From IMG/VR virus record IMGVR_UViG_3300027759_000048: DNA of 64,000 nucleotides, one strand, 5' to 3'. Positions within the stretch are counted from its first letter, which is position 1. Every line of letters begins with the position of its first letter. Of the stretch, positions 1 to 64,000 are shown one piece after another. Source of the DNA: a virus. Under the pieces are notes generated by a model. That model was not told the origin of the DNA. It saw only the letters and a list, made by a program, of their open reading frames with translations, and did not search any database. The position numbers and the translations under genes are program-made.

Positions 1-765
1 AGAAAGATTTGGGTTAAGAACGCAGAAGAAGAAAGACTACTTGGTGTTTCTCTTACAGGCATCTATGACTCCAAGTTGTTTAACAATCCTGATGACAAAG
101 GTATCAAGGAGCGTCTTGCTTCTCTTCGTGACTTTGCTGTAAAGGTGAATGATGAATTGGCCAATACTCTTGGGATTAATCCTGCCGCAGCTATTACTTG
201 CGTTAAGCCTTCTGGTACTGTTTCGCAACTCTGTGATAGTGCGTCTGGTATCCATCCTCGTCATAGTGAATATTATATTCGCCGTGTCCGTGGTGACAAC
301 AAAGATCCTTTGACAAAGTTCATGAAGGACAAAGGTGTGCCATGGGAAGCAGACGTTATGAAGCCTGACTCCACAACCGTATTTTCTTTCCCAATGAAAG
401 CACCTAAAGGCGCAGTTGTAAGAGATGACATTGACGCAATCAAACATCTTGAACTATGGGCTGTGTATCAGGACGCATGGTGTGAACATAAGCCATCTGT
501 TACAATCAACGTCAAAGAAGATGAATGGATGAAAGTTGGTGCATGGGTGTATGATCACTTTGATGAAATGTCTGGTGTATCATTCTTACCACATGATGGT
601 GGTTCATATCGTCAGGCGCCTTATGAGGAAATCTCTAAGGACTTGTATGAAGCAATGCTACCAACAATTCCAACAAGTCTTGATTGGGATAGTTTAGTAG
701 AAATCGAAGATAATGTAGAAGGTACACAAACACTCGCATGTACCGCTGGAGGCTGTGAAATATGA
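1..765 (+). CDS. nrdJ: Class II (adenosylcobalamin-dependent) ribonucleotide reductase, C-terminal part (starts before window)
   Basis: Frame open from base 1 (RKIWVKNAEEERLLGVSLTG); motifs TCVKPSGTVSQL, WCEHKPSVT, GVSFLP, YRQAPYEEI and C-terminal CTAGGCEI. Confidence 0.92.
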   Translation, partial: RKIWVKNAEEERLLGVSLTGIYDSKLFNNPDDKGIKERLASLRDFAVKVNDELANTLGINPAAAITCVKPSGTVSQLCDSASGIHPRHSEYYIRRVRGDNKDPLTKFMKDKGVPWEADVMKPDSTTVFSFPMKAPKGAVVRDDIDAIKHLELWAVYQDAWCEHKPSVTINVKEDEWMKVGAWVYDHFDEMSGVSFLPHDGGSYRQAPYEEISKDLYEAMLPTIPTSLDWDSLVEIEDNVEGTQTLACTAGGCEI

Positions 766-1163
766 GAAAACTACTTATTGCTATGATGCTACTTGCTACA
801 CCAGCAATGGCACAAACTGATATTACAATTTCAAAGTCAAGACAGCGCATGATTGTTCATAGTTCGGAGGGCAGCTACTCATGGCCAGTGAGCACCGCCC
901 GTAGGGGTTACTATACTCCTACGGGCAGCTTTCACCCTTACTCATTACAACCAATGCACTACTCAAGGAAATATGATAATGCGCCGATGCCTCACTCCAT
1001 CTTTTTTAGTGGCGGTTATGCTATCCATGCTACTCCACATACTGGCAATTTGGGGCGTCCTGCATCTCATGGTTGTGTTCGGCTTAGTCCCGGTAATGCA
1101 GCAACTCTTTACGGGATTGTAAGGAATGATATGGAAGAAACTACCATTCGGATCACAAACTGA
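762..1163 (+). CDS. Secreted L,D-transpeptidase (YkuD family)
   Basis: Signal peptide MRKLLIAMMLLATPAMA; WPVSTAR..TPTG, MPHSIFF.GGYAIH, LGRPASHGCVRL catalytic motif. Confidence 0.9.
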   Translation: MRKLLIAMMLLATPAMAQTDITISKSRQRMIVHSSEGSYSWPVSTARRGYYTPTGSFHPYSLQPMHYSRKYDNAPMPHSIFFSGGYAIHATPHTGNLGRPASHGCVRLSPGNAATLYGIVRNDMEETTIRITN

Positions 1164-1503
1164 TGAACTTGATCTTATTCTACTTGAACAACTACACCAA
1201 TCAAGAAGAAATAAGAAAACAATCAAGAGAGTGAGAAAGCTCTTGAAGAATGATCCTGCCATTGATAAAGGTGAAGAGTATATTGATGGTAGGATCGCCT
1301 TCTTTGAGACAATGATACAAAACAAATCCTTACTAAGTAAGAAACAGAAGAAGAAAAAGAGGAACAGAGACCCAGACATATTAGCAAGGAATCCTGCCTA
1401 TGAAATGTATAGACAAGTTCTATACGTTACCGTTTTTGGTTATAAGATGTTTACGGATTCAGTATCACATTATATGTCTTATTTCAAGAAAGGTAAAGAC
1501 TAA
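1126..1503 (+). CDS. Hypothetical protein
   Basis: ORF packed in operon, stop overlaps next start. Confidence 0.6.
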   Translation: MIWKKLPFGSQTDELDLILLEQLHQSRRNKKTIKRVRKLLKNDPAIDKGEEYIDGRIAFFETMIQNKSLLSKKQKKKKRNRDPDILARNPAYEMYRQVLYVTVFGYKMFTDSVSHYMSYFKKGKD

Positions 1504-1721
1504 TGGCTGGAGAAAGAGCAGCTATATTTGGAAGGTTTATTGAAGGACTATCAGAAAGTGAGCTAGGCGTTTCTGAAAGAGAAGAGACCTATAGAATACT
1601 TTTAGAAGTTCTTGAAGAATTTGACATTAAAGGTATGGAAGGATATCTAGACATTGATCCTGCTTTTGATGAAGTATGGAATGAAAAGTATCCACCAGAG
1701 ATTGAAGATTTTGAGGAATGA
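1503..1721 (+). CDS. Hypothetical acidic protein
   Basis: TAATG coupling, acidic 72 aa ORF. Confidence 0.65.
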   Translation: MAGERAAIFGRFIEGLSESELGVSEREETYRILLEVLEEFDIKGMEGYLDIDPAFDEVWNEKYPPEIEDFEE

Positions 1722-2390
1722 ATGATAACCGAGATTGTGAATTTTGAGAACGGTAGACTACAAACACCTACCGCTCCTTCATACAAATGTTCTATCTTCG
1801 GCAGTTACATATACACTTTAGACTTAGAAGCATTATCAAATTTAATACTAGAAAAGGAAGCAGAGATAACATCTCTCGATCTTCCTGAGAACTTGATTAG
1901 TCACGGTTATACAGGATTAGGTCCTAAGGCACTTACATCTAGATTTAAAGTGTTCAATGCTCTATCATGGGATCATTCTGAGATACACAAACTAAGACAA
2001 GAGATAAGATACATCTACAATATGTCATGTGACCATTTCAAGATTGACAAGAATGAGAAGGTGTATGTCCAGTGTTGGGCTAATGTGCTAAGGAAAGGTG
2101 AGAAGATGAATACTCACCGACACAGCGATAACACAGACGGAAGTTTTCTATCAGGACACTTTACGATTAGGTGTCAAGGCACAAAAACGGTATATGAGAA
2201 TCCATTCAGTGACGTTATCAACTGGCCTGAGTATTACTCTTTCACTAATAGTCCTGGTCGTATCAGTATCTTCAACTCTTACATCTATCATTATACAACC
2301 GAGCACGATGATGATAGCGAAAGAATAACTATGGCGTTTGATCTATTCTACAGAGAGCCGCCAAAGCAAGGTAAGATCATAGAACTATAA
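1722..2390 (+). CDS. Putative 2OG-Fe(II) oxygenase
   Basis: WANVLRKGE..HRH, LSGHF, IFNSYIYHYT, RITMAFD pattern of phage 2OG-Fe(II) oxygenases. Confidence 0.8.
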   Translation: MITEIVNFENGRLQTPTAPSYKCSIFGSYIYTLDLEALSNLILEKEAEITSLDLPENLISHGYTGLGPKALTSRFKVFNALSWDHSEIHKLRQEIRYIYNMSCDHFKIDKNEKVYVQCWANVLRKGEKMNTHRHSDNTDGSFLSGHFTIRCQGTKTVYENPFSDVINWPEYYSFTNSPGRISIFNSYIYHYTTEHDDDSERITMAFDLFYREPPKQGKIIEL

Positions 2391-2407
2391 GTCTCATATA
2401 TATTCAT

Positions 2408-2803
2408 ATGACATGGATATATGAAAAAGAACCCCTCACAGAAATCCCCGAAGGCATTATTGGCTTTGTCTACCAGATAACCAATCAAGCAAATGGTATG
2501 AAGTATATCGGTAAGAAGAACTTTTACTTTTCTAAAACCAAGCAAGTCAAAGGTAAGAAGAAAAGAATAAAGGTTGAGTCCGATTGGCGTGAATACTATG
2601 GATCAAACAAATCTCTCGTTGAACACGTTTCGCTATTTGGTGAAGACAAGTTTGTCCGAGAGATCGTTCATCTTTGTAAGACTAAAGGTGAGATGACCTA
2701 TTATGAAACCAAACACATCTTTGCCGTTGATGCTGTGTTATCAGAAAAGTATTACAATGACTGGGTGATGTGTCGTGTGAGAAAGAACCATATAAAGAAG
2801 TGA
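2408..2803 (+). CDS. GIY-YIG family nuclease (short, catalytic domain only)
   Basis: GFVYQITN...KYIGKK, YYGS, E and YYN motifs. Confidence 0.8.
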   Translation: MTWIYEKEPLTEIPEGIIGFVYQITNQANGMKYIGKKNFYFSKTKQVKGKKKRIKVESDWREYYGSNKSLVEHVSLFGEDKFVREIVHLCKTKGEMTYYETKHIFAVDAVLSEKYYNDWVMCRVRKNHIKK

Positions 2804-2811
2804 GGTGTAAT

Positions 2812-3039
2812 ATGCAGGTAGTAGTCTATTCTAAAGATCAATGTGTTTATTGTGACAAGGCAAGAAACTTGCTCAAGACAAAAGCAGTGGAACACGTTGA
2901 GTATAAACTCGGTAAAGATTTCGAGCGAGATACACTCCTGGAAATGTTTCCACAAGCTCGATCCTTTCCGGTAATAACGGTTGACAAAGAGTTCATTGGC
3001 GGTTATAATGAGCTATACGATTTACTTCTAACTTACTGA
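2812..3039 (+). CDS. Glutaredoxin (NrdH/NrdC-like)
   Basis: YSKDQCVYCDKA CxxC motif, RSFPVI, FIGGY; SD GAGG before ATG 2812. Confidence 0.9.
   Translation: MQVVVYSKDQCVYCDKARNLLKTKAVEHVEYKLGKDFERDTLLEMFPQARSFPVITVDKEFIGGYNELYDLLLTY
2981..3009 (+). promoter_or_regulatory. Sigma70-type promoter (TTGACA-N17-TATAAT) inside the glutaredoxin gene
   Basis: Perfect consensus hexamers with 17-nt spacer. Confidence 0.65.
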
Positions 3040-3048
3040 GGAATAGGA

Positions 3049-3309
3049 ATGATTGATAAGTATGCCCTCAAGGAACAGTTACAGAATGGTGTAGTTACTG
3101 TGGTATTTGAGAAGAAAGATGGAACGGAACGCTCAATGCGGGCTACTCTTTCCGATCTATATGTTCCGCAAGTCTTATCGGAATACGATGGCCAGGAAGC
3201 GAAGCCAGCTAAACAGTTGAATGATAGTGTTCAAGCGGTCTGGGATATTGATTCCGGCGGGTGGCGCTCTTTTAGACTTGACAGTGTGAAGAAACTTATA
3301 GTAGAATGA
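3049..3309 (+). CDS. SH3-like/WYL-like (DUF2693-type) phage protein
   Basis: VVFEKKDGTERSMRATL...WDIDSGGWRSFRLDSV. Confidence 0.7.
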   Translation: MIDKYALKEQLQNGVVTVVFEKKDGTERSMRATLSDLYVPQVLSEYDGQEAKPAKQLNDSVQAVWDIDSGGWRSFRLDSVKKLIVE

Positions 3310-3320
3310 AGGAGTGAATT

Positions 3321-3419
3321 ATGCCACATCCGCATAAGAACCGACCTCGCAAGGGTCGGCGAAAGATTGGTTCAGGTAAACGCAAAGCCCGTCGTTTAAA
3401 AGGAAAGAAGAGGAAGTAA
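3321..3419 (+). CDS. Small, extremely basic 32-aa peptide MPHPHKNRPRKGRRKIGSGKRKARRLKGKKRK
   Basis: SD AAGGAG at 3309-3314; stop overlaps the next ATG (TAATG); not in ORF track. Confidence 0.75.
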   Translation: MPHPHKNRPRKGRRKIGSGKRKARRLKGKKRK

Positions 3420-3673
3420 TGCCTACTGAATTGCCGACAGCAACAAAGGAACAAGCTATGCAGAATGTTAGAGTTATCAATGTAGGTGCTTCACAAACAC
3501 CTATTAACTTTATGGACGGACTGGCTCTTTTGTTCATCGGTCTAAAGCTAACAGATCATCTAGAAAGCTGGTCGTGGGTAGAGGTTCTAGCACCTCTATG
3601 GGCGCCTTTCATGTTTCACTGGTTCGTAAAGCTAGTGGTTCAGACTTTCTTTACTGGCGAGGATGAAGAGTAA
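3419..3673 (+). CDS. Small membrane protein
   Basis: LALLFIGLKLT..WSWVEVLAPLW hydrophobic motif. Confidence 0.7.
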   Translation: MPTELPTATKEQAMQNVRVINVGASQTPINFMDGLALLFIGLKLTDHLESWSWVEVLAPLWAPFMFHWFVKLVVQTFFTGEDEE

Positions 3674-3966
3674 TGTCGATGGATAACGGTATTTACGTTC
3701 TATTAACTGAGACAGAAAAAGGCCCAGAGTATCGGGTATCATACTCGTCCGCTATAGATAACATCTACGGCGTCTGGAATGCTGAAAGAGCTAAATATGA
3801 GGGAGACCTATCTGCGATAGCGTCTACCTTTTCCGAGTCAGAGGTCTATCATACTCTAAATGAGGCTCTTGACAAAGCAGAGGAAATAGAGAATGATATT
3901 GGATATACCGAAGACGGAATATGTGTGATCAGCGATTTCAAGGATTATAGTCACATCTTCAGTTGA
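3673..3966 (+). CDS. Hypothetical protein
   Basis: Coupled ORF; MSMDNGIYVL...YTEDGI. Confidence 0.65.
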   Translation: MSMDNGIYVLLTETEKGPEYRVSYSSAIDNIYGVWNAERAKYEGDLSAIASTFSESEVYHTLNEALDKAEEIENDIGYTEDGICVISDFKDYSHIFS

Positions 3967-3973
3967 GGAGAAC

Positions 3974-4438
3974 ATGGCGCAGATTAAAATATACGGAACC
4001 GCAAAGAAGATGGAAAAGCGTGAGATAAAAGAGGCTGCTTCATTTTTTTGTGATCATCTTATGAAGCGCCTCAGCAAGACCATTCTTGTTAAAGTCCGAT
4101 TGAGAAAGAACTTTTTCAAGAATACCAAATGTTTCGGTATGGCCACGTGGACGGATATCGATGTCAAGAACCATAATCACAGAGAATTTGAGATAGATAT
4201 AGAGGCTGATTTAGGCCATGTATATCTACTGAGAACACTAGCACACGAACTGGTTCACGTTAAGCAATATGCCCGTAAGGAACTGGTTGATATGTGTTCG
4301 GGTAACTATCAGATGTGGAACCGAGTAATGTATAACGAGAACATCGTAGGATATAGAAACCTACCATGGGAGAAAGAAGCCTCTGAAAGAGAGAAAGTGT
4401 TATACCATCTTTGGCGAGAACATCAAGCTAAATCATGA
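3974..4438 (+). CDS. Zincin-like metallopeptidase (HExxH)
   Basis: TLAHELVHVKQY and PWEKEA motifs. Confidence 0.8.
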   Translation: MAQIKIYGTAKKMEKREIKEAASFFCDHLMKRLSKTILVKVRLRKNFFKNTKCFGMATWTDIDVKNHNHREFEIDIEADLGHVYLLRTLAHELVHVKQYARKELVDMCSGNYQMWNRVMYNENIVGYRNLPWEKEASEREKVLYHLWREHQAKS

Positions 4439-5562
4439 CAGAGGAGAAGAAAGTGAAAAAGTCGGCTGTGGTTAGACGACCTAAATTTGCTGATGAAAAG
4501 TATCTTGGACCAGAACCCGAGATCACAGATAATTCCACACAATCAGAGTTGGCCAGGGCATACAACTGGTTCAACTATTTCTATACAAGTGACGATGCCA
4601 AGGCATTCACTATATCCTACCTAAAGAGTATCAAATATGACAAACATGTTATCTCAAAGCTGGGAGCAGTCAAGTCCGTCGATCTACACAATATCGGATG
4701 GAACTGCCGACTACTACACACCGGAAATACCTTGCCAGACGGTGAGTGGGATCGTATTGAAGAAAAACTTATACTCTTATCCTCAAAGGTGTTGGATGTT
4801 TCGGAGAGTGAAGAAGAACAACCTACACAAAAAGTTGTATCAATACAGGATCGTATCAATGCGAAAGCATCGGATCTAATTGGTGAACTTGAAGAAGAAA
4901 CCGATGTGTTCTTTCAAGAAGGAGTAATTCAGTTTGACATTAAGAAGTGGTCCATTGAGAAGGGAATTAAACCGCAAATTGCGAAGAGGATTGCAGAACA
5001 CTTCCGTCCTCAATACGAAGAGATCGTTGAAGCCCAAGAAGGCAAAGACGCCGACCTTGTTGAAGCGTATAAAGGATGGCGTAAGCCAGTTCTTAAAATC
5101 ATGGGTCTCTTTCTAAAGAAGATCATTGATCACATGACAGAGGTTGATGCTGCTGGTCAGGCTATTCGTAAGCCTCGTGCCAAGAAGATCAAGCCTGCCA
5201 GTGTTCTTGTATCCAAGCTACAGTTTCTACCTGAGTTCAAAGAACTAAATATCACCAGTGTCGATCCGAAAGGAATTATCAATGCTTCGCAACTTTGGGT
5301 TTTCAATCCTAAAACTCGCAATCTTTCTGTTTATCATGCCGTGGGTCGTTCGGGCCTTTCTGTCAGAGGGACTACGATTACAGGATATGATACGGATGCT
5401 TCCCTCACTAAGAAAGTCCGTAAGCCAGAGCAAGTCATACCTCAAGTAATGAATGCTGGTAAGGTTGATTTACGCAATATAATGAAGAACCTATCTACAA
5501 CTGAAAGCAAAGCCAACGGTCGTATCAACAAAGATACGATACTTTTGAGAGTGATCAAATAA
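4435..5562 (+). CDS. Hypothetical protein of T4-like phage type
   Basis: Long ORF with core-type codon usage; ends NGRINKDTILLRV. Confidence 0.7.
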   Translation: MTEEKKVKKSAVVRRPKFADEKYLGPEPEITDNSTQSELARAYNWFNYFYTSDDAKAFTISYLKSIKYDKHVISKLGAVKSVDLHNIGWNCRLLHTGNTLPDGEWDRIEEKLILLSSKVLDVSESEEEQPTQKVVSIQDRINAKASDLIGELEEETDVFFQEGVIQFDIKKWSIEKGIKPQIAKRIAEHFRPQYEEIVEAQEGKDADLVEAYKGWRKPVLKIMGLFLKKIIDHMTEVDAAGQAIRKPRAKKIKPASVLVSKLQFLPEFKELNITSVDPKGIINASQLWVFNPKTRNLSVYHAVGRSGLSVRGTTITGYDTDASLTKKVRKPEQVIPQVMNAGKVDLRNIMKNLSTTESKANGRINKDTILLRVIK

Positions 5563-5684
5563 TGTGGAAGACAACTGAGATTGATGTAATCTGGACTTTT
5601 ATCTACACAGGAATGTTTGTTGGTGTCTTTACAATTGGACTTTTGCTGTGGGCTATGTATCACGATTTAAAAAATAAGGAATAA
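5562..5684 (+). CDS. Small single-TM protein (40 aa)
   Basis: TAATG coupling; MWKTTEIDVIWTFIYTGMFVGVFTIGLLLWAMYHDLKNKE; not in ORF track. Confidence 0.55.
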   Translation: MWKTTEIDVIWTFIYTGMFVGVFTIGLLLWAMYHDLKNKE

Positions 5685-5687
5685 CAA

Positions 5688-6083
5688 ATGACCGACAAGG
5701 TAATCGAGTTCCCAAAGCACAAAGTTGTTCGTGATATACCCGGTAATGTCTTAGAAGAAAGAGCAAGACGGGCTGATCAAAAGATGGCTGATGCTATTGT
5801 ATCCGATCTCACAGCTATTATATTAACAGAGTTAGATAACTACGATGTTAATATTGAGGAGGAATCTTTTGCCAAAGATGTTGTTCTGATGGTTGATACT
5901 CTAAGAGCCACAGTGTATCGCCAGTTTGGGTTTGAACATCACCTACATCCTTACATCGAAAAGAACATCAAAATCATTTCCAAGAAGGATGCGGAAGCAA
6001 TGGAAGACATGACCGAGGAGCAGATAAAGAAGGTCATTGAAGATATGATGAAATCTAAACTTGACAATGATGACGAAGAATGA
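5688..6083 (+). CDS. Hypothetical protein
   Basis: SD AAGGA; starts MTDKVIEFP. Confidence 0.7.
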   Translation: MTDKVIEFPKHKVVRDIPGNVLEERARRADQKMADAIVSDLTAIILTELDNYDVNIEEESFAKDVVLMVDTLRATVYRQFGFEHHLHPYIEKNIKIISKKDAEAMEDMTEEQIKKVIEDMMKSKLDNDDEE

Positions 6084-6089
6084 TATCAT
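6061..6089 (+). promoter_or_regulatory. Sigma70-type promoter for rnh (TTGACA-N17-TATCAT, extended -10)
   Basis: Near-consensus hexamers just upstream of rnh. Confidence 0.55.
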
Positions 6090-6113
6090 AGGATATCAAT
6101 AAAGGAATATATT

Positions 6114-6974
6114 ATGTCTTATATGTTGGTTGATCTAAACCAGGTGCTTATCTCTAATCTTATGCAGCACCTAAAGCATGTGGCTAAAGCAAATGAAATC
6201 AGTGAAGACCTGGTTCGTCATATGTCTATCAATACAATCCGATCAAATGTAAAGCAGTTCAAGTCAAAGTATCCTAATGTTATCCTTTGTTGCGATAACA
6301 AGAAATACTGGCGTCGGGACGTCTTTCCATTCTACAAGTCACAGCGCAAGCATGACCGTGAAGCATCAGGTCTTGATTGGGGAATGATCTTTGATACACT
6401 CAATCGTATTCGTGACGATCTAAAAGAGTTCTTTCCATATAAGGTAATTGATGTCGCCGGCGCTGAAGCCGATGACGTTATTGCCGTGCTAACTGCTCGG
6501 TTGGCTCCACATGGCGGAGTGCTCATTCTATCGTCAGACAAAGACTTTGGGCAGTTACAGAAGTATCCTAATGTTACGCAGTATTCACCTATTCTAAAGC
6601 GTTTCATTAAGATTGATAATCCAAAGTTGTTTATCAAAGAACACATCATTCGTGGTGACCGTGGTGATGGCATTCCTAACTTTCTATCAGCCGACAATAC
6701 CTTTGCTGCTGGCGAAAGACAGAAGGTTATAAATAGTAAACGACTACAGGAGTGGCTATCTCTAGATGCGGAGACTTTCTGCACAAACGATACTATGCTT
6801 CGTGGTTTTAAGCGCAATCAAACTTTGGTTGATTTTGATTATATACCTAATGAGGTTCAGCAAAAGATTGTAACGGCCTTTGATGAAACAAAGCCTGCTA
6901 CAAAACAGAAGATGTTGGACTACTTTATCCAAAAAAACCTTAAGGCAATGATTGAGTCGATCTCCGACTTTTGA
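6114..6974 (+). CDS. rnh: T4-type RNase H (5'-3' exonuclease)
   Basis: YWRRDVFPFYK.QRK, EADDVIA, SSDKDFGQLQ, GDRGDGIPN. Confidence 0.93.
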   Translation: MSYMLVDLNQVLISNLMQHLKHVAKANEISEDLVRHMSINTIRSNVKQFKSKYPNVILCCDNKKYWRRDVFPFYKSQRKHDREASGLDWGMIFDTLNRIRDDLKEFFPYKVIDVAGAEADDVIAVLTARLAPHGGVLILSSDKDFGQLQKYPNVTQYSPILKRFIKIDNPKLFIKEHIIRGDRGDGIPNFLSADNTFAAGERQKVINSKRLQEWLSLDAETFCTNDTMLRGFKRNQTLVDFDYIPNEVQQKIVTAFDETKPATKQKMLDYFIQKNLKAMIESISDF

Positions 6975-6982
6975 GGAACACA

Positions 6983-7417
6983 ATGAGTAGTAAGAAGAAT
7001 ATATACGAAGTCTTTAATGAGTTTAAGATGGCTCCTTCCCGTGATACACGTATCAGCGTATTACAGAGCAACGATAGCTGGGCATTGAGAAATGTTCTAA
7101 TGGGTGCTATGCATCCTGATATCAAGTTTGCTATCAAGAAGGCGCCCAACTATAAGAAAGAAGCAGTCCCAGAAGGACTGGGATATAATCATATGACTGA
7201 TGCTTTGAGTAAAATCTATTTGTTCATGGAAAACAATCCACGAACACCTCCAGCACTCACGGACAAACGAAGGGAAGAATTGCTTCTTCAGTTGTTGGAG
7301 TCTCTTGAACCTCGAGAGGCTGATATCTATATTGCTATGATGTTGAAGGACTTGAAAGTTCCCTATCTAACATCAAAGCTAGTGAATGAAGCCTTTAAAG
7401 GACTGTTACCAGAATAG
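6983..7417 (+). CDS. Hypothetical protein downstream of rnh
   Basis: SD GAGGA; KRREELLLQLLESLEPREA, LTSKLVNEAF. Confidence 0.7.
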   Translation: MSSKKNIYEVFNEFKMAPSRDTRISVLQSNDSWALRNVLMGAMHPDIKFAIKKAPNYKKEAVPEGLGYNHMTDALSKIYLFMENNPRTPPALTDKRREELLLQLLESLEPREADIYIAMMLKDLKVPYLTSKLVNEAFKGLLPE

Positions 7418-7428
7418 GTGATAATGAA

Positions 7429-7629
7429 ATGAAACAGCGTAAAGTATCAACTCAGAAAATTGATCCAATGTATGCCGACCTGTATGAAGAGGAAAAGAGA
7501 TACGGCGGCAAGCGTCTCGAACGTATTCCTTCCGAGATGCATAACAAGCGCCCTCTGAAGAACCTCAAGAAGGCATGGATGGAACATCTTGAGGACTTTG
7601 ACGAAGTGGATGATTTCTTTGAACATTGA
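7429..7629 (+). CDS. Hypothetical protein
   Basis: SD AGGTG, 66 aa ORF. Confidence 0.6.
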   Translation: MKQRKVSTQKIDPMYADLYEEEKRYGGKRLERIPSEMHNKRPLKNLKKAWMEHLEDFDEVDDFFEH

Positions 7630-7648
7630 TTGTCAACAAATCTAGCCC

Positions 7649-7676
7649 TTGACATCTTCATCAAAAACATTATAAT
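7649..7676 (+). promoter_or_regulatory. Sigma70-type promoter (TTGACA-N16-TATAAT) for the R-M pair
   Basis: Consensus hexamers in intergenic DNA. Confidence 0.75.
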
Positions 7677-7711
7677 GATACATACTGAAACGTTGATGAT
7701 AGGAATACATC

Positions 7712-8248
7712 ATGTTGACCGCCAAAGATTATCTTTCAACCAAAGTTTGTAAGCAAGTTAACAAACAACTCGCTAATGATCGATATAAAGATTCCGCTTT
7801 TTTCTCTTTGAAAAATCTTTCTTCAAAGGTAAAAGGTGCTCAGTTTGAGCGTCTTTATCAAGAATACATGGAGTCCAAAGGCTGCGTCGTAGAAAAACCT
7901 TCTAATAAAAACCTTTCTCAACACAAATCTGATCATGATCGTATTGTTGATGGTCGTAAAAAAGAAATCAAAGGTTCTTTTCTATGGAATAGTGGAAGTG
8001 AAAAGCTGCAATTTCGTTGGCAACAAATCCGTCCTGGCCAAGATTATGATGATGTAGTTTTTCTTGCTTTCTTTCCTGATCGTCTAGAAATATATGAAGC
8101 GGACAAAGAAACTGTTCGTAGTGTTGTCGAGGTTCAAGATGAAAAAGGTAATTGGATACACAATCAACATGGTGGTAAACGTGTCAATTCAGGCACATTC
8201 TTTTTAGATGGCGTTCCTTCAGATTTTCCATGGATGAAACCAGTATGA
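7712..8248 (+). CDS. Putative type II restriction endonuclease (PD-(D/E)xK fold)
   Basis: KGAQFE...SDHDRIVDGRKKEIKGS (E...D-x8-EIK), WQQIRP.QDYD; ATGA overlap with MTase. Confidence 0.65.
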   Translation: MLTAKDYLSTKVCKQVNKQLANDRYKDSAFFSLKNLSSKVKGAQFERLYQEYMESKGCVVEKPSNKNLSQHKSDHDRIVDGRKKEIKGSFLWNSGSEKLQFRWQQIRPGQDYDDVVFLAFFPDRLEIYEADKETVRSVVEVQDEKGNWIHNQHGGKRVNSGTFFLDGVPSDFPWMKPV

Positions 8249-8994
8249 TAACAAACATTGACTGTATTGAATATTTGAAAACGATTGATGATAATAGTGT
8301 GGATTTAGTTCTTACTGATCCTCCCTATTTCATTGGTTTTGATGGTGGTAAAGGTTGGGACTCTCAATGGGAGAATGAGAAGGAGTATCTTGATTGGTGT
8401 AACGTATGGTCTAGAGAGTGTGCTAGAATACTCAAACCAAACAGAATGATGATTGTGTTTGGAACTCTAAAGACAGATACGTTTATAAAGTATAAGCTAA
8501 ATGTCTTGAATGAGATAAAAGAACTGTCAGGTCAAAATGAGATCATATGGTCTTACAATTGGGGTGGCAGAACGAAAGAAAACTTTGCACGAAAGCACGA
8601 ATACGCCTGGTGCTATTCTAAAGGTCGTGACTTTTTGTTCAATGGTGATGATGTTAGAATTGAACGCAAACAAAAGGTCAACATAAGAACTGGTAAACCT
8701 TTTGAGAAAGGAACAATCCCAACTTGTGTTTGGGAAAAGAACAATCACACTACTAGCAAGGAGTATGTGAATTGGCATCCAACTCAAAAGCCTATAGAAA
8801 TACTAGAAAGACTTATAAAAGCCTACACTAATCCTGGTGATATAGTTTTAGATATCTTCAGTGGATCAGGATCAACAATGATTGCTACCAAAAAAAGTGA
8901 TAGGATTTTTATTGGTAGTGAAATTGATAAGGAGTATTATAACAAATCCTTGGAAAGATACAAAGATTTCTTTGAGAATACACTACCTATCTGA
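8245..8994 (+). CDS. Beta-class N6-adenine/N4-cytosine DNA methyltransferase
   Basis: DLVLTDPPY (motif IV) before HPTQKP and VLDIFSGSGST (motif I). Confidence 0.92.
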   Translation: MITNIDCIEYLKTIDDNSVDLVLTDPPYFIGFDGGKGWDSQWENEKEYLDWCNVWSRECARILKPNRMMIVFGTLKTDTFIKYKLNVLNEIKELSGQNEIIWSYNWGGRTKENFARKHEYAWCYSKGRDFLFNGDDVRIERKQKVNIRTGKPFEKGTIPTCVWEKNNHTTSKEYVNWHPTQKPIEILERLIKAYTNPGDIVLDIFSGSGSTMIATKKSDRIFIGSEIDKEYYNKSLERYKDFFENTLPI

Positions 8995-9044
8995 TAGACT
9001 AAGAGTTGTGCCAAAATAATACACCTCGACCACCAAAATAGTCC

Positions 9045-9072
9045 TTGACTTATTCCAGAAACCTGGTATAAT
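9045..9072 (+). promoter_or_regulatory. Early promoter TTGACT-N16-TATAAT with extended -10 (TGG)
   Basis: Consensus elements; a degenerate palindrome sits 21 nt upstream (9007-9023). Confidence 0.7.
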
Positions 9073-9078
9073 AAAGGT

Positions 9079-9402
9079 ATGATCAAAATTAAACGCAAAT
9101 CCCGCTCTGACCGTAAACATCTGATTTACTCGTTGTCTGTAAACAACAAAGAGTATATCGGAGTGACGTTTGTAGACAAAGGCCGCATTAATGCGTCCTT
9201 AACTCGCCGCTGGAATAAGCATGTCAACCGTGCCTTGAATGAAGACAAAGGCTGGAAGCTATGCACCGCTATCCGTAAACACGGTGCCGACTCGTTTACA
9301 GTTAGTGTCTTAGAGGTCGTCCGTGGCAAGTCTGCGGCCCATATAAGAGAGAGGGAACTAATCCGTGACCGTAAGCCCAAACTCAACACCGACGTCCGCT
9401 AA
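9079..9402 (+). CDS. Short GIY-YIG family protein
   Basis: LIYSL....EYIGVT, RRWNKH, AIRKHG...F, ERELI, LN. Confidence 0.75.
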   Translation: MIKIKRKSRSDRKHLIYSLSVNNKEYIGVTFVDKGRINASLTRRWNKHVNRALNEDKGWKLCTAIRKHGADSFTVSVLEVVRGKSAAHIRERELIRDRKPKLNTDVR

Positions 9403-9404
9403 GG

Positions 9405-9470
9405 TGCGTCAACTTGTCGCAGATGTTGCCAAACGATTGTCCTTGACTATTCCTCAAAACGTGGTATAAT
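9405..9470 (+). promoter_or_regulatory. Composite promoter copy 1: palindrome TGCGTCA-ACT-TGTCGCA, 21 nt, TTGACT-N16-TATAAT
   Basis: Same layout as 11066-11131 and 11810-11875. Confidence 0.8.
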
Positions 9471-9495
9471 GATTATATAAACGATGGAGATAGAC

Positions 9496-9753
9496 ATGAA
9501 AAACTTCGCTCAAAGCACCTTCAACCCAACGACCGACCACAATGCTCGGTTCACTAAAAAGAACCTAGTTCTTAACACTAACACGGTTGATGCGCTATTG
9601 ACCTACATTGAGAATGGTGGTACAATTACGGTATGTAAGCCTGGTCGTAGGAATACTGCTAACACCTCGTTTCCTCTAGTCAAGGGCACTGTCGCTAACC
9701 GTGGTGCTAAACAAGTCAACCTTACCTCTGCTGGCATCAAAGCGAAAGGCTAA
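9496..9753 (+). CDS. Hypothetical early protein
   Basis: SD GGAG; YIENGGTITVCKPG motif. Confidence 0.7.
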   Translation: MKNFAQSTFNPTTDHNARFTKKNLVLNTNTVDALLTYIENGGTITVCKPGRRNTANTSFPLVKGTVANRGAKQVNLTSAGIKAKG

Positions 9754-9756
9754 AAC

Positions 9757-9840
9757 ATGTTTGAACTTATCGTCCTTACTGTCTCGCTGGCTATTCCAGT
9801 TTCGTTCGCCCTTGTTGCTCTCTTATCTAACGAGGAATAA
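9757..9840 (+). CDS. Small hydrophobic peptide (27 aa)
   Basis: MFELIVLTVSLAIPVSFALVALLSNEE; fills the gap exactly; not in ORF track. Confidence 0.45.
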   Translation: MFELIVLTVSLAIPVSFALVALLSNEE

Positions 9841-9841
9841 C

Positions 9842-10027
9842 ATGTCGGAAGTTTATGCTGTGATATGGTCTGTGCCATATGAGGGTGAAAACCTTATGGG
9901 TGTGTTTTCGGACTACGTGAAAGCTCGCCGATACGTGCTGGATCAAAAAGACGAAAACTTAGAAATCCGTAAGCTAGAGTTGAACAAGGTATATGAAGAC
10001 ATGTTTATTGTTGGGGAGACTGTGTAA
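9842..10027 (+). CDS. Hypothetical protein (PYEG-motif paralog 1)
   Basis: SD GAGGA; VYAVIWSVPYEGENLMGVFS. Confidence 0.7.
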   Translation: MSEVYAVIWSVPYEGENLMGVFSDYVKARRYVLDQKDENLEIRKLELNKVYEDMFIVGETV

Positions 10028-10128
10028 TGTTCAAAGATGATGAACAAATGGTCCAGTGCTTTGCGCTGTTCGCAATCCTTGTCGGCCTCGCTTTTGGCGT
10101 TGGGCTTATCGCATACTTTGGAGAATGA
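10027..10128 (+). CDS. Small single-TM peptide (33 aa)
   Basis: TAATG coupling, SD GGAG; MFKDDEQMVQCFALFAILVGLAFGVGLIAYFGE. Confidence 0.55.
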   Translation: MFKDDEQMVQCFALFAILVGLAFGVGLIAYFGE

Positions 10129-10131
10129 TAA

Positions 10132-10347
10132 ATGGAAATGTCTGTATATGCTCTCTTTCATTGTATGCCTTATGAGGGTTCTTATCTTTTGGGCGCTTAC
10201 AAATATCTCTCTCAGGCTCAGGAAGCCGAATACGCCTATGGACTGGAAAATGCTGAGGTGGTGGATGGTCCTGAATGGACTGAGATCCGTGAGATCCTAT
10301 TAGGCGCTGCTCCTTCTTTTGATGCTGGCAAGATTGTGGAGGATTAG
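10132..10347 (+). CDS. Hypothetical protein (PYEG-motif paralog 2)
   Basis: VYALFHCMPYEGSYLLGAYK aligns with the 9842 ORF. Confidence 0.7.
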   Translation: MEMSVYALFHCMPYEGSYLLGAYKYLSQAQEAEYAYGLENAEVVDGPEWTEIREILLGAAPSFDAGKIVED

Positions 10348-10348
10348 T

Positions 10349-10555
10349 ATGAATAATGCCATTCACTTTGTAGGGTTCAAAGATAACCGTTATAACACAG
10401 CCGTCAAGGTGTTTGGAACTCCTGACTTTATTCATAGGTTATGGGATCTTCGTGCCGTTAATGAGGTTATGGAAAACGATATAGTTATATTTGCTGATAA
10501 AGATGAAACACAGGCAATTGAAACATTTGCCTATGATGACTCGGCAAACTTTTAA
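10349..10555 (+). CDS. Hypothetical protein
   Basis: SD GGAGG; IHFVGFK...AVKVFGTPDFIHRLWD. Confidence 0.7.
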   Translation: MNNAIHFVGFKDNRYNTAVKVFGTPDFIHRLWDLRAVNEVMENDIVIFADKDETQAIETFAYDDSANF

Positions 10556-10566
10556 GGAGATATAAA

Positions 10567-10737
10567 ATGGCTAAGGTAAAGACTTTTAATCTAACTATCT
10601 GGGCCGATGATGATGAGGAGTCTGATGCACACACTATTACATTTTATGGTATCTCAAGAATAGCGGCTTGTCGTTATATTGATTACTATCTAAAGGATCC
10701 AAATTATCTTACATGGTCAACTGTAGAAAACTATTGA
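10567..10737 (+). CDS. Hypothetical protein (56 aa)
   Basis: Strong SD AAGGAG; not in ORF track. Confidence 0.65.
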   Translation: MAKVKTFNLTIWADDDEESDAHTITFYGISRIAACRYIDYYLKDPNYLTWSTVENY

Positions 10738-10738
10738 T

Positions 10739-10813
10739 GTTCCGTGGGTCGGATGCTAAGGCGCAGGACTGCAAATCCTTGAGAACTCGGTTGAACTCCG
10801 GGACGGAACTCCA
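10739..10813 (+). tRNA. tRNA-Cys(GCA), atypical core
   Basis: Acceptor GTTCCGT/ACGGAAC, discriminator T, encoded CCA; anticodon loop CT-GCA-AA; T-loop TTGAACT. Confidence 0.85.
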
Positions 10814-10814
10814 T

Positions 10815-10891
10815 GGTCTGGTAGTTTAGTTGGTGAAAACATCGCCCTGTCACGGCGAAGACCACGGGTTCGAGTCCCGTCCAGATCGCCA
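10815..10891 (+). tRNA. tRNA-Asp(GTC)
   Basis: Cloverleaf; TCGCC-CTGTCAC-GGCGA; GGTTCGAGTCC; G73 + CCA. Confidence 0.95.
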
Positions 10892-10895
10892 ATTT

Positions 10896-10970
10896 GGTCC
10901 CATCGTCTAATGGTTAGGACAACGGCCTTTCACGCCGTCAATGCCGGTTCGAGTCCGACTGGGATCACCA
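10896..10970 (+). tRNA. tRNA-Glu(TTC)
   Basis: Cloverleaf; ACGGC-CTTTCAC-GCCGT; GGTTCGAGTCC; CCA. Confidence 0.93.
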
Positions 10971-10974
10971 ATAT

Positions 10975-11048
10975 GCGGAGGAAGTGTTACGGTAGCACGA
11001 TAGGCTTCCACCCTGTAAGCGTGGGTTCGACTCCCATCCTCCGCTCCA
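10975..11048 (+). tRNA. tRNA-Gly(TCC)
   Basis: GCGGAGG/CCTCCGC, U73 + CCA; ATAGG-CTTCCAC-CCTGT. Confidence 0.93.
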
Positions 11049-11065
11049 AGTTTACATACAGAGGG

Positions 11066-11131
11066 TGCGACAACTTGTCGCATCGTTGACAATTAGGTTT
11101 ACATTGACTTTTCCTATAGATGTGGTATAAT
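11066..11131 (+). promoter_or_regulatory. Composite promoter copy 2: TGCGACA-ACT-TGTCGCA, 21 nt, TTGACT-N16-TATAAT
   Basis: Perfect 7-3-7 inverted repeat at fixed distance from -35. Confidence 0.8.
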
Positions 11132-11160
11132 GATTATATAATCAGAAAGGAAATCTTAAT

Positions 11161-11394
11161 ATGAAACTTATCCCTCTTGGTTCAAACCAAAATCTCGTCC
11201 AACTCAATAGTGGAATCCAAGTTTTATTCTCTTACAAAACACCTGTCGCCGCTCATGTTCCTGGCGAAGGCTTCTTTAGAACCAATCACAATTGGTCTAG
11301 AACAACTAGTAAGCATATCAATAAGTGGCTTCGTGGTGCAATTGGTGTCGCTTCCGTTGATCAGTCTGTAATCGATAATATAGCGGGGTTGTAA
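11161..11394 (+). CDS. Small early phage protein
   Basis: VLFSYKTPVAA...WSRTTSKHINKWL motif. Confidence 0.75.
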   Translation: MKLIPLGSNQNLVQLNSGIQVLFSYKTPVAAHVPGEGFFRTNHNWSRTTSKHINKWLRGAIGVASVDQSVIDNIAGL

Positions 11395-11395
11395 G

Positions 11396-11572
11396 ATGTC
11401 CCTTGTTTATAAAGAAATTGAGAAACTGGTTATTGAGATTGTGTCCTCGCCAGGCATCCATTTTGATAAACAGGTTCATGAATATGTCAATAAGCGTTCT
11501 TCTGTTCCGGTTAATAAGGAGACAATTGAGTTTATAGTTGATAAGTGGTTTTCTCTTGGCAATCATCATTGA
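11396..11572 (+). CDS. Hypothetical protein (58 aa), paralog of the next gene
   Basis: VYKEIEKLVIEIVSSPGI...HEYVNKRSSVPVNKETIE aligns with the 11582 ORF; not in ORF track. Confidence 0.7.
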   Translation: MSLVYKEIEKLVIEIVSSPGIHFDKQVHEYVNKRSSVPVNKETIEFIVDKWFSLGNHH

Positions 11573-11581
11573 GGTAATAAA

Positions 11582-11785
11582 ATGTCTAGAATGTCTGACT
11601 TGTATCTTGAGGTTCAGGAGTTGGTTGTTGATGCCGTGAGCACTCCCGGCATTGTGATGGATACCGACGTTTTGAATTATGTGAATGATCGGTGTTCGGT
11701 TGAGGTCGATCTTGAAACTATCGAGGCAATCTTGGATAGTTTCTTCGGTGAGGATTTCTGGCCAGAGGGCGTTGTCATTCAATGA
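11582..11785 (+). CDS. Hypothetical acidic protein
   Basis: SD GAGGT; LYLEVQELVVDAVSTPGI...LNYVNDRCSVEVDLETIE. Confidence 0.7.
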   Translation: MSRMSDLYLEVQELVVDAVSTPGIVMDTDVLNYVNDRCSVEVDLETIEAILDSFFGEDFWPEGVVIQ

Positions 11786-11809
11786 CTGTAAACAGTTTAC
11801 ATCCAGGGA

Positions 11810-11875
11810 TGCGACAACATGTCGCACCTGTTGACAAACGATTTTCCTTGACATATTCCACAGACCTGCTATAAT
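11810..11875 (+). promoter_or_regulatory. Composite promoter copy 3: TGCGACA-ACA-TGTCGCA, 21 nt, TTGACA-N16-TATAAT
   Basis: Perfect inverted repeat with identical spacing. Confidence 0.8.
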
Positions 11876-11909
11876 ACGTTTATTGAATGGAAAAGAAAGG
11901 TGACTAATC

Positions 11910-12440
11910 ATGGGTATCAATGCTACAAAATATCGTGACCGTTATATCAAGCGTGCCGCTCGGGTTCTTCCTGCTATTCAGCCAGGTGTCCCGTTTACTC
12001 CCGAAGCTATCGACCAGATCGTCGGTGGTGAGTATAGTTCCAAGTTTGTGTTCTATCTCCGTGAGCTAGGGTTTGAGTTTAGTAATAACAAAGATGGTCG
12101 CAAGATTGTCTCCTACACTCTTATCAAAGAGCCTGCCGATGCTGCGGCTATTCGTGGTGCTACTGCTTCCGCTTCTCGTGGTGCTGCTAAGGCTCCTAAG
12201 GTTAAGGCTGCTAAGGTGGCTAAGCCTGCTAAGTCAACCAAGTCAATTGCTGAAATCAAGGCAGCTAATCTTGCCAAGCTAAAGGCTGTTGGTGCTAAAC
12301 AGACCAAGGTTGCAAAGCGTGTCCGTGAATACGATGATGTGACCGAGCAATTTGGTAACACTGGTGAGGTTGGTACCTCATTCAATGTTGACCGTGACTG
12401 GGATAGCATTGAAGGTCTTGATCTTCAGAAACTTCTCTAA
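11910..12440 (+). CDS. Putative DNA-binding protein (wHTH-like N-terminus + Ala/Lys/Pro-rich histone-like tract)
   Basis: YLRELGFEFSNNKDGRKIVSYTLI then AAKAPKVKAAKVAKPAK; strongly biased codons. Confidence 0.55.
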   Translation: MGINATKYRDRYIKRAARVLPAIQPGVPFTPEAIDQIVGGEYSSKFVFYLRELGFEFSNNKDGRKIVSYTLIKEPADAAAIRGATASASRGAAKAPKVKAAKVAKPAKSTKSIAEIKAANLAKLKAVGAKQTKVAKRVREYDDVTEQFGNTGEVGTSFNVDRDWDSIEGLDLQKLL

Positions 12441-12457
12441 TCTACAGGAGTGCTTCT

Positions 12458-12718
12458 ATGACTTATGCAACTATCCAAATCAATCTAACTGATATTGATG
12501 ACGATACTTTGATCGAGGAACTTGAACTACGTGACTATCAAGTTATGTTACCTGGTCAAACTGATGAAGATGTAGAGGCACTCCATCGCACATTAGATGA
12601 GATCCATAATCTCTATCAGGCTTTCATTTGCTGGAAAGACTTTTCTATGAAAGACTCCACATTTGAAAGTGACTTGAAAAAGTTTTTTGAGTCAACTATA
12701 GATATGAAGGTTCTCTAA
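12458..12718 (+). CDS. Hypothetical protein
   Basis: SD AGGAG. Confidence 0.65.
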   Translation: MTYATIQINLTDIDDDTLIEELELRDYQVMLPGQTDEDVEALHRTLDEIHNLYQAFICWKDFSMKDSTFESDLKKFFESTIDMKVL

Positions 12719-13092
12719 TGCGTCTTAAAGTGAAATATAAGAACTCGGCCTACAAGCCGGGTTCTCACTACGTTCCACAGCCTATGTATAACTATTACGA
12801 AGGTCGTGTGGTTGTTCCTAAGCCCAAATGGTTATCCGAATATGAGTTTATGTTAACCACTGGTGATTTAGATGCACCAGCCCGCATTCTTGATAAACGT
12901 GATATAGTGGAGGCATGGACAGGAAATGAAAACTTTGACGATGGTGTTACTCTCGTTCCTGGTGATAAGCGTTCCTACATTGTCACCAGAGGCAATTTTA
13001 ACCGCTATTCTTGCGATTGCACTGCCTTTAACTTCCGCAAACGTTGCAGCCACATTGATGAGGTGAAACATGACAAACGAGCAAGAAATTGA
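12718..13092 (+). CDS. SWIM zinc-finger protein
   Basis: YSCDCTAFNFRKRCSHI (CxC-x8-CxH). Confidence 0.8.
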   Translation: MRLKVKYKNSAYKPGSHYVPQPMYNYYEGRVVVPKPKWLSEYEFMLTTGDLDAPARILDKRDIVEAWTGNENFDDGVTLVPGDKRSYIVTRGNFNRYSCDCTAFNFRKRCSHIDEVKHDKRARN

Positions 13093-13195
13093 AAGCAAGA
13101 TTGCTGCTATGGAATTACTCTTACAGCAAGGCTATATCTCTCTCGCCAAGTATATTGAGTTCCTAAGAAACGTGAGGAAAAATGTCAAAGGTTGA
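13070..13195 (+). CDS. Small hypothetical protein (41 aa)
   Basis: SD GAGGTG; MTNEQEIESKIAAMELLL...; not in ORF track. Confidence 0.5.
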   Translation: MTNEQEIESKIAAMELLLQQGYISLAKYIEFLRNVRKNVKG

Positions 13196-13376
13196 ATACA
13201 TTGATCCGCCTGCTGGTTGGAAGTATGGCTTTCCCAAAGTTCTACCTGAGAATGTTACAGATACTATTCAATGGCTATTAGACAATGGTTATCCGCAATA
13301 TGAGATTGATCTGTGTGGTGATCATTTTTATTGTCGTCACTGGTACGAGGAAGTAGAAGATGACCGAACCTGCTAA
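13182..13376 (+). CDS. Hypothetical protein
   Basis: IDPPAGWKYGFPK...WLLDNGYP motif. Confidence 0.7.
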   Translation: MSKVEYIDPPAGWKYGFPKVLPENVTDTIQWLLDNGYPQYEIDLCGDHFYCRHWYEEVEDDRTC

Positions 13377-13539
13377 GAAAGAAAAACGTAGTGTGGTAAA
13401 CATTAAAGAAAAACTTTATGATCGTCTTGACGTTCTCCGAGCTTGCGTCATCGATGCGCCTGTTGATCGTTTAGACCATCACTTCCGAAACGAGATTGAG
13501 TTTCTGGAAGACATACTTGACTGGATCGAAAGGAACTGA
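13360..13539 (+). CDS. Hypothetical protein (59 aa)
   Basis: SD GAGGA; fills gap; not in ORF track. Confidence 0.55.
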   Translation: MTEPAKKEKRSVVNIKEKLYDRLDVLRACVIDAPVDRLDHHFRNEIEFLEDILDWIERN

Positions 13540-13543
13540 TATA

Positions 13544-13849
13544 ATGAGCAAGATTGTCCTAGTCGAAACTGTATCCACGTTTCGTCATGTGTATGCTGTT
13601 GAGTTGCCTGACAATGTTCCTAATGAATGGGCGCTTGACGATATTACAATGAATATTGGTAGTGATGAACCTGAGTTTGAGGAGTTCGGTCAGGAACATA
13701 TAGGTGAAACTATCTTGTCCCATCGTGTCATTGATGAGAAAGAATACCTGCGAGTATTCAATGAGGTTAGCAGTTATCTTTCTGAATGGACTGATGAAGA
13801 GAAAAAACGATTTATCTTCAAGAGCGAGGCACTTCCAAATGAGTCCTAA
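13544..13849 (+). CDS. Hypothetical protein
   Basis: MSKIVLVETVSTFRHVYAVE...EEFGQEHIGETI. Confidence 0.7.
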   Translation: MSKIVLVETVSTFRHVYAVELPDNVPNEWALDDITMNIGSDEPEFEEFGQEHIGETILSHRVIDEKEYLRVFNEVSSYLSEWTDEEKKRFIFKSEALPNES

Positions 13850-14165
13850 TCACGCCGCAAGATTGTTGATTATGTCAGCATACTTGTATTATCGTTGTGA
13901 TACAAACGTTATAGATGATGGTGAATATGATAAACTATCTTTGGCAGTTGCTAAAAACTGGGATAAACTGGATCCTCAATTACAATGGCAGTTGGTGGAC
14001 CCCGATGCTATTCGTGCTACTGGTAGTGGTATACTTATTACACAGATGGGCGTGAGTGCTGCCCTTGCCTGGTATAAAAACAAAGTAAGACGCAATCTAA
14101 ATGGTTGTGACATGGACTGGATTGGTCCACATCCAAAATACAAATGCTTATATGCGGTGATCTAA
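13839..14165 (+). CDS. Stand-alone NAD-dependent ligase domain Ia-like (Nlig-Ia) protein
   Basis: AYLYYRCDTNVIDDGEYDKL matches the YY-x5-ISD-x-EYD-x-L motif. Confidence 0.7.
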   Translation: MSPNHAARLLIMSAYLYYRCDTNVIDDGEYDKLSLAVAKNWDKLDPQLQWQLVDPDAIRATGSGILITQMGVSAALAWYKNKVRRNLNGCDMDWIGPHPKYKCLYAVI

Positions 14166-14719
14166 TGAATATCTTTTACATTGACAAAGATCCTAAACTA
14201 TGTGCCGAGTGGGCGGTTGATAGCCACTGTATCAAGATGATCCTTGAGGCTGCTCAATTGCTTTCTACTGCCCATCGTGTTCTTGATGGTATCGAATACA
14301 TTGACAAGACTGCTTCTGGTCGCAATGTAAAGCGTTGGCGATTACCAGACCAGCGTGATGGTCTTCTATACTCTGCTACACATATCAATCATCCGTCGGC
14401 CGTATGGGTTCGTCAGTCTAACAATAACTATAACTGGCTATGGTGCTATTTGGAAGAACACTGTGTAGAATACACATATCGTTATGGCAAGGTTCATAAA
14501 GTAGAATCCTCTGGTTTACATGATAGTCTTATCTCTGCTCCACACAATATACCAATTGGTCCCTTCACACAACCAACGCCAGCAATGGACTCTAAATACA
14601 TCATCTCAGAGGATGCGGTAATCAACTATCGCAACTACTACAAACATGGTAAGTCACATCTTCACAAGTGGAAGAAACGTGAGATGCCTTACTGGCTAGA
14701 AGATTATATGGGAGATTGA
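14165..14719 (+). CDS. Pyrimidine-dimer DNA glycosylase (DenV-like family)
   Basis: MNIFYID.DP..CA....D.H..KMILEAAQLLSTAH, THINHPSAVW, YRYGKVH, YRNYY. Confidence 0.82.
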   Translation: MNIFYIDKDPKLCAEWAVDSHCIKMILEAAQLLSTAHRVLDGIEYIDKTASGRNVKRWRLPDQRDGLLYSATHINHPSAVWVRQSNNNYNWLWCYLEEHCVEYTYRYGKVHKVESSGLHDSLISAPHNIPIGPFTQPTPAMDSKYIISEDAVINYRNYYKHGKSHLHKWKKREMPYWLEDYMGD

Positions 14720-14720
14720 T

Positions 14721-14921
14721 ATGCCTACATATTCGTTTCGCAACAAAGAGACGGGTGAAGAGTTTGACGCTTTTATGTCAATATCAGAGTTAGATAAGTA
14801 CCTAGAAGATCATCCACATTACGAAAAGTTATTGTCGGCACCGCATTTTATGGGCGCTCAAATGAACGGTGGTTTACTAAATAACAGAACATATGATCCC
14901 AAAGGAAAACGTGATGCCTAA
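14721..14921 (+). CDS. FmdB-like small protein, paralog 1
   Basis: MPTYSFRNKETGEEF..FMSISE. Confidence 0.65.
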   Translation: MPTYSFRNKETGEEFDAFMSISELDKYLEDHPHYEKLLSAPHFMGAQMNGGLLNNRTYDPKGKRDA

Positions 14922-15177
14922 TTATACATGGAAGAATAAAGAGACTGGTGAGGAACACACCAACTCAATGACTATGGCCGAACACGATGAATACACAAAG
15001 AACAATCCACATCTAGAGCAAGTTCTACGCAATTTCACGATGGTAGATCCAGTGAACATTGGCGTAACCAAACCCCCAAGTGATTTTCAAAAATATGTAT
15101 TAGGTAGGGTGAAAGAGAAAATGCCCGGCGCTACCGCAGTTGCTAACAAGCGTTGGGACATCCCAAAGGAGATTTAA
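14914..15177 (+). CDS. FmdB-like small protein, paralog 2
   Basis: MPNYTWKNKETGEEH...NNPHLEQ. Confidence 0.65.
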   Translation: MPNYTWKNKETGEEHTNSMTMAEHDEYTKNNPHLEQVLRNFTMVDPVNIGVTKPPSDFQKYVLGRVKEKMPGATAVANKRWDIPKEI

Positions 15178-15210
15178 CCCCTGTCCAACAACCCTTTCAA
15201 TCCCAAGTTT

Positions 15211-15252
15211 AGAAGCCGCTCCCGTAAAAAGGATGCGGCTTCTTCTGTTTGT
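15211..15252 (+). terminator. Probable intrinsic terminator/attenuator before phoH
   Basis: AGAAGCCGC...GCGGCTTCT 9-bp stem followed by TCTGTTTGT. Confidence 0.5.
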
Positions 15253-15291
15253 AATGACGAAGCGAACAACAATAAAAATAAAGGTAAGTAT

Positions 15292-16011
15292 ATGTCAAGA
15301 AAGCAGAGAAGAGCCAATAACCCACAGAAGCCTCAACATGACAACTTTGCACAGCATCACCACTTTGAATTGCGTCATATCCAGCCACTAACAGTAAACC
15401 AAGAAAGAGTGTGGGACGCATATCATTCTGGCGCTAATCTAATGCTTCACGGTTATGCCGGTACCGGTAAAACTTTTCTATCCTCATATCTAGCACTAAA
15501 CGAGGTAATATTAGAAGAGACATATAAAAAGGTTGTTATCATCCGCTCCGTTGTCCCTTCAAGAGACATGGGCTTCTTGCCTGGTTCACCAGCACAGAAA
15601 GCGGAAGTATATGAACAGCCATATCAAGAAATCTGTGACGATCTATTTGGTCGTGGTGATGGATGGCGTATATTGAAACTAAAGGGACTTGTAGAGTTTA
15701 CCACTACATCGTTTCTACGTGGCACTACATTTAATGATAGTATTATCATTGTTGATGAGTGTAATAATATGAACTTTCAAGAGATTGATACTGTTATGAC
15801 ACGTATTGGCAATAACTCTCGTATCATATTCTGCGGGGACTATCGCCAGGCCGATCTAACAAGACCCCACGATAAGAGTGGTATTCGTGAATTGATGGCT
15901 ATCACTAATCGTATGCCTTCATTTGACCATGTAGAATTTGGCATCGAAGACATCGTTCGCTCCGGTGTGGTCAAAGAGTATATCATTCAAAAGACAGAGA
16001 TGGGATTATGA
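15292..16011 (+). CDS. phoH: PhoH-like ATPase
   Basis: GYAGTGKT, RDMGFLPG, FLRGTTF, IVDECNN, TRIG, GDYRQAD, DIVRSG. Confidence 0.95.
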   Translation: MSRKQRRANNPQKPQHDNFAQHHHFELRHIQPLTVNQERVWDAYHSGANLMLHGYAGTGKTFLSSYLALNEVILEETYKKVVIIRSVVPSRDMGFLPGSPAQKAEVYEQPYQEICDDLFGRGDGWRILKLKGLVEFTTTSFLRGTTFNDSIIIVDECNNMNFQEIDTVMTRIGNNSRIIFCGDYRQADLTRPHDKSGIRELMAITNRMPSFDHVEFGIEDIVRSGVVKEYIIQKTEMGL

Positions 16012-16025
16012 TAGATTACATATTA

Positions 16026-16033
16026 CATAAATA
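16026..16033 (+). promoter_or_regulatory. T4-type late promoter (CATAAATA)
   Basis: Similar to TATAAATA; directly upstream of a structural-type gene. Confidence 0.6.
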
Positions 16034-16060
16034 GAAGTAATCTCATAGGAGTGGATAGTA

Positions 16061-17743
16061 ATGGCGCAGTTTAGAAAAGATACCCAACAGTTTCTCAACC
16101 AAGAGAAAACTATATTTGAAGTCAATATGCTATCCACTCCTGATGGTCAAGTTGTCAGCAATACTAATCCTCTACCCGTTACATTAGGTAATACCACGAT
16201 ACAGATTACATCTAATAATGTCAATGTGACTGTTCCTAATACTATCTCTGTAAATTCTTCAACCAGTGATCCTCTACACGTTCATATTACTGAGATCGGG
16301 ACAAGTGGTAATCTACAGTTTTCTTACATGCCTATTGGTGGTAACGTAGGTGTAACCGGTACAGTAAACATTGGTAATCCACTTACAGCTAATGTTACCG
16401 GTAATGTTAGAATCTTCCAAAGCACAGGTGCTGCTATCAATACAGCAAATCCTCTACCAGTCACCGCTGCTATTACAGGCACAGTAACCTCAACTCCAGT
16501 TGCCGGTGCTGTTGATGCTTTTGGTAGAATGAGAGTATCAGAAGGGTTTACGCTTGGTGACTATAAGCACACATACGGTCTTGATCCAAACTTTATTGAT
16601 GAATTAGGTCCCGGTGCTAATGTCATCCACCTATCTAATCAAGCAGCAGCCAGATTATCAACAAACAATAGTCCAACAAGTTATGCTATTCACCAGACAA
16701 AACAATATCACAACTATATGCCTGGTAAAAGTCAGCTAATCAAATCAACAATCAATTTCTATAATGCTACTGCTAACGTAACAAAGAGAACCGGTTACTT
16801 TGATGCTAACAATGGTATCTACTTTGAGCAAGCAGGCAATAGCACATTAAGTATGGTTATTAGATCGGACACAAGTGGTACAATAGTCGAGCGCAGAGTA
16901 CCACAAGCACAATGGAATATGGATACTTGTAATACATCTATCACTGGTACTGTAACAGGTAACGTTGGTAGTTTTAATATGGATATCAGCAATACACAAA
17001 TCTTCTGGACCGACTTTCAATGGCTTGGTGTTGGTCGTGTAAGAACAGGTTTCGTATATAATGGTAATCTAATTGTAGCACATGAGTTCTATAACAGCAA
17101 TTTCTTACCAACCGTTTATATGAGTAATCCTAATCTACCAGTTCGCTGTGAGATTAGAAACACTGGTGCCACCACTGGTGCTTACTTTGACCAAATTTGT
17201 TCTACTGTTATTTCAGAAGGTGGATATATTGAGAGTGGTATTGACTGGGCTATTACAACAGGTAGTGCGGCACGATCAGTAACAACAGCAAGCGGTAACT
17301 ATCCTCTTATAGCAATTCGTCTAAAGAATAACTTTAGAACATATCCAAACAGAGTTACCGTTCGTATGGGCAATATAAATGTGTATGCTGAAAACTATCC
17401 AGCATATTGGAAACTTATTAAGTTAGCCAATACTGCTGGACTAACGCTTGCTAACACAACATGGATTAGTGCTGATACCAACTCAGCAGTTGAGTATAAT
17501 CTAACAGGAACTGCTATGGTGGGTGGTGATGAGATGGAGAATGGTATTGTTGGCACAAGCAGTCCTGGTGGTTCTGGCAAAGGAACTGGCACATCACCTA
17601 TCAATAATCCAAGTAATGCGAAGAAAAACTTTATTACTCAAAACATCGCATCATCCAACTCCGAAATATATGTAGTTGCTATTCAAGCGATTGGCGGAAC
17701 ATCCGATGTATGGGCAGGCATTCAATGGAGAGAGATTTACTAA
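16061..17743 (+). CDS. Putative virion structural protein, paralog of the 58297-61239 protein
   Basis: DAFGRMRVS, QTKQY.NYMPGK, GYFDANNGIYFE, FQWLGVG, NLPVRCEI, QWRE motifs shared with the 58297 ORF. Confidence 0.7.
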   Translation: MAQFRKDTQQFLNQEKTIFEVNMLSTPDGQVVSNTNPLPVTLGNTTIQITSNNVNVTVPNTISVNSSTSDPLHVHITEIGTSGNLQFSYMPIGGNVGVTGTVNIGNPLTANVTGNVRIFQSTGAAINTANPLPVTAAITGTVTSTPVAGAVDAFGRMRVSEGFTLGDYKHTYGLDPNFIDELGPGANVIHLSNQAAARLSTNNSPTSYAIHQTKQYHNYMPGKSQLIKSTINFYNATANVTKRTGYFDANNGIYFEQAGNSTLSMVIRSDTSGTIVERRVPQAQWNMDTCNTSITGTVTGNVGSFNMDISNTQIFWTDFQWLGVGRVRTGFVYNGNLIVAHEFYNSNFLPTVYMSNPNLPVRCEIRNTGATTGAYFDQICSTVISEGGYIESGIDWAITTGSAARSVTTASGNYPLIAIRLKNNFRTYPNRVTVRMGNINVYAENYPAYWKLIKLANTAGLTLANTTWISADTNSAVEYNLTGTAMVGGDEMENGIVGTSSPGGSGKGTGTSPINNPSNAKKNFITQNIASSNSEIYVVAIQAIGGTSDVWAGIQWREIY

Positions 17744-17744
17744 C

Positions 17745-18287
17745 ATGCTATCATTTTTTCAATATCTTCAAGAAAAAGAACTAGAAGAAGGTAATCCTTT
17801 GGCTAGGGTTCATAAGCACGAAAAAGAAGGTCGTGCTTCCGCCGGAATTACAGCTTGGCGCTCACATTTGTCTGATACGGAAAACAAACAAAGAATGAAA
17901 TCTTTTGATTCCGATCTACGTTCCAAAGGATATGGATTCCGCAAAACTGAAGGAAAGTGGTTAGATAAAGGCGAACAGTCTCGCTATGTGGCCGCTAAAG
18001 GAACAAATAAGAAAGATACAAAAGCATTCCGCAGAGATATGGAAGAGTTAGGTAAGAAATACGATCAAGATTCCGTAGCCCTTCGCTCAAAGAGGAAAAC
18101 TATCATCAAAGGAACAAATCAATCCAATGATCCTGGTATGGGTAGGGTTGCCAACGTCGGTAAAACCAGATATAATAATCCAGAATCGCCTGCTCAAACG
18201 GAATTCAATCCAAGGAAACCTGTGAGTATGCGGCCGTCATTTACGACAGGTAAAGGTATAGATCATCAGAATCCTAATCGCAAATAA
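17745..18287 (+). CDS. Basic protein, possible internal head protein
   Basis: N-terminus MLSFFQYLQE..LEEG resembles prohead-protease-processed proteins; LGKKYDQDSV motif. Confidence 0.5.
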   Translation: MLSFFQYLQEKELEEGNPLARVHKHEKEGRASAGITAWRSHLSDTENKQRMKSFDSDLRSKGYGFRKTEGKWLDKGEQSRYVAAKGTNKKDTKAFRRDMEELGKKYDQDSVALRSKRKTIIKGTNQSNDPGMGRVANVGKTRYNNPESPAQTEFNPRKPVSMRPSFTTGKGIDHQNPNRK

Positions 18288-18301
18288 AATGGAGTATCAT
18301 T

Positions 18302-18565
18302 ATGAATTGGGGTGTGAAAACAAAGCATTACTATGCCGAGCGGCTAAGTCGGACTCCGGCATTTCAAGAGTTTCTATCCAGTAACATCTTGGAAGTTACT
18401 AATGAAGAGTATCATTCACTATCAAGACAGTGTATTGAATATCTTCAAGGTGAGATAAATGAAAGTGTTCCGAGTAGTCACAATAGTTATGTTGCTTGGC
18501 TATCTACTTGGGACAGATGTTTTGATCACGCAGCTAAAACTGCTGGTATAATTATAAAGGAATAA
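18302..18565 (+). CDS. Hypothetical protein
   Basis: SD GGAG. Confidence 0.6.
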   Translation: MNWGVKTKHYYAERLSRTPAFQEFLSSNILEVTNEEYHSLSRQCIEYLQGEINESVPSSHNSYVAWLSTWDRCFDHAAKTAGIIIKE

Positions 18566-18568
18566 AGT

Positions 18569-18865
18569 ATGTCAGGACCTGTGGAAAATAGTATAAACGT
18601 TCTAATCAAAGAGTTGAAAGACAACCGCAAAGTGGATAAGGATGAAGCCCTTGAATACGTCGGTTATGTCTTTCGGCTAATCACTCAAAACAACATACCG
18701 CTTGATCAGCGTCATGGTGCCTCTCTCACCGTTGATGACTGTCTCAAGAAAGTTCGTGGTGGTAATTTTCGTCGTGCTGAAGGTTTCTTCGGCAACTGGG
18801 CTAATCAGTTAGACAAGAAAGGTGAAGGTATCGAAGATTTCGATGACCACTATAATGGCTGTTGA
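18569..18865 (+). CDS. Hypothetical protein
   Basis: SD AAGGA. Confidence 0.6.
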   Translation: MSGPVENSINVLIKELKDNRKVDKDEALEYVGYVFRLITQNNIPLDQRHGASLTVDDCLKKVRGGNFRRAEGFFGNWANQLDKKGEGIEDFDDHYNGC

Positions 18866-19542
18866 AAACCTTTAATCATCTAAACCAAGACCACTATCTG
18901 ATAAATCTAAAGAGAGAAGAATATAATGGCAAGCGATACTACATCTCACCAAACGGAAAAAAGTTACCGTCCGTCACAACTTTTTTATCCCACTTCAAAG
19001 GCGACTCCATTGCCAAATGGAGGGCTAAAGTGGGGGAAGAAGAAGCGAATAAGATATCAGGACGAGCAAGTAGAAGAGGTACAAAATTTCATTCGCTTAT
19101 GGAATCTTATCTCTCAAATCAGGAGCGGAGCAGTTTTTTAGACGAAAATGTGATGCCAGATATGCATCATGCGTTTCGCCAATTTGTACCCATCGTTGAT
19201 AGGATTGACAATGTTCACTATTTGGAAACTATGCTCTATAGCGAAACTCTCGGTCTCGCAGGTCAAGTTGATTGTATTGCCGAGTTTGACGGTGTACCTT
19301 CTGTTATTGACTTTAAGACATCTTTGAGAACCAAGAGAGAAGAGTGGATCCTAAACTACTTTGAACAATGTACCTGTTACTCTTTGATGTATGAAGAGAT
19401 GACAGGTATCAAGGCAAAGCAGATTGTGGTACTGATATCAGTTGATAACGAAGATCCTCAGGTCTTTGTGAAACAACGTAGTGAGTATATACCTGAGTTA
19501 GTCAATAAGATTAAACAATTTAGATTGGAGCATCCGTTATGA
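18862..19542 (+). CDS. PD-(D/E)xK exonuclease (exonuclease A/Cas4-like family of T4-like phages)
   Basis: LPSVTT, RGTKFH, AGQVDCIAE...VIDFKTS, Q..CY. Confidence 0.85.
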   Translation: MKTFNHLNQDHYLINLKREEYNGKRYYISPNGKKLPSVTTFLSHFKGDSIAKWRAKVGEEEANKISGRASRRGTKFHSLMESYLSNQERSSFLDENVMPDMHHAFRQFVPIVDRIDNVHYLETMLYSETLGLAGQVDCIAEFDGVPSVIDFKTSLRTKREEWILNYFEQCTCYSLMYEEMTGIKAKQIVVLISVDNEDPQVFVKQRSEYIPELVNKIKQFRLEHPL

Positions 19543-19658
19543 GAAAAGTATATCTCGCTATTGCCATGGTGTTTCTTTGTCTGGGTTTGTCTGGATGTGT
19601 GGTGGCGACCGTCGGTGAGTGCATTATACGGGACACGACTAGTAGGCCATGCAACTAA
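19539..19658 (+). CDS. Small lipoprotein (39 aa)
   Basis: MRKVYLAIAMVFLCLGLSG-CVVATVGECIIRDTTSRPCN, lipobox LSGC; SD GGAG, ATGA overlap; not in ORF track. Confidence 0.7.
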   Translation: MRKVYLAIAMVFLCLGLSGCVVATVGECIIRDTTSRPCN

Positions 19659-19721
19659 TAACTCCAAAGACCATCGTGGTGTTGGCGCACCATTACTAGA
19701 GGAGTTTGAGAACCAGATACC

Positions 19722-21230
19722 ATGACAAAGATAATCACAAGAGATTGGATCCGAGATGACATTGTGATCCATGCTGATGTCAGAAAAGCAGATGTTTTGG
19801 TTAACACATATACTAAACAAGACCTCTGCGAGTTTATCAATTACTGGAAACTCAAACTTCTATCGCATGGTGCTAAACGTGGTGATAAGATTGGCACATG
19901 TATCATGCCATCTGACATTCATTCAACTGCTATCAAGTTTGCTGCCTTTGAACTTGGTATGAGTATGGTCGTTCTACACAGACCAAACAACGAGAAAGAA
20001 TGCCAGAGTCCTAAGAGCAATTGTCATTTGCCTCTAGACTTTATGATCTTCTTTACATCTTATCTGGCTAGTCCTATTCTTTCTACTGCTATGAAACATT
20101 ACCAAAAGAACTCCAAGGTTGTTTTGGGTTATGGTCCAATTGAATGGGAGACACAGAGAAAGAAGTTTAGATCAACTGAAGAAACACCAATACTAGCACA
20201 GCCAGGTGATATTGCTCTATTGTGTAATAGTAGCGGCACAACTGGCACTCCGAAACTAATAGCACACTCGCACGAATACCTGTATAATCTCTCTAGTAAT
20301 AACGGGCAAGAACTGGGCTATGAACCAGATGACCATTATCTTCATTTGTCCTCACTTAATCACGGAGCGACATTATCACTTGTTCTACCGTCTTTTAGAA
20401 TATGTAAGAACCACTATTTCTATAACAGCATTTCTGGTAAAGGTAAGTTGCCTGGTGACCAGCAATATGATGAGTATGAAAGATTTGTCAATGATTGTGT
20501 CAAGCATGGTATAACAAGAATATTCTGTACCCATGGCGGTGTGCTAGATGAAATCATTAATCATATGGCTAATCGTGATATCAAACTGCCTAACACAAGT
20601 GTAATGATACTTTCATTCATCAGTCCTGAATGGTGTAAGGCAATCAAAGAAGGCAGTCTGAAAAGTATCTATAGTCCATTTGGTTGTAGTGAGGTATGTG
20701 GTCCAGTGTTTATGATGTGGCTCAACTCTGATAATGTGGATAACTTTAATCCAAAGTATCTCGGCAAGCCAACTGTTGATAGTTTCTATAAGACTAGAAT
20801 AGCTGATGGACGTATCTACACAGCCACGCCATACACAGATGAGATTTGTTTTGATGATATTGTTGATGAGAAGCCAGATGGCTATTACTTTGTCGGTAAG
20901 AATAGATTACAAAAGATAAACGATATTGATATCAATCCACTGGACATCATTGAGATAGTGGAGAAGTATACCACAAGATATCAGTTTGAGATATACATTG
21001 ATGAGGTATATAATCAGTTGTATGTTCTTACCTCTGATGTTGTAGCATATGAACAAAGAAGCCATATCAAGGAAGAGATAGACACATTCTATCATGGAAA
21101 TGTTACTCTTGCCGATGTTATACTTGAGCCAGAACTATATGATGCCACTATCAGCAACAAAGCAGATAAGGACAAGTTAGCTGGTATGGTTGAACGATTC
21201 CGCTTGACAAACAAAAATAATGCTGTATAA
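19722..21230 (+). CDS. AMP-binding (ANL superfamily) adenylating enzyme, acyl-CoA ligase-like
   Basis: A3 NSSGTTGTPK, A5-like PFGCSE, A7-like FDD, A8-like FVGK...INPLDI, A10-like TISNKAD. Confidence 0.8.
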   Translation: MTKIITRDWIRDDIVIHADVRKADVLVNTYTKQDLCEFINYWKLKLLSHGAKRGDKIGTCIMPSDIHSTAIKFAAFELGMSMVVLHRPNNEKECQSPKSNCHLPLDFMIFFTSYLASPILSTAMKHYQKNSKVVLGYGPIEWETQRKKFRSTEETPILAQPGDIALLCNSSGTTGTPKLIAHSHEYLYNLSSNNGQELGYEPDDHYLHLSSLNHGATLSLVLPSFRICKNHYFYNSISGKGKLPGDQQYDEYERFVNDCVKHGITRIFCTHGGVLDEIINHMANRDIKLPNTSVMILSFISPEWCKAIKEGSLKSIYSPFGCSEVCGPVFMMWLNSDNVDNFNPKYLGKPTVDSFYKTRIADGRIYTATPYTDEICFDDIVDEKPDGYYFVGKNRLQKINDIDINPLDIIEIVEKYTTRYQFEIYIDEVYNQLYVLTSDVVAYEQRSHIKEEIDTFYHGNVTLADVILEPELYDATISNKADKDKLAGMVERFRLTNKNNAV

Positions 21231-21236
21231 TAAATA
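21204..21236 (+). promoter_or_regulatory. tmRNA promoter: TTGACA-N16-TATAAT overlapped by a late-type TAAATA
   Basis: TTGACA 21204, TATAAT 21226, ATAAATA immediately after. Confidence 0.7.
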
Positions 21237-21237
21237 C

Positions 21238-21530
21238 TATGCTGAGGTCGTTGAGAGGAACGGCATAGACGTTACGGACGGCGGTTCGATTCCGCCCGCC
21301 TCCACCATAGTAACATCGGACACGGTTCAATTCCGTAATAAGTCCTATAATAGTCTTTAGGCACCCGATGTTACTATGATGGGGGCGACCAGGGTTTCGA
21401 CGGGCGTAGTAAGGGTTCAAGGAGACCGAAAGCAAACGTTAGGTGCTAACGATAACTTTGCATCATTTGATCTTGCTCTAGCAGCATAATCATTGGGTGG
21501 GCCACCAGCCTAGAAACAGAAGTGGTGGCA
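21238..21530 (+). ncRNA. ssrA: Circularly permuted (two-piece) tmRNA, alphaproteobacterial type; tag ANDNFASFDLALAA
   Basis: T-arm GGCGG-TTCGATT-CCGCC and CGCCTCC-A-CCA (to 21307) come before the 5' strand GGGGGCG (21381), giving a G3.U70 pair; tag frame 21445-21489; terminal hairpin GCCACCA/TGGTGGC. Confidence 0.93.
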
Positions 21531-21552
21531 ATTTTACATTATGAGGAACAAA

Positions 21553-21777
21553 ATGAACGCCGACGATATGCAAAAGTTTAGTCTAGCCATTGAGGAGCTA
21601 GTCTATATGAAAGACATTCCATACATTGACGCTGTTATTATGTATTGTGAGGAGACTGGCTTTGAGCTAGAGACGGCTGCCAAGCTAATCTCTGGTGTTC
21701 TCAAATCAAAGATCAAGCTAGAAGCTGAAGACCTACACTATCTAAAGAGATCAAACACCGCACAACTACCTTTCTAA
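21553..21777 (+). CDS. 33: Late transcription coactivator gp33
   Basis: FSLAIEELV...YIDAVIMYCEE...LISGVLKSKIKLEA..LHYL; synteny 33-59-32. Confidence 0.85.
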   Translation: MNADDMQKFSLAIEELVYMKDIPYIDAVIMYCEETGFELETAAKLISGVLKSKIKLEAEDLHYLKRSNTAQLPF

Positions 21778-22370
21778 TGAAACACTTTTCAGGTTATGGT
21801 GCTTACTTGCTATTCTTAGCATTGAAGACCCATTTCACTAAGTCAGGCTATGACTTCTTCCAAATGCATGGTAAACTCCGTGCAACTAAGGAGTCCTATC
21901 AAAAAAGGAATGATAAGTTCTTCTTTGAGAAGCTGGCTAAAGAGTATAACGCTACCGAGTTGCGTGATTTCTATATTGCTAATCTACTTGAAGAGAAACA
22001 ATACATAACGGATCTAATAGATGAAACAGCAAAGCGAACATACACTGATTATCTGCGACGGCGACAGAGTTTGTCGTATAACTATACCAATGACTTGGCT
22101 AGAACTTTTAGAAAGGGCTTTCGAGAGCCGTTCATTGTCAGTGATAATGCCTACCCTAGTATTGTATTGCTTTTCTTGCGTCGGGAAATCAGTCTAGAAA
22201 CGATGGTCATTGTTGATGACTTTCTGGGCTACACTGGCAAGTTTGATAAGTATTATGGCGAAGATATCATTTGGTGTAAGGTGTCTAAAAAGATAAGTAA
22301 GTATAGACCGTTTCTACAGTATGATAAGGCGAAGATGAAAAGCATACTTAAAAACGAGATGACTAAATAG
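21777..22370 (+). CDS. 59: Helicase loader gp59
   Basis: LALKTHFT..YDFF...GK, KRNDKFFFEKL, ISLET, KYRPFL. Confidence 0.88.
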   Translation: MKHFSGYGAYLLFLALKTHFTKSGYDFFQMHGKLRATKESYQKRNDKFFFEKLAKEYNATELRDFYIANLLEEKQYITDLIDETAKRTYTDYLRRRQSLSYNYTNDLARTFRKGFREPFIVSDNAYPSIVLLFLRREISLETMVIVDDFLGYTGKFDKYYGEDIIWCKVSKKISKYRPFLQYDKAKMKSILKNEMTK

Positions 22371-22400
22371 GTCATCATATATCTTTTACAGGAGAAAGGT

Positions 22401-22577
22401 ATGACAAGAGAAGACTTAATCGATTCAATGGAAATCATTATCAAAGAACATAACGTGGAAAAAGCGGCAGAGTATATCTACCGTCTATGGATGGATCACA
22501 ATAACTATGAACTTAAAAAGGGTAAAGTTACACATATTACCCTCGGTCTTGATATCTCAGAAAAGGTACCAAGATAG
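22401..22577 (+). CDS. Hypothetical protein (58 aa)
   Basis: SD AGGAG; late-type CTAAATA at 22363; not in ORF track. Confidence 0.6.
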   Translation: MTREDLIDSMEIIIKEHNVEKAAEYIYRLWMDHNNYELKKGKVTHITLGLDISEKVPR

Positions 22578-22579
22578 AC

Positions 22580-22608
22580 TTGACAGAGGCTTCGGTCTCT
22601 GTTATAAT
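22580..22608 (+). promoter_or_regulatory. Gene 32 promoter TTGACA-N17-TATAAT whose spacer is a C(UUCG)G hairpin
   Basis: GACAGAGGC-TTCG-GTCTCTGTT lies between and over the hexamers. Confidence 0.7.
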
Positions 22609-22670
22609 ACTACTTTATATGATGATACTGTGGATACTACGAAAATACATCGAACATACGGAGAAATAAT

Positions 22671-23600
22671 ATGAACTTTGCTAACCTCAAGAAACAATCT
22701 AAAGACTTCAGTGGCCTTCTCAAGAAGGTTGATGAACTCAACAAACCCACCTATGATAGAGACGCATCTACAGATAACTATTGGAAGCCAACGCCTGATA
22801 AGGCTGGTAATGCTCTAGCAGTTATTCGTTTCCTTCCTGGCTCTGCCGTTGATGGTGACGATGCTCTACCATGGATTCAGTATTGGGATCATGGGTTCCA
22901 GAACAAGTTGAGCGGTAAGTGGTATATTGAAAAGTCACTCACCACTATTGGTCAGAAAGATCCTGTTTCTGAATATAACTCTACACTATGGAATGCTTCG
23001 GCTGATGATAACTCACCAGAACGCAAGCAGGCCCGTGATCAAAAGCGCCGCCTTCATTATGTGTCAAACATTCAGGTTATTAGTGATCCTAAGAACCCAT
23101 CAAATGAAGGTAAAATCTTTCTATTCAAGTATGGTAAGAAAATCTTTGATAAGCTAACAAAGATGATGAACCCAGACCTTGAGTCGGAGAAGGCAGTTAA
23201 TCCTTTCGATCTTTGGCAGGGTGCTAACTTTAAGTTGAAGATGACCCGTCAGTCTGGTTTTCCAAACTATGATGAGTCAACATTCCTTGCACCAGGTCCG
23301 CTATCAGAAGATGAGGCAGAACTTGAAAAGATTTGGAAGGCTGAGTATTCTCTCAAAGAGATTATCGATCCAAAGAACTTTAAGTCTTATGATCAGCTAA
23401 AGGCTCGTCTCAATGATGTTCTTGGCTTTGGTGATAGTGCTCCACGTGCTACAGCTAAACCAGTAGTAACAGAAGATGATGATGTTCCTTTTACCGAGTC
23501 AAAGCCTGTTGCTAAGAAGGCAGCACCTAAGGCTCCAGTTGTAGAAGATGATGATGAAGACTTGGCTATGTTCCGAGAACTAGCCGATCTTGATGACTAA
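22671..23600 (+). CDS. 32: Single-stranded DNA-binding protein gp32
   Basis: AVIRFLP, WYIEKSLTTIGQKDPV, KYGKKIFDK, NPFDLWQGANFKLK, acidic tail. Confidence 0.96.
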   Translation: MNFANLKKQSKDFSGLLKKVDELNKPTYDRDASTDNYWKPTPDKAGNALAVIRFLPGSAVDGDDALPWIQYWDHGFQNKLSGKWYIEKSLTTIGQKDPVSEYNSTLWNASADDNSPERKQARDQKRRLHYVSNIQVISDPKNPSNEGKIFLFKYGKKIFDKLTKMMNPDLESEKAVNPFDLWQGANFKLKMTRQSGFPNYDESTFLAPGPLSEDEAELEKIWKAEYSLKEIIDPKNFKSYDQLKARLNDVLGFGDSAPRATAKPVVTEDDDVPFTESKPVAKKAAPKAPVVEDDDEDLAMFRELADLDD

Positions 23601-23608
23601 GAAAATTG

Positions 23609-23637
23609 GAGGGAGAGCAATCTCCCTCTTTTTTTTT
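23609..23637 (+). terminator. Intrinsic terminator between convergent operons
   Basis: GAGGGAGA-GCAA-TCTCCCTC followed by T9. Confidence 0.9.
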
Positions 23638-26566
23638 ATTGACCTAATGATGTAGTGCTATGATGATGACCGTCAGCACCAGTTCCAGTTTCAAATCCTC
23701 TCGCCTTACCCATTGCTCTTTCTAATGATGCTGTTGGGAACTCTCTCACTTGTCTATTCAATGAAGGATCGATAACTGTTTCCTTCTGTGGTCTATCTGG
23801 CGGCACTTGCTGCATGTTCATGGCATTTTTATTATCAGGTGTAACAGGCTGCATTGTCTCTCTAGTAACATCTGGCGGAGCAGTAGAAACACCAGTTGAT
23901 ACCTCTGGCTGTGGTCTTTGAACAGGTTCAGCCTTAAAGTTTCTCATACGATCAAATGCTTGTTTAGCTGATGATCCTGTATCCACAGCCGCAGCCGCTG
24001 GTCTAGCATATGGATCAACTGATCTAGCTGATGCTACTTGTTCTTTCTGTGCCTGTGGTGCTTGATGTTGTGCGATAAATGTTGCTTTCTTACTCTTTTG
24101 ATCCATAGCATATTGTTCATACTTACTCATATCAAGAACATTAGACTTTCCAAATCCGCCACCAGGTGTCTGTCCGAGAATAGCTTGTGCTTCTGGCATA
24201 TATCTGTTTTTGATATGCGGCCCTCTTTCTTGTTTAGCCTTAGCAATAGCCATGACTTGATCTTCTACAGACTGTCCAACAGAATGGCTAGCCTTGTTTA
24301 ATACTTTTCTCATGTTGTTTCTGAATTGAACACCGCCACCCCATACAGCTTCCTGGATTCTTGGATCTTCTACTTTATATCCAAGTCTGGCAGCAGTCTT
24401 TAGAAATGGTGTGTAATGTGTTCTAGCTATGAAATCATGCTGCGCTTTGTCAAATGCCTGAGGATTCTCTCTGACAACTTTCTGATATGCGGCATTGAAC
24501 TTTGGTGTTCCTGGTTTCATATCACCAAAGTGTGATCGGAATGCTTCAGCTTCTTTTGATTTAAGAAACTCAGCCATTGTTCCTTTCTTACTTGATAGCT
24601 GATGACGACCATATGATACACCACCAGGATCTTTTTTACCTGTTGAAATAGACTCTACACCTTGGGCAGCCCGAGCACCATGTCTACCAGACTCCCACTG
24701 TCCTGTAATGCCACCGATGTCTTCTCTAAGATCAGGTAGAAAGCCATTGTAGGTTTCAACGAATGGAGCTTTTCTAACTTTGTGAACCTTAGCTGTTCCT
24801 GCGCCGCCAGCTTCACTCTTTGATAAGAAGGCGTTTCTATCAATGTTATTGTCCTGCATATCTTTATAGATTTGCTGAACCTTTTCGTGTTTAGGATCGA
24901 GAATGTGTATCTCGTTTGTTTTCTTATTCCACTTGATAGCACCAGCAGCCTGAGCATCTTCAAAGCCTTTATATGTCTCCTGCATAACTTTATCTTTGCC
25001 GTAGAACATACTATCGGCCATTGGCTGTTTTGTTTTGACTTCGTTCCAATACTTGTCAGGATCAAACTTATATAACTCTTGAGCCTTCATTGACTTATCA
25101 GCCTTTTCAACTGTAGCAGTTTGCTTGTTAGCTGGTTGCTGTGGCTGTTGATCGGCTGGATACTGTGATTGCTGTTCAGTTGATATAGATGTAGGACTAG
25201 CTGTAGGTACTTTCTGAACTGACTTAACCTGAAGAGTTGCTTGCGCTGGTGCTTCGCCTGTGCCACCGATCAATGCTAACTGATCTGGATTAGCTAGGCC
25301 TTTGGCAATCTCAACTGCTTTCATTGTACCAGCACTTGGCTCGCCGCCTTCGACGACGCCCATTCTTTCGCCAGAGCCACGATAGTTATGAATATTGACC
25401 ATAGCAACTCGGGCAGGCTGCCCATTGAACTGTTCTAGAATAAGAACGTCACCATTTGAGTTTGGTGCGGATAGAGCAATGCCTGTATGATAGTGTGACT
25501 TACCATCTGCCGTTTTATTATGTTCAATGCCACCAGGATGTTCACCCTTACCATAGTTCATAGTAGCAATAACAGTACCGGCTGTGATATTACCTTCTTT
25601 TACATTCCATTTACTAGCAGGACCTAAACCAGAAAAGTGTTTTGACAAAGAAACACATTGTTCGCCGTTCGGACCTTCGCCGTAATAGCCGCCTGACTTA
25701 GTTGATACTCTTGATATGTCACCCATAGATGATTGTGGATCAGAGGTTGTTATTGCGCTTGAAATAGATTTTAGATACTGTTGTCTTAGAACAGCATCTC
25801 TTTCGGGGTTAGCAGGTCTTTCAAAATCAGCTATAAAACTTTTAACGGCATCTCTCTCGTCAGTAATCTTCCGACTTAGATATTTCTTCATATCAGGTTC
25901 GGTCAACGCATAATCAATCTGACCTTTCCAGTTTTTCTGCCATACACCTTCACCACCAGCAGCTTTAACCATGTTGGTAAAACGATATTCACCTCTGCTC
26001 GGATTATCATGATGCTGAAACAATCCACCAGATGGTCCGCCTTCACGACGCATTACATCGGCAGGAGGTTGAATGCCTGGTCTAAATGCGGACTCGCCCT
26101 GCATGTTTGCTAGAATGCCCATAGCATGGACATGATCTACGCCTTTTGATTTGAGATAATTATATACCTCTTTTGCCATTACTTTATTTGAAATTGATTT
26201 CTCACCACCAGTTGAACCAAGAGTTGATGTAGTGGTGCCAGGTTGTTCTTTGTTAAATCTTCTGCGCCACTGTCCATACTGTTCGGCTTGATCAACTGTC
26301 TTAGCGCCTTGTGACAAACCAAAGTTAATATCATCTTGTTTCTGTGTAGATCGATTAGTAATTGCCTCACGAAAGCCGGAAACATCTGGCAAACCTTTTT
26401 GATAATACTTTGGGAATAACTCGGCAAACTCTGCTGGTGTAAGCAGAGTGAGAATGGTAGCAGGGCCTTGAGCAGACTTATTGACATAATCAACTCTCTG
26501 CCTAGGTGTCAATTTCTTTAGATGTCTAAAAGTATCTTTTGAACTTTTACCTACGTTGAAAGCCAT
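23636..26566 (-). CDS. Tail/baseplate-hub protein with three predicted peptidoglycan-hydrolase domains
   Basis: GILANMQGES...GLFQ...FERP (tail lysozyme); EQCVSL...HTGI...ILEQ (Cys-His amidase); WESG...DPGGVSYGRHQL (VgrG3-C-like muramidase); position after gp51. Confidence 0.75.
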   Translation of the reverse strand: MAFNVGKSSKDTFRHLKKLTPRQRVDYVNKSAQGPATILTLLTPAEFAELFPKYYQKGLPDVSGFREAITNRSTQKQDDINFGLSQGAKTVDQAEQYGQWRRRFNKEQPGTTTSTLGSTGGEKSISNKVMAKEVYNYLKSKGVDHVHAMGILANMQGESAFRPGIQPPADVMRREGGPSGGLFQHHDNPSRGEYRFTNMVKAAGGEGVWQKNWKGQIDYALTEPDMKKYLSRKITDERDAVKSFIADFERPANPERDAVLRQQYLKSISSAITTSDPQSSMGDISRVSTKSGGYYGEGPNGEQCVSLSKHFSGLGPASKWNVKEGNITAGTVIATMNYGKGEHPGGIEHNKTADGKSHYHTGIALSAPNSNGDVLILEQFNGQPARVAMVNIHNYRGSGERMGVVEGGEPSAGTMKAVEIAKGLANPDQLALIGGTGEAPAQATLQVKSVQKVPTASPTSISTEQQSQYPADQQPQQPANKQTATVEKADKSMKAQELYKFDPDKYWNEVKTKQPMADSMFYGKDKVMQETYKGFEDAQAAGAIKWNKKTNEIHILDPKHEKVQQIYKDMQDNNIDRNAFLSKSEAGGAGTAKVHKVRKAPFVETYNGFLPDLREDIGGITGQWESGRHGARAAQGVESISTGKKDPGGVSYGRHQLSSKKGTMAEFLKSKEAEAFRSHFGDMKPGTPKFNAAYQKVVRENPQAFDKAQHDFIARTHYTPFLKTAARLGYKVEDPRIQEAVWGGGVQFRNNMRKVLNKASHSVGQSVEDQVMAIAKAKQERGPHIKNRYMPEAQAILGQTPGGGFGKSNVLDMSKYEQYAMDQKSKKATFIAQHQAPQAQKEQVASARSVDPYARPAAAAVDTGSSAKQAFDRMRNFKAEPVQRPQPEVSTGVSTAPPDVTRETMQPVTPDNKNAMNMQQVPPDRPQKETVIDPSLNRQVREFPTASLERAMGKARGFETGTGADGHHHSTTSLGQ

Positions 26567-26784
26567 TACATTCTTCTTCTGTTGAGTTGGTTCATCATGT
26601 TCTTGTGTTCATTTTCTTTTTGTCTGGCCAGGTCTTCTTGTTCTTTGATATACGCATTCAATAGTTCCACGTATATGTGTTTCTCCCATGGCATCATTCC
26701 ATCTATCTCACTCAAGCTCCACTTATGATGATGTATCAAGTTAAAGTTTGACTTAATGTGATTAGATAAAGTGTCATGACCCAT
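26566..26784 (-). CDS. 51: Baseplate hub assembly protein (gp51-like)
   Basis: NFNLIHHHKWSLSEIDGMMPWEKHIYV. Confidence 0.8.
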   Translation of the reverse strand: MGHDTLSNHIKSNFNLIHHHKWSLSEIDGMMPWEKHIYVELLNAYIKEQEDLARQKENEHKNMMNQLNRRRM

Positions 26785-26786
26785 TA

Positions 26787-27512
26787 TCAGATAAAAAAAT
26801 CATAGAACTCTGTATACCTCACATCATGATGAAATCCACACTTCGGACAGTTTGCTTCAATCTTGCCTGCTATTGAAGGAAACAAATCCACATATCTTTC
26901 CAGCTTCTTATAGTTTTCTTCTGTCAGTCCTTCAACGAAATCTTTTAGTTCATCCGTTGTATAATCTTTATACGAATGCATTCCAGTTTTATCATAGACA
27001 TAATCAATAGAGCTAACGATGATATGCGTTTTCTTATCGATCTCTGGTAACTCTTCTAGCTTTCTCATAATGCCATAGTTTGGATATCTCATGCGAACAC
27101 CAGAAGCCGGACCGAGTTTGATATCGTCAGTAACATCGTCATATCGGACTAGTTCAACATCGGAAACGTCAGCTTCAGCCTCAAAGTTATGACCGCATAC
27201 TTCTCCATTCTCTAATACATTATTACAGGTTAGATTGATTGCTACCTCATCACCGACAGACTTTGCTCTCAAGAAAATAAAGAGATAGTCAATATCAAAG
27301 AACGGCAGCTTATCAACATCAATGCTATCATCTTGGACGCAGTTATTGATAACTTGTTTAACTGTGGCTATAATATCAGAAGCCACTTTTGACTCGATAG
27401 CCATTAACAGTAGTTTCTCTTCTTTTACTGTAAATGGTCTAACTCTGATTACCTTGCCACTAGATGGAATAGTAAAATCATAAACTGGCAAATCAATCTT
27501 AGGTAACGGCAT
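26787..27512 (-). CDS. 26: Baseplate hub subunit gp26
   Basis: MPLPKI..P.Y, RPFTVKEEKLLL, FDIDYLFIFLRAKSVG, CPKCG. Confidence 0.9.
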   Translation of the reverse strand: MPLPKIDLPVYDFTIPSSGKVIRVRPFTVKEEKLLLMAIESKVASDIIATVKQVINNCVQDDSIDVDKLPFFDIDYLFIFLRAKSVGDEVAINLTCNNVLENGEVCGHNFEAEADVSDVELVRYDDVTDDIKLGPASGVRMRYPNYGIMRKLEELPEIDKKTHIIVSSIDYVYDKTGMHSYKDYTTDELKDFVEGLTEENYKKLERYVDLFPSIAGKIEANCPKCGFHHDVRYTEFYDFFI

Positions 27513-27527
27513 AATATAACTCCATTA

Positions 27528-28118
27528 TTATTGTAGGTTCGGTCTATCCCAATACTTATACGCAAAGGTAACTTGTAATCTTAGATATTCATTTTCTGCC
27601 CAGTTGACTGCCTGATCATTGATTAGTGTTGGCCAGGCTTTGTATAGTTTCCAGTGATATGATATGTTAGCCATAGGTCTCGCAGTTCTTTGTCCGCCAG
27701 CGCCATACTCTGTGTATTGATAGATTTCAACTTCACTATAGTATTCGTTTGGATAAGCAAAGTTAAAGCTATCAACTGGATTGATAAAGTTCAACCAGTC
27801 ATCAAAGAAGCGGCGTTCTTGGCTATCAGAACGACAAATGAATGTCAGTGCCAGTGGCTGATACTCTGTGTTATTTGGGAATACTTGTGATGGTCCATAG
27901 TATCTTGCCTGTGATACAGCAAAGCCACGACCTGGAAAGTCTGCCGCTTCACAAAGATAATGAAGATCCTGTGGAAACGTTTTCAATGATGTTGGTGGTT
28001 TGATAGCAACAAGATAACGACAGTTCTTTGCTAAACTGCCGCCACGATCTAATACGCTTCTAAACCTGTTGAGGTCTAAATCTTTGATGCCTGTTTGTCT
28101 AACCTGGTTGACTGCCAT
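27528..28118 (-). CDS. Tail tube initiator/tube-like protein (gp54/gp19 family)
   Basis: LCEAADFPG, FFDDW, AWPTLI, LQVTFAYKYW. Confidence 0.75.
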   Translation of the reverse strand: MAVNQVRQTGIKDLDLNRFRSVLDRGGSLAKNCRYLVAIKPPTSLKTFPQDLHYLCEAADFPGRGFAVSQARYYGPSQVFPNNTEYQPLALTFICRSDSQERRFFDDWLNFINPVDSFNFAYPNEYYSEVEIYQYTEYGAGGQRTARPMANISYHWKLYKAWPTLINDQAVNWAENEYLRLQVTFAYKYWDRPNLQ

Positions 28119-28119
28119 C

Positions 28120-28917
28120 TTAGTATCCGTCCTCTACGTCTTTCTGGCTGATAATACGCATTTCTCTGAACACCAGAGTTAGCTGTAGATTTGTTGGTGA
28201 GCCGTCATTGAATGTGCTAAAGTCACCCTGGACAGTGTAGTCAACGTCAACTCTTGTTAGCACACATCTACCAATTCTAGGAAGATATGGATTGACTGGT
28301 GCGTTTAGTCCAGTATTCTCATTATTGATAATAGAATGAAATGTAATTAGAAATTCTGCTGGAGGTATGAACCAGAAGCCAGAATCCAATAATGATCCTT
28401 GTCCTGATGCTCCGCCAAATGTGCCTTGTCGTCCTGTCAGTGTATTGATTGCTGATCCGATTGCTGATGCTGCTCCTTGAGCAAATGCTGGTGTGCCAAT
28501 CTCTGGTGCTGAAAACTTTCTTAGCAGCTTGATAATCTGTTTTAGATCCTGAGCTTCTTTCTGTGACTGTGGAGCCATGAAGAAACTAAACTGAAAGGTA
28601 CGCAACTCAGAGTTACCATAGAGAACGTCAACCTTAGGATTAATTGTTCCCTGTCCAGCAATTCGAGCAGCACCAACTGCGGCTCTTGTAATAGCACCAA
28701 CAGCACCCATGCCGAGCTTTGTTAGTTTAACGTCATCATACTCATGAACCATCTGCCACTGTAGCGGACCATTCTGCTGGCCGCCAGGTATAAAAAGCAT
28801 AACGGTGCTAGTCTCAGCAGGAGCGGTGCCGACTTTACTAGGTTCAATCTGAATTTTCATAAAGTGTCCCTGCTGCTTTGATCCCAAGTCAGAAGGGAAA
28901 ACATATGATTGTGGCAT
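28120..28917 (-). CDS. 48: Baseplate tail-tube cap gp48
   Basis: INPK..VLY...ELRTFQFSF.MAPQS.KEA..I, CVLTRVDVDY, LTLVFRE. Confidence 0.85.
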   Translation of the reverse strand: MPQSYVFPSDLGSKQQGHFMKIQIEPSKVGTAPAETSTVMLFIPGGQQNGPLQWQMVHEYDDVKLTKLGMGAVGAITRAAVGAARIAGQGTINPKVDVLYGNSELRTFQFSFFMAPQSQKEAQDLKQIIKLLRKFSAPEIGTPAFAQGAASAIGSAINTLTGRQGTFGGASGQGSLLDSGFWFIPPAEFLITFHSIINNENTGLNAPVNPYLPRIGRCVLTRVDVDYTVQGDFSTFNDGSPTNLQLTLVFREMRIISQKDVEDGY

Positions 28918-28938
28918 TTAATCCTCCGATGCTACATA

Positions 28939-28947
28939 GTATTTAGT
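28939..28947 (-). promoter_or_regulatory. Late promoter (ACTAAATA on minus strand) for the gp48-gp26 operon
   Basis: TATTTAGT on + strand in the divergent intergenic region. Confidence 0.6.
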
Positions 28948-28958
28948 AGAGGTACAGT

Positions 28959-29414
28959 ATGGCATATGATTATAAGCAGGGATTTTTCAAGCCGAGATTC
29001 CCTAAGAAGTATATTGGCGATCCAACTAATATAGTATATCGTTCTGGTTGGGAAAAACGTGTGATGCAGTCTCTAGATGAAAACACTACGATTGTCCGCT
29101 GGGCCAGCGAAGAAATAATCATACCTTACTATTCTCCGATAGACTGTAAATATCATAGGTATTACCCAGATTTCTATGTAGAAGCAAGAGCACCTGACGG
29201 CTCGGTTAAGAAGATGCTATTAGAAGTAAAGCCAGCCGCACAGACGCAGCCACCAAAGTCACCGAAGAGAAAGACTAAGCGGTATATTACTGAGGTTATG
29301 ACTTACGGCGTCAATGAAGCAAAGTGGAAAGCAGCGAGAGAGTTTTGTATCGATAAGGGCTGGGAGTTTCATATTATAACGGAAGCAGACTTATTTAAAA
29401 AACCAACTAAATAA
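28959..29414 (+). CDS. 4: Head completion nuclease gp4
   Basis: PKKYIGDPTNIVYRSGWE, WASEE..IPY.SP, HRYYPDF, EVKP, NEAKWKAA. Confidence 0.92.
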   Translation: MAYDYKQGFFKPRFPKKYIGDPTNIVYRSGWEKRVMQSLDENTTIVRWASEEIIIPYYSPIDCKYHRYYPDFYVEARAPDGSVKKMLLEVKPAAQTQPPKSPKRKTKRYITEVMTYGVNEAKWKAAREFCIDKGWEFHIITEADLFKKPTK

Positions 29415-29418
29415 TAAG

Positions 29419-29949
29419 ATGGCAAAAGAATATACAAAAGACGAATTAGCTAAGTGGTTTGAAGAAAAAGCCCTTAGTGTAAAGTCAGGTGGAGCGGCTA
29501 GAAATAAAATACTAGACGCATCAGAAAGATATGCTGATGTTAGTAATCAGTTTGTCGGCGGTATGTATTTCTTTCGTTATGATCCAAAGCATAAGATGAC
29601 GCTGCCAATGTATGATAAGTATCCTTTGGCTATTGTCATTGACAGATATACCGATGGCTTTCTTGGACTTAACACGCATTATCTCACAAGAGGACAGCGT
29701 GGCAGAATGGTTGGCTTGTTCAACGATTTCTATGTCAAGAAAAAGCTATTCAATGGTATCATGTCAGGATCAGCAAAGTCTAACTGGGATATAGTTCAAT
29801 CATCTACCAGTGGGCTAGAGAGTTTTTCAAAAGAATGTGTTAAACGGTATCTTTATAATCATGTCCGTAGTCAGTTTATCAAAATCAATAAAGACGAATA
29901 CGACAAAGCAGTTCAGCTACCTATTGACGAATGGGTATATAGAAGGTAA
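29419..29949 (+). CDS. 2: DNA end protector gp2
   Basis: GGMYFFRYDPKHK..LP.YDKYPL, GFLGLN.HYL, CVKRYL..HVRS; late-type ACTAAATA upstream. Confidence 0.88.
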   Translation: MAKEYTKDELAKWFEEKALSVKSGGAARNKILDASERYADVSNQFVGGMYFFRYDPKHKMTLPMYDKYPLAIVIDRYTDGFLGLNTHYLTRGQRGRMVGLFNDFYVKKKLFNGIMSGSAKSNWDIVQSSTSGLESFSKECVKRYLYNHVRSQFIKINKDEYDKAVQLPIDEWVYRR

Positions 29950-29954
29950 GAATA

Positions 29955-30740
29955 ATGGCAGACGTATCACCATATCTAGATAGTTTTCCGAGAATAGATT
30001 ACTCTATTAGTGAAGATAAAAACGTTACTGAAAACGTAACCAATATCTTCAAGCGATATGCCATGCTCAGAGATGTTCTAAGCAACTCTGGTTCATATGT
30101 TCTATACGAGATAGAGGATAATGATACGCCGGAAATTCTAGCAGAGAAAGTCTATAAAGACGCTGGTGCTGGCTGGATGATATTATATGCCAATAAGATT
30201 ATGGACCCGCAGTTTGATTGGCCGCTCTCCGATATCAATTTCAAGAAATACATTATTGAGAAGTATGGCTCCGTTGCTGCCGCTCAGACATCCTATCATC
30301 ATTATGAGAAGATCGTAGAGACAAGAGTAGGCGACCAGACATATACTCGCACATATCTTGTCAATAAAGAACGCTTGACAGAGAATGCTCTTGATGTTCC
30401 TTATACCTATTATGAGCCATACTCAAACAATTACTTTCTAACAGCGGACACAAATTTAATAACTGCCGATAATGTCTATTTCACAGCGGATCATTCCAAT
30501 CACTTTTCATATGACGATACATCATTGCCTGAGTATTATTCATATGAAGCTCATGATGTAAATGACACTACGGTCTTTATGAATACCTATGGTAAAGCTG
30601 TGACTAACTATGATTATGAACTAGAGCTAAATGATAATAAGAAGTTTATCAAAGTCGTCAAGGCACAATACTATAAACAAATTTTGTCAGAGTTTAAGCG
30701 ATTGACCCAAGGTCAACCTGATTACATAAGGACTCTATAA
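29955..30740 (+). CDS. 53: Baseplate wedge gp53
   Basis: YEIEDNDTPEILAEKVY...W.IL.AN.I.DPQFDWP, HHYE, NYDYELELND. Confidence 0.88.
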   Translation: MADVSPYLDSFPRIDYSISEDKNVTENVTNIFKRYAMLRDVLSNSGSYVLYEIEDNDTPEILAEKVYKDAGAGWMILYANKIMDPQFDWPLSDINFKKYIIEKYGSVAAAQTSYHHYEKIVETRVGDQTYTRTYLVNKERLTENALDVPYTYYEPYSNNYFLTADTNLITADNVYFTADHSNHFSYDDTSLPEYYSYEAHDVNDTTVFMNTYGKAVTNYDYELELNDNKKFIKVVKAQYYKQILSEFKRLTQGQPDYIRTL

Positions 30741-30743
30741 TAG

Positions 30744-31985
30744 ATGGCTCAGCCAAATAGAATAGATTATACCGCTCAGAGTAATGATCCATCCGCACAG
30801 GTATCTGCCTCTGTTGATTTGGGTGTTCAATTATTAGATGTGACCGTCAAAGAGGTTATCATTGGCGAAAGTCTTTTGAATCCATCCGCTCATGCTGTGG
30901 TCACTCTACAGACTGCCATGTATTATCGTCCGATTGATTGGAATTATTTTAGATGTAAGCCGATCACTATCAATATCAGAGACAATAGACAAAACAGCAA
31001 TAGATTAATGACGGTCAATCAGCAAATCTACCGCTGTGACAATCGGCACTTTGCGACAACTAACTCTGGTCAGGTCGAGGAACTAACATTACATAGCGTG
31101 GATGAATCCATTTTAAAAGACGCTGAGACGATCATGGAGCAATCCTGGAAATGCTCTACGCCAGCGACCGTCGTCAAAGCAGCTATGGCAAAGCTCAATG
31201 TTCAATCACTTAGAATGAATAATAGCACAGGCCCCGGTCGTCCATATGTCGCCGAGTCTATTCATCCGCTTCAGGTTATTCAGCAACAAGCCAACGTAGC
31301 ATTGTATAATGGCAATGATCCATCGTTTCTTCATTATATGACTATTGATGAAAGAACTGGTATCAATGTTCATAACTTTCAGCCGTTGACGGAACTGATG
31401 AATTCCACAAAAGAACCTTATCAGCTATATGCCTCTGATCTGGGCGTCACTGGTAAAAAGTCATTCTCCGATCAAGCTCAATATGATATTGCTTCAAGAA
31501 CCGCTGTGACATTTAATTTCCCATGTGACTATGATGTTCTATCCGATATTCTCAATGGTGTCAATTGTGATGGTAAGAATATGAATGATGTCCGCACATT
31601 TAATCTAGCATCTGGTGACATATCATCAGCTATGGGCGCTATCTCTCAAGCGGCTAATATCTTCAAGTCACTGACAAATCTTGGCACCGCACAGCAACAA
31701 AATAATTGTGAAACAAATGTAGAGAAATATCTACACACTCGCCAAGCTAGAATGGGTATGCTTGAAAAAGACAAGATTGCTCTTAGAATTACTATACCAT
31801 GGACCCCAAGTTTACACGTTGGCCAGCAGATTTATTTCAATTGGTCTAACCGTTATGATGAGACATTCCCTCAGTATGGTTCTGGTAAGTATCTTATTCT
31901 TCATATGACACACAATATTCAATACGGTGGCTATGCGACAACCACACTAGACTGTATTGCTAATACATTTGGTAAAGGAAGTTAA
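30744..31985 (+). CDS. Baseplate hub protein (gp27-like)
   Basis: Position between gp53 and gp5; ESLLNP, C-terminal LHVGQ...SGKYLILHMTH. Confidence 0.6.
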   Translation: MAQPNRIDYTAQSNDPSAQVSASVDLGVQLLDVTVKEVIIGESLLNPSAHAVVTLQTAMYYRPIDWNYFRCKPITINIRDNRQNSNRLMTVNQQIYRCDNRHFATTNSGQVEELTLHSVDESILKDAETIMEQSWKCSTPATVVKAAMAKLNVQSLRMNNSTGPGRPYVAESIHPLQVIQQQANVALYNGNDPSFLHYMTIDERTGINVHNFQPLTELMNSTKEPYQLYASDLGVTGKKSFSDQAQYDIASRTAVTFNFPCDYDVLSDILNGVNCDGKNMNDVRTFNLASGDISSAMGAISQAANIFKSLTNLGTAQQQNNCETNVEKYLHTRQARMGMLEKDKIALRITIPWTPSLHVGQQIYFNWSNRYDETFPQYGSGKYLILHMTHNIQYGGYATTTLDCIANTFGKGS

Positions 31986-31987
31986 TT

Positions 31988-33667
31988 ATGGCAGGTAAGT
32001 TTCCAGGACCAGATTCCAAGTTTCAAGTCTCAGTTGTAACAGACCAAAAGGCGGAAGATTGTTCAGGCAATCAAGGTTGCTACTCACCAATGGATCATGG
32101 TGAAGGGGTAGAATTGGATCATCTCGGTCTTAGTTCTATGCTAAATTCTCCAGTGGCATTTTTACAGCAAATCTTTCCGGGTGGACTAGATCCCGGCACA
32201 GGTGTCGTCATGCTCAAACAAGCAGGCGAACTCGGTGGTATTATTCTCGGTCAGTCAAATACGACCCGAAAGGGCAATGGCCAGTCGGCTGCTGGAAAGC
32301 CCCTAGGAAGCGCACAGAAGGTCGAGCAGTTGACCGGGACCGAAAGAGATATCAACATAGCTCCCGACATAAAAGAAGTTGAAGAAAACGGCGTTAAAAT
32401 CAGAAAGGTCATCGAGAAAGGAAAGCAACATAAGCTGGACTTATTAGATGGTCTTCCAGTTCACGGTGCTTTATTTGATATCGCCGGATTTAGACTGCCA
32501 GAAATCAAAAACGTTCCCACAGCTAAACAGACTAATGACCAAATGATGTCTGTCCAGAACTTACAGCAAATGGCCGGACAGATTATGTCACTTGGGCAGA
32601 TGATCCAAGGTCTCGCTGGTAATAAAGGTGCTGGTGGAGGCGGGGGAGGCTACGGCTCTAATTATTCTACTCCAGCATCTACAGGCAGCGGCTCAGTTCA
32701 ATATGTTCCACCAGGTACAGAAAACGGCGCTGGTGGCTCAGGATATTCTGGCGGTCTAGGCAATAATATTATATCAGCCGCTGATGCTCCGTCAAATACA
32801 CCACTCTATGAAATCATGGATGGGCTCACACCTAATATGAAAGCCGCTGTAAATAGTCTTTCTGTATTGCTACAGGGCTATGAGACAGAAGGTGGCGTAG
32901 CATTTATGACTGGTGACGTTGTTCATGAGGACACATATCTCGGTAACGCACAGGAATTATTAGGTCAGGTTACTAATCTTAGTGATCTAATGTATGTTAT
33001 GAATAGACTACAGTGGGACGAATCCCTACGTGGTACAGAAAAGCTATCAAACGTTGTAAATGAAATCGAGACAGCTTGGGGCGTGGCTCTACAAGAAATC
33101 GATTATAACGGTAATATGATTATTACCTACGGCGCAGAAGACGCTAATAATGAAATTCAATTTACTAATGACATGACAAGTAATACCGGCAGTCCTGCTT
33201 TGGGTTACTTTGACGGCAATAATTCAGAGGACGTTTATTACTCAATCAACTCTACTGGTGCTAGTCTTGGCTTTGGTTCAGGTGCTACTAGCGGTTCTAA
33301 CTCTCCTCCATCTGGTGGCAGTAAAGGCGGCACGACAAACGCAGGACAAGTTATCGGACAGGTTCAGGGATTGCTCGGACAGATCCAGGGTCTTGCTCAG
33401 GGTATGAACCAGAACATGTTCGGCGAGTCCGCTGGCACAATGAAAGATATGTGGAAGCGTATGACAAGAGAGCAAGAGAATGACGCCAAGGGTATGCATA
33501 AGAAATTAAACCAAGATGGCGACACACAAAGAATGACGCAGATTGTAGAAGATACAGTCAAAGGCGGCAATCCAATAGCACTAGATAAATTCTTACCGGA
33601 TTCACTAGAAAGTATTCCGGAATCAGTTAGTAGTAATTTTGGTGTATCGTTTAATCCTAATCCTTAA
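31988..33667 (+). CDS. Baseplate central protein, possible divergent gp5 N-terminal (OB-like) half
   Basis: Position; weak OB-like N-terminus (PGGLDPGTGVV...GGIILG); Gly/Ser linkers. Confidence 0.45.
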   Translation: MAGKFPGPDSKFQVSVVTDQKAEDCSGNQGCYSPMDHGEGVELDHLGLSSMLNSPVAFLQQIFPGGLDPGTGVVMLKQAGELGGIILGQSNTTRKGNGQSAAGKPLGSAQKVEQLTGTERDINIAPDIKEVEENGVKIRKVIEKGKQHKLDLLDGLPVHGALFDIAGFRLPEIKNVPTAKQTNDQMMSVQNLQQMAGQIMSLGQMIQGLAGNKGAGGGGGGYGSNYSTPASTGSGSVQYVPPGTENGAGGSGYSGGLGNNIISAADAPSNTPLYEIMDGLTPNMKAAVNSLSVLLQGYETEGGVAFMTGDVVHEDTYLGNAQELLGQVTNLSDLMYVMNRLQWDESLRGTEKLSNVVNEIETAWGVALQEIDYNGNMIITYGAEDANNEIQFTNDMTSNTGSPALGYFDGNNSEDVYYSINSTGASLGFGSGATSGSNSPPSGGSKGGTTNAGQVIGQVQGLLGQIQGLAQGMNQNMFGESAGTMKDMWKRMTREQENDAKGMHKKLNQDGDTQRMTQIVEDTVKGGNPIALDKFLPDSLESIPESVSSNFGVSFNPNP

Positions 33668-33678
33668 GGTATGAAAGA

Positions 33679-34803
33679 ATGAAAAAAGAAACGCCTCCAA
33701 AATGGACGCAGCCACATAAGTCTGATGCTCGTAAAGCTCAGTCGGCTGGATCGTATCCTGACTATTTCAGTTGGAAGACACGATCTGGTCATGTGCTACA
33801 ATTAGATGATACAAAGGGCGGAGAGACTGTCACACTACAGCACCGCAGCGGCACATCTATTCAGATGGCGCACGATGGCTCATTACATATCACAGCGCAT
33901 AATGGCAAGTATGAGGTGACGTTTGGTGAAGATCGTATGACTATATCTGGCGCACAGGATATCACAGTCAAGGGTGATGCTTCGCTTAGAGTATATGGTG
34001 ACTATAATGTTACCTGCCACAAAGACTATAATCTCACAGTATTGGGTAATTTCAATCTAGCTGCTAAAAATCATAACAGACAAATTCTAGGAAATATTGA
34101 TACACAAGCAAGAAACGAGAATAAAAAGCTCATGGGTTCATCTAGTAAGATTGCCCGTGGTGCTATTGCTTATGTGTCTAAAGGTTCCACTACTATTGCT
34201 TCTCAGTCAGACTCGTTACTATTTGGCTCCGCTTCCGGTATTGGTATGGCAGTCAAAAAGGGAAATATCACACAGAATATCGAAGAAGGAAACTTTCACT
34301 CAGAGACAAAAGACGGTGAGGTTCATGTCAAGTCAAAAGGTAAGATGAACTATGAGTCCTCTGACGAAGCTATCAAGATGACAGCCGAGAAAGACTTTGG
34401 CATCGAGTCAAAGTCAAACGGCGTTCAAGTCAAAGCAGATAAAGACGTTGGCATTAGTTCAACTACTGGAGACATTCAAGCAAAATCTGCTGCTGGTAGT
34501 GTTGAGGTTAAAGCTCAACAAAAAGTTGATGTGAGAGCAACAGGTGACGCTCACTTTGGCGGAGCAAAGACAAGTATTGAAGGACAGACAATGACAACCA
34601 TCGTTGGTCAATCAAGTGTTAATGTTGATGGTCCGTCTGGTCTCAATCTTAACTCGGGCCTTGGATTATCTAATATAATGTCTGCTTTAGGATTACAGAT
34701 GGACTTTGACTTTGGACAGTTCGCATCAGATGATCCTAAGTCTCGTGGTGTTCATGCTCCAGATAAGCCTGCTGGAAATAGTGAGACTAAGAATTGGGCA
34801 TAA
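33679..34803 (+). CDS. 5: gp5-like central spike, beta-helix C-terminal half
   Basis: YP....TRSGHVLQLDDTKGGE..TLQHRSGT followed by V.G-type beta-helix repeats. Confidence 0.8.
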   Translation: MKKETPPKWTQPHKSDARKAQSAGSYPDYFSWKTRSGHVLQLDDTKGGETVTLQHRSGTSIQMAHDGSLHITAHNGKYEVTFGEDRMTISGAQDITVKGDASLRVYGDYNVTCHKDYNLTVLGNFNLAAKNHNRQILGNIDTQARNENKKLMGSSSKIARGAIAYVSKGSTTIASQSDSLLFGSASGIGMAVKKGNITQNIEEGNFHSETKDGEVHVKSKGKMNYESSDEAIKMTAEKDFGIESKSNGVQVKADKDVGISSTTGDIQAKSAAGSVEVKAQQKVDVRATGDAHFGGAKTSIEGQTMTTIVGQSSVNVDGPSGLNLNSGLGLSNIMSALGLQMDFDFGQFASDDPKSRGVHAPDKPAGNSETKNWA

Positions 34804-34829
34804 ATAGTATAAATGGGTAGAGGACTAAG

Positions 34830-35234
34830 ATGGCACAAGTAAACATTAGCCGACAACCAGACTATTCTGATCTTGATTTAGATTTCATGATCAATCCGAT
34901 TACTGGCGACATCAATAAGAAAAAAGGTGTCGATGCTGTAAAAAGATCAATACGCAATCTAATTTTTACTAGCTATTATGAGCGTCCGTTTAACTCGTCT
35001 CTTGGCTCAGATGTTCCTAGACTACTATTCGATAACGTCGATGTTATCACCGCTTCACTATTAGAAGATGCTTTAGGAAGACTAATAAATACTTATGAGC
35101 CTAGAGTTGAAATAACACGTTTAAATGTTTATGCTGATACTGACAATCACGGCTTCAATGTCCAGTTGGAATATGTAATATTGAATACTGAAACTCCAGC
35201 GACATTTAATCTATTCCTAGAAAAAATAAGGTAA
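34830..35234 (+). CDS. 25: Baseplate wedge gp25
   Basis: YSDLDLDF..NP.TGDI, AVKRSIRNL, ERPF, YEPRV; late promoter CATAAATA at 34799. Confidence 0.93.
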   Translation: MAQVNISRQPDYSDLDLDFMINPITGDINKKKGVDAVKRSIRNLIFTSYYERPFNSSLGSDVPRLLFDNVDVITASLLEDALGRLINTYEPRVEITRLNVYADTDNHGFNVQLEYVILNTETPATFNLFLEKIR

Positions 35235-35237
35235 TCA

Positions 35238-37319
35238 ATGTCTAGAGCAAATACAACCCTCAGAGTTTCGGAACTAGATTTCAACTCTATTAGAAACAAT
35301 CTAAAGACATTTCTTGGCAGCCAGTCAGAGTTTTCTGATTATAACTTTGAAGGCTCAGGTATGTCCGTTCTACTAGACATTCTCGCTTACAACACCTATT
35401 ACAATTCATACTACTTGAACATGGTAGCTAACGAAGCGTTTCTAGATACCGCTCAGATTAGACAGAACATCATCTCACAAGCTAAGTTGATCAACTATGT
35501 GCCGACATCACCACATGCGGCAGAGGCAATGATCAATCTCCGTGTTACACCAACCGCTTCAGAAAATCAGTCACTACACACAATCACACTGGACAAATAC
35601 ACAAGACTACTTGGTGCTGATATCGAAGGCACATCATATCCATTCGTAACACTCAATTCTAATACAGCTAGTAAGTCAGGTAACTCATTCTATTTCCCTA
35701 ATGTGTGGATCAAGCAGGGTGAGGTTATCACTCAGCAATTTGGCATGTCATCTAATAACAAGACAGCAAGATTTGAGATTCCATCAGCTAACGTTGATAC
35801 TGACACACTAACAATCACAGTTCAGGAATCAGCATCTAATTCCTATACAGAAGAGTTTCTACTCTCAACTGATATCACAACAATCACAGCAAACAGCCGA
35901 GTATATTTCTTAGAAGAGAACGAGAACCTAAACTATACACTACAGTTTGGTGACGGTGTTCTTGGTTATCGTCCAAAAGATGGTAACATTGTTATCGCCA
36001 CATATGTTGATACACAGGGTTCAATGGGCAATGATGTTTCCAAGTTTAACTTAGTTGAGCCTGTCGGTGATATCTATACCGGCAATGTTCGTGTTACAAC
36101 CGTTTCAAGTTCAAGAACCGGGTCTGATAAGGAAGACATTGATAGAGTTAAACTAAGAGCACCACAGTATTACACAGCACAAAATCGTTGCGTTACTGTT
36201 CGTGACTATGAAACAATTCTAGTCAAAGAATATCAGAACATTGACGCCGTTTCTATCTGGGGTGGCGAAGACAACGATCCGCCAGTTTACGGAAAGGTTT
36301 ATATCTCTATCAAGACTAAAGGTTTCTATACACTGACAAACCTTGAGAAAGAGAATATCAAGACTAACCTAATCAAGAATAAGAACGTCGTTACTGTGAC
36401 ACCAGTTATTGTTGATCCTGATTATATCTTTGTCACAGTTCGTGGTAAAGTCTATTACAATCCAGGACTAACATCAAAGTCAGCAACAGAAATTCTACAG
36501 CTAGTTAAGCAGGCTGCTTTTGATTATGCTAATGATGAGTTGAATACCTATCGCTCAACATTCAAGAAAGCAAAACTACAAAGCTATATTGAAAAGGCAG
36601 ATCCAGCAATTACTGGTTCCGATATCTCAATCTATCTACAAAGCCGTCAGGTTATTGATACAACTAAGTCAAAGAAGTATTACTATTACTTCAAGACACC
36701 AATTGAAAGAGGAACTTACACTAATAAGCTATACTCTTTCCCACAGATTACAGTTCTCGATAGCGGTCTAGTTTCTAGAAACGTGTTCTATGAAGAGGTG
36801 CCAAACTCATTCACAGGTGTTGATGCTATTGATCTTATCACACCAGGTAGAGATTACATCTCAGCTAATGTCAGTATTACTGGCGACGGTACAGGAGCTA
36901 CCGCAGTTGCTAGTGTGGTCAATGGTAAGGTTACATCTATTGAGGTAACAAACAAAGGCATCAATTATTCCCGTGCTACTGTCACAATCACTGACGATGG
37001 ACAAGTTGGCACCGAGTCAACCGCTAAAGCAGTTCTACAAGCAAGAAACGGTATTCTTAGAACATATTACTATGATACACTTGGTAACAAGATTGTTATT
37101 AATGAAAACGCTGGTACCGTCGATTATGATACTGGTGAGGTTGTATTGAATGCTATTCAGCCAAGCGCCGTTGTTTCTAATGACTATTACGACACAGACG
37201 TTCTAACAATGAACATCGTATCTGGTACAGAAATCATTCAACCATTGAGAAACAGAATATTGACGATGGACGAAAACAATGTTCAATCTGTTACTCTCGA
37301 AATGGTTGCGGAAAAATAA
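35238..37319 (+). CDS. 6: Baseplate wedge gp6
   Basis: ELDFNSIRNNLK, DYNFEGSG...LLDILAYNTYY, FGDGVLG, QNRCVT..DY, WGGEDNDPPVYG. Confidence 0.95.
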   Translation: MSRANTTLRVSELDFNSIRNNLKTFLGSQSEFSDYNFEGSGMSVLLDILAYNTYYNSYYLNMVANEAFLDTAQIRQNIISQAKLINYVPTSPHAAEAMINLRVTPTASENQSLHTITLDKYTRLLGADIEGTSYPFVTLNSNTASKSGNSFYFPNVWIKQGEVITQQFGMSSNNKTARFEIPSANVDTDTLTITVQESASNSYTEEFLLSTDITTITANSRVYFLEENENLNYTLQFGDGVLGYRPKDGNIVIATYVDTQGSMGNDVSKFNLVEPVGDIYTGNVRVTTVSSSRTGSDKEDIDRVKLRAPQYYTAQNRCVTVRDYETILVKEYQNIDAVSIWGGEDNDPPVYGKVYISIKTKGFYTLTNLEKENIKTNLIKNKNVVTVTPVIVDPDYIFVTVRGKVYYNPGLTSKSATEILQLVKQAAFDYANDELNTYRSTFKKAKLQSYIEKADPAITGSDISIYLQSRQVIDTTKSKKYYYYFKTPIERGTYTNKLYSFPQITVLDSGLVSRNVFYEEVPNSFTGVDAIDLITPGRDYISANVSITGDGTGATAVASVVNGKVTSIEVTNKGINYSRATVTITDDGQVGTESTAKAVLQARNGILRTYYYDTLGNKIVINENAGTVDYDTGEVVLNAIQPSAVVSNDYYDTDVLTMNIVSGTEIIQPLRNRILTMDENNVQSVTLEMVAEK

Positions 37320-37322
37320 TTT

Positions 37323-40300
37323 ATGTCATTATCATCAAATAGCAAAACATCAATATTAGTTTCTGGACAGCTTCCTGCATTCGTCAGGGAAGAGCATGAT
37401 ACCTTTATCAAGTTTCTAGAATACTATTATAAAGCAATGGAGCAAGAGGGCGAGGCTCTCTATCTCTCCAAGAACATGCTACGAAACTTAGATATTGATC
37501 AGCTATATGAACACGTCCTTGAAGATCATACCAATGATCAGAATGTCAGAGATGACTACGATTACATCTCATTCCTACAGAAGATGTATGATACTTTCAT
37601 ACAGTATATTCCTGACAATGTTCTAGCCGATAGAACAAACATACTAAAACACGCCAAAGAGTTCTATCTATCATCTGGTAGTGAGAGTTCTGTTCGGTTT
37701 ATTGTTCAAGCTCTATTCAACAAAGAAGCTCAGTTCTATTATCCAAAGACCGACATTCTTCGTGCTTCTGATGGTAAGTGGTTTATTGAAAAGTCATTGA
37801 GAGTTAGAGGCGTCAAGGTTGATAACGTTTCTAATTCTATAGCAGCGACAAACTTTGGTAACACATTCATCAAAGGCATATCATCAAACGCTACTGCTAT
37901 TGTCGAGAAGGTTGATACCTACTATGACAAAGGACAGCTTATCTATGAATTGAAACTCTCTAATATCTATAAAGAGTTCTTGAATGCGGAAGAAATCTAT
38001 ACTCAGTATACCGAAGAAGGTGTTGATAAGTTTCTAACAGCAAATCTATTCTCTGGTATTATCACATCGGTTCAGATTGTATCTGGCGGCGCTGGTTATA
38101 CAGAAGGCACCACAGTTCCTATTGTTAGTAACACTGGTATTGGCGCACAGGTTATCATCTCAAAGGTTACCAAAGGAACAATTCAGGCTGCTGGTGTTGT
38201 CAAAGGCGGCGCAGGATTCCAAGTTGATGATGCTCTACTAATCTTCGGTTCAGGCTCTGGTGCGTCTGGTACCGTTGCCGACGTTGATGAAAGTGGCTTC
38301 TATCATCCAAATAGCTATAATGTTATCTGGTCAACAATCAATCTCGAAGCTAATACAGCTATCGGTAACAATAGATACTCCAATCTCAAATCATCTATTA
38401 TAGATCCAGCTAATGATTCCGCTGGCTTTGCTAATTCAATGTCATACTTTGTGTATGGTAATTGTGGACCTGCTTTCTCACTAGCAATTGCTTCTGGTGG
38501 TAACAACTACATTCCGCCAATTACAATTGCTATCTCTGCTAATTCTGTTATATCGAAGATGGGTATTATAGGCAAGATGCAGATTATCAATGGTGGTATA
38601 GGTTATACTGCTGGTGATACCATCGAATTTCTTAACCCATTAGGTAGTGCTGGCTCTGGTGCTATTGCCAACGTAACAAACGTTGCTGCTAATGGCATGA
38701 TTACAGAAGTCAAGTTTAAGCAAATGCCTGGTCACATTATTGGTGGATCAGGATATGAGCCGACCAATCTACCAGCAGCTAATGTTGTATCAGGAACAGG
38801 TACTGGTGCTAATATCGCTGTAACAGCAATCATTGGACATAACGAAGAAATCATTCAGTCAGTTTCTAACATCGGTACAATTCAAGCAATGACCGTTGTT
38901 TCTGGTGGTTATGGCTATACAGATAATCCAACACTTGATCTAACAGGACTCGGTAACGGTAACGCTAACGCACAGCTATCATACGTTACTGGTGCTTACT
39001 CATATCCAGGCAGATACATCAACGATGATGGACACATCTCTGGCTATAACTTCCTGGAAGACAGAGATTACTATCAAGAGTTCTCATACGTTGTCAAGGT
39101 TGATGAGACAATCAACAAGTATAGAGCCGCAGTAAAAGACTTATCACATCCTGCAGGCGCTAGACTATTTGGTCAATATGATATCGTCTTTGATAATGAA
39201 ACACTCACAAACACAAACGTTGAGGTTGTTTTCTCTAATACCGAGTCATCAACTTTACCACACAAAACAATGTATCAGGTACAGGGATACACTAGCGGTG
39301 TATTCTCACCAAATGTTCTAACTGGTACAGCAAATGCCGAGTTTGTTATTGGTTCGTATAGTGCTAATACATCAAATCACAATACTTCTTATTCCGCTGC
39401 CAATAATGATATTGTTATTTCTTATTTCAATCACGGATATACCCAAGGTGATTTTGTATTCTTACAATTCAAAAACTCAAACACATGGGCTAATCTTGGA
39501 AACACAAACTATACAGTAACATCAGCCAATATAAGTCATTTCTCTGTTACTAATCCATTGACTGAAAGAAGCGATGGTGTCGCCAACGTTGGTAACGTTC
39601 TTGTATATAATCCTGACGTTATGATCACACTGCCATATAGCAGACCAGAACTAAATGATAATGTCTATATTCAATTCCAGACAGTAGATTACTCACTAGC
39701 AAATGGTTACTATCAAGTTCGTGGTGTAAAGAACGCCAACACATTCAACGTTCTACATCCTAACATGACAACCGCTAACGTAGGATCTGGTGTAGCAAAT
39801 CTAATCAGTAGAAAGATTACTGTAAAAGCAAACAATCACGGATTCGCTGCTGGAGATCAGACATACGTTCTATTCCTTGGTGGTGACACAGGAAACACAC
39901 GTAATGGTTACTATACTGTATCCAGTGTTCAAGACGGTAATACATTCAATATCACTGGACAGAATGTAATCTTTGCTGGTTCAACATCCCGTGTCTATCA
40001 GAAGCTATCTAAGATTGTTATTGCTAGTCATCCAATGTCAAATGGTAATGCTGCTTATATCGCATTTACAAGCGGTGATCAGGCTAATACATCAAATGGC
40101 ATTTACTATCCAATCAAGACAGGCTCTGATGTATTTACAATCAATGTTGCTAAACCTGCTACAGGTAATAGCAATGTCAGAGTTTGGTATCAGACAAATA
40201 ACTATTCCAATATTAGATTTACTACACTCAAAACAGATAATGAACTATCACCTAATGATAATGTCTATATTGAGTTCTTCACATCTGCTACCGATTTAGC

Positions 40301-40550
40301 TAACGGTGTCTATATGATCAAGAGTGAATATAGCACCAACACATACAATATATACTATACCGCTAACGATAGTATTGCCAACTCAGCGGCAATATATGGA
40401 TCACAAGTCTTTATACCTAACACTGTAAATGAAGTGACTGGTGCGGTAATTCGCCATACAAACACTATCAATGCGGTTGCTCATTCTGGTCTTGGTATTG
40501 TATCTGGCTCGGTTATGGAAGGCACTGCCTATGTTTCGCCTTATAAATAA
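37323..40550 (+). CDS. 7: Baseplate wedge initiator gp7 with C-terminal beta-repeat extension
   Basis: QLPAFVREE..FIKFLEYYY, YPKTDILRASDGKW, YYQEFSYV, HPAG..LFG. Confidence 0.85.
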   Translation: MSLSSNSKTSILVSGQLPAFVREEHDTFIKFLEYYYKAMEQEGEALYLSKNMLRNLDIDQLYEHVLEDHTNDQNVRDDYDYISFLQKMYDTFIQYIPDNVLADRTNILKHAKEFYLSSGSESSVRFIVQALFNKEAQFYYPKTDILRASDGKWFIEKSLRVRGVKVDNVSNSIAATNFGNTFIKGISSNATAIVEKVDTYYDKGQLIYELKLSNIYKEFLNAEEIYTQYTEEGVDKFLTANLFSGIITSVQIVSGGAGYTEGTTVPIVSNTGIGAQVIISKVTKGTIQAAGVVKGGAGFQVDDALLIFGSGSGASGTVADVDESGFYHPNSYNVIWSTINLEANTAIGNNRYSNLKSSIIDPANDSAGFANSMSYFVYGNCGPAFSLAIASGGNNYIPPITIAISANSVISKMGIIGKMQIINGGIGYTAGDTIEFLNPLGSAGSGAIANVTNVAANGMITEVKFKQMPGHIIGGSGYEPTNLPAANVVSGTGTGANIAVTAIIGHNEEIIQSVSNIGTIQAMTVVSGGYGYTDNPTLDLTGLGNGNANAQLSYVTGAYSYPGRYINDDGHISGYNFLEDRDYYQEFSYVVKVDETINKYRAAVKDLSHPAGARLFGQYDIVFDNETLTNTNVEVVFSNTESSTLPHKTMYQVQGYTSGVFSPNVLTGTANAEFVIGSYSANTSNHNTSYSAANNDIVISYFNHGYTQGDFVFLQFKNSNTWANLGNTNYTVTSANISHFSVTNPLTERSDGVANVGNVLVYNPDVMITLPYSRPELNDNVYIQFQTVDYSLANGYYQVRGVKNANTFNVLHPNMTTANVGSGVANLISRKITVKANNHGFAAGDQTYVLFLGGDTGNTRNGYYTVSSVQDGNTFNITGQNVIFAGSTSRVYQKLSKIVIASHPMSNGNAAYIAFTSGDQANTSNGIYYPIKTGSDVFTINVAKPATGNSNVRVWYQTNNYSNIRFTTLKTDNELSPNDNVYIEFFTSATDLANGVYMIKSEYSTNTYNIYYTANDSIANSAAIYGSQVFIPNTVNEVTGAVIRHTNTINAVAHSGLGIVSGSVMEGTAYVSPYK

Positions 40551-40576
40551 GTAGATAATTAGAGAAGGATCAGCCT

Positions 40577-41902
40577 TTGTCATCGTCACGTTCTAAAAAT
40601 CTCGATATCTTTGTCGCCAAGCAAGTCAAAGAATCCGTATCAGAACCATCATCATCAAACGTCTATTTGACTTTTGGTCGAGCCGCTACTTGGGCAAACG
40701 ATGCTGCTCCACCTCAGGCTAACACGTCCGCAGTCAATACCAATCAAATCTGGAAGAACATGATTGGTGGCAAAAGAATTACAGGTAACAATATCAGACA
40801 TGCTATTCCACGTATCAACTGGACATCTGGTACTGTTTATGATGCTTATGACGATCTAATTGATTCCCTACAATTATTCGACTCTTCATACAACTTTTAT
40901 GTTATGACATCCGAGCATAACATATTCAAGTGTCTATCTAATAACAATGGCGCACCTTCTACGGTTATGCCAAACATTCTTGTTACAACTACACACTTTC
41001 AGACCGCAGATGGTTATAACTGGAAGTATATGTATAGTCTAACTGCGGAAGAGAAACTAAGATTTTTGACACCATCATTTATTCCAGTCAAAACTCTAGC
41101 ACAAAGCGATAACAGCCAGCAATGGATCGTTCAAGAGAATGCTATTGATGGTGCTATTCATGTTATCAATGTAACAAACGCAGGTTCTGGATACACAGCA
41201 AACGATGTTGTCGTATCAATCACAGGCGATGGTCTTTATGCTAACGCCTTTGCTGTATTGAATACATCATCAAATACTGTTCAGTCAATCGTCATTGACA
41301 ATCTAGGTTATGGCTATACATATGCTAATGTTACGCTTGGTTCGACTACAGGTGCTGGAGCATCAGCTAGAGCAATCATCAGTCCTCAGGGTGGTCACGG
41401 ATTAGATCCTATAATAGAACTTGGTGGTTCATATTTGATTATGGATGTTCAGATCAAAGATACCGAAAGCGGTGTATTGACCACACATAACGATTACAGA
41501 CAGATTTCATTGATTGAAGATCCTCGCCTATACGGTGTTACAACAATGTCATCTCTACCAGCATTCTCACAATTAACAGTTCTATCATTGAACGGTACCT
41601 CAGTTGAGTATGTCGAAGATGAGGTAGTTTATCAAGGTGCTTCATTAGCATCATCATTCTTTAGTGGGCATGTTGTAGAATGGGATTCTGGTAATAACGT
41701 TATCAAGTTATCAAATACAAATGGTATACCATCAAAAGACTTGCTTATTGGTGCTAATACAACCGCTGCCCGTTTTGTTAGTGCTATTACCAATCCAACA
41801 TTAGAACCACGTAGCGGAAATCTACTATATACAGATAACATGACTGCTATTCAAAGGGCTGATGACCAAGCCGAAGATTACAAAATCGTTCTGAATTTCT
41901 AA
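40577..41902 (+). CDS. 8: Baseplate wedge gp8
   Basis: IPRINWTSGTVY, FYVMTS...FKCLSNN, DGYNWKYMY, PQGGHG, EDYKIVLNF; TTG start; late promoter TATAAATA at about 40543. Confidence 0.88.
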   Translation: MSSSRSKNLDIFVAKQVKESVSEPSSSNVYLTFGRAATWANDAAPPQANTSAVNTNQIWKNMIGGKRITGNNIRHAIPRINWTSGTVYDAYDDLIDSLQLFDSSYNFYVMTSEHNIFKCLSNNNGAPSTVMPNILVTTTHFQTADGYNWKYMYSLTAEEKLRFLTPSFIPVKTLAQSDNSQQWIVQENAIDGAIHVINVTNAGSGYTANDVVVSITGDGLYANAFAVLNTSSNTVQSIVIDNLGYGYTYANVTLGSTTGAGASARAIISPQGGHGLDPIIELGGSYLIMDVQIKDTESGVLTTHNDYRQISLIEDPRLYGVTTMSSLPAFSQLTVLSLNGTSVEYVEDEVVYQGASLASSFFSGHVVEWDSGNNVIKLSNTNGIPSKDLLIGANTTAARFVSAITNPTLEPRSGNLLYTDNMTAIQRADDQAEDYKIVLNF

Positions 41903-41917
41903 AAGGAAAAGATAAAA

Positions 41918-44900
41918 ATGGCTTATAATAGAGCAAATAATACATTGACAACTGACTTCAATGTTACTCCTTACTACGATGATTATACCATTGATAGTAA
42001 CTACTATAGAATTTTATTTAAGCCAGGCTACGCAGTCCAAGCCCGTGAACTAACACAGATCCAGTCATCCCTTCAAGAACAGATTAATCGTTTCGGCAAG
42101 CATGTATTCAAAGAAGGCTCTATTGTTATTCCTGGTGGCTTCACACTAGAAACACACGGTGGTGCTAATACAGGTTCAGGTATTCGTTACGTTAAGATTA
42201 AAGATTATGACGCATCAAACAATGACGTTACCATCAGTGACTTCGTTGGCGTTGACGTTCTAGGTGCTACATCAAACATTACCGCAGCGGTTGTTGATGT
42301 TGTATCAGGTACACAGTCAAACTCAAATACAAAGACACTATACGTTAAGTATAAGACAACATCAAGTTCAAACAACATTCAGAAAATCTTTACTGCTGGT
42401 GAAACACTATCAGCAAACGTTGGTGGTGTAACAAAGACACTTGTTGTTCTCAATACAGATCCAGTTGCTAACGTCGGCTTCGGTTCAAGATTTAAGATTG
42501 ATGAAGGTGTATTCTTTGCTAAGAACCACTTTATCTCTTTTGAAACACAGTCAGTCATTCTCGATAGATATAATCCAAATCCGTCATGTAAGGTTGGTTT
42601 CTTCGTAACAGAAGACATTATCAATGCTTCACAGGATACATCATTACTAGATCCAGCACTAGAAGCATCTAACTATGCCGCACCTGGCGCAGATCGTCTA
42701 AAGCTAACACCAACTCTAACTGTCAGACCATATGATGATCCAATCGGTGCTCCTGATTTTGTGGAATTGTTTAGTATTGAGAATGGTGTGGTTAAGTCAT
42801 ACTTTGAGAGATCACAGTATAACATCATTCAAGATGAGATGGCTAAACGTCTTTTTGATCAGTCTGGCGATTATGTTGTTCGTGGTATGGATGTTCAGAT
42901 TAGAGAACATGATGACACAGGTTCAAACTTTGGTCGTTATGCCAACGGTAACAATAGTCTATTGTTCGTCGGCGTTTCGTCTGGTCTTGGTTATGTTCAA
43001 GGTTATGAGATCAACAATCTTGATACAGCCGAACTACAGATTGAAAAAGGTCTAGCCACTTCACAGTTTAGAGAGCAAATTGCTTCCGCTACACTAGGTT
43101 CATATGTTACTGCTAATAGCACCGTAGGTTCATGGGTATTAGACAAAGCAACAGCAGTTTCTCTTTACGATACACCTCAACGCCGTATTAGTAACAATCT
43201 ATGGTCAGGTGCTACATCACCATCAGGTAGAGTTATCGGTACAGCTAACGTAGCATCATTTGAATACTCAACAGGTACACCAGGATATGATGCCAGATAT
43301 AACATCTATCTAATGGATGTCAATATGCTCGGTAGCAACAGCTTTGCTAACGTAAGAAGCGTTTATTACGATGGTTCTGCTTCTGATGGTTATGCTGATA
43401 TTGTATTGGATGCCGGCGCAGCCGTTCTTTACGAAGTGCCTAATTCACAGTTACTATACTATGTTGGTGATGAATATGTTAAGAGTGTAAGAGATATTGA
43501 TAATCCAACAATCAATGCTACAACATTCTATTTCAACAAAACAGACAGTATCTCACCAATTGCTGCTAATGGCACATTCACATACTCTATTGCTGGCACT
43601 GGTGAAACATTCCCATATGGTTCAACGACACTTTCTGCCGCACAAGAATCCGAACTAAGATTAACACTAGACACCTCAGCTAATATTACAATGACAGGTA
43701 CTGTTAATGGTACTGGTGGAACATCCGCACTCAGCGGTGTAGGTACAGCTTTCACAAGATTAAACGTTGGTGACAAAATTGAATTTGTCGGCAACACAAG
43801 AACATATTACATTTCAGCAATCACTAACGATACCAGCTTGACAGTTGTTGGTGGATTACCTACCGGTCTATCAGGTAACACATTCTTTAAAGCATATAAA
43901 ACTGGTGATATTATTGATCTTACTGGTAAAGGTTCAGCCGCAGGTGTATCTAGAACAGTAGTGGCAACACCAACATCATTGACTTTTGATCTTAAAGAAA
44001 CATTTCCGACTACATTAAATGCTACATTGACATATAAGTTAGCTAGAACAGCGGCTAAGGAAATTGAAAAGCTCAAGAGAGCAAGCCGTTACGTTAGAAT
44101 TAATTGTAACACGAACGCAAGAGGAACAACTGGTCCATACGATCTAGGCTTCTCTGATGTTTATCAAGTTAAGAGCATTAGACTTGGTACAGGAGGAACA
44201 TATCCAACATCTAATACTGCTGGCACAGATGTTACAACATTGTTCAAGTTTGATAACGGTCAACGTGATAGTTACTATGATCATGGCACAATTACACCAA
44301 CTGGTATTGGTCTATCTGCTACTGATCGTCTTCTAGTTGAACTAGATTACTTTGAGCCAAACTTTACATCCCGTGCTGGTTACTTCTCAATTGACTCCTA
44401 TCCAATTGAGGATAATGATGCTCTATATGATTCCTCAGTAGATATCAGAACAGAAAATGTTTCTATCTACAAGTCACCAGTAAATGGTAAAGAGTATAAT
44501 CTCAGAAACTATCTTGACTTTAGACCAGTAAAGACAAACTCTGCCGATGGCACAAGTCCTACAGGTACAACACCTGCGACGGCAACAGAGAATCCAGCTA
44601 GGTCATTTGCTTATCAGAACTCAACAAATGGTTTGAGAATACCTGCTTCATCAAGTCAGATTATATATGACTATACAACATACATGGGTCGTAAGGACTT
44701 GCTTGTTGTAGATAAGGATAAGAGATTCCAAGTCATCACTGGCATACCAAGCAATTTCCCAATCACACCAGAAGCAATTCCTGGTACAATGACTATTGCT
44801 GTTCTCAACATTGTGCCATATCCATCATTGTCACCAGCTTATGCTTCATCAATCAATCGCTATGATCTAGCAACATCCACTAAGAAGATGTCAAACGCTA

Positions 44901-47900
44901 GATTTACTATGCGTGACATTGGTACATTGAAACAGCGTATCGTCAATCTAGAATACTACACAGCATTGTCCGTTCTAGAAAAGGCTGCTTCTGATCTACT
45001 CATCTTAGATGGTGATGGTCTTGATCGTTTCAAGAATGGTATCTTTACCGATTCATTCCGTGATCAGTCATTAGCAGCAACATACAACAACGATCATCAT
45101 ATCTGTGTCGATCCTGATGAAAAAGTTCTTCGTCCACTATACACCATGGACTCATTTGGTTATGATTATGTTAGTGGAACAAACGTTGTAAAGAATGATG
45201 ATCTTGTTACACTAAACTATTCAGAAGAATTATTGTGGAATCAGTCATGGGTTACATCTGACAGAAACATCGAACGCCGTGACTGGTTGTTCGTTGGTCA
45301 GGTTAGATTGTTCCCTGAGCAAGACGTTTGGGTTGACGTTTCTACCGCTCCTGACGAACAAATTAATCTTGGCACATGGACACAGACAAACGTTCTAACC
45401 AATCAGTCAGTATTGACAAGCACCGAATGGAATGCTTGGAAAAAGTATGTTGTTGGTTATCGTGTCTATACAGGCAACGGCTCAAATAGAAATGCGTATA
45501 ACTATGGCAATCTCTATAGAACATACGATGAAGCAAGAGATGTTGCTAACTCACTAAATCCACCAGGTAACGGTCGTGGTGTTTCTGTTGAGACAGTTTA
45601 CAACAATGTTCGTACCGGTACAGAGCATTGGGTTTCTGATGTTACTCAGACAGCGGAAAGCGGATATAAGATTATCAATACTGAATCAATTCCTTATATT
45701 CGTCCTCAGGTAATCACTGTTGCTTGTACCTCAATGAAGCCATTCACAAGAGTTTGGACATTCTTTGATAACGAGCCAATGGCATCATATACACGTCCAA
45801 TCTCCAACACACAATATACAGCTATTACTGATGGTGTTGAAAATTCACCAGCCGAAGATTTGTTGATCCAGGGTGGTCCGGCGGAAGGCTCAGAACTTGT
45901 TACTGATGCTAATGGTACACTATACTTCCAAATGCGTCTACCTAATGAGAAGAGATTCCGTTGTGGTAGCCGTGCGCTTGTAGTTGCTGATACATTTATT
46001 CCTGTAAATGAAGCGTCTGTTTCACCACTCGGAGCAAGTGACGATCTATCAACTGGTGGTAGAGCATTCTTCTATGCTTCTGGTACCGCAGTAACAAAAC
46101 AAAGAACAATTTACTCTTCAAGACACGTTGATTATTACGACAAAGAACTTGAAGAAACATATAGTGACAGTGCCTTCCAAGACATTGCTGCTCCACCTCC
46201 ACCTCCACCAAGAGGTAAGCATTGTTCCGCTTACTCATTCTTGGCTCAGGCGCCAAATGGTGAAGAGGGTATGTTCCTAACAAGTGTTGATCTCTTTATT
46301 TCTCGTATCAGAGATAAAGGTATCTGGTTTGAAATTCGTGAAATGTCTGCTGGTGGAACTATTACAAGAAATCAAGTTCCATTCTCCGAAGTATGGTATG
46401 AGAATGTTGATGATATTCCGATATCCACAGATGGTAAGACAAATGCTCTAAACGTCAAGTTCAAAGCACCACTCTTCTTGTATCACAATACAATGTATGC
46501 GTTTATCATACATCCTATTGATAGTAACCCAGATACATACTTCTGGACTGCTAAGTTGGGTCAAGATGATCTCAACGGCAAAGGACAGTATAACAACCGT
46601 CGTAACACTGGGGCATTCTATCAGACAAACAATAACATCAACTGGGATATTATTGCTGACGTTGACTTGACCTGTAAGTTCTACAGAGCAAACTTCGTTA
46701 CTAATACAGAAGGCGAAGCTATTCTTGGTAATAAGCCAGTTGAAAATCTAATACTCAAGAGTAGATCAAAGAGCTTGAAACCAAGACAAGGTGATGTATT
46801 CACCACTGGTTCTAAACTAGTTCTTTCATCTAACGGAACAATTCAGACAACAGATATTCTAAAGGGTGTTACATCATTAGCTAACTCTTCCGTATCTGCT
46901 ATCAACGGTTCAACATATTCAATGTCTAACACTGGATATACTGTTGGTGAAACAATCAACGTCTTTGCTGCTAACAATGTCTATCGTGGCATTTCAGCAA
47001 ACGTTACCTCTGTTTCATACGGTCGTGGTGTTCTAAACTACTATGTTGATGGTCCGACAACAAACTCAGCCATCACATACAGCATAGCACAGCTAACAAA
47101 CTCTGATGGTAACTTCTCAGCTAATGACTATATCTTTAGTGTCGCCGCACCAGATTACAACGGTGTAATTGGTCAGATAAGAAACTACAGATATTCCGCA
47201 ATCTCATTTGAGCCTGCGACAATGAACTTCAAAGATACCGATCTAAAGTTTGCTATGCGTTCTTACTCAAATACAAGTGTAGAAGGTTCTTATGTTTCCG
47301 TTCAACCATCAGAAACATATTACTACGATGCCGAGCAAGCACTACACTCAAAGAGCAATGAAACATCGGCTCTAGGCGGTGCTCGTTCTAATCAAGTTAG
47401 AGCAACATTCCTAACTGGTAAGATTGGCGTTTCTCCTGTTCTTGATATGGGCAGAACACATTCAATCTACCTAGATAACATTATTAGTGCTAACTCTGGT
47501 GGCGAAACTGCTGCCTCTGGTGGTGAGCTAATAAATAGATACATCTCCAAGACTGTAACTCTAGCAGAGGGACAAGACGCAGAGGACATTCAAGTTGTTC
47601 TAACTGCTTATCGTCCACCTAATACAGACGTTAAAGTTTGGATCAAGATACTTCATCGTGAAGACTCAACATTGTTTGATAACGCACCATGGATTGAAAT
47701 GTCAAGATCATCAGCCGATGAGTATTCTTCACTAGCAAACAGAAACGACTACAAAGAATACACATATGGATTTGCTACAGCTAACTTGACAGGTCCTAAT
47801 GGCGAAGTTCGATATACTAATGCTGCTGGTATCACATTCACTGGCTACAAGTATTTCGCTATCAAGATTGGTCTTGTCAATACACTAAACAATACCGCTG

Positions 47901-47947
47901 TCTATCCACGTGTTGGTGATTTGAGAACAATCGCACTACAGATATAA
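41918..47947 (+). CDS. Large virion structural protein (VrlC-like/DUF4815)
   Basis: FNVTPYYDDY...YYRILFKPGYAVQARELTQIQ, APGADRLK, RFKNGIFTDSF, YPRVGDLRTIAL. Confidence 0.85.
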   Translation: MAYNRANNTLTTDFNVTPYYDDYTIDSNYYRILFKPGYAVQARELTQIQSSLQEQINRFGKHVFKEGSIVIPGGFTLETHGGANTGSGIRYVKIKDYDASNNDVTISDFVGVDVLGATSNITAAVVDVVSGTQSNSNTKTLYVKYKTTSSSNNIQKIFTAGETLSANVGGVTKTLVVLNTDPVANVGFGSRFKIDEGVFFAKNHFISFETQSVILDRYNPNPSCKVGFFVTEDIINASQDTSLLDPALEASNYAAPGADRLKLTPTLTVRPYDDPIGAPDFVELFSIENGVVKSYFERSQYNIIQDEMAKRLFDQSGDYVVRGMDVQIREHDDTGSNFGRYANGNNSLLFVGVSSGLGYVQGYEINNLDTAELQIEKGLATSQFREQIASATLGSYVTANSTVGSWVLDKATAVSLYDTPQRRISNNLWSGATSPSGRVIGTANVASFEYSTGTPGYDARYNIYLMDVNMLGSNSFANVRSVYYDGSASDGYADIVLDAGAAVLYEVPNSQLLYYVGDEYVKSVRDIDNPTINATTFYFNKTDSISPIAANGTFTYSIAGTGETFPYGSTTLSAAQESELRLTLDTSANITMTGTVNGTGGTSALSGVGTAFTRLNVGDKIEFVGNTRTYYISAITNDTSLTVVGGLPTGLSGNTFFKAYKTGDIIDLTGKGSAAGVSRTVVATPTSLTFDLKETFPTTLNATLTYKLARTAAKEIEKLKRASRYVRINCNTNARGTTGPYDLGFSDVYQVKSIRLGTGGTYPTSNTAGTDVTTLFKFDNGQRDSYYDHGTITPTGIGLSATDRLLVELDYFEPNFTSRAGYFSIDSYPIEDNDALYDSSVDIRTENVSIYKSPVNGKEYNLRNYLDFRPVKTNSADGTSPTGTTPATATENPARSFAYQNSTNGLRIPASSSQIIYDYTTYMGRKDLLVVDKDKRFQVITGIPSNFPITPEAIPGTMTIAVLNIVPYPSLSPAYASSINRYDLATSTKKMSNARFTMRDIGTLKQRIVNLEYYTALSVLEKAASDLLILDGDGLDRFKNGIFTDSFRDQSLAATYNNDHHICVDPDEKVLRPLYTMDSFGYDYVSGTNVVKNDDLVTLNYSEELLWNQSWVTSDRNIERRDWLFVGQVRLFPEQDVWVDVSTAPDEQINLGTWTQTNVLTNQSVLTSTEWNAWKKYVVGYRVYTGNGSNRNAYNYGNLYRTYDEARDVANSLNPPGNGRGVSVETVYNNVRTGTEHWVSDVTQTAESGYKIINTESIPYIRPQVITVACTSMKPFTRVWTFFDNEPMASYTRPISNTQYTAITDGVENSPAEDLLIQGGPAEGSELVTDANGTLYFQMRLPNEKRFRCGSRALVVADTFIPVNEASVSPLGASDDLSTGGRAFFYASGTAVTKQRTIYSSRHVDYYDKELEETYSDSAFQDIAAPPPPPPRGKHCSAYSFLAQAPNGEEGMFLTSVDLFISRIRDKGIWFEIREMSAGGTITRNQVPFSEVWYENVDDIPISTDGKTNALNVKFKAPLFLYHNTMYAFIIHPIDSNPDTYFWTAKLGQDDLNGKGQYNNRRNTGAFYQTNNNINWDIIADVDLTCKFYRANFVTNTEGEAILGNKPVENLILKSRSKSLKPRQGDVFTTGSKLVLSSNGTIQTTDILKGVTSLANSSVSAINGSTYSMSNTGYTVGETINVFAANNVYRGISANVTSVSYGRGVLNYYVDGPTTNSAITYSIAQLTNSDGNFSANDYIFSVAAPDYNGVIGQIRNYRYSAISFEPATMNFKDTDLKFAMRSYSNTSVEGSYVSVQPSETYYYDAEQALHSKSNETSALGGARSNQVRATFLTGKIGVSPVLDMGRTHSIYLDNIISANSGGETAASGGELINRYISKTVTLAEGQDAEDIQVVLTAYRPPNTDVKVWIKILHREDSTLFDNAPWIEMSRSSADEYSSLANRNDYKEYTYGFATANLTGPNGEVRYTNAAGITFTGYKYFAIKIGLVNTLNNTAVYPRVGDLRTIALQI

Positions 47948-47955
47948 GGTGATGA

Positions 47956-48747
47956 ATGGAAATTGAATTTGATCTACAGAATGATTTTAGAGAAATACAC
48001 GAATACGATTTTGGCAATGGACCAGTACCAGCACACCAACACCCACGTGGAGGTGGCTGGGTAGCAAACACAGCAAAGGTAGATGATACCTGCTTTGTTG
48101 GTCCATATGCCAGAGTTTTTGAGAATGCCTTTGTTACTGATGCTGCTATCATCAACGATGGTGCTAGTGTATTTGGAAATGCTTCTGTAACCAATCGTGC
48201 CAAAGTCTATGGTGATGCTATGATATTTGATCACGCATCTATTAGAGACAACGCTAGAGTAAGTGGTTTCAGTAAAGTGTTTGGTAACGCTAGAGTTATG
48301 GATAACGCACAAGTCTATGAAAATGCGGAAATCTATGATAATGCTATTATTTGTAACAATGCTGAGGTGTATGATAATAGCAAAGTTTATCGCAATGGAA
48401 TAGTATATGAATGTATCAAGCTATACGGTCATACTATTGTAACGAAGAAACCGCTTTTAGGATTAGGCTTTGATTATCCTGTGACCCTCACTGATCATCA
48501 CGTATTGCTTGGCTGTACCGTTGTTCCGCCAACCATACTAAAGAAGCTCGGTAGACGAATTATTACAATGGTTGGTTACGATAAAGAGCAAGCAGAGTTG
48601 TGGCTAAGTATAGTTGATAAGTTGATAGAGGTTCACGGCTGTACCGATATCGAATCGGAATTGACACCTGAGACAGAAAGAAACGTTATTCTCAATCTCA
48701 TAACAGAAAGAAATGCAGGAAGTGACAGAGACATTAGGACCCGATAG
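47956..48747 (+). CDS. Hexapeptide-repeat (left-handed beta-helix) protein
   Basis: Repeats of A(R/K/S/E)V(Y/F)(G/D/E)N; HPRGGGWVA. Confidence 0.8.
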   Translation: MEIEFDLQNDFREIHEYDFGNGPVPAHQHPRGGGWVANTAKVDDTCFVGPYARVFENAFVTDAAIINDGASVFGNASVTNRAKVYGDAMIFDHASIRDNARVSGFSKVFGNARVMDNAQVYENAEIYDNAIICNNAEVYDNSKVYRNGIVYECIKLYGHTIVTKKPLLGLGFDYPVTLTDHHVLLGCTVVPPTILKKLGRRIITMVGYDKEQAELWLSIVDKLIEVHGCTDIESELTPETERNVILNLITERNAGSDRDIRTR

Positions 48748-48940
48748 AAGAACCGACAAGCCAGGTATCTATAGAACCGCTGAGGGATTTCTTATAAATA
48801 AGGATAATGAAGCATTAGCCGCTTATAAGAAACGTAAAAGAAGAGAACAAGCGGTTGACAGAATACAAAATCAAATTGACGAGTTACGAACCGATATCAA
48901 CGAGATCAAAGACTTACTAAAAGGACTAGCGAGAAGATAA
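48713..48940 (+). CDS. Small coiled-coil protein
   Basis: LINKD...YK.R...IDELRTDINEIKDLL. Confidence 0.7.
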   Translation: MQEVTETLGPDRRTDKPGIYRTAEGFLINKDNEALAAYKKRKRREQAVDRIQNQIDELRTDINEIKDLLKGLARR

Positions 48941-48941
48941 A

Positions 48942-49784
48942 ATGGCAATAGCAAACGTCGCACTCACAGATACATTTGATTACTGGCGAACAACAACTAA
49001 CCAGATAATTACTGTTCTTAATGGTAAGCTAGTTTATTGTAACACCACTAATGCCAATACCGTATCTATTCCTACAAGTATCTCTGGATCAAGTAATCTA
49101 TACGTCAATATCATTACATCAACCTCATTGAATGATTCCGCAACAGCAAATGTTGCTTCCGCATTTACAGCTAACACATTACAAGGACTTGCTATTTCAT
49201 ATGCTGCGGCAGCTAATAGCAATGCTCAATTCTCTGTTACCGCTGCTAACAACTATGCTTCCATTCTAGCTGCTAACAATGCTGTCGGCGCTAACGCATG
49301 GGCAAACACTCTAGCATTCTCTACAGGTGTAACAGCAACAGGTTGGGCTAATAACGTTGGAGCCGCTGGTAACAGCTATACAAATTACGTTGGAACATCA
49401 GCTAACAGCTTTGCTAATATCACATATGCTCCTAAGATCAGTCCTACATTCACAGGAACAGTCACAATCAATGCCAATATTGCTAATCAAATATTGACAG
49501 ATGGTGCTACAATCAACTGGGACACATCTCTCGGTTCAGTTGCTACAGTCACACTTGGTGGCAATAGAGCAATCGCTGCCCCAACAAATCTAAAGATCGG
49601 TTCATACATTCTTCATATTATACAAGATGGCTCTGGTAACAGAACCGTTACATGGAATTCAGTATTCAAGTGGCCTGCTGGTGTTGCGCCAGTATTGACT
49701 ACAACTGCTAATCGTCGTGATCTATTCTCATTCGTCTGTGATGGAACAAATCTATACGGTTCTTATCTACCTGACGTGAGGTAA
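48942..49784 (+). CDS. Short tail fibre-like protein
   Basis: TDTFDYWRTTTN N-terminus; AN-rich helix; LTDGATINWD...QDGSGNRTVTW..FKWPAG C-domain. Confidence 0.7.
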   Translation: MAIANVALTDTFDYWRTTTNQIITVLNGKLVYCNTTNANTVSIPTSISGSSNLYVNIITSTSLNDSATANVASAFTANTLQGLAISYAAAANSNAQFSVTAANNYASILAANNAVGANAWANTLAFSTGVTATGWANNVGAAGNSYTNYVGTSANSFANITYAPKISPTFTGTVTINANIANQILTDGATINWDTSLGSVATVTLGGNRAIAAPTNLKIGSYILHIIQDGSGNRTVTWNSVFKWPAGVAPVLTTTANRRDLFSFVCDGTNLYGSYLPDVR

Positions 49785-49787
49785 TTA

Positions 49788-50912
<1,125 letters not shown>

Positions 50913-50922
50913 GAGGAAAGAA

Positions 50923-51450
50923 ATGAACATTCATTACCGAATAATCAAGGTTGATCCAGCGGCACATGGAATAGTCGTTCGTTACTTTACCGACAAAGTA
51001 ACTGAAACCGATCTTGCTAATTCACTCAATCCCGACGGATCAGTGATACTAAACGCTGATGGATATCCAGTATCTACAAGAACAGATGTTATGATGAGTA
51101 TTTTTGATACACCTGCTCCAAGCAACGAGGAAATTGAAAAGCGCATTTTGATGAATGCTCCTGTCGATTGGTTGAAGTTGCAGGAAGATATCAAAGATCC
51201 TGGTGTTGATACTAAGATGATGGATATTAGAAATCTAACAGGTGAAAGTAAATCAGTCACCTTGGATGAATTGAAAGAAATGAGACAGATTATTGTCAAA
51301 CAAGAAAGAGATGAGCGTAGCGTCGAGAATGCATATGCTACTGTCACTAATCTGTTGGATTCATTGAAAGTCATAGCTGCTGAAGATCCTCATTCTATAA
51401 AAGGATTCTATGATACTTTAGAAGAGATTAAAAAGATCGCCGAAAGCTAA
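50923..51450 (+). CDS. Hypothetical protein (possible fibre assembly factor)
   Basis: SD GAGGA; follows the adhesin. Confidence 0.6.
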   Translation: MNIHYRIIKVDPAAHGIVVRYFTDKVTETDLANSLNPDGSVILNADGYPVSTRTDVMMSIFDTPAPSNEEIEKRILMNAPVDWLKLQEDIKDPGVDTKMMDIRNLTGESKSVTLDELKEMRQIIVKQERDERSVENAYATVTNLLDSLKVIAAEDPHSIKGFYDTLEEIKKIAES

Positions 51451-51507
51451 TACCTATTCTTTCTGGGAGTGATAAACATATAGTCATTGGGTCCTAGGAC
51501 AGATAAA

Positions 51508-51515
51508 TATAAATA
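51508..51515 (+). promoter_or_regulatory. T4 consensus late promoter TATAAATA
   Basis: Exact consensus in intergenic DNA upstream of the fibre operon. Confidence 0.8.
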
Positions 51516-51540
51516 GTAGGAACTATAAGAAAGAGACCCA

Positions 51541-51882
51541 ATGGCAGAATATGTAGAACTTTACATAGATCAAGGAAGCGACTTTTCTACCACAGTCAAT
51601 CTAAATGATGATAACACAAATCTTCCTCAAAACGTCTATGGTTATGTAGTAACCAGTTCCCTTAGAAGATCATTGCTGTCACCTAATACGTCAGCAAATC
51701 TTACCTGCACTGTCTATGACGCATCAAACGGTGAATTTCTTATCACAATGACTGCTGGTCAAACGGCTAACCTACGATCAGGTTCATATCTTTTTGATGT
51801 AAAAGTTCGTGATACACTATCATCGACAACATCTAGATTAATTGAAGGTGTGATATTTGTAGCACCCTCTATTACCAGGTAG
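51541..51882 (+). CDS. Virion adaptor-like protein
   Basis: LYIDQGSDF...GSYLFDV...RLIEG.I.V.PSITR. Confidence 0.7.
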   Translation: MAEYVELYIDQGSDFSTTVNLNDDNTNLPQNVYGYVVTSSLRRSLLSPNTSANLTCTVYDASNGEFLITMTAGQTANLRSGSYLFDVKVRDTLSSTTSRLIEGVIFVAPSITR

Positions 51883-51885
51883 CGC

Positions 51886-54800
51886 ATGTCAATCAAGATC
51901 ACAACCGGCGGTGGTGACAAGCTAAATGTCACAACCACACCTAAGAATAGAATTACATTAACAACTGGCGGTGGCGGCTCAATGGCCGGTGCGGCTCTTA
52001 TCACTGATCTTCCTCCAATTTGGTACCATGCCAACGGTGCTGCTAACGTAGCAAACTATGCCTACGCTTCATCTAATTCTAATTGGGTTGTTCAAAATCT
52101 AATCTATAGCACAGTTAATGTCAGCTATACAATGGGCAATGCTGCCTATGTTTGCTTGAATGCTGCTTATGGTACTGTCAATGCTGTCTATGCTTCATCT
52201 AATTCCAATTGGCAAGTTCAAAATGTAGTTTACTCTACTGTAAATGCTAACTACGTTATGGCTAATGCGAGTTATGTTGCGCTCAACACGGCATATGATA
52301 CCGTCAACGCCGTATATGCTTCAGGAAACTCTAACTGGGTTGTCCAGAATGCTCTTTATACATTAGCTAATACCATCTATGACTCTTCTGTTTCTAACTG
52401 GACAGTTCAGAATGCAATATATTCAACAGCAAATGCTGCCTATGTTATGGGTAATGCAGCGTATGCCACGATTAATGCTAACTACGCTTCATCTAATTCT
52501 AATTGGGTCGTTCAAAACGCATTATATTCTACCACCAATTCTAACTATGTTATGGGCAATGCCGCATATGCTACTATCAATGCGGTGTATGCTTCATCAA
52601 ACTCAAACTGGACAGTCCAGAACGCAGTATTTGGATTAGCAAACACAATATACGCATCATCCAACTCCAATTGGACTGTGCAGAATGCTCTATTCACACT
52701 AGCAAACACAATCTATGCTTCATCTAATTCAAACTGGACAGTCCAGAACTTAGTATATGCCACAGTCAATGCCAACTATGTCATGGCAAATGCTGGCTAT
52801 ACCACACTAAATGCTGCTTATGACACAGTTAATGCCGTTTACGCATCATCTAACTCTAATTGGACAGTTCAAAACCTAGTTTATGCTACCGTAAATGCTA
52901 ATTATGTTATGGGTAATGCTTCTTACGAGGCACTAAATGCTGCTTATGATACAGTTAATGCCACTTATGCTTCTAGCAACTCTAACTGGGTCGTTCAAAA
53001 CGCTCTTTACGATCTAACAAATACTGTTTATGCTTCATCTAATTCCAATTGGGTTGTCCAAAATGCTGTTTATGACCTTACCAATACCATTTACGCATCA
53101 TCTAACTCTAACTGGGTTGTTCAAAATCTAGTTTACGCTACAGTCAATGCTGCTTATACACTAGCCAATGCTGCTTATTCTAATGCTAACTCACTAGCAA
53201 TTGCTGCTAATGCTTGGTCCAATCATGTTGGTCTATCTGCCAATAGCTATGCTGGCTTTATGGCCAATAGCTCTAACATCTATACCGAAGCAACCTATGT
53301 AAAACTAATCGCACCGTCACAATTGATTGATGGCGACATTGGTATCACTGGTAATCTTACAATCTCAGGTGCTGTAACATACGCCAATACAAGACAGCTA
53401 CAAGTCGGCGATAATATCATCACATTGAATGCTGATTTGCCAATGGATGTGATGGCAATTGATAATGCTGGTCTTGAAGTCAATAGAGGCAATCACAACT
53501 CTAATGCCGCTCTATTGTGGATGGAAGTTGATGGTAAGTGGGCAATCACAGGTAACGTTTCACAAACAATCAATACCTTCATATCATCAAACACTGATCT
53601 CGGTAAAGTATTAGATACAGTCAACGCTAATTATGCCTCTGCCAATTCTAACTGGACTGTCCAGAACTTAGTATATGCCACAGTAAACGCAAACTACGTT
53701 ATGTCTAATGCTGCTTATGTAGCATTGAACTCAGCCTATGATACAGTCAACGCCAATTACGCATCATCAAATTCAAACTGGGTTGTTCAAAATCTAGTAT
53801 ATGCTACTGTTAATGCTTCATACGTTATGGGTAATGCTTCTTATGAGGCACTTAATGCTGCTTACGGAACAGTCAATGCTGTATATGCTTCATCTAATTC
53901 CAACTGGACAGTTCAAAATCTAGTATATGCTACTGTTAATGCCAACTATGTCATGGCAAACGCAGGATACAATACACTCAATGCTGCCTACGATACTGTC
54001 AATGTCACTTATGCTTCTGCCAATTCAAACTGGCAGGTACAGAATGCTATCTACGATTTAACTAACACAGTTTACGCATCAAGCAACTCTAATTGGGTTG
54101 TCCAGAATGCTGTCTATGATTTAGCTAATACAATCTACGCTTCTAGCAATTCCAACTGGACAGTTCAGAACCTAGTTTACGCTACTGTAAATGCCAACTA
54201 TGTTATGGCAAATGCCAACTATGATCTAACGAATGCTGCTTACGCTTCTGGTAATTCCAACTGGCAAGTTCAAAATGCTCTATACGATCTTACCAATACT
54301 GTATATGCTTCTTCCAACTCTAACTGGGTTGTCCAGAATGCTATCTACGATTTAACAAATACAGTTTACGCTTCGTCTAATTCCAATTGGACTGTTCAGA
54401 ATCTCGTATATGCGACAGTAAATGCTTCTTACACACTAGCGAATGCTGCTTATGCTAATGCTAATGCTGTGTCTATTGGAGCAAACACATGGGCTAATAC
54501 AGTCGGTTTATCAGCCAATAGCTATGCTGGCTTTATGGTCAATAGCTCCAATTCATATGCTGATGCAACATATCTAAAACTAACATCACCGTCACAGACA
54601 ATCACTGGTGATCTGTCTATCACTGGTAACGTTTTCTTACTTGGCAATGCAACATCTATTGCTGCTAACAACGTTGTTATCAACGATCCAGTAATCTATC
54701 TTGCTGCTAACAATGATCAAGGCGATGTTTTAGATATTGGTTTTATTGGTAACTATAGCAACGGAACAGCAAATCTTCATACTGGTCTTTATAGAGATCA

Positions 54801-57800
54801 TGCTAATAAGCAGTATTACCTCTTTGTTGAACATGCCGGTCCAGATCCATCAACAACAAACGAACTTATTCCATATGCAAATGGAATGATCAATGCGGTT
54901 CTCAACACTGATCTAATCACAAGCAACATCTATCTTGGCGGCGCTAACGCTATTCATACAATTACTGGCGCCTTTGATAAAGCAAATGCTGCTTATAACA
55001 ATGCTAATGTTGGATTTGCTGCGGCTAATGCTTACTCAAATGCTACTGGTACTGCTGGTAACAACTATGCCTCTATTCTAGCAGCAAACAACGCAGTTGG
55101 AGCTAACAACTGGGCTAATACAGTCGGTATTGCTGGTAATAACTACACCGATCACGTCGGTCTATCTGTCAATATCTATACATCAATACTAGCTGCCAAT
55201 AATGCTGTCGGTGCTAATGCTTGGGCAAATACAGTAGGAACTGCTGGAAACAACTACACAGACCACGTTACTCTTTCTGGTAATACCTACGCTTCTATAC
55301 TAGCTGCTAACAATGCTATTGGTGCTAACAACTGGGCTAACACTGTAGGCACAGCAGGTAATAATTATACTAACTATGTCGGCGCTTCAGCTAACAGCTA
55401 TGCTACTGCGACATACGCTACACTATCAAACGTAGCACAGGTATACCAGACAACAAACATTTCGTTTGATACTGCTAACGCTGCTTATGCCGCTGCTAAC
55501 AATGTGGCTCCACAGGTTACACCATCATACAATACTGCTAACAATGCTTATCTAACAGCAAACGCAGCATTTGGTCATTCCAATCTTACCTATGATGCTG
55601 TCAATTCTGTATTCACTGTAGCCAACGCTGCTTATAACAGTGCTAATGTGGGTCTTGCTTCAGCTAATGCTTGGACAAACACAGTTGGAGCATCTGCTAA
55701 TTCTTATGCTCTTACTACAGCAACCAATATTGGAACTGCTGGTAATAACTATACTAACTATGTTGGCGCATCTGCTAACGCATTCGCTGATGCCACATAC
55801 TATAAGAAGACTGGTGGATTGATCTCTGGTGATGTAGGTATCACTGGTAATCTAACAATCTCTGGCACAACAACATATGCTAACACTCAGCAACTACAGA
55901 TTGGGGATAATATCCTTACTCTTAATGCTGATTTACCAATGTCAGTTATGCCAATTGACAATGCTGGTCTTGAAGTCAATCGTGGTAATCTAAGTTCCAA
56001 TGCTGCTTTACTCTGGATTGAAACCGCTGGACAGTGGAGTATTTCAGGTAATATAGCACAAACAGTTACCACATACATTGCTTCCAATACACTAGTTGAA
56101 CAATATGCCTCTGCTGGTAATGCTTATACACAGCAAGTAGGAGCCGCTGGTAATAACTATACTAACTATGTTGGTGCTTCTGTCAATGCTTATGCTACCG
56201 CTACCTATGCGACACAATCAAATGTTGCTATCATATACAACACATCTAACGTAGCATTTGATACAGCTAACGCCGCTTATGCTTCTGCCAATAACGTAGC
56301 ACCTCAAGTAGAGCCAGCTTTTAGAACTGCTAACAATGCTTATCTAACTGCTAATGCTGCCTTTGCTAAAGCAAACGTTGGTGGAGCTAATGTTGCTTCT
56401 ACACCGCCAACAAGTCCTACAAATGGACAGCTATGGTGGGATACTGTTACTGGTAGATTGTTTATCTATTATAATGATGGTAATACCTCACAGTGGGTAG
56501 AAACAACACCTACACCAGAAATTGATACTGGATATTATCATCTAACAAATGTAGCATTCAATACTGTAAATGTTGCTTATGCTTCTATCAATTCCAATTG
56601 GACAGTAACAAACACTGTTTATGATGTTGCCAATGCCGCATTTGCTTCAGCTAACAATGTTGCTCCTCAGATTCACCCAAGTTATACAACAGCAAATCTA
56701 GCATTCTTTAATAGTAATGCGGCATTCAGACACGCCAACGCAGCATTTGATTCAGCTAACAATGTAGCGCCGCAAGTAACACCTAGCTATAACACAGCTA
56801 ACAATGCTTACAATACTGCCAATGCAGCTTTTGATAAAGCAAACAATGCTCTTGCTAATACAACTGGTGTTACATTTGCCGGCAATCTAAAGTTCTCTGG
56901 TTCAGCAACCGCTAACAATGGATTCTTTTCATTACACGATTACAGAGGTTCATTCTCTGATGGTATCGTAGTTGATTATGTAAACGGTAGAGGTCGTATC
57001 AGTGTCGGTGCTAACGATGCTATGACATTCTACAATGGTGGTGTTGGAACTATACCAATTCTAACATTGTCACAGTATGGCTTCATTGGAATTGGTAATA
57101 CAAATCCAACTTATCCAGTTACCATATCTGGAAACGGCGCACCGATAACCACACTTGCTGGTGCCATCTTCAGTGCAGAGAGTTCAGAAAACGGACCAGT
57201 TCAGCTAAACATTCGCAATGCTGGCACAAGTCCTGCATCATCTGGTGACCTTGTTGTTACCGCTGATGATGGTAATGATGTCAGCAACTTTATCAATTTT
57301 GGTATCAACGGTTCTAACTATGCACAACCTGGTTGGACAATCAATGGTGCAAGAGACGGTTATCTCTATACATCAAATAGCAATCTAGCAATTGGTACTG
57401 CTAACTCAACTGCTCTTAAATCACTATCATTCTTCGTCGGTGGCACACTTGCTGGTAATGAAGTATTACGCATTCAAGATAGTGCAAGCGGTGCCAATAT
57501 CGGTGTCGGTAGAACTGATCCAAATTATAAACTTGATATTGTTGGAACAGTTAATGCTTCTAACATTCTCATCAATGGCGTTCCAATTGGCACAGCTTCG
57601 GTTAAGGTTCAGAACACCGCACCAATTCTTCCTGCTGGCGGTAATCTGTGGTGGGATAATGATTCAGGTAAACTTTATATCTACTACATTGATCAAGATT
57701 CGGCGCAATGGGTTGAGGCTGCTCCAGAAGCACCTGGTATTGATCTTAGTATTCTAATACCAACTAATCAGTTGGCCAACGCAGCTTATAATACTGCTAA

Positions 57801-58287
57801 TGCTGCCTTTGATAAAGCTAATAATAGTGGTGCTAATGTAGGACAAACTGCTCCTACTGTTGATCTCACAGTCGGTAAACTTTGGTGGAACTCTGACCTT
57901 GGTAAGATGTTCGTTTACTATACTGATCCAGCGAATACAAGTTCATGGGTTGAAATATCACCTTCTGTATCATCAATTGAAGGCGCTATCGTTACAGGTT
58001 ATATCAATCCTGTTTATGATGTTGCTAATGCTGCTTTCGATGCTACTAACAATAAGGTACAAATCAGTAGTATTGCGCCTGTCAATCCAACAGCAGGAAC
58101 ATTGTGGTGGAATAAAGATTATGGTAGATTACTTGTTTACTATACAGATGTGGATTCATCTCAGTGGGTTGATACATCACCATCCTACGACACATCACCT
58201 ATATATAATACAGCGAACGCCGCATACGATAAAGCGAATAGTGGATCATCATTGTCACTTGCTTATGCTGTAGCACTTGGAATGTAA
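51886..58287 (+). CDS. Long tail fibre-like protein with Asn-based heptad repeats and modular domains
   Basis: 2133 aa; N-x-x-(Y/W)-x-x-x heptads; duplicated GDIGITGNLTISG..DNAGLEVNRG domains; four G.LWW....G.L..YY.D..S.WV modules. Confidence 0.8.
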   Translation: MSIKITTGGGDKLNVTTTPKNRITLTTGGGGSMAGAALITDLPPIWYHANGAANVANYAYASSNSNWVVQNLIYSTVNVSYTMGNAAYVCLNAAYGTVNAVYASSNSNWQVQNVVYSTVNANYVMANASYVALNTAYDTVNAVYASGNSNWVVQNALYTLANTIYDSSVSNWTVQNAIYSTANAAYVMGNAAYATINANYASSNSNWVVQNALYSTTNSNYVMGNAAYATINAVYASSNSNWTVQNAVFGLANTIYASSNSNWTVQNALFTLANTIYASSNSNWTVQNLVYATVNANYVMANAGYTTLNAAYDTVNAVYASSNSNWTVQNLVYATVNANYVMGNASYEALNAAYDTVNATYASSNSNWVVQNALYDLTNTVYASSNSNWVVQNAVYDLTNTIYASSNSNWVVQNLVYATVNAAYTLANAAYSNANSLAIAANAWSNHVGLSANSYAGFMANSSNIYTEATYVKLIAPSQLIDGDIGITGNLTISGAVTYANTRQLQVGDNIITLNADLPMDVMAIDNAGLEVNRGNHNSNAALLWMEVDGKWAITGNVSQTINTFISSNTDLGKVLDTVNANYASANSNWTVQNLVYATVNANYVMSNAAYVALNSAYDTVNANYASSNSNWVVQNLVYATVNASYVMGNASYEALNAAYGTVNAVYASSNSNWTVQNLVYATVNANYVMANAGYNTLNAAYDTVNVTYASANSNWQVQNAIYDLTNTVYASSNSNWVVQNAVYDLANTIYASSNSNWTVQNLVYATVNANYVMANANYDLTNAAYASGNSNWQVQNALYDLTNTVYASSNSNWVVQNAIYDLTNTVYASSNSNWTVQNLVYATVNASYTLANAAYANANAVSIGANTWANTVGLSANSYAGFMVNSSNSYADATYLKLTSPSQTITGDLSITGNVFLLGNATSIAANNVVINDPVIYLAANNDQGDVLDIGFIGNYSNGTANLHTGLYRDHANKQYYLFVEHAGPDPSTTNELIPYANGMINAVLNTDLITSNIYLGGANAIHTITGAFDKANAAYNNANVGFAAANAYSNATGTAGNNYASILAANNAVGANNWANTVGIAGNNYTDHVGLSVNIYTSILAANNAVGANAWANTVGTAGNNYTDHVTLSGNTYASILAANNAIGANNWANTVGTAGNNYTNYVGASANSYATATYATLSNVAQVYQTTNISFDTANAAYAAANNVAPQVTPSYNTANNAYLTANAAFGHSNLTYDAVNSVFTVANAAYNSANVGLASANAWTNTVGASANSYALTTATNIGTAGNNYTNYVGASANAFADATYYKKTGGLISGDVGITGNLTISGTTTYANTQQLQIGDNILTLNADLPMSVMPIDNAGLEVNRGNLSSNAALLWIETAGQWSISGNIAQTVTTYIASNTLVEQYASAGNAYTQQVGAAGNNYTNYVGASVNAYATATYATQSNVAIIYNTSNVAFDTANAAYASANNVAPQVEPAFRTANNAYLTANAAFAKANVGGANVASTPPTSPTNGQLWWDTVTGRLFIYYNDGNTSQWVETTPTPEIDTGYYHLTNVAFNTVNVAYASINSNWTVTNTVYDVANAAFASANNVAPQIHPSYTTANLAFFNSNAAFRHANAAFDSANNVAPQVTPSYNTANNAYNTANAAFDKANNALANTTGVTFAGNLKFSGSATANNGFFSLHDYRGSFSDGIVVDYVNGRGRISVGANDAMTFYNGGVGTIPILTLSQYGFIGIGNTNPTYPVTISGNGAPITTLAGAIFSAESSENGPVQLNIRNAGTSPASSGDLVVTADDGNDVSNFINFGINGSNYAQPGWTINGARDGYLYTSNSNLAIGTANSTALKSLSFFVGGTLAGNEVLRIQDSASGANIGVGRTDPNYKLDIVGTVNASNILINGVPIGTASVKVQNTAPILPAGGNLWWDNDSGKLYIYYIDQDSAQWVEAAPEAPGIDLSILIPTNQLANAAYNTANAAFDKANNSGANVGQTAPTVDLTVGKLWWNSDLGKMFVYYTDPANTSSWVEISPSVSSIEGAIVTGYINPVYDVANAAFDATNNKVQISSIAPVNPTAGTLWWNKDYGRLLVYYTDVDSSQWVDTSPSYDTSPIYNTANAAYDKANSGSSLSLAYAVALGM
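52030..54480 (+). repeat. Protein-level 21-nt (heptad) tandem repeat array, interrupted by one globular domain at about 53220-53610
   Basis: Units such as NAVYASS, NSNWTVQ, NLVYATV, NANYVMG, NAAYDTV with variable third codon positions. Confidence 0.85.
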
Positions 58288-58296
58288 GGAACCAAA

Positions 58297-61239
58297 ATGG
58301 CAAAGAAGTTAATTAAATCATATGTTTTCACACCGGGAGCGGCGGGAGTGGGATCCGTTGTTATTCCAGGCAAGGTGTCTATTGAAGATTTGTTGCTAGT
58401 TACTAACGTAACAAGAAACGTCATTATCTATAACTTCGGTGCTCCTGAATTTATTGGAACAACAGTTGTCTATACTGCCGCTGATACTGCTTTGTTCACA
58501 AATCTTCTTCAGAAAGAAGCTGGTTATACAACTATTACTCTTGCTTACAATACATCAACCCATAGTGCTACAGACAAACTACAAGTATTCGTAGAAGATT
58601 CAAAAGACGGTGTTAAGATTAGACCATGGGCATTTGGTACTGACGCCATTGAACGTATTCGTGTAGCAAATCCACAGTCAATGATTGACGCCGACTTTGA
58701 ATACGGTCTACAGCCTACGAAGTGGGCAGGTTACGGCACAATTCGTGGTTATCCTTCAACATACGAATTGCCAGGTATCGATCTAACAGTAACCACAGTT
58801 ACCACAGACTTCAATGCTACAAGTTCAACAAACAGTGTAATTACAGCAACATTCGATTCTGCTCATGGTATGGTCGCAGGTCAAGTTATTTGTATGACAA
58901 GTTTGAATCCTGCTGTTGTTGGTTTCAGTAGAGCGGCAGGTAACTTTATCATCAACTCAGTGCCATCTTCTACATCCGTCACATACTTTGCTAAAGGTAT
59001 TGTAGGAACATTCAACGGTCAAAATTTGTTTATCACCTCTACACTAGCAAAAAGAGGTGCTCTCTACTCGGTATCAGAAATCGTTGTTAAAGATGCCACA
59101 TCATCTGGTGCGATTCCTTCTGTTATGACGATCAATTTTAATGCTCCTCATGGACTTCTACCAGGTACACAGATATATGCTAACGTTGGATCTGGTAACT
59201 ATGCCAACCTAGCAACTGGTCCGTTTGTTATTACAAGCGTACCGTCACAAAACTCTTTCATCTATACTGCCAGAACAGGAGCAGCAGTTGCTTCTCCAGC
59301 TTTGATGAATGTTTATGCGTTCAACTCATCATCTATTGTCCATCGACCACAAGACGGTGGTGTTGTTCTTGAAACAGGAACACCGACATATGGTGCTGTC
59401 GCAGTTCGTCAGACTAAAAAGTATTTCCGTTATCAATCTGGTAAAGGTTATTTCTGGTCAACTGGTACATTGTTTAAACCAAACTATGACGTTCAATCTA
59501 TTACCTCCAGTGGTCTAGGCATTGGTTCTACTGTAACAGTAACCACAGATAATATCGATCATGGTTTACAACCTGGTGCGATTATTAGATTAAACAGTGT
59601 ATTGACATCTGGTTATAACGGAACATATACCGTCACTAGTATCGTAAGTGACTATTCTTTCACCTTTACTGCTACACAAAATCTTGGTGCCACTAGTGCG
59701 GTGCTTGATATTGATTGTAGAGTTTATATTGACAGATGGACTGGCGCTTGTGTTAGAGCCGGTATGTTTGACGATCAGAACGGTATTTTCTGGGAGTTCG
59801 ATGGTAATAGACTTTATGTGGTTAGAAGATCATCCACGGCACAGGTTACTGGTACAGTTTCAGCAACATTAAACAGCAGTCTTATTACAGGAACAAGCAC
59901 AAGATTTACTCAGCAACTTAAAGCTGGTGATAAGGTCATGATTAGAGGTATGACACACTTTATTTCATATGTTGCGGATGATATAACCGCATACATTACA
60001 CCAGATTATCGTGGTGTTACTGCTACAGGTATTAAAGCAAGTATGATTAGAGAGTTGAGAATTCCTCAGAATGAATTTAACGTTGATACTATCGACGGTA
60101 ACGGTCCTAGTGGATACAACATCGATCTAAACAAAATGCAGATGATGGCTATTCAGTTCTCATGGTACGGCGCTGGCTTCATTGATTACATGGTTCGTGG
60201 TTCAGATGGTAACTTCTTAACAGCACATCGTATCAAAAACAATAACGTCAATGACGAATCCTATATGCGTTCTGGTAACTTGCCTGTTCGTTATTCTATC
60301 GAGAATGACTGTCCAGTTAGTTTCTTGACTACTGCTATGAATGCTACACAGAATACTATTCCAATCAAAGAAACTAAGTTCTTTCCTAATACGGGCATCG
60401 TTTATATTGACAATGAAATCATTAGTTATAATGGTAAGAGCACTACATCTGGTACAGGTAATCTGACGAATGCTGTTAGAAACTTTACTATGTCACAGTA
60501 TCAATCCGGATCATCATATAATCTAACAGCGGGAGCTAACGTTGCTCACTCAGCCGCTAACGGCGTTATTATGATTCAGACAACTTGTAGTCCGACACTC
60601 AATCACTGGGGTTCTGCTCTTATTCTTGACGGTGGGTTTGACTCGGAACGTGGTTACATCTTCAACTATCAAAGAATTAACATGCCGCTTACAACTACAG
60701 CGCAGACGGCGTTCGTTATTCGTCTTGCTCCATCAGTTGAAAACTCACAGATTGGTCCATTGGGTTCTAAGACATTGCTCAATCGTTCTCAGTTGCTACT
60801 AGAAGAAGTCGGTGTTGCTGTCTCCGGCGGTTCATCATCACCTTTAGTTGGTAACATTATTATTGAAGGTATTCTCAATCCTAAGAACTTTAGTAATGCT
60901 ACATGGACAGCATTGAACACAGAGTCCGTGGGTGGACAGCCAAGTTTCGCTCAGGTTTCTCAGACTGTTATTTGGTCAACTATCGGTGCTGGTCCATCTT
61001 CTGGTGTTCAGTATGCTATTCCTGGTGAGCAGGTGTTCGCTTTCGCTGGTCAGGCAACTACATCAGGCGCTGTTAGTGATCGTCTTGACATCGGTAAACT
61101 AAAAGAGTTGACGGGTGCTCCACTTGGTGGTGACTTTAAGTATCCTGACGGCTCTGATATTCTAGCAATCAATATTAGAACGACATCAGGTACAGCGAAC
61201 GCCGCACTTGTTTTGCGATGGTCAGAAGCACAGGCATAA
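58297..61239 (+). CDS. Virion structural protein (cyanomyovirus-type)
   Basis: PQSMIDADFEYGLQPTKW, RQTKKYFRYQSGKG, YMRSGNLPVRY, HWGSALILDG, WSEAQA. Confidence 0.8.
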   Translation: MAKKLIKSYVFTPGAAGVGSVVIPGKVSIEDLLLVTNVTRNVIIYNFGAPEFIGTTVVYTAADTALFTNLLQKEAGYTTITLAYNTSTHSATDKLQVFVEDSKDGVKIRPWAFGTDAIERIRVANPQSMIDADFEYGLQPTKWAGYGTIRGYPSTYELPGIDLTVTTVTTDFNATSSTNSVITATFDSAHGMVAGQVICMTSLNPAVVGFSRAAGNFIINSVPSSTSVTYFAKGIVGTFNGQNLFITSTLAKRGALYSVSEIVVKDATSSGAIPSVMTINFNAPHGLLPGTQIYANVGSGNYANLATGPFVITSVPSQNSFIYTARTGAAVASPALMNVYAFNSSSIVHRPQDGGVVLETGTPTYGAVAVRQTKKYFRYQSGKGYFWSTGTLFKPNYDVQSITSSGLGIGSTVTVTTDNIDHGLQPGAIIRLNSVLTSGYNGTYTVTSIVSDYSFTFTATQNLGATSAVLDIDCRVYIDRWTGACVRAGMFDDQNGIFWEFDGNRLYVVRRSSTAQVTGTVSATLNSSLITGTSTRFTQQLKAGDKVMIRGMTHFISYVADDITAYITPDYRGVTATGIKASMIRELRIPQNEFNVDTIDGNGPSGYNIDLNKMQMMAIQFSWYGAGFIDYMVRGSDGNFLTAHRIKNNNVNDESYMRSGNLPVRYSIENDCPVSFLTTAMNATQNTIPIKETKFFPNTGIVYIDNEIISYNGKSTTSGTGNLTNAVRNFTMSQYQSGSSYNLTAGANVAHSAANGVIMIQTTCSPTLNHWGSALILDGGFDSERGYIFNYQRINMPLTTTAQTAFVIRLAPSVENSQIGPLGSKTLLNRSQLLLEEVGVAVSGGSSSPLVGNIIIEGILNPKNFSNATWTALNTESVGGQPSFAQVSQTVIWSTIGAGPSSGVQYAIPGEQVFAFAGQATTSGAVSDRLDIGKLKELTGAPLGGDFKYPDGSDILAINIRTTSGTANAALVLRWSEAQA

Positions 61240-61248
61240 AGGAAGAAA

Positions 61249-61998
61249 ATGGCAGCTTTAGACTTTCCAGTATCACCAGCTAATAATCAGATATACACTC
61301 TTAATGGAGTTCAGTATTACTATAATGGTGATATTGGTGCTTGGCTAACTAATCTAATTACCAATCCAGTCAATGCGAATACGACTAATACACAGATACT
61401 ATTCAATGATGCTGGCTATACTAACGGTTCAATTGGATTAGTTTTCAATAAGTATTCCAATACATTTACGACTGGTAGCATTGTTGCTTCAGGTAATATC
61501 TGGGCTACTGGTAATGTCACTGTTTCTGGTAATGTCACTTCCAATGGTATCATATCAACATTAGATAAGATTGGTGTTGGTACTACTGGTCTAGCTGTAA
61601 ATCAAAAGTTTCTGGTATATGGTGGACGTTCGGGTCTAATAGCAAATGCCGAGACATACTCAATTGGTGTCAGATATTCAATAGCGGCGGGCAACGATTA
61701 CTATTACATCGGAGCAACATCAGGAGCATCACCAAATCTAGTTTTCTCGAATGCTGGTGGTGCTGAAAGAGTTAGAATTTCTACTGATGGTAACGTTGGT
61801 ATTGGTAATACAAACCCAAGTCTAAAGCTAGAGGTTGCTGGCAATATGTCAGTAGATGCTTTCGTTGAATGCTCTGCTAACATCTCAACAAGCTATACAA
61901 TCACTGAAGGTCGTAACGCTATGTCGGCTGGACCTATCACACTAAATAGTGGTGTAACAGTAACAGTTCCATCAGGTTCAACCTGGACAGTAGTGTAA
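61249..61998 (+). CDS. Tail fibre-associated protein
   Basis: LDFP.SP N-terminus; GNVGIGNTNP repeat; NAMSAGPITLNSGVTVTVPSGSTWTVV C-terminus. Confidence 0.7.
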   Translation: MAALDFPVSPANNQIYTLNGVQYYYNGDIGAWLTNLITNPVNANTTNTQILFNDAGYTNGSIGLVFNKYSNTFTTGSIVASGNIWATGNVTVSGNVTSNGIISTLDKIGVGTTGLAVNQKFLVYGGRSGLIANAETYSIGVRYSIAAGNDYYYIGATSGASPNLVFSNAGGAERVRISTDGNVGIGNTNPSLKLEVAGNMSVDAFVECSANISTSYTITEGRNAMSAGPITLNSGVTVTVPSGSTWTVV

Positions 61999-62008
61999 GG
62001 AAAGATAG

Positions 62009-62713
62009 ATGCCTGTTAGTATTAGTGGATCTGGACTAATTACCGGTCTCTCTTCTGGTGGTATTGCAAATGGATCAATATCAGCCAGTGCGTTGGATTC
62101 TTCGGTCCCGCTTGGATTAAAGTCAATTCAAATTTTTGAAACTGCTGGAAATTTTACATGGACAAGACCTGCTGGCATAAAAAGAATTAGAGTTTATGTG
62201 ACTGGTGGTGGAGCAGGTGGCGGTTCACATAACCAAGACGATGCTCAAGGTGGTGGCGGAGCCGGTGGCACAGCAATCAAATTAATTGATGTTAGTTCTG
62301 TTTCATCTGTCGCTGTTACCATTGGTTCTGGTGGTACAGGATCAGTAGGCAACACAAATACAGGCGGATCCGACGGCGGAACATCATCATTTGGTGCATA
62401 TTGTACCGCAACAGGAGGTTCAAGACCTGTAAACTGGGCGGGCGGCGGTCGTGGTGGTTCTGCTAGTGGAGGTGATATAAACTTATACGGTGCAGATGGT
62501 CACGGAGGCAATATCGACGGCGGCGGTAATGAAGAAACAGGTGGTAATGGAGGCAACTCTTTTTGGGGAGGCTCTGGAGCTGGCGGATCATACTGGATTG
62601 CTCGTGGAACATCAAGAGGATGGGGTTGTGGTGGTGCAGGCACTCACGCCACTTCAAGCGATTCTGGTTCAAATGGTGTGTCTGGAGTTGTTGTTGTGGA
62701 GGAATACTATTAA
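62009..62713 (+). CDS. Glycine-rich tail fibre tip protein
   Basis: FTWTRPAG...VTGGGAGGG...GVVVVEEY. Confidence 0.75.
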   Translation: MPVSISGSGLITGLSSGGIANGSISASALDSSVPLGLKSIQIFETAGNFTWTRPAGIKRIRVYVTGGGAGGGSHNQDDAQGGGGAGGTAIKLIDVSSVSSVAVTIGSGGTGSVGNTNTGGSDGGTSSFGAYCTATGGSRPVNWAGGGRGGSASGGDINLYGADGHGGNIDGGGNEETGGNGGNSFWGGSGAGGSYWIARGTSRGWGCGGAGTHATSSDSGSNGVSGVVVVEEYY

Positions 62714-63018
62714 TGAAAGCGTTAATATTTGACAATGTGGTAGTAGACCTAGCTCCCACTGAATTTGAAGTTCACAATAATCTATATTGGATTGATGCTG
62801 ACGAAAATGTTAAGGTGGGATGGAAATTAGTTAATGGTAATTTAGTTGAACCAGCACAACCAAATTACAACTATAAGCAGCTAAGAAGTTTATCATATCC
62901 ACAAATGATAGATTTTATTGACGCATACTACTGGGCTCAAAAGGGTGATAGCACAAAGATGGACGAATATATTGCTAAGTGTGACGCTGTTAAAGAAAAG
63001 TATCCAAAGGGTGAATAA
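62713..63018 (+). CDS. Tail fibre assembly-like protein
   Basis: TAATG start MKALIFDN; R...YP...D...VKEKYPK. Confidence 0.7.
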   Translation: MKALIFDNVVVDLAPTEFEVHNNLYWIDADENVKVGWKLVNGNLVEPAQPNYNYKQLRSLSYPQMIDFIDAYYWAQKGDSTKMDEYIAKCDAVKEKYPKGE

Positions 63019-63605
63019 TGCCGATTAAACTAAACTCATCAGGTGGTGGTTCAATAACGATTGATGTGCCAAACATGTCAACAGCCAACACACTTACATT
63101 GCCTGCTATTACAGGTAACGTTATCACCTCTGCGGATTCTAATACTATTACACAACCTATGATTAGTAGATCAGGTTTCTATGGTGGATTTGGTCCTGCT
63201 TTTAGTGCTTATAACATCGGTGGTCAAAGCGTATCTGCTGGTGTATATACAAAGCTACAGATTAATACTGAGGAATTTGATACAGCAAATTGTTACGATA
63301 ACACAACAAACTATAGATTTACACCTAACGTCGCTGGATACTATCTTTTTACATTTAACGCTGAGAATGGTGCCGCTACCGCTCGACTAACAACATATTT
63401 GTATAAAAATGGATCTGCATTTAAAAATGGTGTCGATTCAATAGGAAACGGAACAAATAGTAATAGTTCCAATGGATCTGCTCTTGCTTATGCCAATGGC
63501 ACTTCAGATTATTTTGAACTATATGCTCAGGGAAATAATGCTCAAAGCATACAACCAGGCTCAGCGGTTACATTTTTTCAAGCATTCTTAGTGAGGCCTG
63601 CATAA
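63018..63605 (+). CDS. Fibre protein with C1q-like C-terminal domain
   Basis: PAFSAY, EEFDTANCYD..NYRFTPNVAGYY, LYKNG, DYFELY. Confidence 0.75.
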   Translation: MPIKLNSSGGGSITIDVPNMSTANTLTLPAITGNVITSADSNTITQPMISRSGFYGGFGPAFSAYNIGGQSVSAGVYTKLQINTEEFDTANCYDNTTNYRFTPNVAGYYLFTFNAENGAATARLTTYLYKNGSAFKNGVDSIGNGTNSNSSNGSALAYANGTSDYFELYAQGNNAQSIQPGSAVTFFQAFLVRPA

Positions 63606-64000
63606 TGTCAACTATCAAATCAATCAACCTACAGCATCCAGGTAGCGTAAGAACAAATATCGTTTTAGATACCGGCGGTAACATGTCTTCGAACACTGTT
63701 ACTTGTAACGCTGCGGCAGTCAATAGTATTACAGCTAACGTCAGTGCCTCAAGTCTTAGATATAATAATGTGACCTACATTTCACAGTGTGGCGCAGGTT
63801 GTATGATGTTATTTCAGAATGGTAGAGTATATACAGCATCAGGTACCAGTGGTGGTACTGGAAATTATGCGACAGGTAGAGGATTGAACGGTCAAGTACC
63901 TGTGTATGGTCTAGACAAATTTAAGGCTGTTGCTTTTCCAAACGAAACCACAAATCCGATTCAATGCGGTACCGACGGGTTTAATAGATCGTGGGCACTA
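63605..64000 (+). CDS. Tail-associated protein, N-terminal part (runs off the window)
   Basis: TAATG start MSTIKSINLQHPGS..NIVLD; open to the end of the window. Confidence 0.65.
   Translation, partial: MSTIKSINLQHPGSVRTNIVLDTGGNMSSNTVTCNAAAVNSITANVSASSLRYNNVTYISQCGAGCMMLFQNGRVYTASGTSGGTGNYATGRGLNGQVPVYGLDKFKAVAFPNETTNPIQCGTDGFNRSWAL

Follow-up and report, generated by a model that had tools for sequence, protein, structure and literature searches.

tmRNA is the RNA that frees stalled ribosomes. Its two-piece form is known in bacteria from the Caulobacter paradigm (Keiler, Shapiro and Williams 2000, here as cited in PMC9004378), and 53 two-piece tmRNAs have been counted in phage genomes (PMC9004378). 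The ssrA gene of Methylophilales phage Melnitz EXVC044M and of related pelagimyophage-type contigs is annotated and published (Buchholz et al. 2022, PMC9004378; GenBank MZ577097); it sits directly upstream of the late-transcription coactivator, and a glutamine riboswitch at the ssrA 3' end is a common but not a defining feature of the group (PMC9004378). One-piece tmRNAs are encoded by other phages, namely the mycobacteriophages of cluster C1 such as Bxz1, and Bacillus phage G (PMC4131195).

We analysed a window of 64,000 nucleotides of viral DNA (IMG/VR record IMGVR_UViG_3300027759_000048), in which an earlier note, made from the sequence alone, had claimed a phage-borne, circularly permuted tmRNA gene with a complete tag frame. 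This claim was borne out by two Rfam covariance models, by ARAGORN at a relaxed threshold and by covariation in relatives. Namely, RF04321 (tmRNA_permuted) matched at 21246-21489 with 96.3 bits (E 2e-17), above its gathering score (GA) of 47, and RF01849 (alpha_tmRNA), a search that the note had proposed as a check, gave 55.6 bits, which is just above the GA of 50 and agrees with the alphaproteobacterial style that had been ascribed to the gene. The related phage genes described below reach 105-125 bits with RF01849; the score in the window is lower because the tRNA-like domain there follows the canonical one-piece style and not the alpha style of the relatives (T-loop GGCGGTA). ARAGORN, the other program proposed, did not call the gene with default settings, but at the relaxed threshold (-ps) it reported a permuted tmRNA with the tag ANDNFASFDLALAA*, the same as that in the note. 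Furthermore, all coordinates of the note were recovered when re-read in the sequence. The features of the locus are as follows:

21204..21236, + strand: putative composite promoter, with the -35 box TTGACA (21204-09), a 16-nt spacer, the -10 box TATAAT (21226-31) and an overlapping T4-late-type box AATAAATA (21229-36)
21245..21307, + strand: acceptor piece, 63 nt, with the P2 3'-side strands, T-arm, acceptor 3' strand, A73 and CCA (from Rfam alignment, piece extraction and covariation; 5' end approximate)
21308..21380, + strand: intervening segment, 73 nt, no ORF (from the sequence and the precursor fold)
21381..21529, + strand: coding piece, with the acceptor 5' strand, D-loop analogue, P2 5'-side, linker, tag and 3' pseudoknot/hairpin (from Rfam, ARAGORN -ps and the relatives' alignment)
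21445..21489, + strand: tag reading frame, with the resume codon GCT at 21445, the peptide ANDNFASFDLALAA and the stop codon TAA at 21487-89 (from ARAGORN -ps)
21494..21529, + strand: 3'-terminal structure, a hairpin of GCCACCA (21501-07) with TGGTGGC (21523-29) and a possible H-type pseudoknot (from the relatives' alignment)
21541..21777, + strand: gp33-type late-transcription coactivator (PHROGs phrog_254, 3e-22), likely starting at ATG 21553 behind GAGGA
21777-22370: gp59 (PHROGs phrog_269, 3e-53)
22671-23600: gp32 (PHROGs phrog_224, 3e-100)

The genome in the window is T4-like and contains T4-type genes for gp33, gp59, gp32, the baseplate and the tail tube; the phage context that had been claimed is correct. 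The order PhoH, PD-(D/E)XK nuclease, ssrA, gp33, gp59 and gp32 is the order of the Melnitz annotation, where ssrA likewise follows PhoH and the nuclease and directly precedes gp33-gp59-gp32. Melnitz is also a T4-like aquatic myophage with a permuted alpha-type tmRNA (113.4 bits with RF04321 and 106.7 with RF01849), carries TTGACA and TATAAATA boxes upstream of ssrA and encodes a 14-residue tag, ANDNYVPVDYALAA, which starts with ANDN and ends with ALAA as does that of the window. Nonetheless, the two sequences have diverged beyond the reach of blastn, and they differ in several respects: the spacer is 73 nt in the window but 142 nt in Melnitz, the T-loop is the canonical TTCGATT in the window but GGCAGTA in Melnitz, and the glutamine riboswitch RF01739, which scores 52.8 bits in Melnitz, was not detected in the window at the gathering threshold. 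The window gene is a further member of a published class, the two-piece tmRNAs of aquatic T4-like myophages, and the novelty implied in the earlier note does not hold, since such genes directly upstream of the late-transcription coactivator had already been described (PMC9004378). Judged from its sequence, it is very probably a functional, circularly permuted (two-piece) ssrA of an uncultured T4-like myophage, positioned at the ssrA locus of Melnitz and related aquatic myophages.

With the two-piece tmRNA of Alphaproteobacteria (RF01849), to which the window sequence scores above the gathering threshold, the gene shares the succession of acceptor piece, spacer and coding piece, the encoded CCA, G3.U70, a tag of the ANDNFA...AA type and a 3'-terminal structure. 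It differs from the bacterial form in being phage-borne with no SmpB gene nearby, in its reduced pseudoknot region and in the exact form of the tag, which is absent from bacterial species representatives. The one-piece tmRNAs of Bxz1 and phage G are likewise phage-encoded without a phage SmpB and presumed to use the host trans-translation machinery, whereas their genes are not permuted and belong to other phage families with other hosts.

Relatives of the gene were found through the 20-mer at the resume codon, which is common to 19 IMG/VR viral contigs. A permuted tmRNA above the Rfam cut-off is present in 18 of these; the remaining contig, L020, starts at the 20-mer, so that the gene is cut off there. 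When 50,697 phage records were searched, the gene had no match by blastn, and the sole match of the surrounding 15 kb by megablast was a stretch of 52 bp in gp32. Conservation of base pairs was counted by script on the anchored tmRNA pieces of 16 distinct related phage tmRNAs.

In the acceptor piece, the T-arm GGCGG/TTCGATT/CCGCC (21280-21296) has five pairs and a 7-nt T-loop and is followed by the acceptor 3' strand CGCCTCC (21297-21303), the discriminator A73 at 21304 and the encoded CCA at 21305-21307. The order is permuted, with the CCA end at 21307 preceding G1 at 21381 and the 73-nt spacer lying between them. The acceptor 5' strand GGGGGCG (21381-21387) forms seven pairs with the 3' strand, among which G21383.T21301 corresponds to G3.U70. 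All seven acceptor and all five T-arm pairs are kept in the 16 distinct relatives, where both sides have changed in a compensatory way in pairs 4-6 of the acceptor stem and in pairs 1, 2, 3 and 5 of the T-arm; G3.U70 and A73 are invariant (16/16). The acceptor stem from two halves with an alanine identity pair, as read in the earlier note, is hence well founded. The D-loop analogue of the coding piece carries TTTCGAC, and GGAC and TTTCGAC align to the consensus of the RF04321/RF01849-class model.

The two pieces are further joined by P2 helices, which in the Rfam alignment pair the acceptor-piece strands GGTC (21246-49), GAAC (21258-61) and 21269-76 with GACC (21424-27), GTTC (21415-18) and 21401-07 of the coding piece, respectively. 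GAAC/GTTC covaries, being ACGA/TCGT in L011 and TAGC/GCTA in L014, and the strands 21269-76 and 21401-07 also covary among relatives, while P2a holds a bulge or mismatch (NC marks in the Rfam alignment). Regarding the helices across the pieces that had been proposed from the sequence, GGTC/GACC is supported, but TTGA/TCAA is neither conserved nor covarying in relatives. P2 and T-arm pairing was judged here from comparative pairs and not from minimum-free-energy cofolding of the two pieces, which found the acceptor stem and T-arm of relatives and the window's terminal hairpin but mis-paired P2 and the T-arm of the window.

Between P2 and the tag, the 4-pair helix of the permuted model (PK1 region) is deleted in the window, whereas Melnitz keeps the PK1 helix partly. 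Because this part is deleted and only a 17-nt linker leads from P2 to the resume codon, the window gene is an atypical, compact tmRNA. A local hairpin, CGTTAG/CTAACG, surrounds the resume codon in the window and is not kept in L011-type relatives. At the 3' end, the arms of the terminal hairpin covary in relatives (CCACCA/TGGTGG, GCCGGA/TCCGGC, GCCGCA/TGCGGC and others), and pairing of TGGG(T) (21494-98) with (G)CCTA (21508-12) would make a possible H-type pseudoknot. AATTTT follows this structure, and a consensus scan for a strong + strand terminator found none.

The tag frame at 21445-21489 reads ANDNFASFDLALAA* as had been claimed, and 18 related loci encode this tag or one almost identical to it. 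ANDNFA and ALAA are invariant among them, alongside synonymous codon changes (GAT/GAC, GCA/GCC/GCG), and the set as a whole shows that the tRNA-like structure and the ends of the tag are under strong selection. In bacterial species-representative genomes, neither the resume-codon 20-mer nor a degenerate pattern for ANDNFAxxxxALAA followed by TAA was found by scans for exact patterns, which would not detect a comparable host tag that differs in codons, length or stop. As none of these genomes carries the tag in this form, its recognition by host adaptors is an assumption.

Upstream of the gene, the earlier note had described a sigma70 promoter overlapping a late-type box. TTGACA-16-TATAAT (21204-21231) indeed agrees with the consensus at 12/12 positions and overlaps AATAAATA. 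Furthermore, at 20 of the 21 distinct related loci ATAAATA lies at a fixed offset, 14-17 nt before the acceptor piece, and 11/21 have a -35 box (TTGACA/TTGCCA), Melnitz among them. The conservation of both boxes supports the note's idea of a dual early/late promoter, and the composite box probably acts as a promoter.

The spacer is variable, ranging from 26 to 242 nt and being unalignable among relatives, but complementary arms at its start and end and a GAT terminus are found in every relative. In the precursor fold of the window, a closing stem of 12 bp (21308-19 with 21365-76; 13 bp when A21307-T21377 is counted) extends the acceptor stem. The interior holds a T-arm-like hairpin, ACGG/TTCAATT/CCGT (21322-36), with CGGAC before it, and the spacer ends with TGAT just ahead of G1. 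By analogy with the bacterial two-piece tmRNA, the spacer would be excised.

As to SmpB, the statement that no smpB is present in the window held for the 40 ORFs scanned with Pfam. SmpB (PF01668) was also not found in five related viral records, one of which is rated 96% complete at 158.8 kb, whereas the same model gave matches in 10 bacterial control genomes. A working phage tmRNA would, for this reason, have to use the SmpB of the host, and ribosome rescue with host SmpB is what we infer for this gene.

A plausible course of events can be drawn from these features. Transcription from the composite promoter, with its early (sigma70-type) and late (ATAAATA) boxes, would give one precursor, which probably continues into gp33-gp59 and in which the 73-nt spacer would fold as a hairpin extending the acceptor stem. 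Host RNase P may then cleave before G21381 and host 3' processing may trim to the encoded CCA at 21307, leaving two RNAs, an acceptor piece of 63 nt and a coding piece of ~150 nt, which the acceptor stem and the three P2 helices would keep joined. The molecule would be charged by host AlaRS via G3.U70 and A73 and, with host SmpB and EF-Tu, enter ribosomes stalled on broken mRNAs and add ANDNFASFDLALAA, which would mark the peptides for host proteolysis of the ClpXP type. The likely benefit is that ribosome rescue could continue after the phage shuts down or destroys the host chromosome, and at times of high mRNA breakage. Supply of the RNA throughout infection, countering of RNA-cleaving defences and retuning of proteolysis, as the earlier note had suggested, are speculation.

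Compared with the nearest relative, L002, a cassette at 21270-21407 is 58-71% identical, while the flanks are 87-92% and the rest of the tmRNA 98-100% identical; the block of tRNA-like domain and spacer is swapped relative to L002. Many bacterial one-piece tmRNAs (with tags ANDERYALAA and ANDDNYALAA) have exactly the same 32-nt 3' end as the cassette and a 5' half close to that of the cassette, while the message domain stays of the phage-lineage type. An origin of the tRNA-like domain from one phage lineage (L025-L031, with an identical 32-mer) was weakened as a candidate; this identity is not diagnostic because the 32-mer is common in metagenomic bacterial one-piece tmRNAs. We put forward only tentatively, and as rather improbable, the idea that in phage two-piece tmRNA genes the permuted order makes the tRNA-like domain and spacer a single contiguous and swappable cassette matched to the host (SmpB, AlaRS and RNase P), the tag domain being the constant of the phage lineage. 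If this is true, the cassette type would predict the host.

Alternatively, the RNA might mainly manipulate the host, either competing with host tmRNA for SmpB or, through a phage-specific tag, rerouting stalled products, be it towards faster recycling of amino acids or past a host adaptor. That host proteins might be tagged selectively has been considered (PMC9004378), and a tRNA-domain-only molecule of mycobacteriophage DS6A, together with the inhibitory effect of a similar molecule, has been discussed (PMC4131195, PMC11915505). Phage-lineage-specific selection is suggested by the message-like domain, in which phages with flanks of only ~50% identity are 98-100% identical, and both the tag form and the 20-mer shared by the 19 viral contigs were missing from the bacterial representatives. 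The tag nonetheless begins with ANDN and keeps the generic ALAA C-terminus, as ordinary tags of proteobacteria do, the tRNA-like domain is conserved in full together with the alanine identity elements, just as in tmRNAs that work, and the exact-pattern scans would have passed over similar host tags; we therefore regard host manipulation as the main role as quite improbable. It is far less probable still that the gene is a passenger with no phage role (a recent capture of a bacterial ssrA or a decaying copy) or that the region is protein-coding, for which the overlapping ORFs (a 94-codon minus-strand ORF at 21151-21435 and a 37-codon plus-strand frame from ATG 21375 into the tag), the missing default ARAGORN call and a tRNA-like domain unlike that of the nearest relative might speak, because many divergent phages keep the gene at a single locus, with compensatory changes in its pairs and with the promoter boxes conserved, the minus-strand ORF must cross the unalignable spacer, the gene is complete rather than an attachment-site fragment and has no integrase context, and the resume region occurs in no bacterial representative.

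The comparative set combines block-wise exchange of the tRNA-like domain with a message domain that hardly differs between phages that are otherwise very divergent. These results could help in designing experiments that ask why a lytic phage carries a ribosome-rescue RNA of its own yet relies on host SmpB. In terms of annotation, the gene had been called invisible, which is right for default ARAGORN but not for Rfam, whose newer permuted model finds it readily; spurious ORFs overlap it.

The earlier note had called the gene a phage-encoded two-piece tmRNA, and this identity is supported by Rfam models, by ARAGORN at a 95% threshold and by the relatives of the gene. Indeed, the Rfam permuted-tmRNA model matches 21246-21489 with 96.3 bits (cut-off 47, E 2e-17), and alpha_tmRNA, the alphaproteobacterial model suggested there as a check, matches 21200-21532 with 55.6 bits against a cut-off of 50. 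ARAGORN, also suggested, made no call at default settings, but at the 95% threshold it called a permuted tmRNA whose domains and tag agree with the earlier reading. As had been read from the sequence, the T-arm GGCGG/TTCGATT/CCGCC lies at 21280-21296 and is followed by the acceptor 3' end (CGCCTCC at 21297-21303, A at 21304 and CCA at 21305-21307), and the 5' strand GGGGGCG starts at 21381, 73 bases past CCA, which is the permuted order. The two strands form an acceptor stem of seven pairs, in which G21383 opposite T21301 represents G3.U70. Among the proposed cross-piece pairings, nonetheless, TTGA/TCAA clashes with the second of the P2 helices joining the two pieces and is not conserved in relatives; it was rejected on account of this overlap and lack of conservation. 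The window gene lacks the PK1 pseudoknot helix that the model expects between P2 and the tag, and the distance from P2 to the resume codon is only 17 nt. Also as claimed, the tag frame at 21445-21489 encodes ANDNFASFDLALAA followed by a TAA stop. This frame is open upstream to ATGATG (21375-21380), just before G1, and gene callers could thus pick up a 37-codon ORF ending in the tag (21375-21489); since no ribosome-binding site is evident, this ORF is probably an artefact.

The 20-mer across the resume codon is present in 19 viral contigs of IMG/VR, 18 of which have a permuted tmRNA above the Rfam threshold; in the remaining one (L020), the gene is cut off because the contig begins at the 20-mer. 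The locus L002, the closest gp59 relative having upstream sequence (90%), also carries a permuted tmRNA. When each gene was split into its acceptor and coding pieces and the spacer between them, and the pairs were counted in 16 distinct sequences including that of Methylophilales phage Melnitz, the seven pairs of the acceptor stem and the five of the T-arm proved standard throughout, with both-sided changes at acceptor pairs 4, 5 and 6 and T-arm pairs 1, 2, 3 and 5, and with G3.U70 and A73 invariant. Covariation was also found in the second P2 helix (GAAC/GTTC in the window, ACGA/TCGT in L011 and TAGC/GCTA in L014), in the helix adjoining the T-arm (L018 versus L010) and in the arms of the 3'-terminal hairpin. 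The tag follows the consensus ANDNFA[S/P][F/L][D/G/E][L/F/Y/I]ALAA among the relatives, both ends being fixed although synonymous changes occur; the bacterial species-representative collection contained no match to the 20-mer of the resume region or to a degenerate pattern for ANDNFAxxxxALAA-TAA. Upstream, the sigma70 promoter described earlier matches the consensus at 12 of 12 positions (TTGACA-16-TATAAT, 21204-21231) and, as had been noted, overlaps a late-type box, AATAAATA, at 21229-21236. ATAAATA lies 14-17 nt ahead of the acceptor piece in 20 of the 21 distinct upstream regions of relatives, and a -35 box (TTGACA/TTGCCA) in 11 of them. The gene is neither a chance resemblance nor a decaying fragment; it is under selection both for its RNA structure and as the template of the tag.

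The window comes from a T4-like phage and includes the following genes:

Upstream of the tmRNA gene: PhoH, virion protein, PD-(D/E)XK exonuclease, AMP-binding enzyme
Downstream of the tmRNA gene: gp33 (late-transcription coactivator), gp59 (helicase loader), gp32
Farther along the window: T4-type baseplate and tail-tube proteins
2408-2803, 9079-9402, 28959-29414: free-standing nuclease genes

In the reference collection, no phage reaches 50% identity with its gp32, for which cyanomyophages give the best matches, and the tmRNA gene had no blastn match there. In the literature, a survey of 18,146 phage genomes gave 53 two-piece tmRNAs, of which 50 came from marine/aquatic samples, and permuted tmRNAs were reported in 17 of 47 Melnitz-like contigs (Buchholz et al., PMC9004378), and a 2025 tmRNA database holds 79 unique phage sequences (PMC11915505). 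Melnitz (MZ577097) shares with the window the order of PhoH, PD-(D/E)XK nuclease, ssrA, coactivator, helicase loader and ssDNA-binding protein; its ssrA is likewise permuted, with TTGACA and TATAAATA upstream and a 14-residue tag, ANDNYVPVDYALAA, of the same form. In both position and structure, the window gene thus corresponds to the published phage gene, whereas the glutamine riboswitch that follows ssrA in Melnitz is lacking after it. The 502-residue ORF at 19722-21230, which ends within the tmRNA promoter, encodes the AMP-binding (adenylate-forming) enzyme (PF00501, 5e-17), an unusual cargo at a spot occupied by small hypothetical genes in Melnitz.

The only lead that goes past this published picture is cassette exchange. 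Between the window and L002, identity is 87-92% in the flanks, 100% over the acceptor piece's first 25 nt and 98% from P2 via the tag to the terminal hairpin, but just 58-71% in the contiguous block 21270-21407 (P2a strand, T-arm, acceptor, spacer and 5' half). L002 and most relatives have an alpha-style domain (T-loop GGCGGTA, 5' strand GGGGCAG), whereas that of the window is canonical (TTCGATT, GGGGGCG), which explains its low score with the alpha model. The locus L009 shares the spacer and 5' half with the window (95-100%) and differs again in the T-arm; the message-like domain, in contrast, is 98-100% identical even between phages with ~50% identical flanks. In comparison with L002, L009 and another related locus, L006, the tRNA-like domain plus spacer (21270-21407) thus behaves as an exchangeable block. 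The 32-nt T-arm-plus-acceptor string of the window also occurs in a second phage lineage of permuted tmRNA, in one phage one-piece tmRNA and in about 60 metagenome contigs, most of which hold bacterial tmRNAs of the ordinary one-piece type (with tags like ANDERYALAA or ANDDNYALAA), whose 5' halves are similar to that of the window; being a common canonical form, it does not identify a donor.

In the spacer, CGGAC and a hairpin (ACGG/TTCAATT/CCGT) at 21317-21336 resemble the true T-arm region 45 nt upstream (CGGAC, GGCGG/TTCGATT/CCGCC), with 12 of 16 positions matching beyond the common CGGAC. The element is the same in L009 and near-identical in L006, the true T-arms of which are both alpha-style, and L021 keeps the hairpin but not the T-loop motif; it could be what is left of a former tRNA-like domain, or a signal for processing. 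Spacers of relatives reach 242 nt (L015/L019), 185 nt (L012), 142 nt (Melnitz) and 102-111 nt (L025-L031), and contain small ORFs that start just past CCA after Shine-Dalgarno-like motifs (for example, one of 68 codons in L015/L019, a frame of 77 codons in L012 and, in L025, a membrane-like peptide of 27 codons); the window's own spacer has no such ORF.

The composite promoter would give a single precursor, in which the 12-13-bp closing stem of the spacer would stack onto the acceptor stem, and the two pieces would come free through cleavage by host RNase P and 3' trimming, the route established in bacteria with a two-piece tmRNA (Keiler et al. 2000, as cited in PMC9004378). Given the conserved identity elements and tag, AlaRS would then charge the RNA, and host SmpB and EF-Tu would deliver it for tagging and proteolysis. 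As had been stated, no smpB was found in the window: none of the 40 window ORFs scanned with Pfam matched PF01668, nor did five related viral records, including one of 158.8 kb rated 96% complete, while the model matched in 10 bacterial genomes used as the positive control. A plausible benefit would be rescue capacity that persists after host transcription stops, when mRNA fragmentation is high; alternatively, the phage tmRNA may compete with host tmRNA or re-route tagged products. No strong terminator was found after the terminal hairpin and gp33 starts about 20 nt past it, so that read-through into gp33-gp59 is likely, as also proposed for Melnitz (PMC9004378). Although the listed gp33 ORF begins at ATG 21541, the true start seems to be ATG 21553, which comes after GAGGA (21544-48) and lies about 24 nt beyond the terminal hairpin of the tmRNA.

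Elsewhere in the window, a tRNA cluster lies at 10739-11048, in which both ARAGORN and Rfam call Asp, Glu and Gly, and a fourth tRNA-like match at 10739-10810 is weak (35 bits) and given by Rfam only. The free-standing nuclease genes are likely mobile elements; two encode proteins with a GIY-YIG domain, one of them of SegE type (2e-34), and the third, amid the baseplate and tail genes, encodes a TnsA-like endonuclease.
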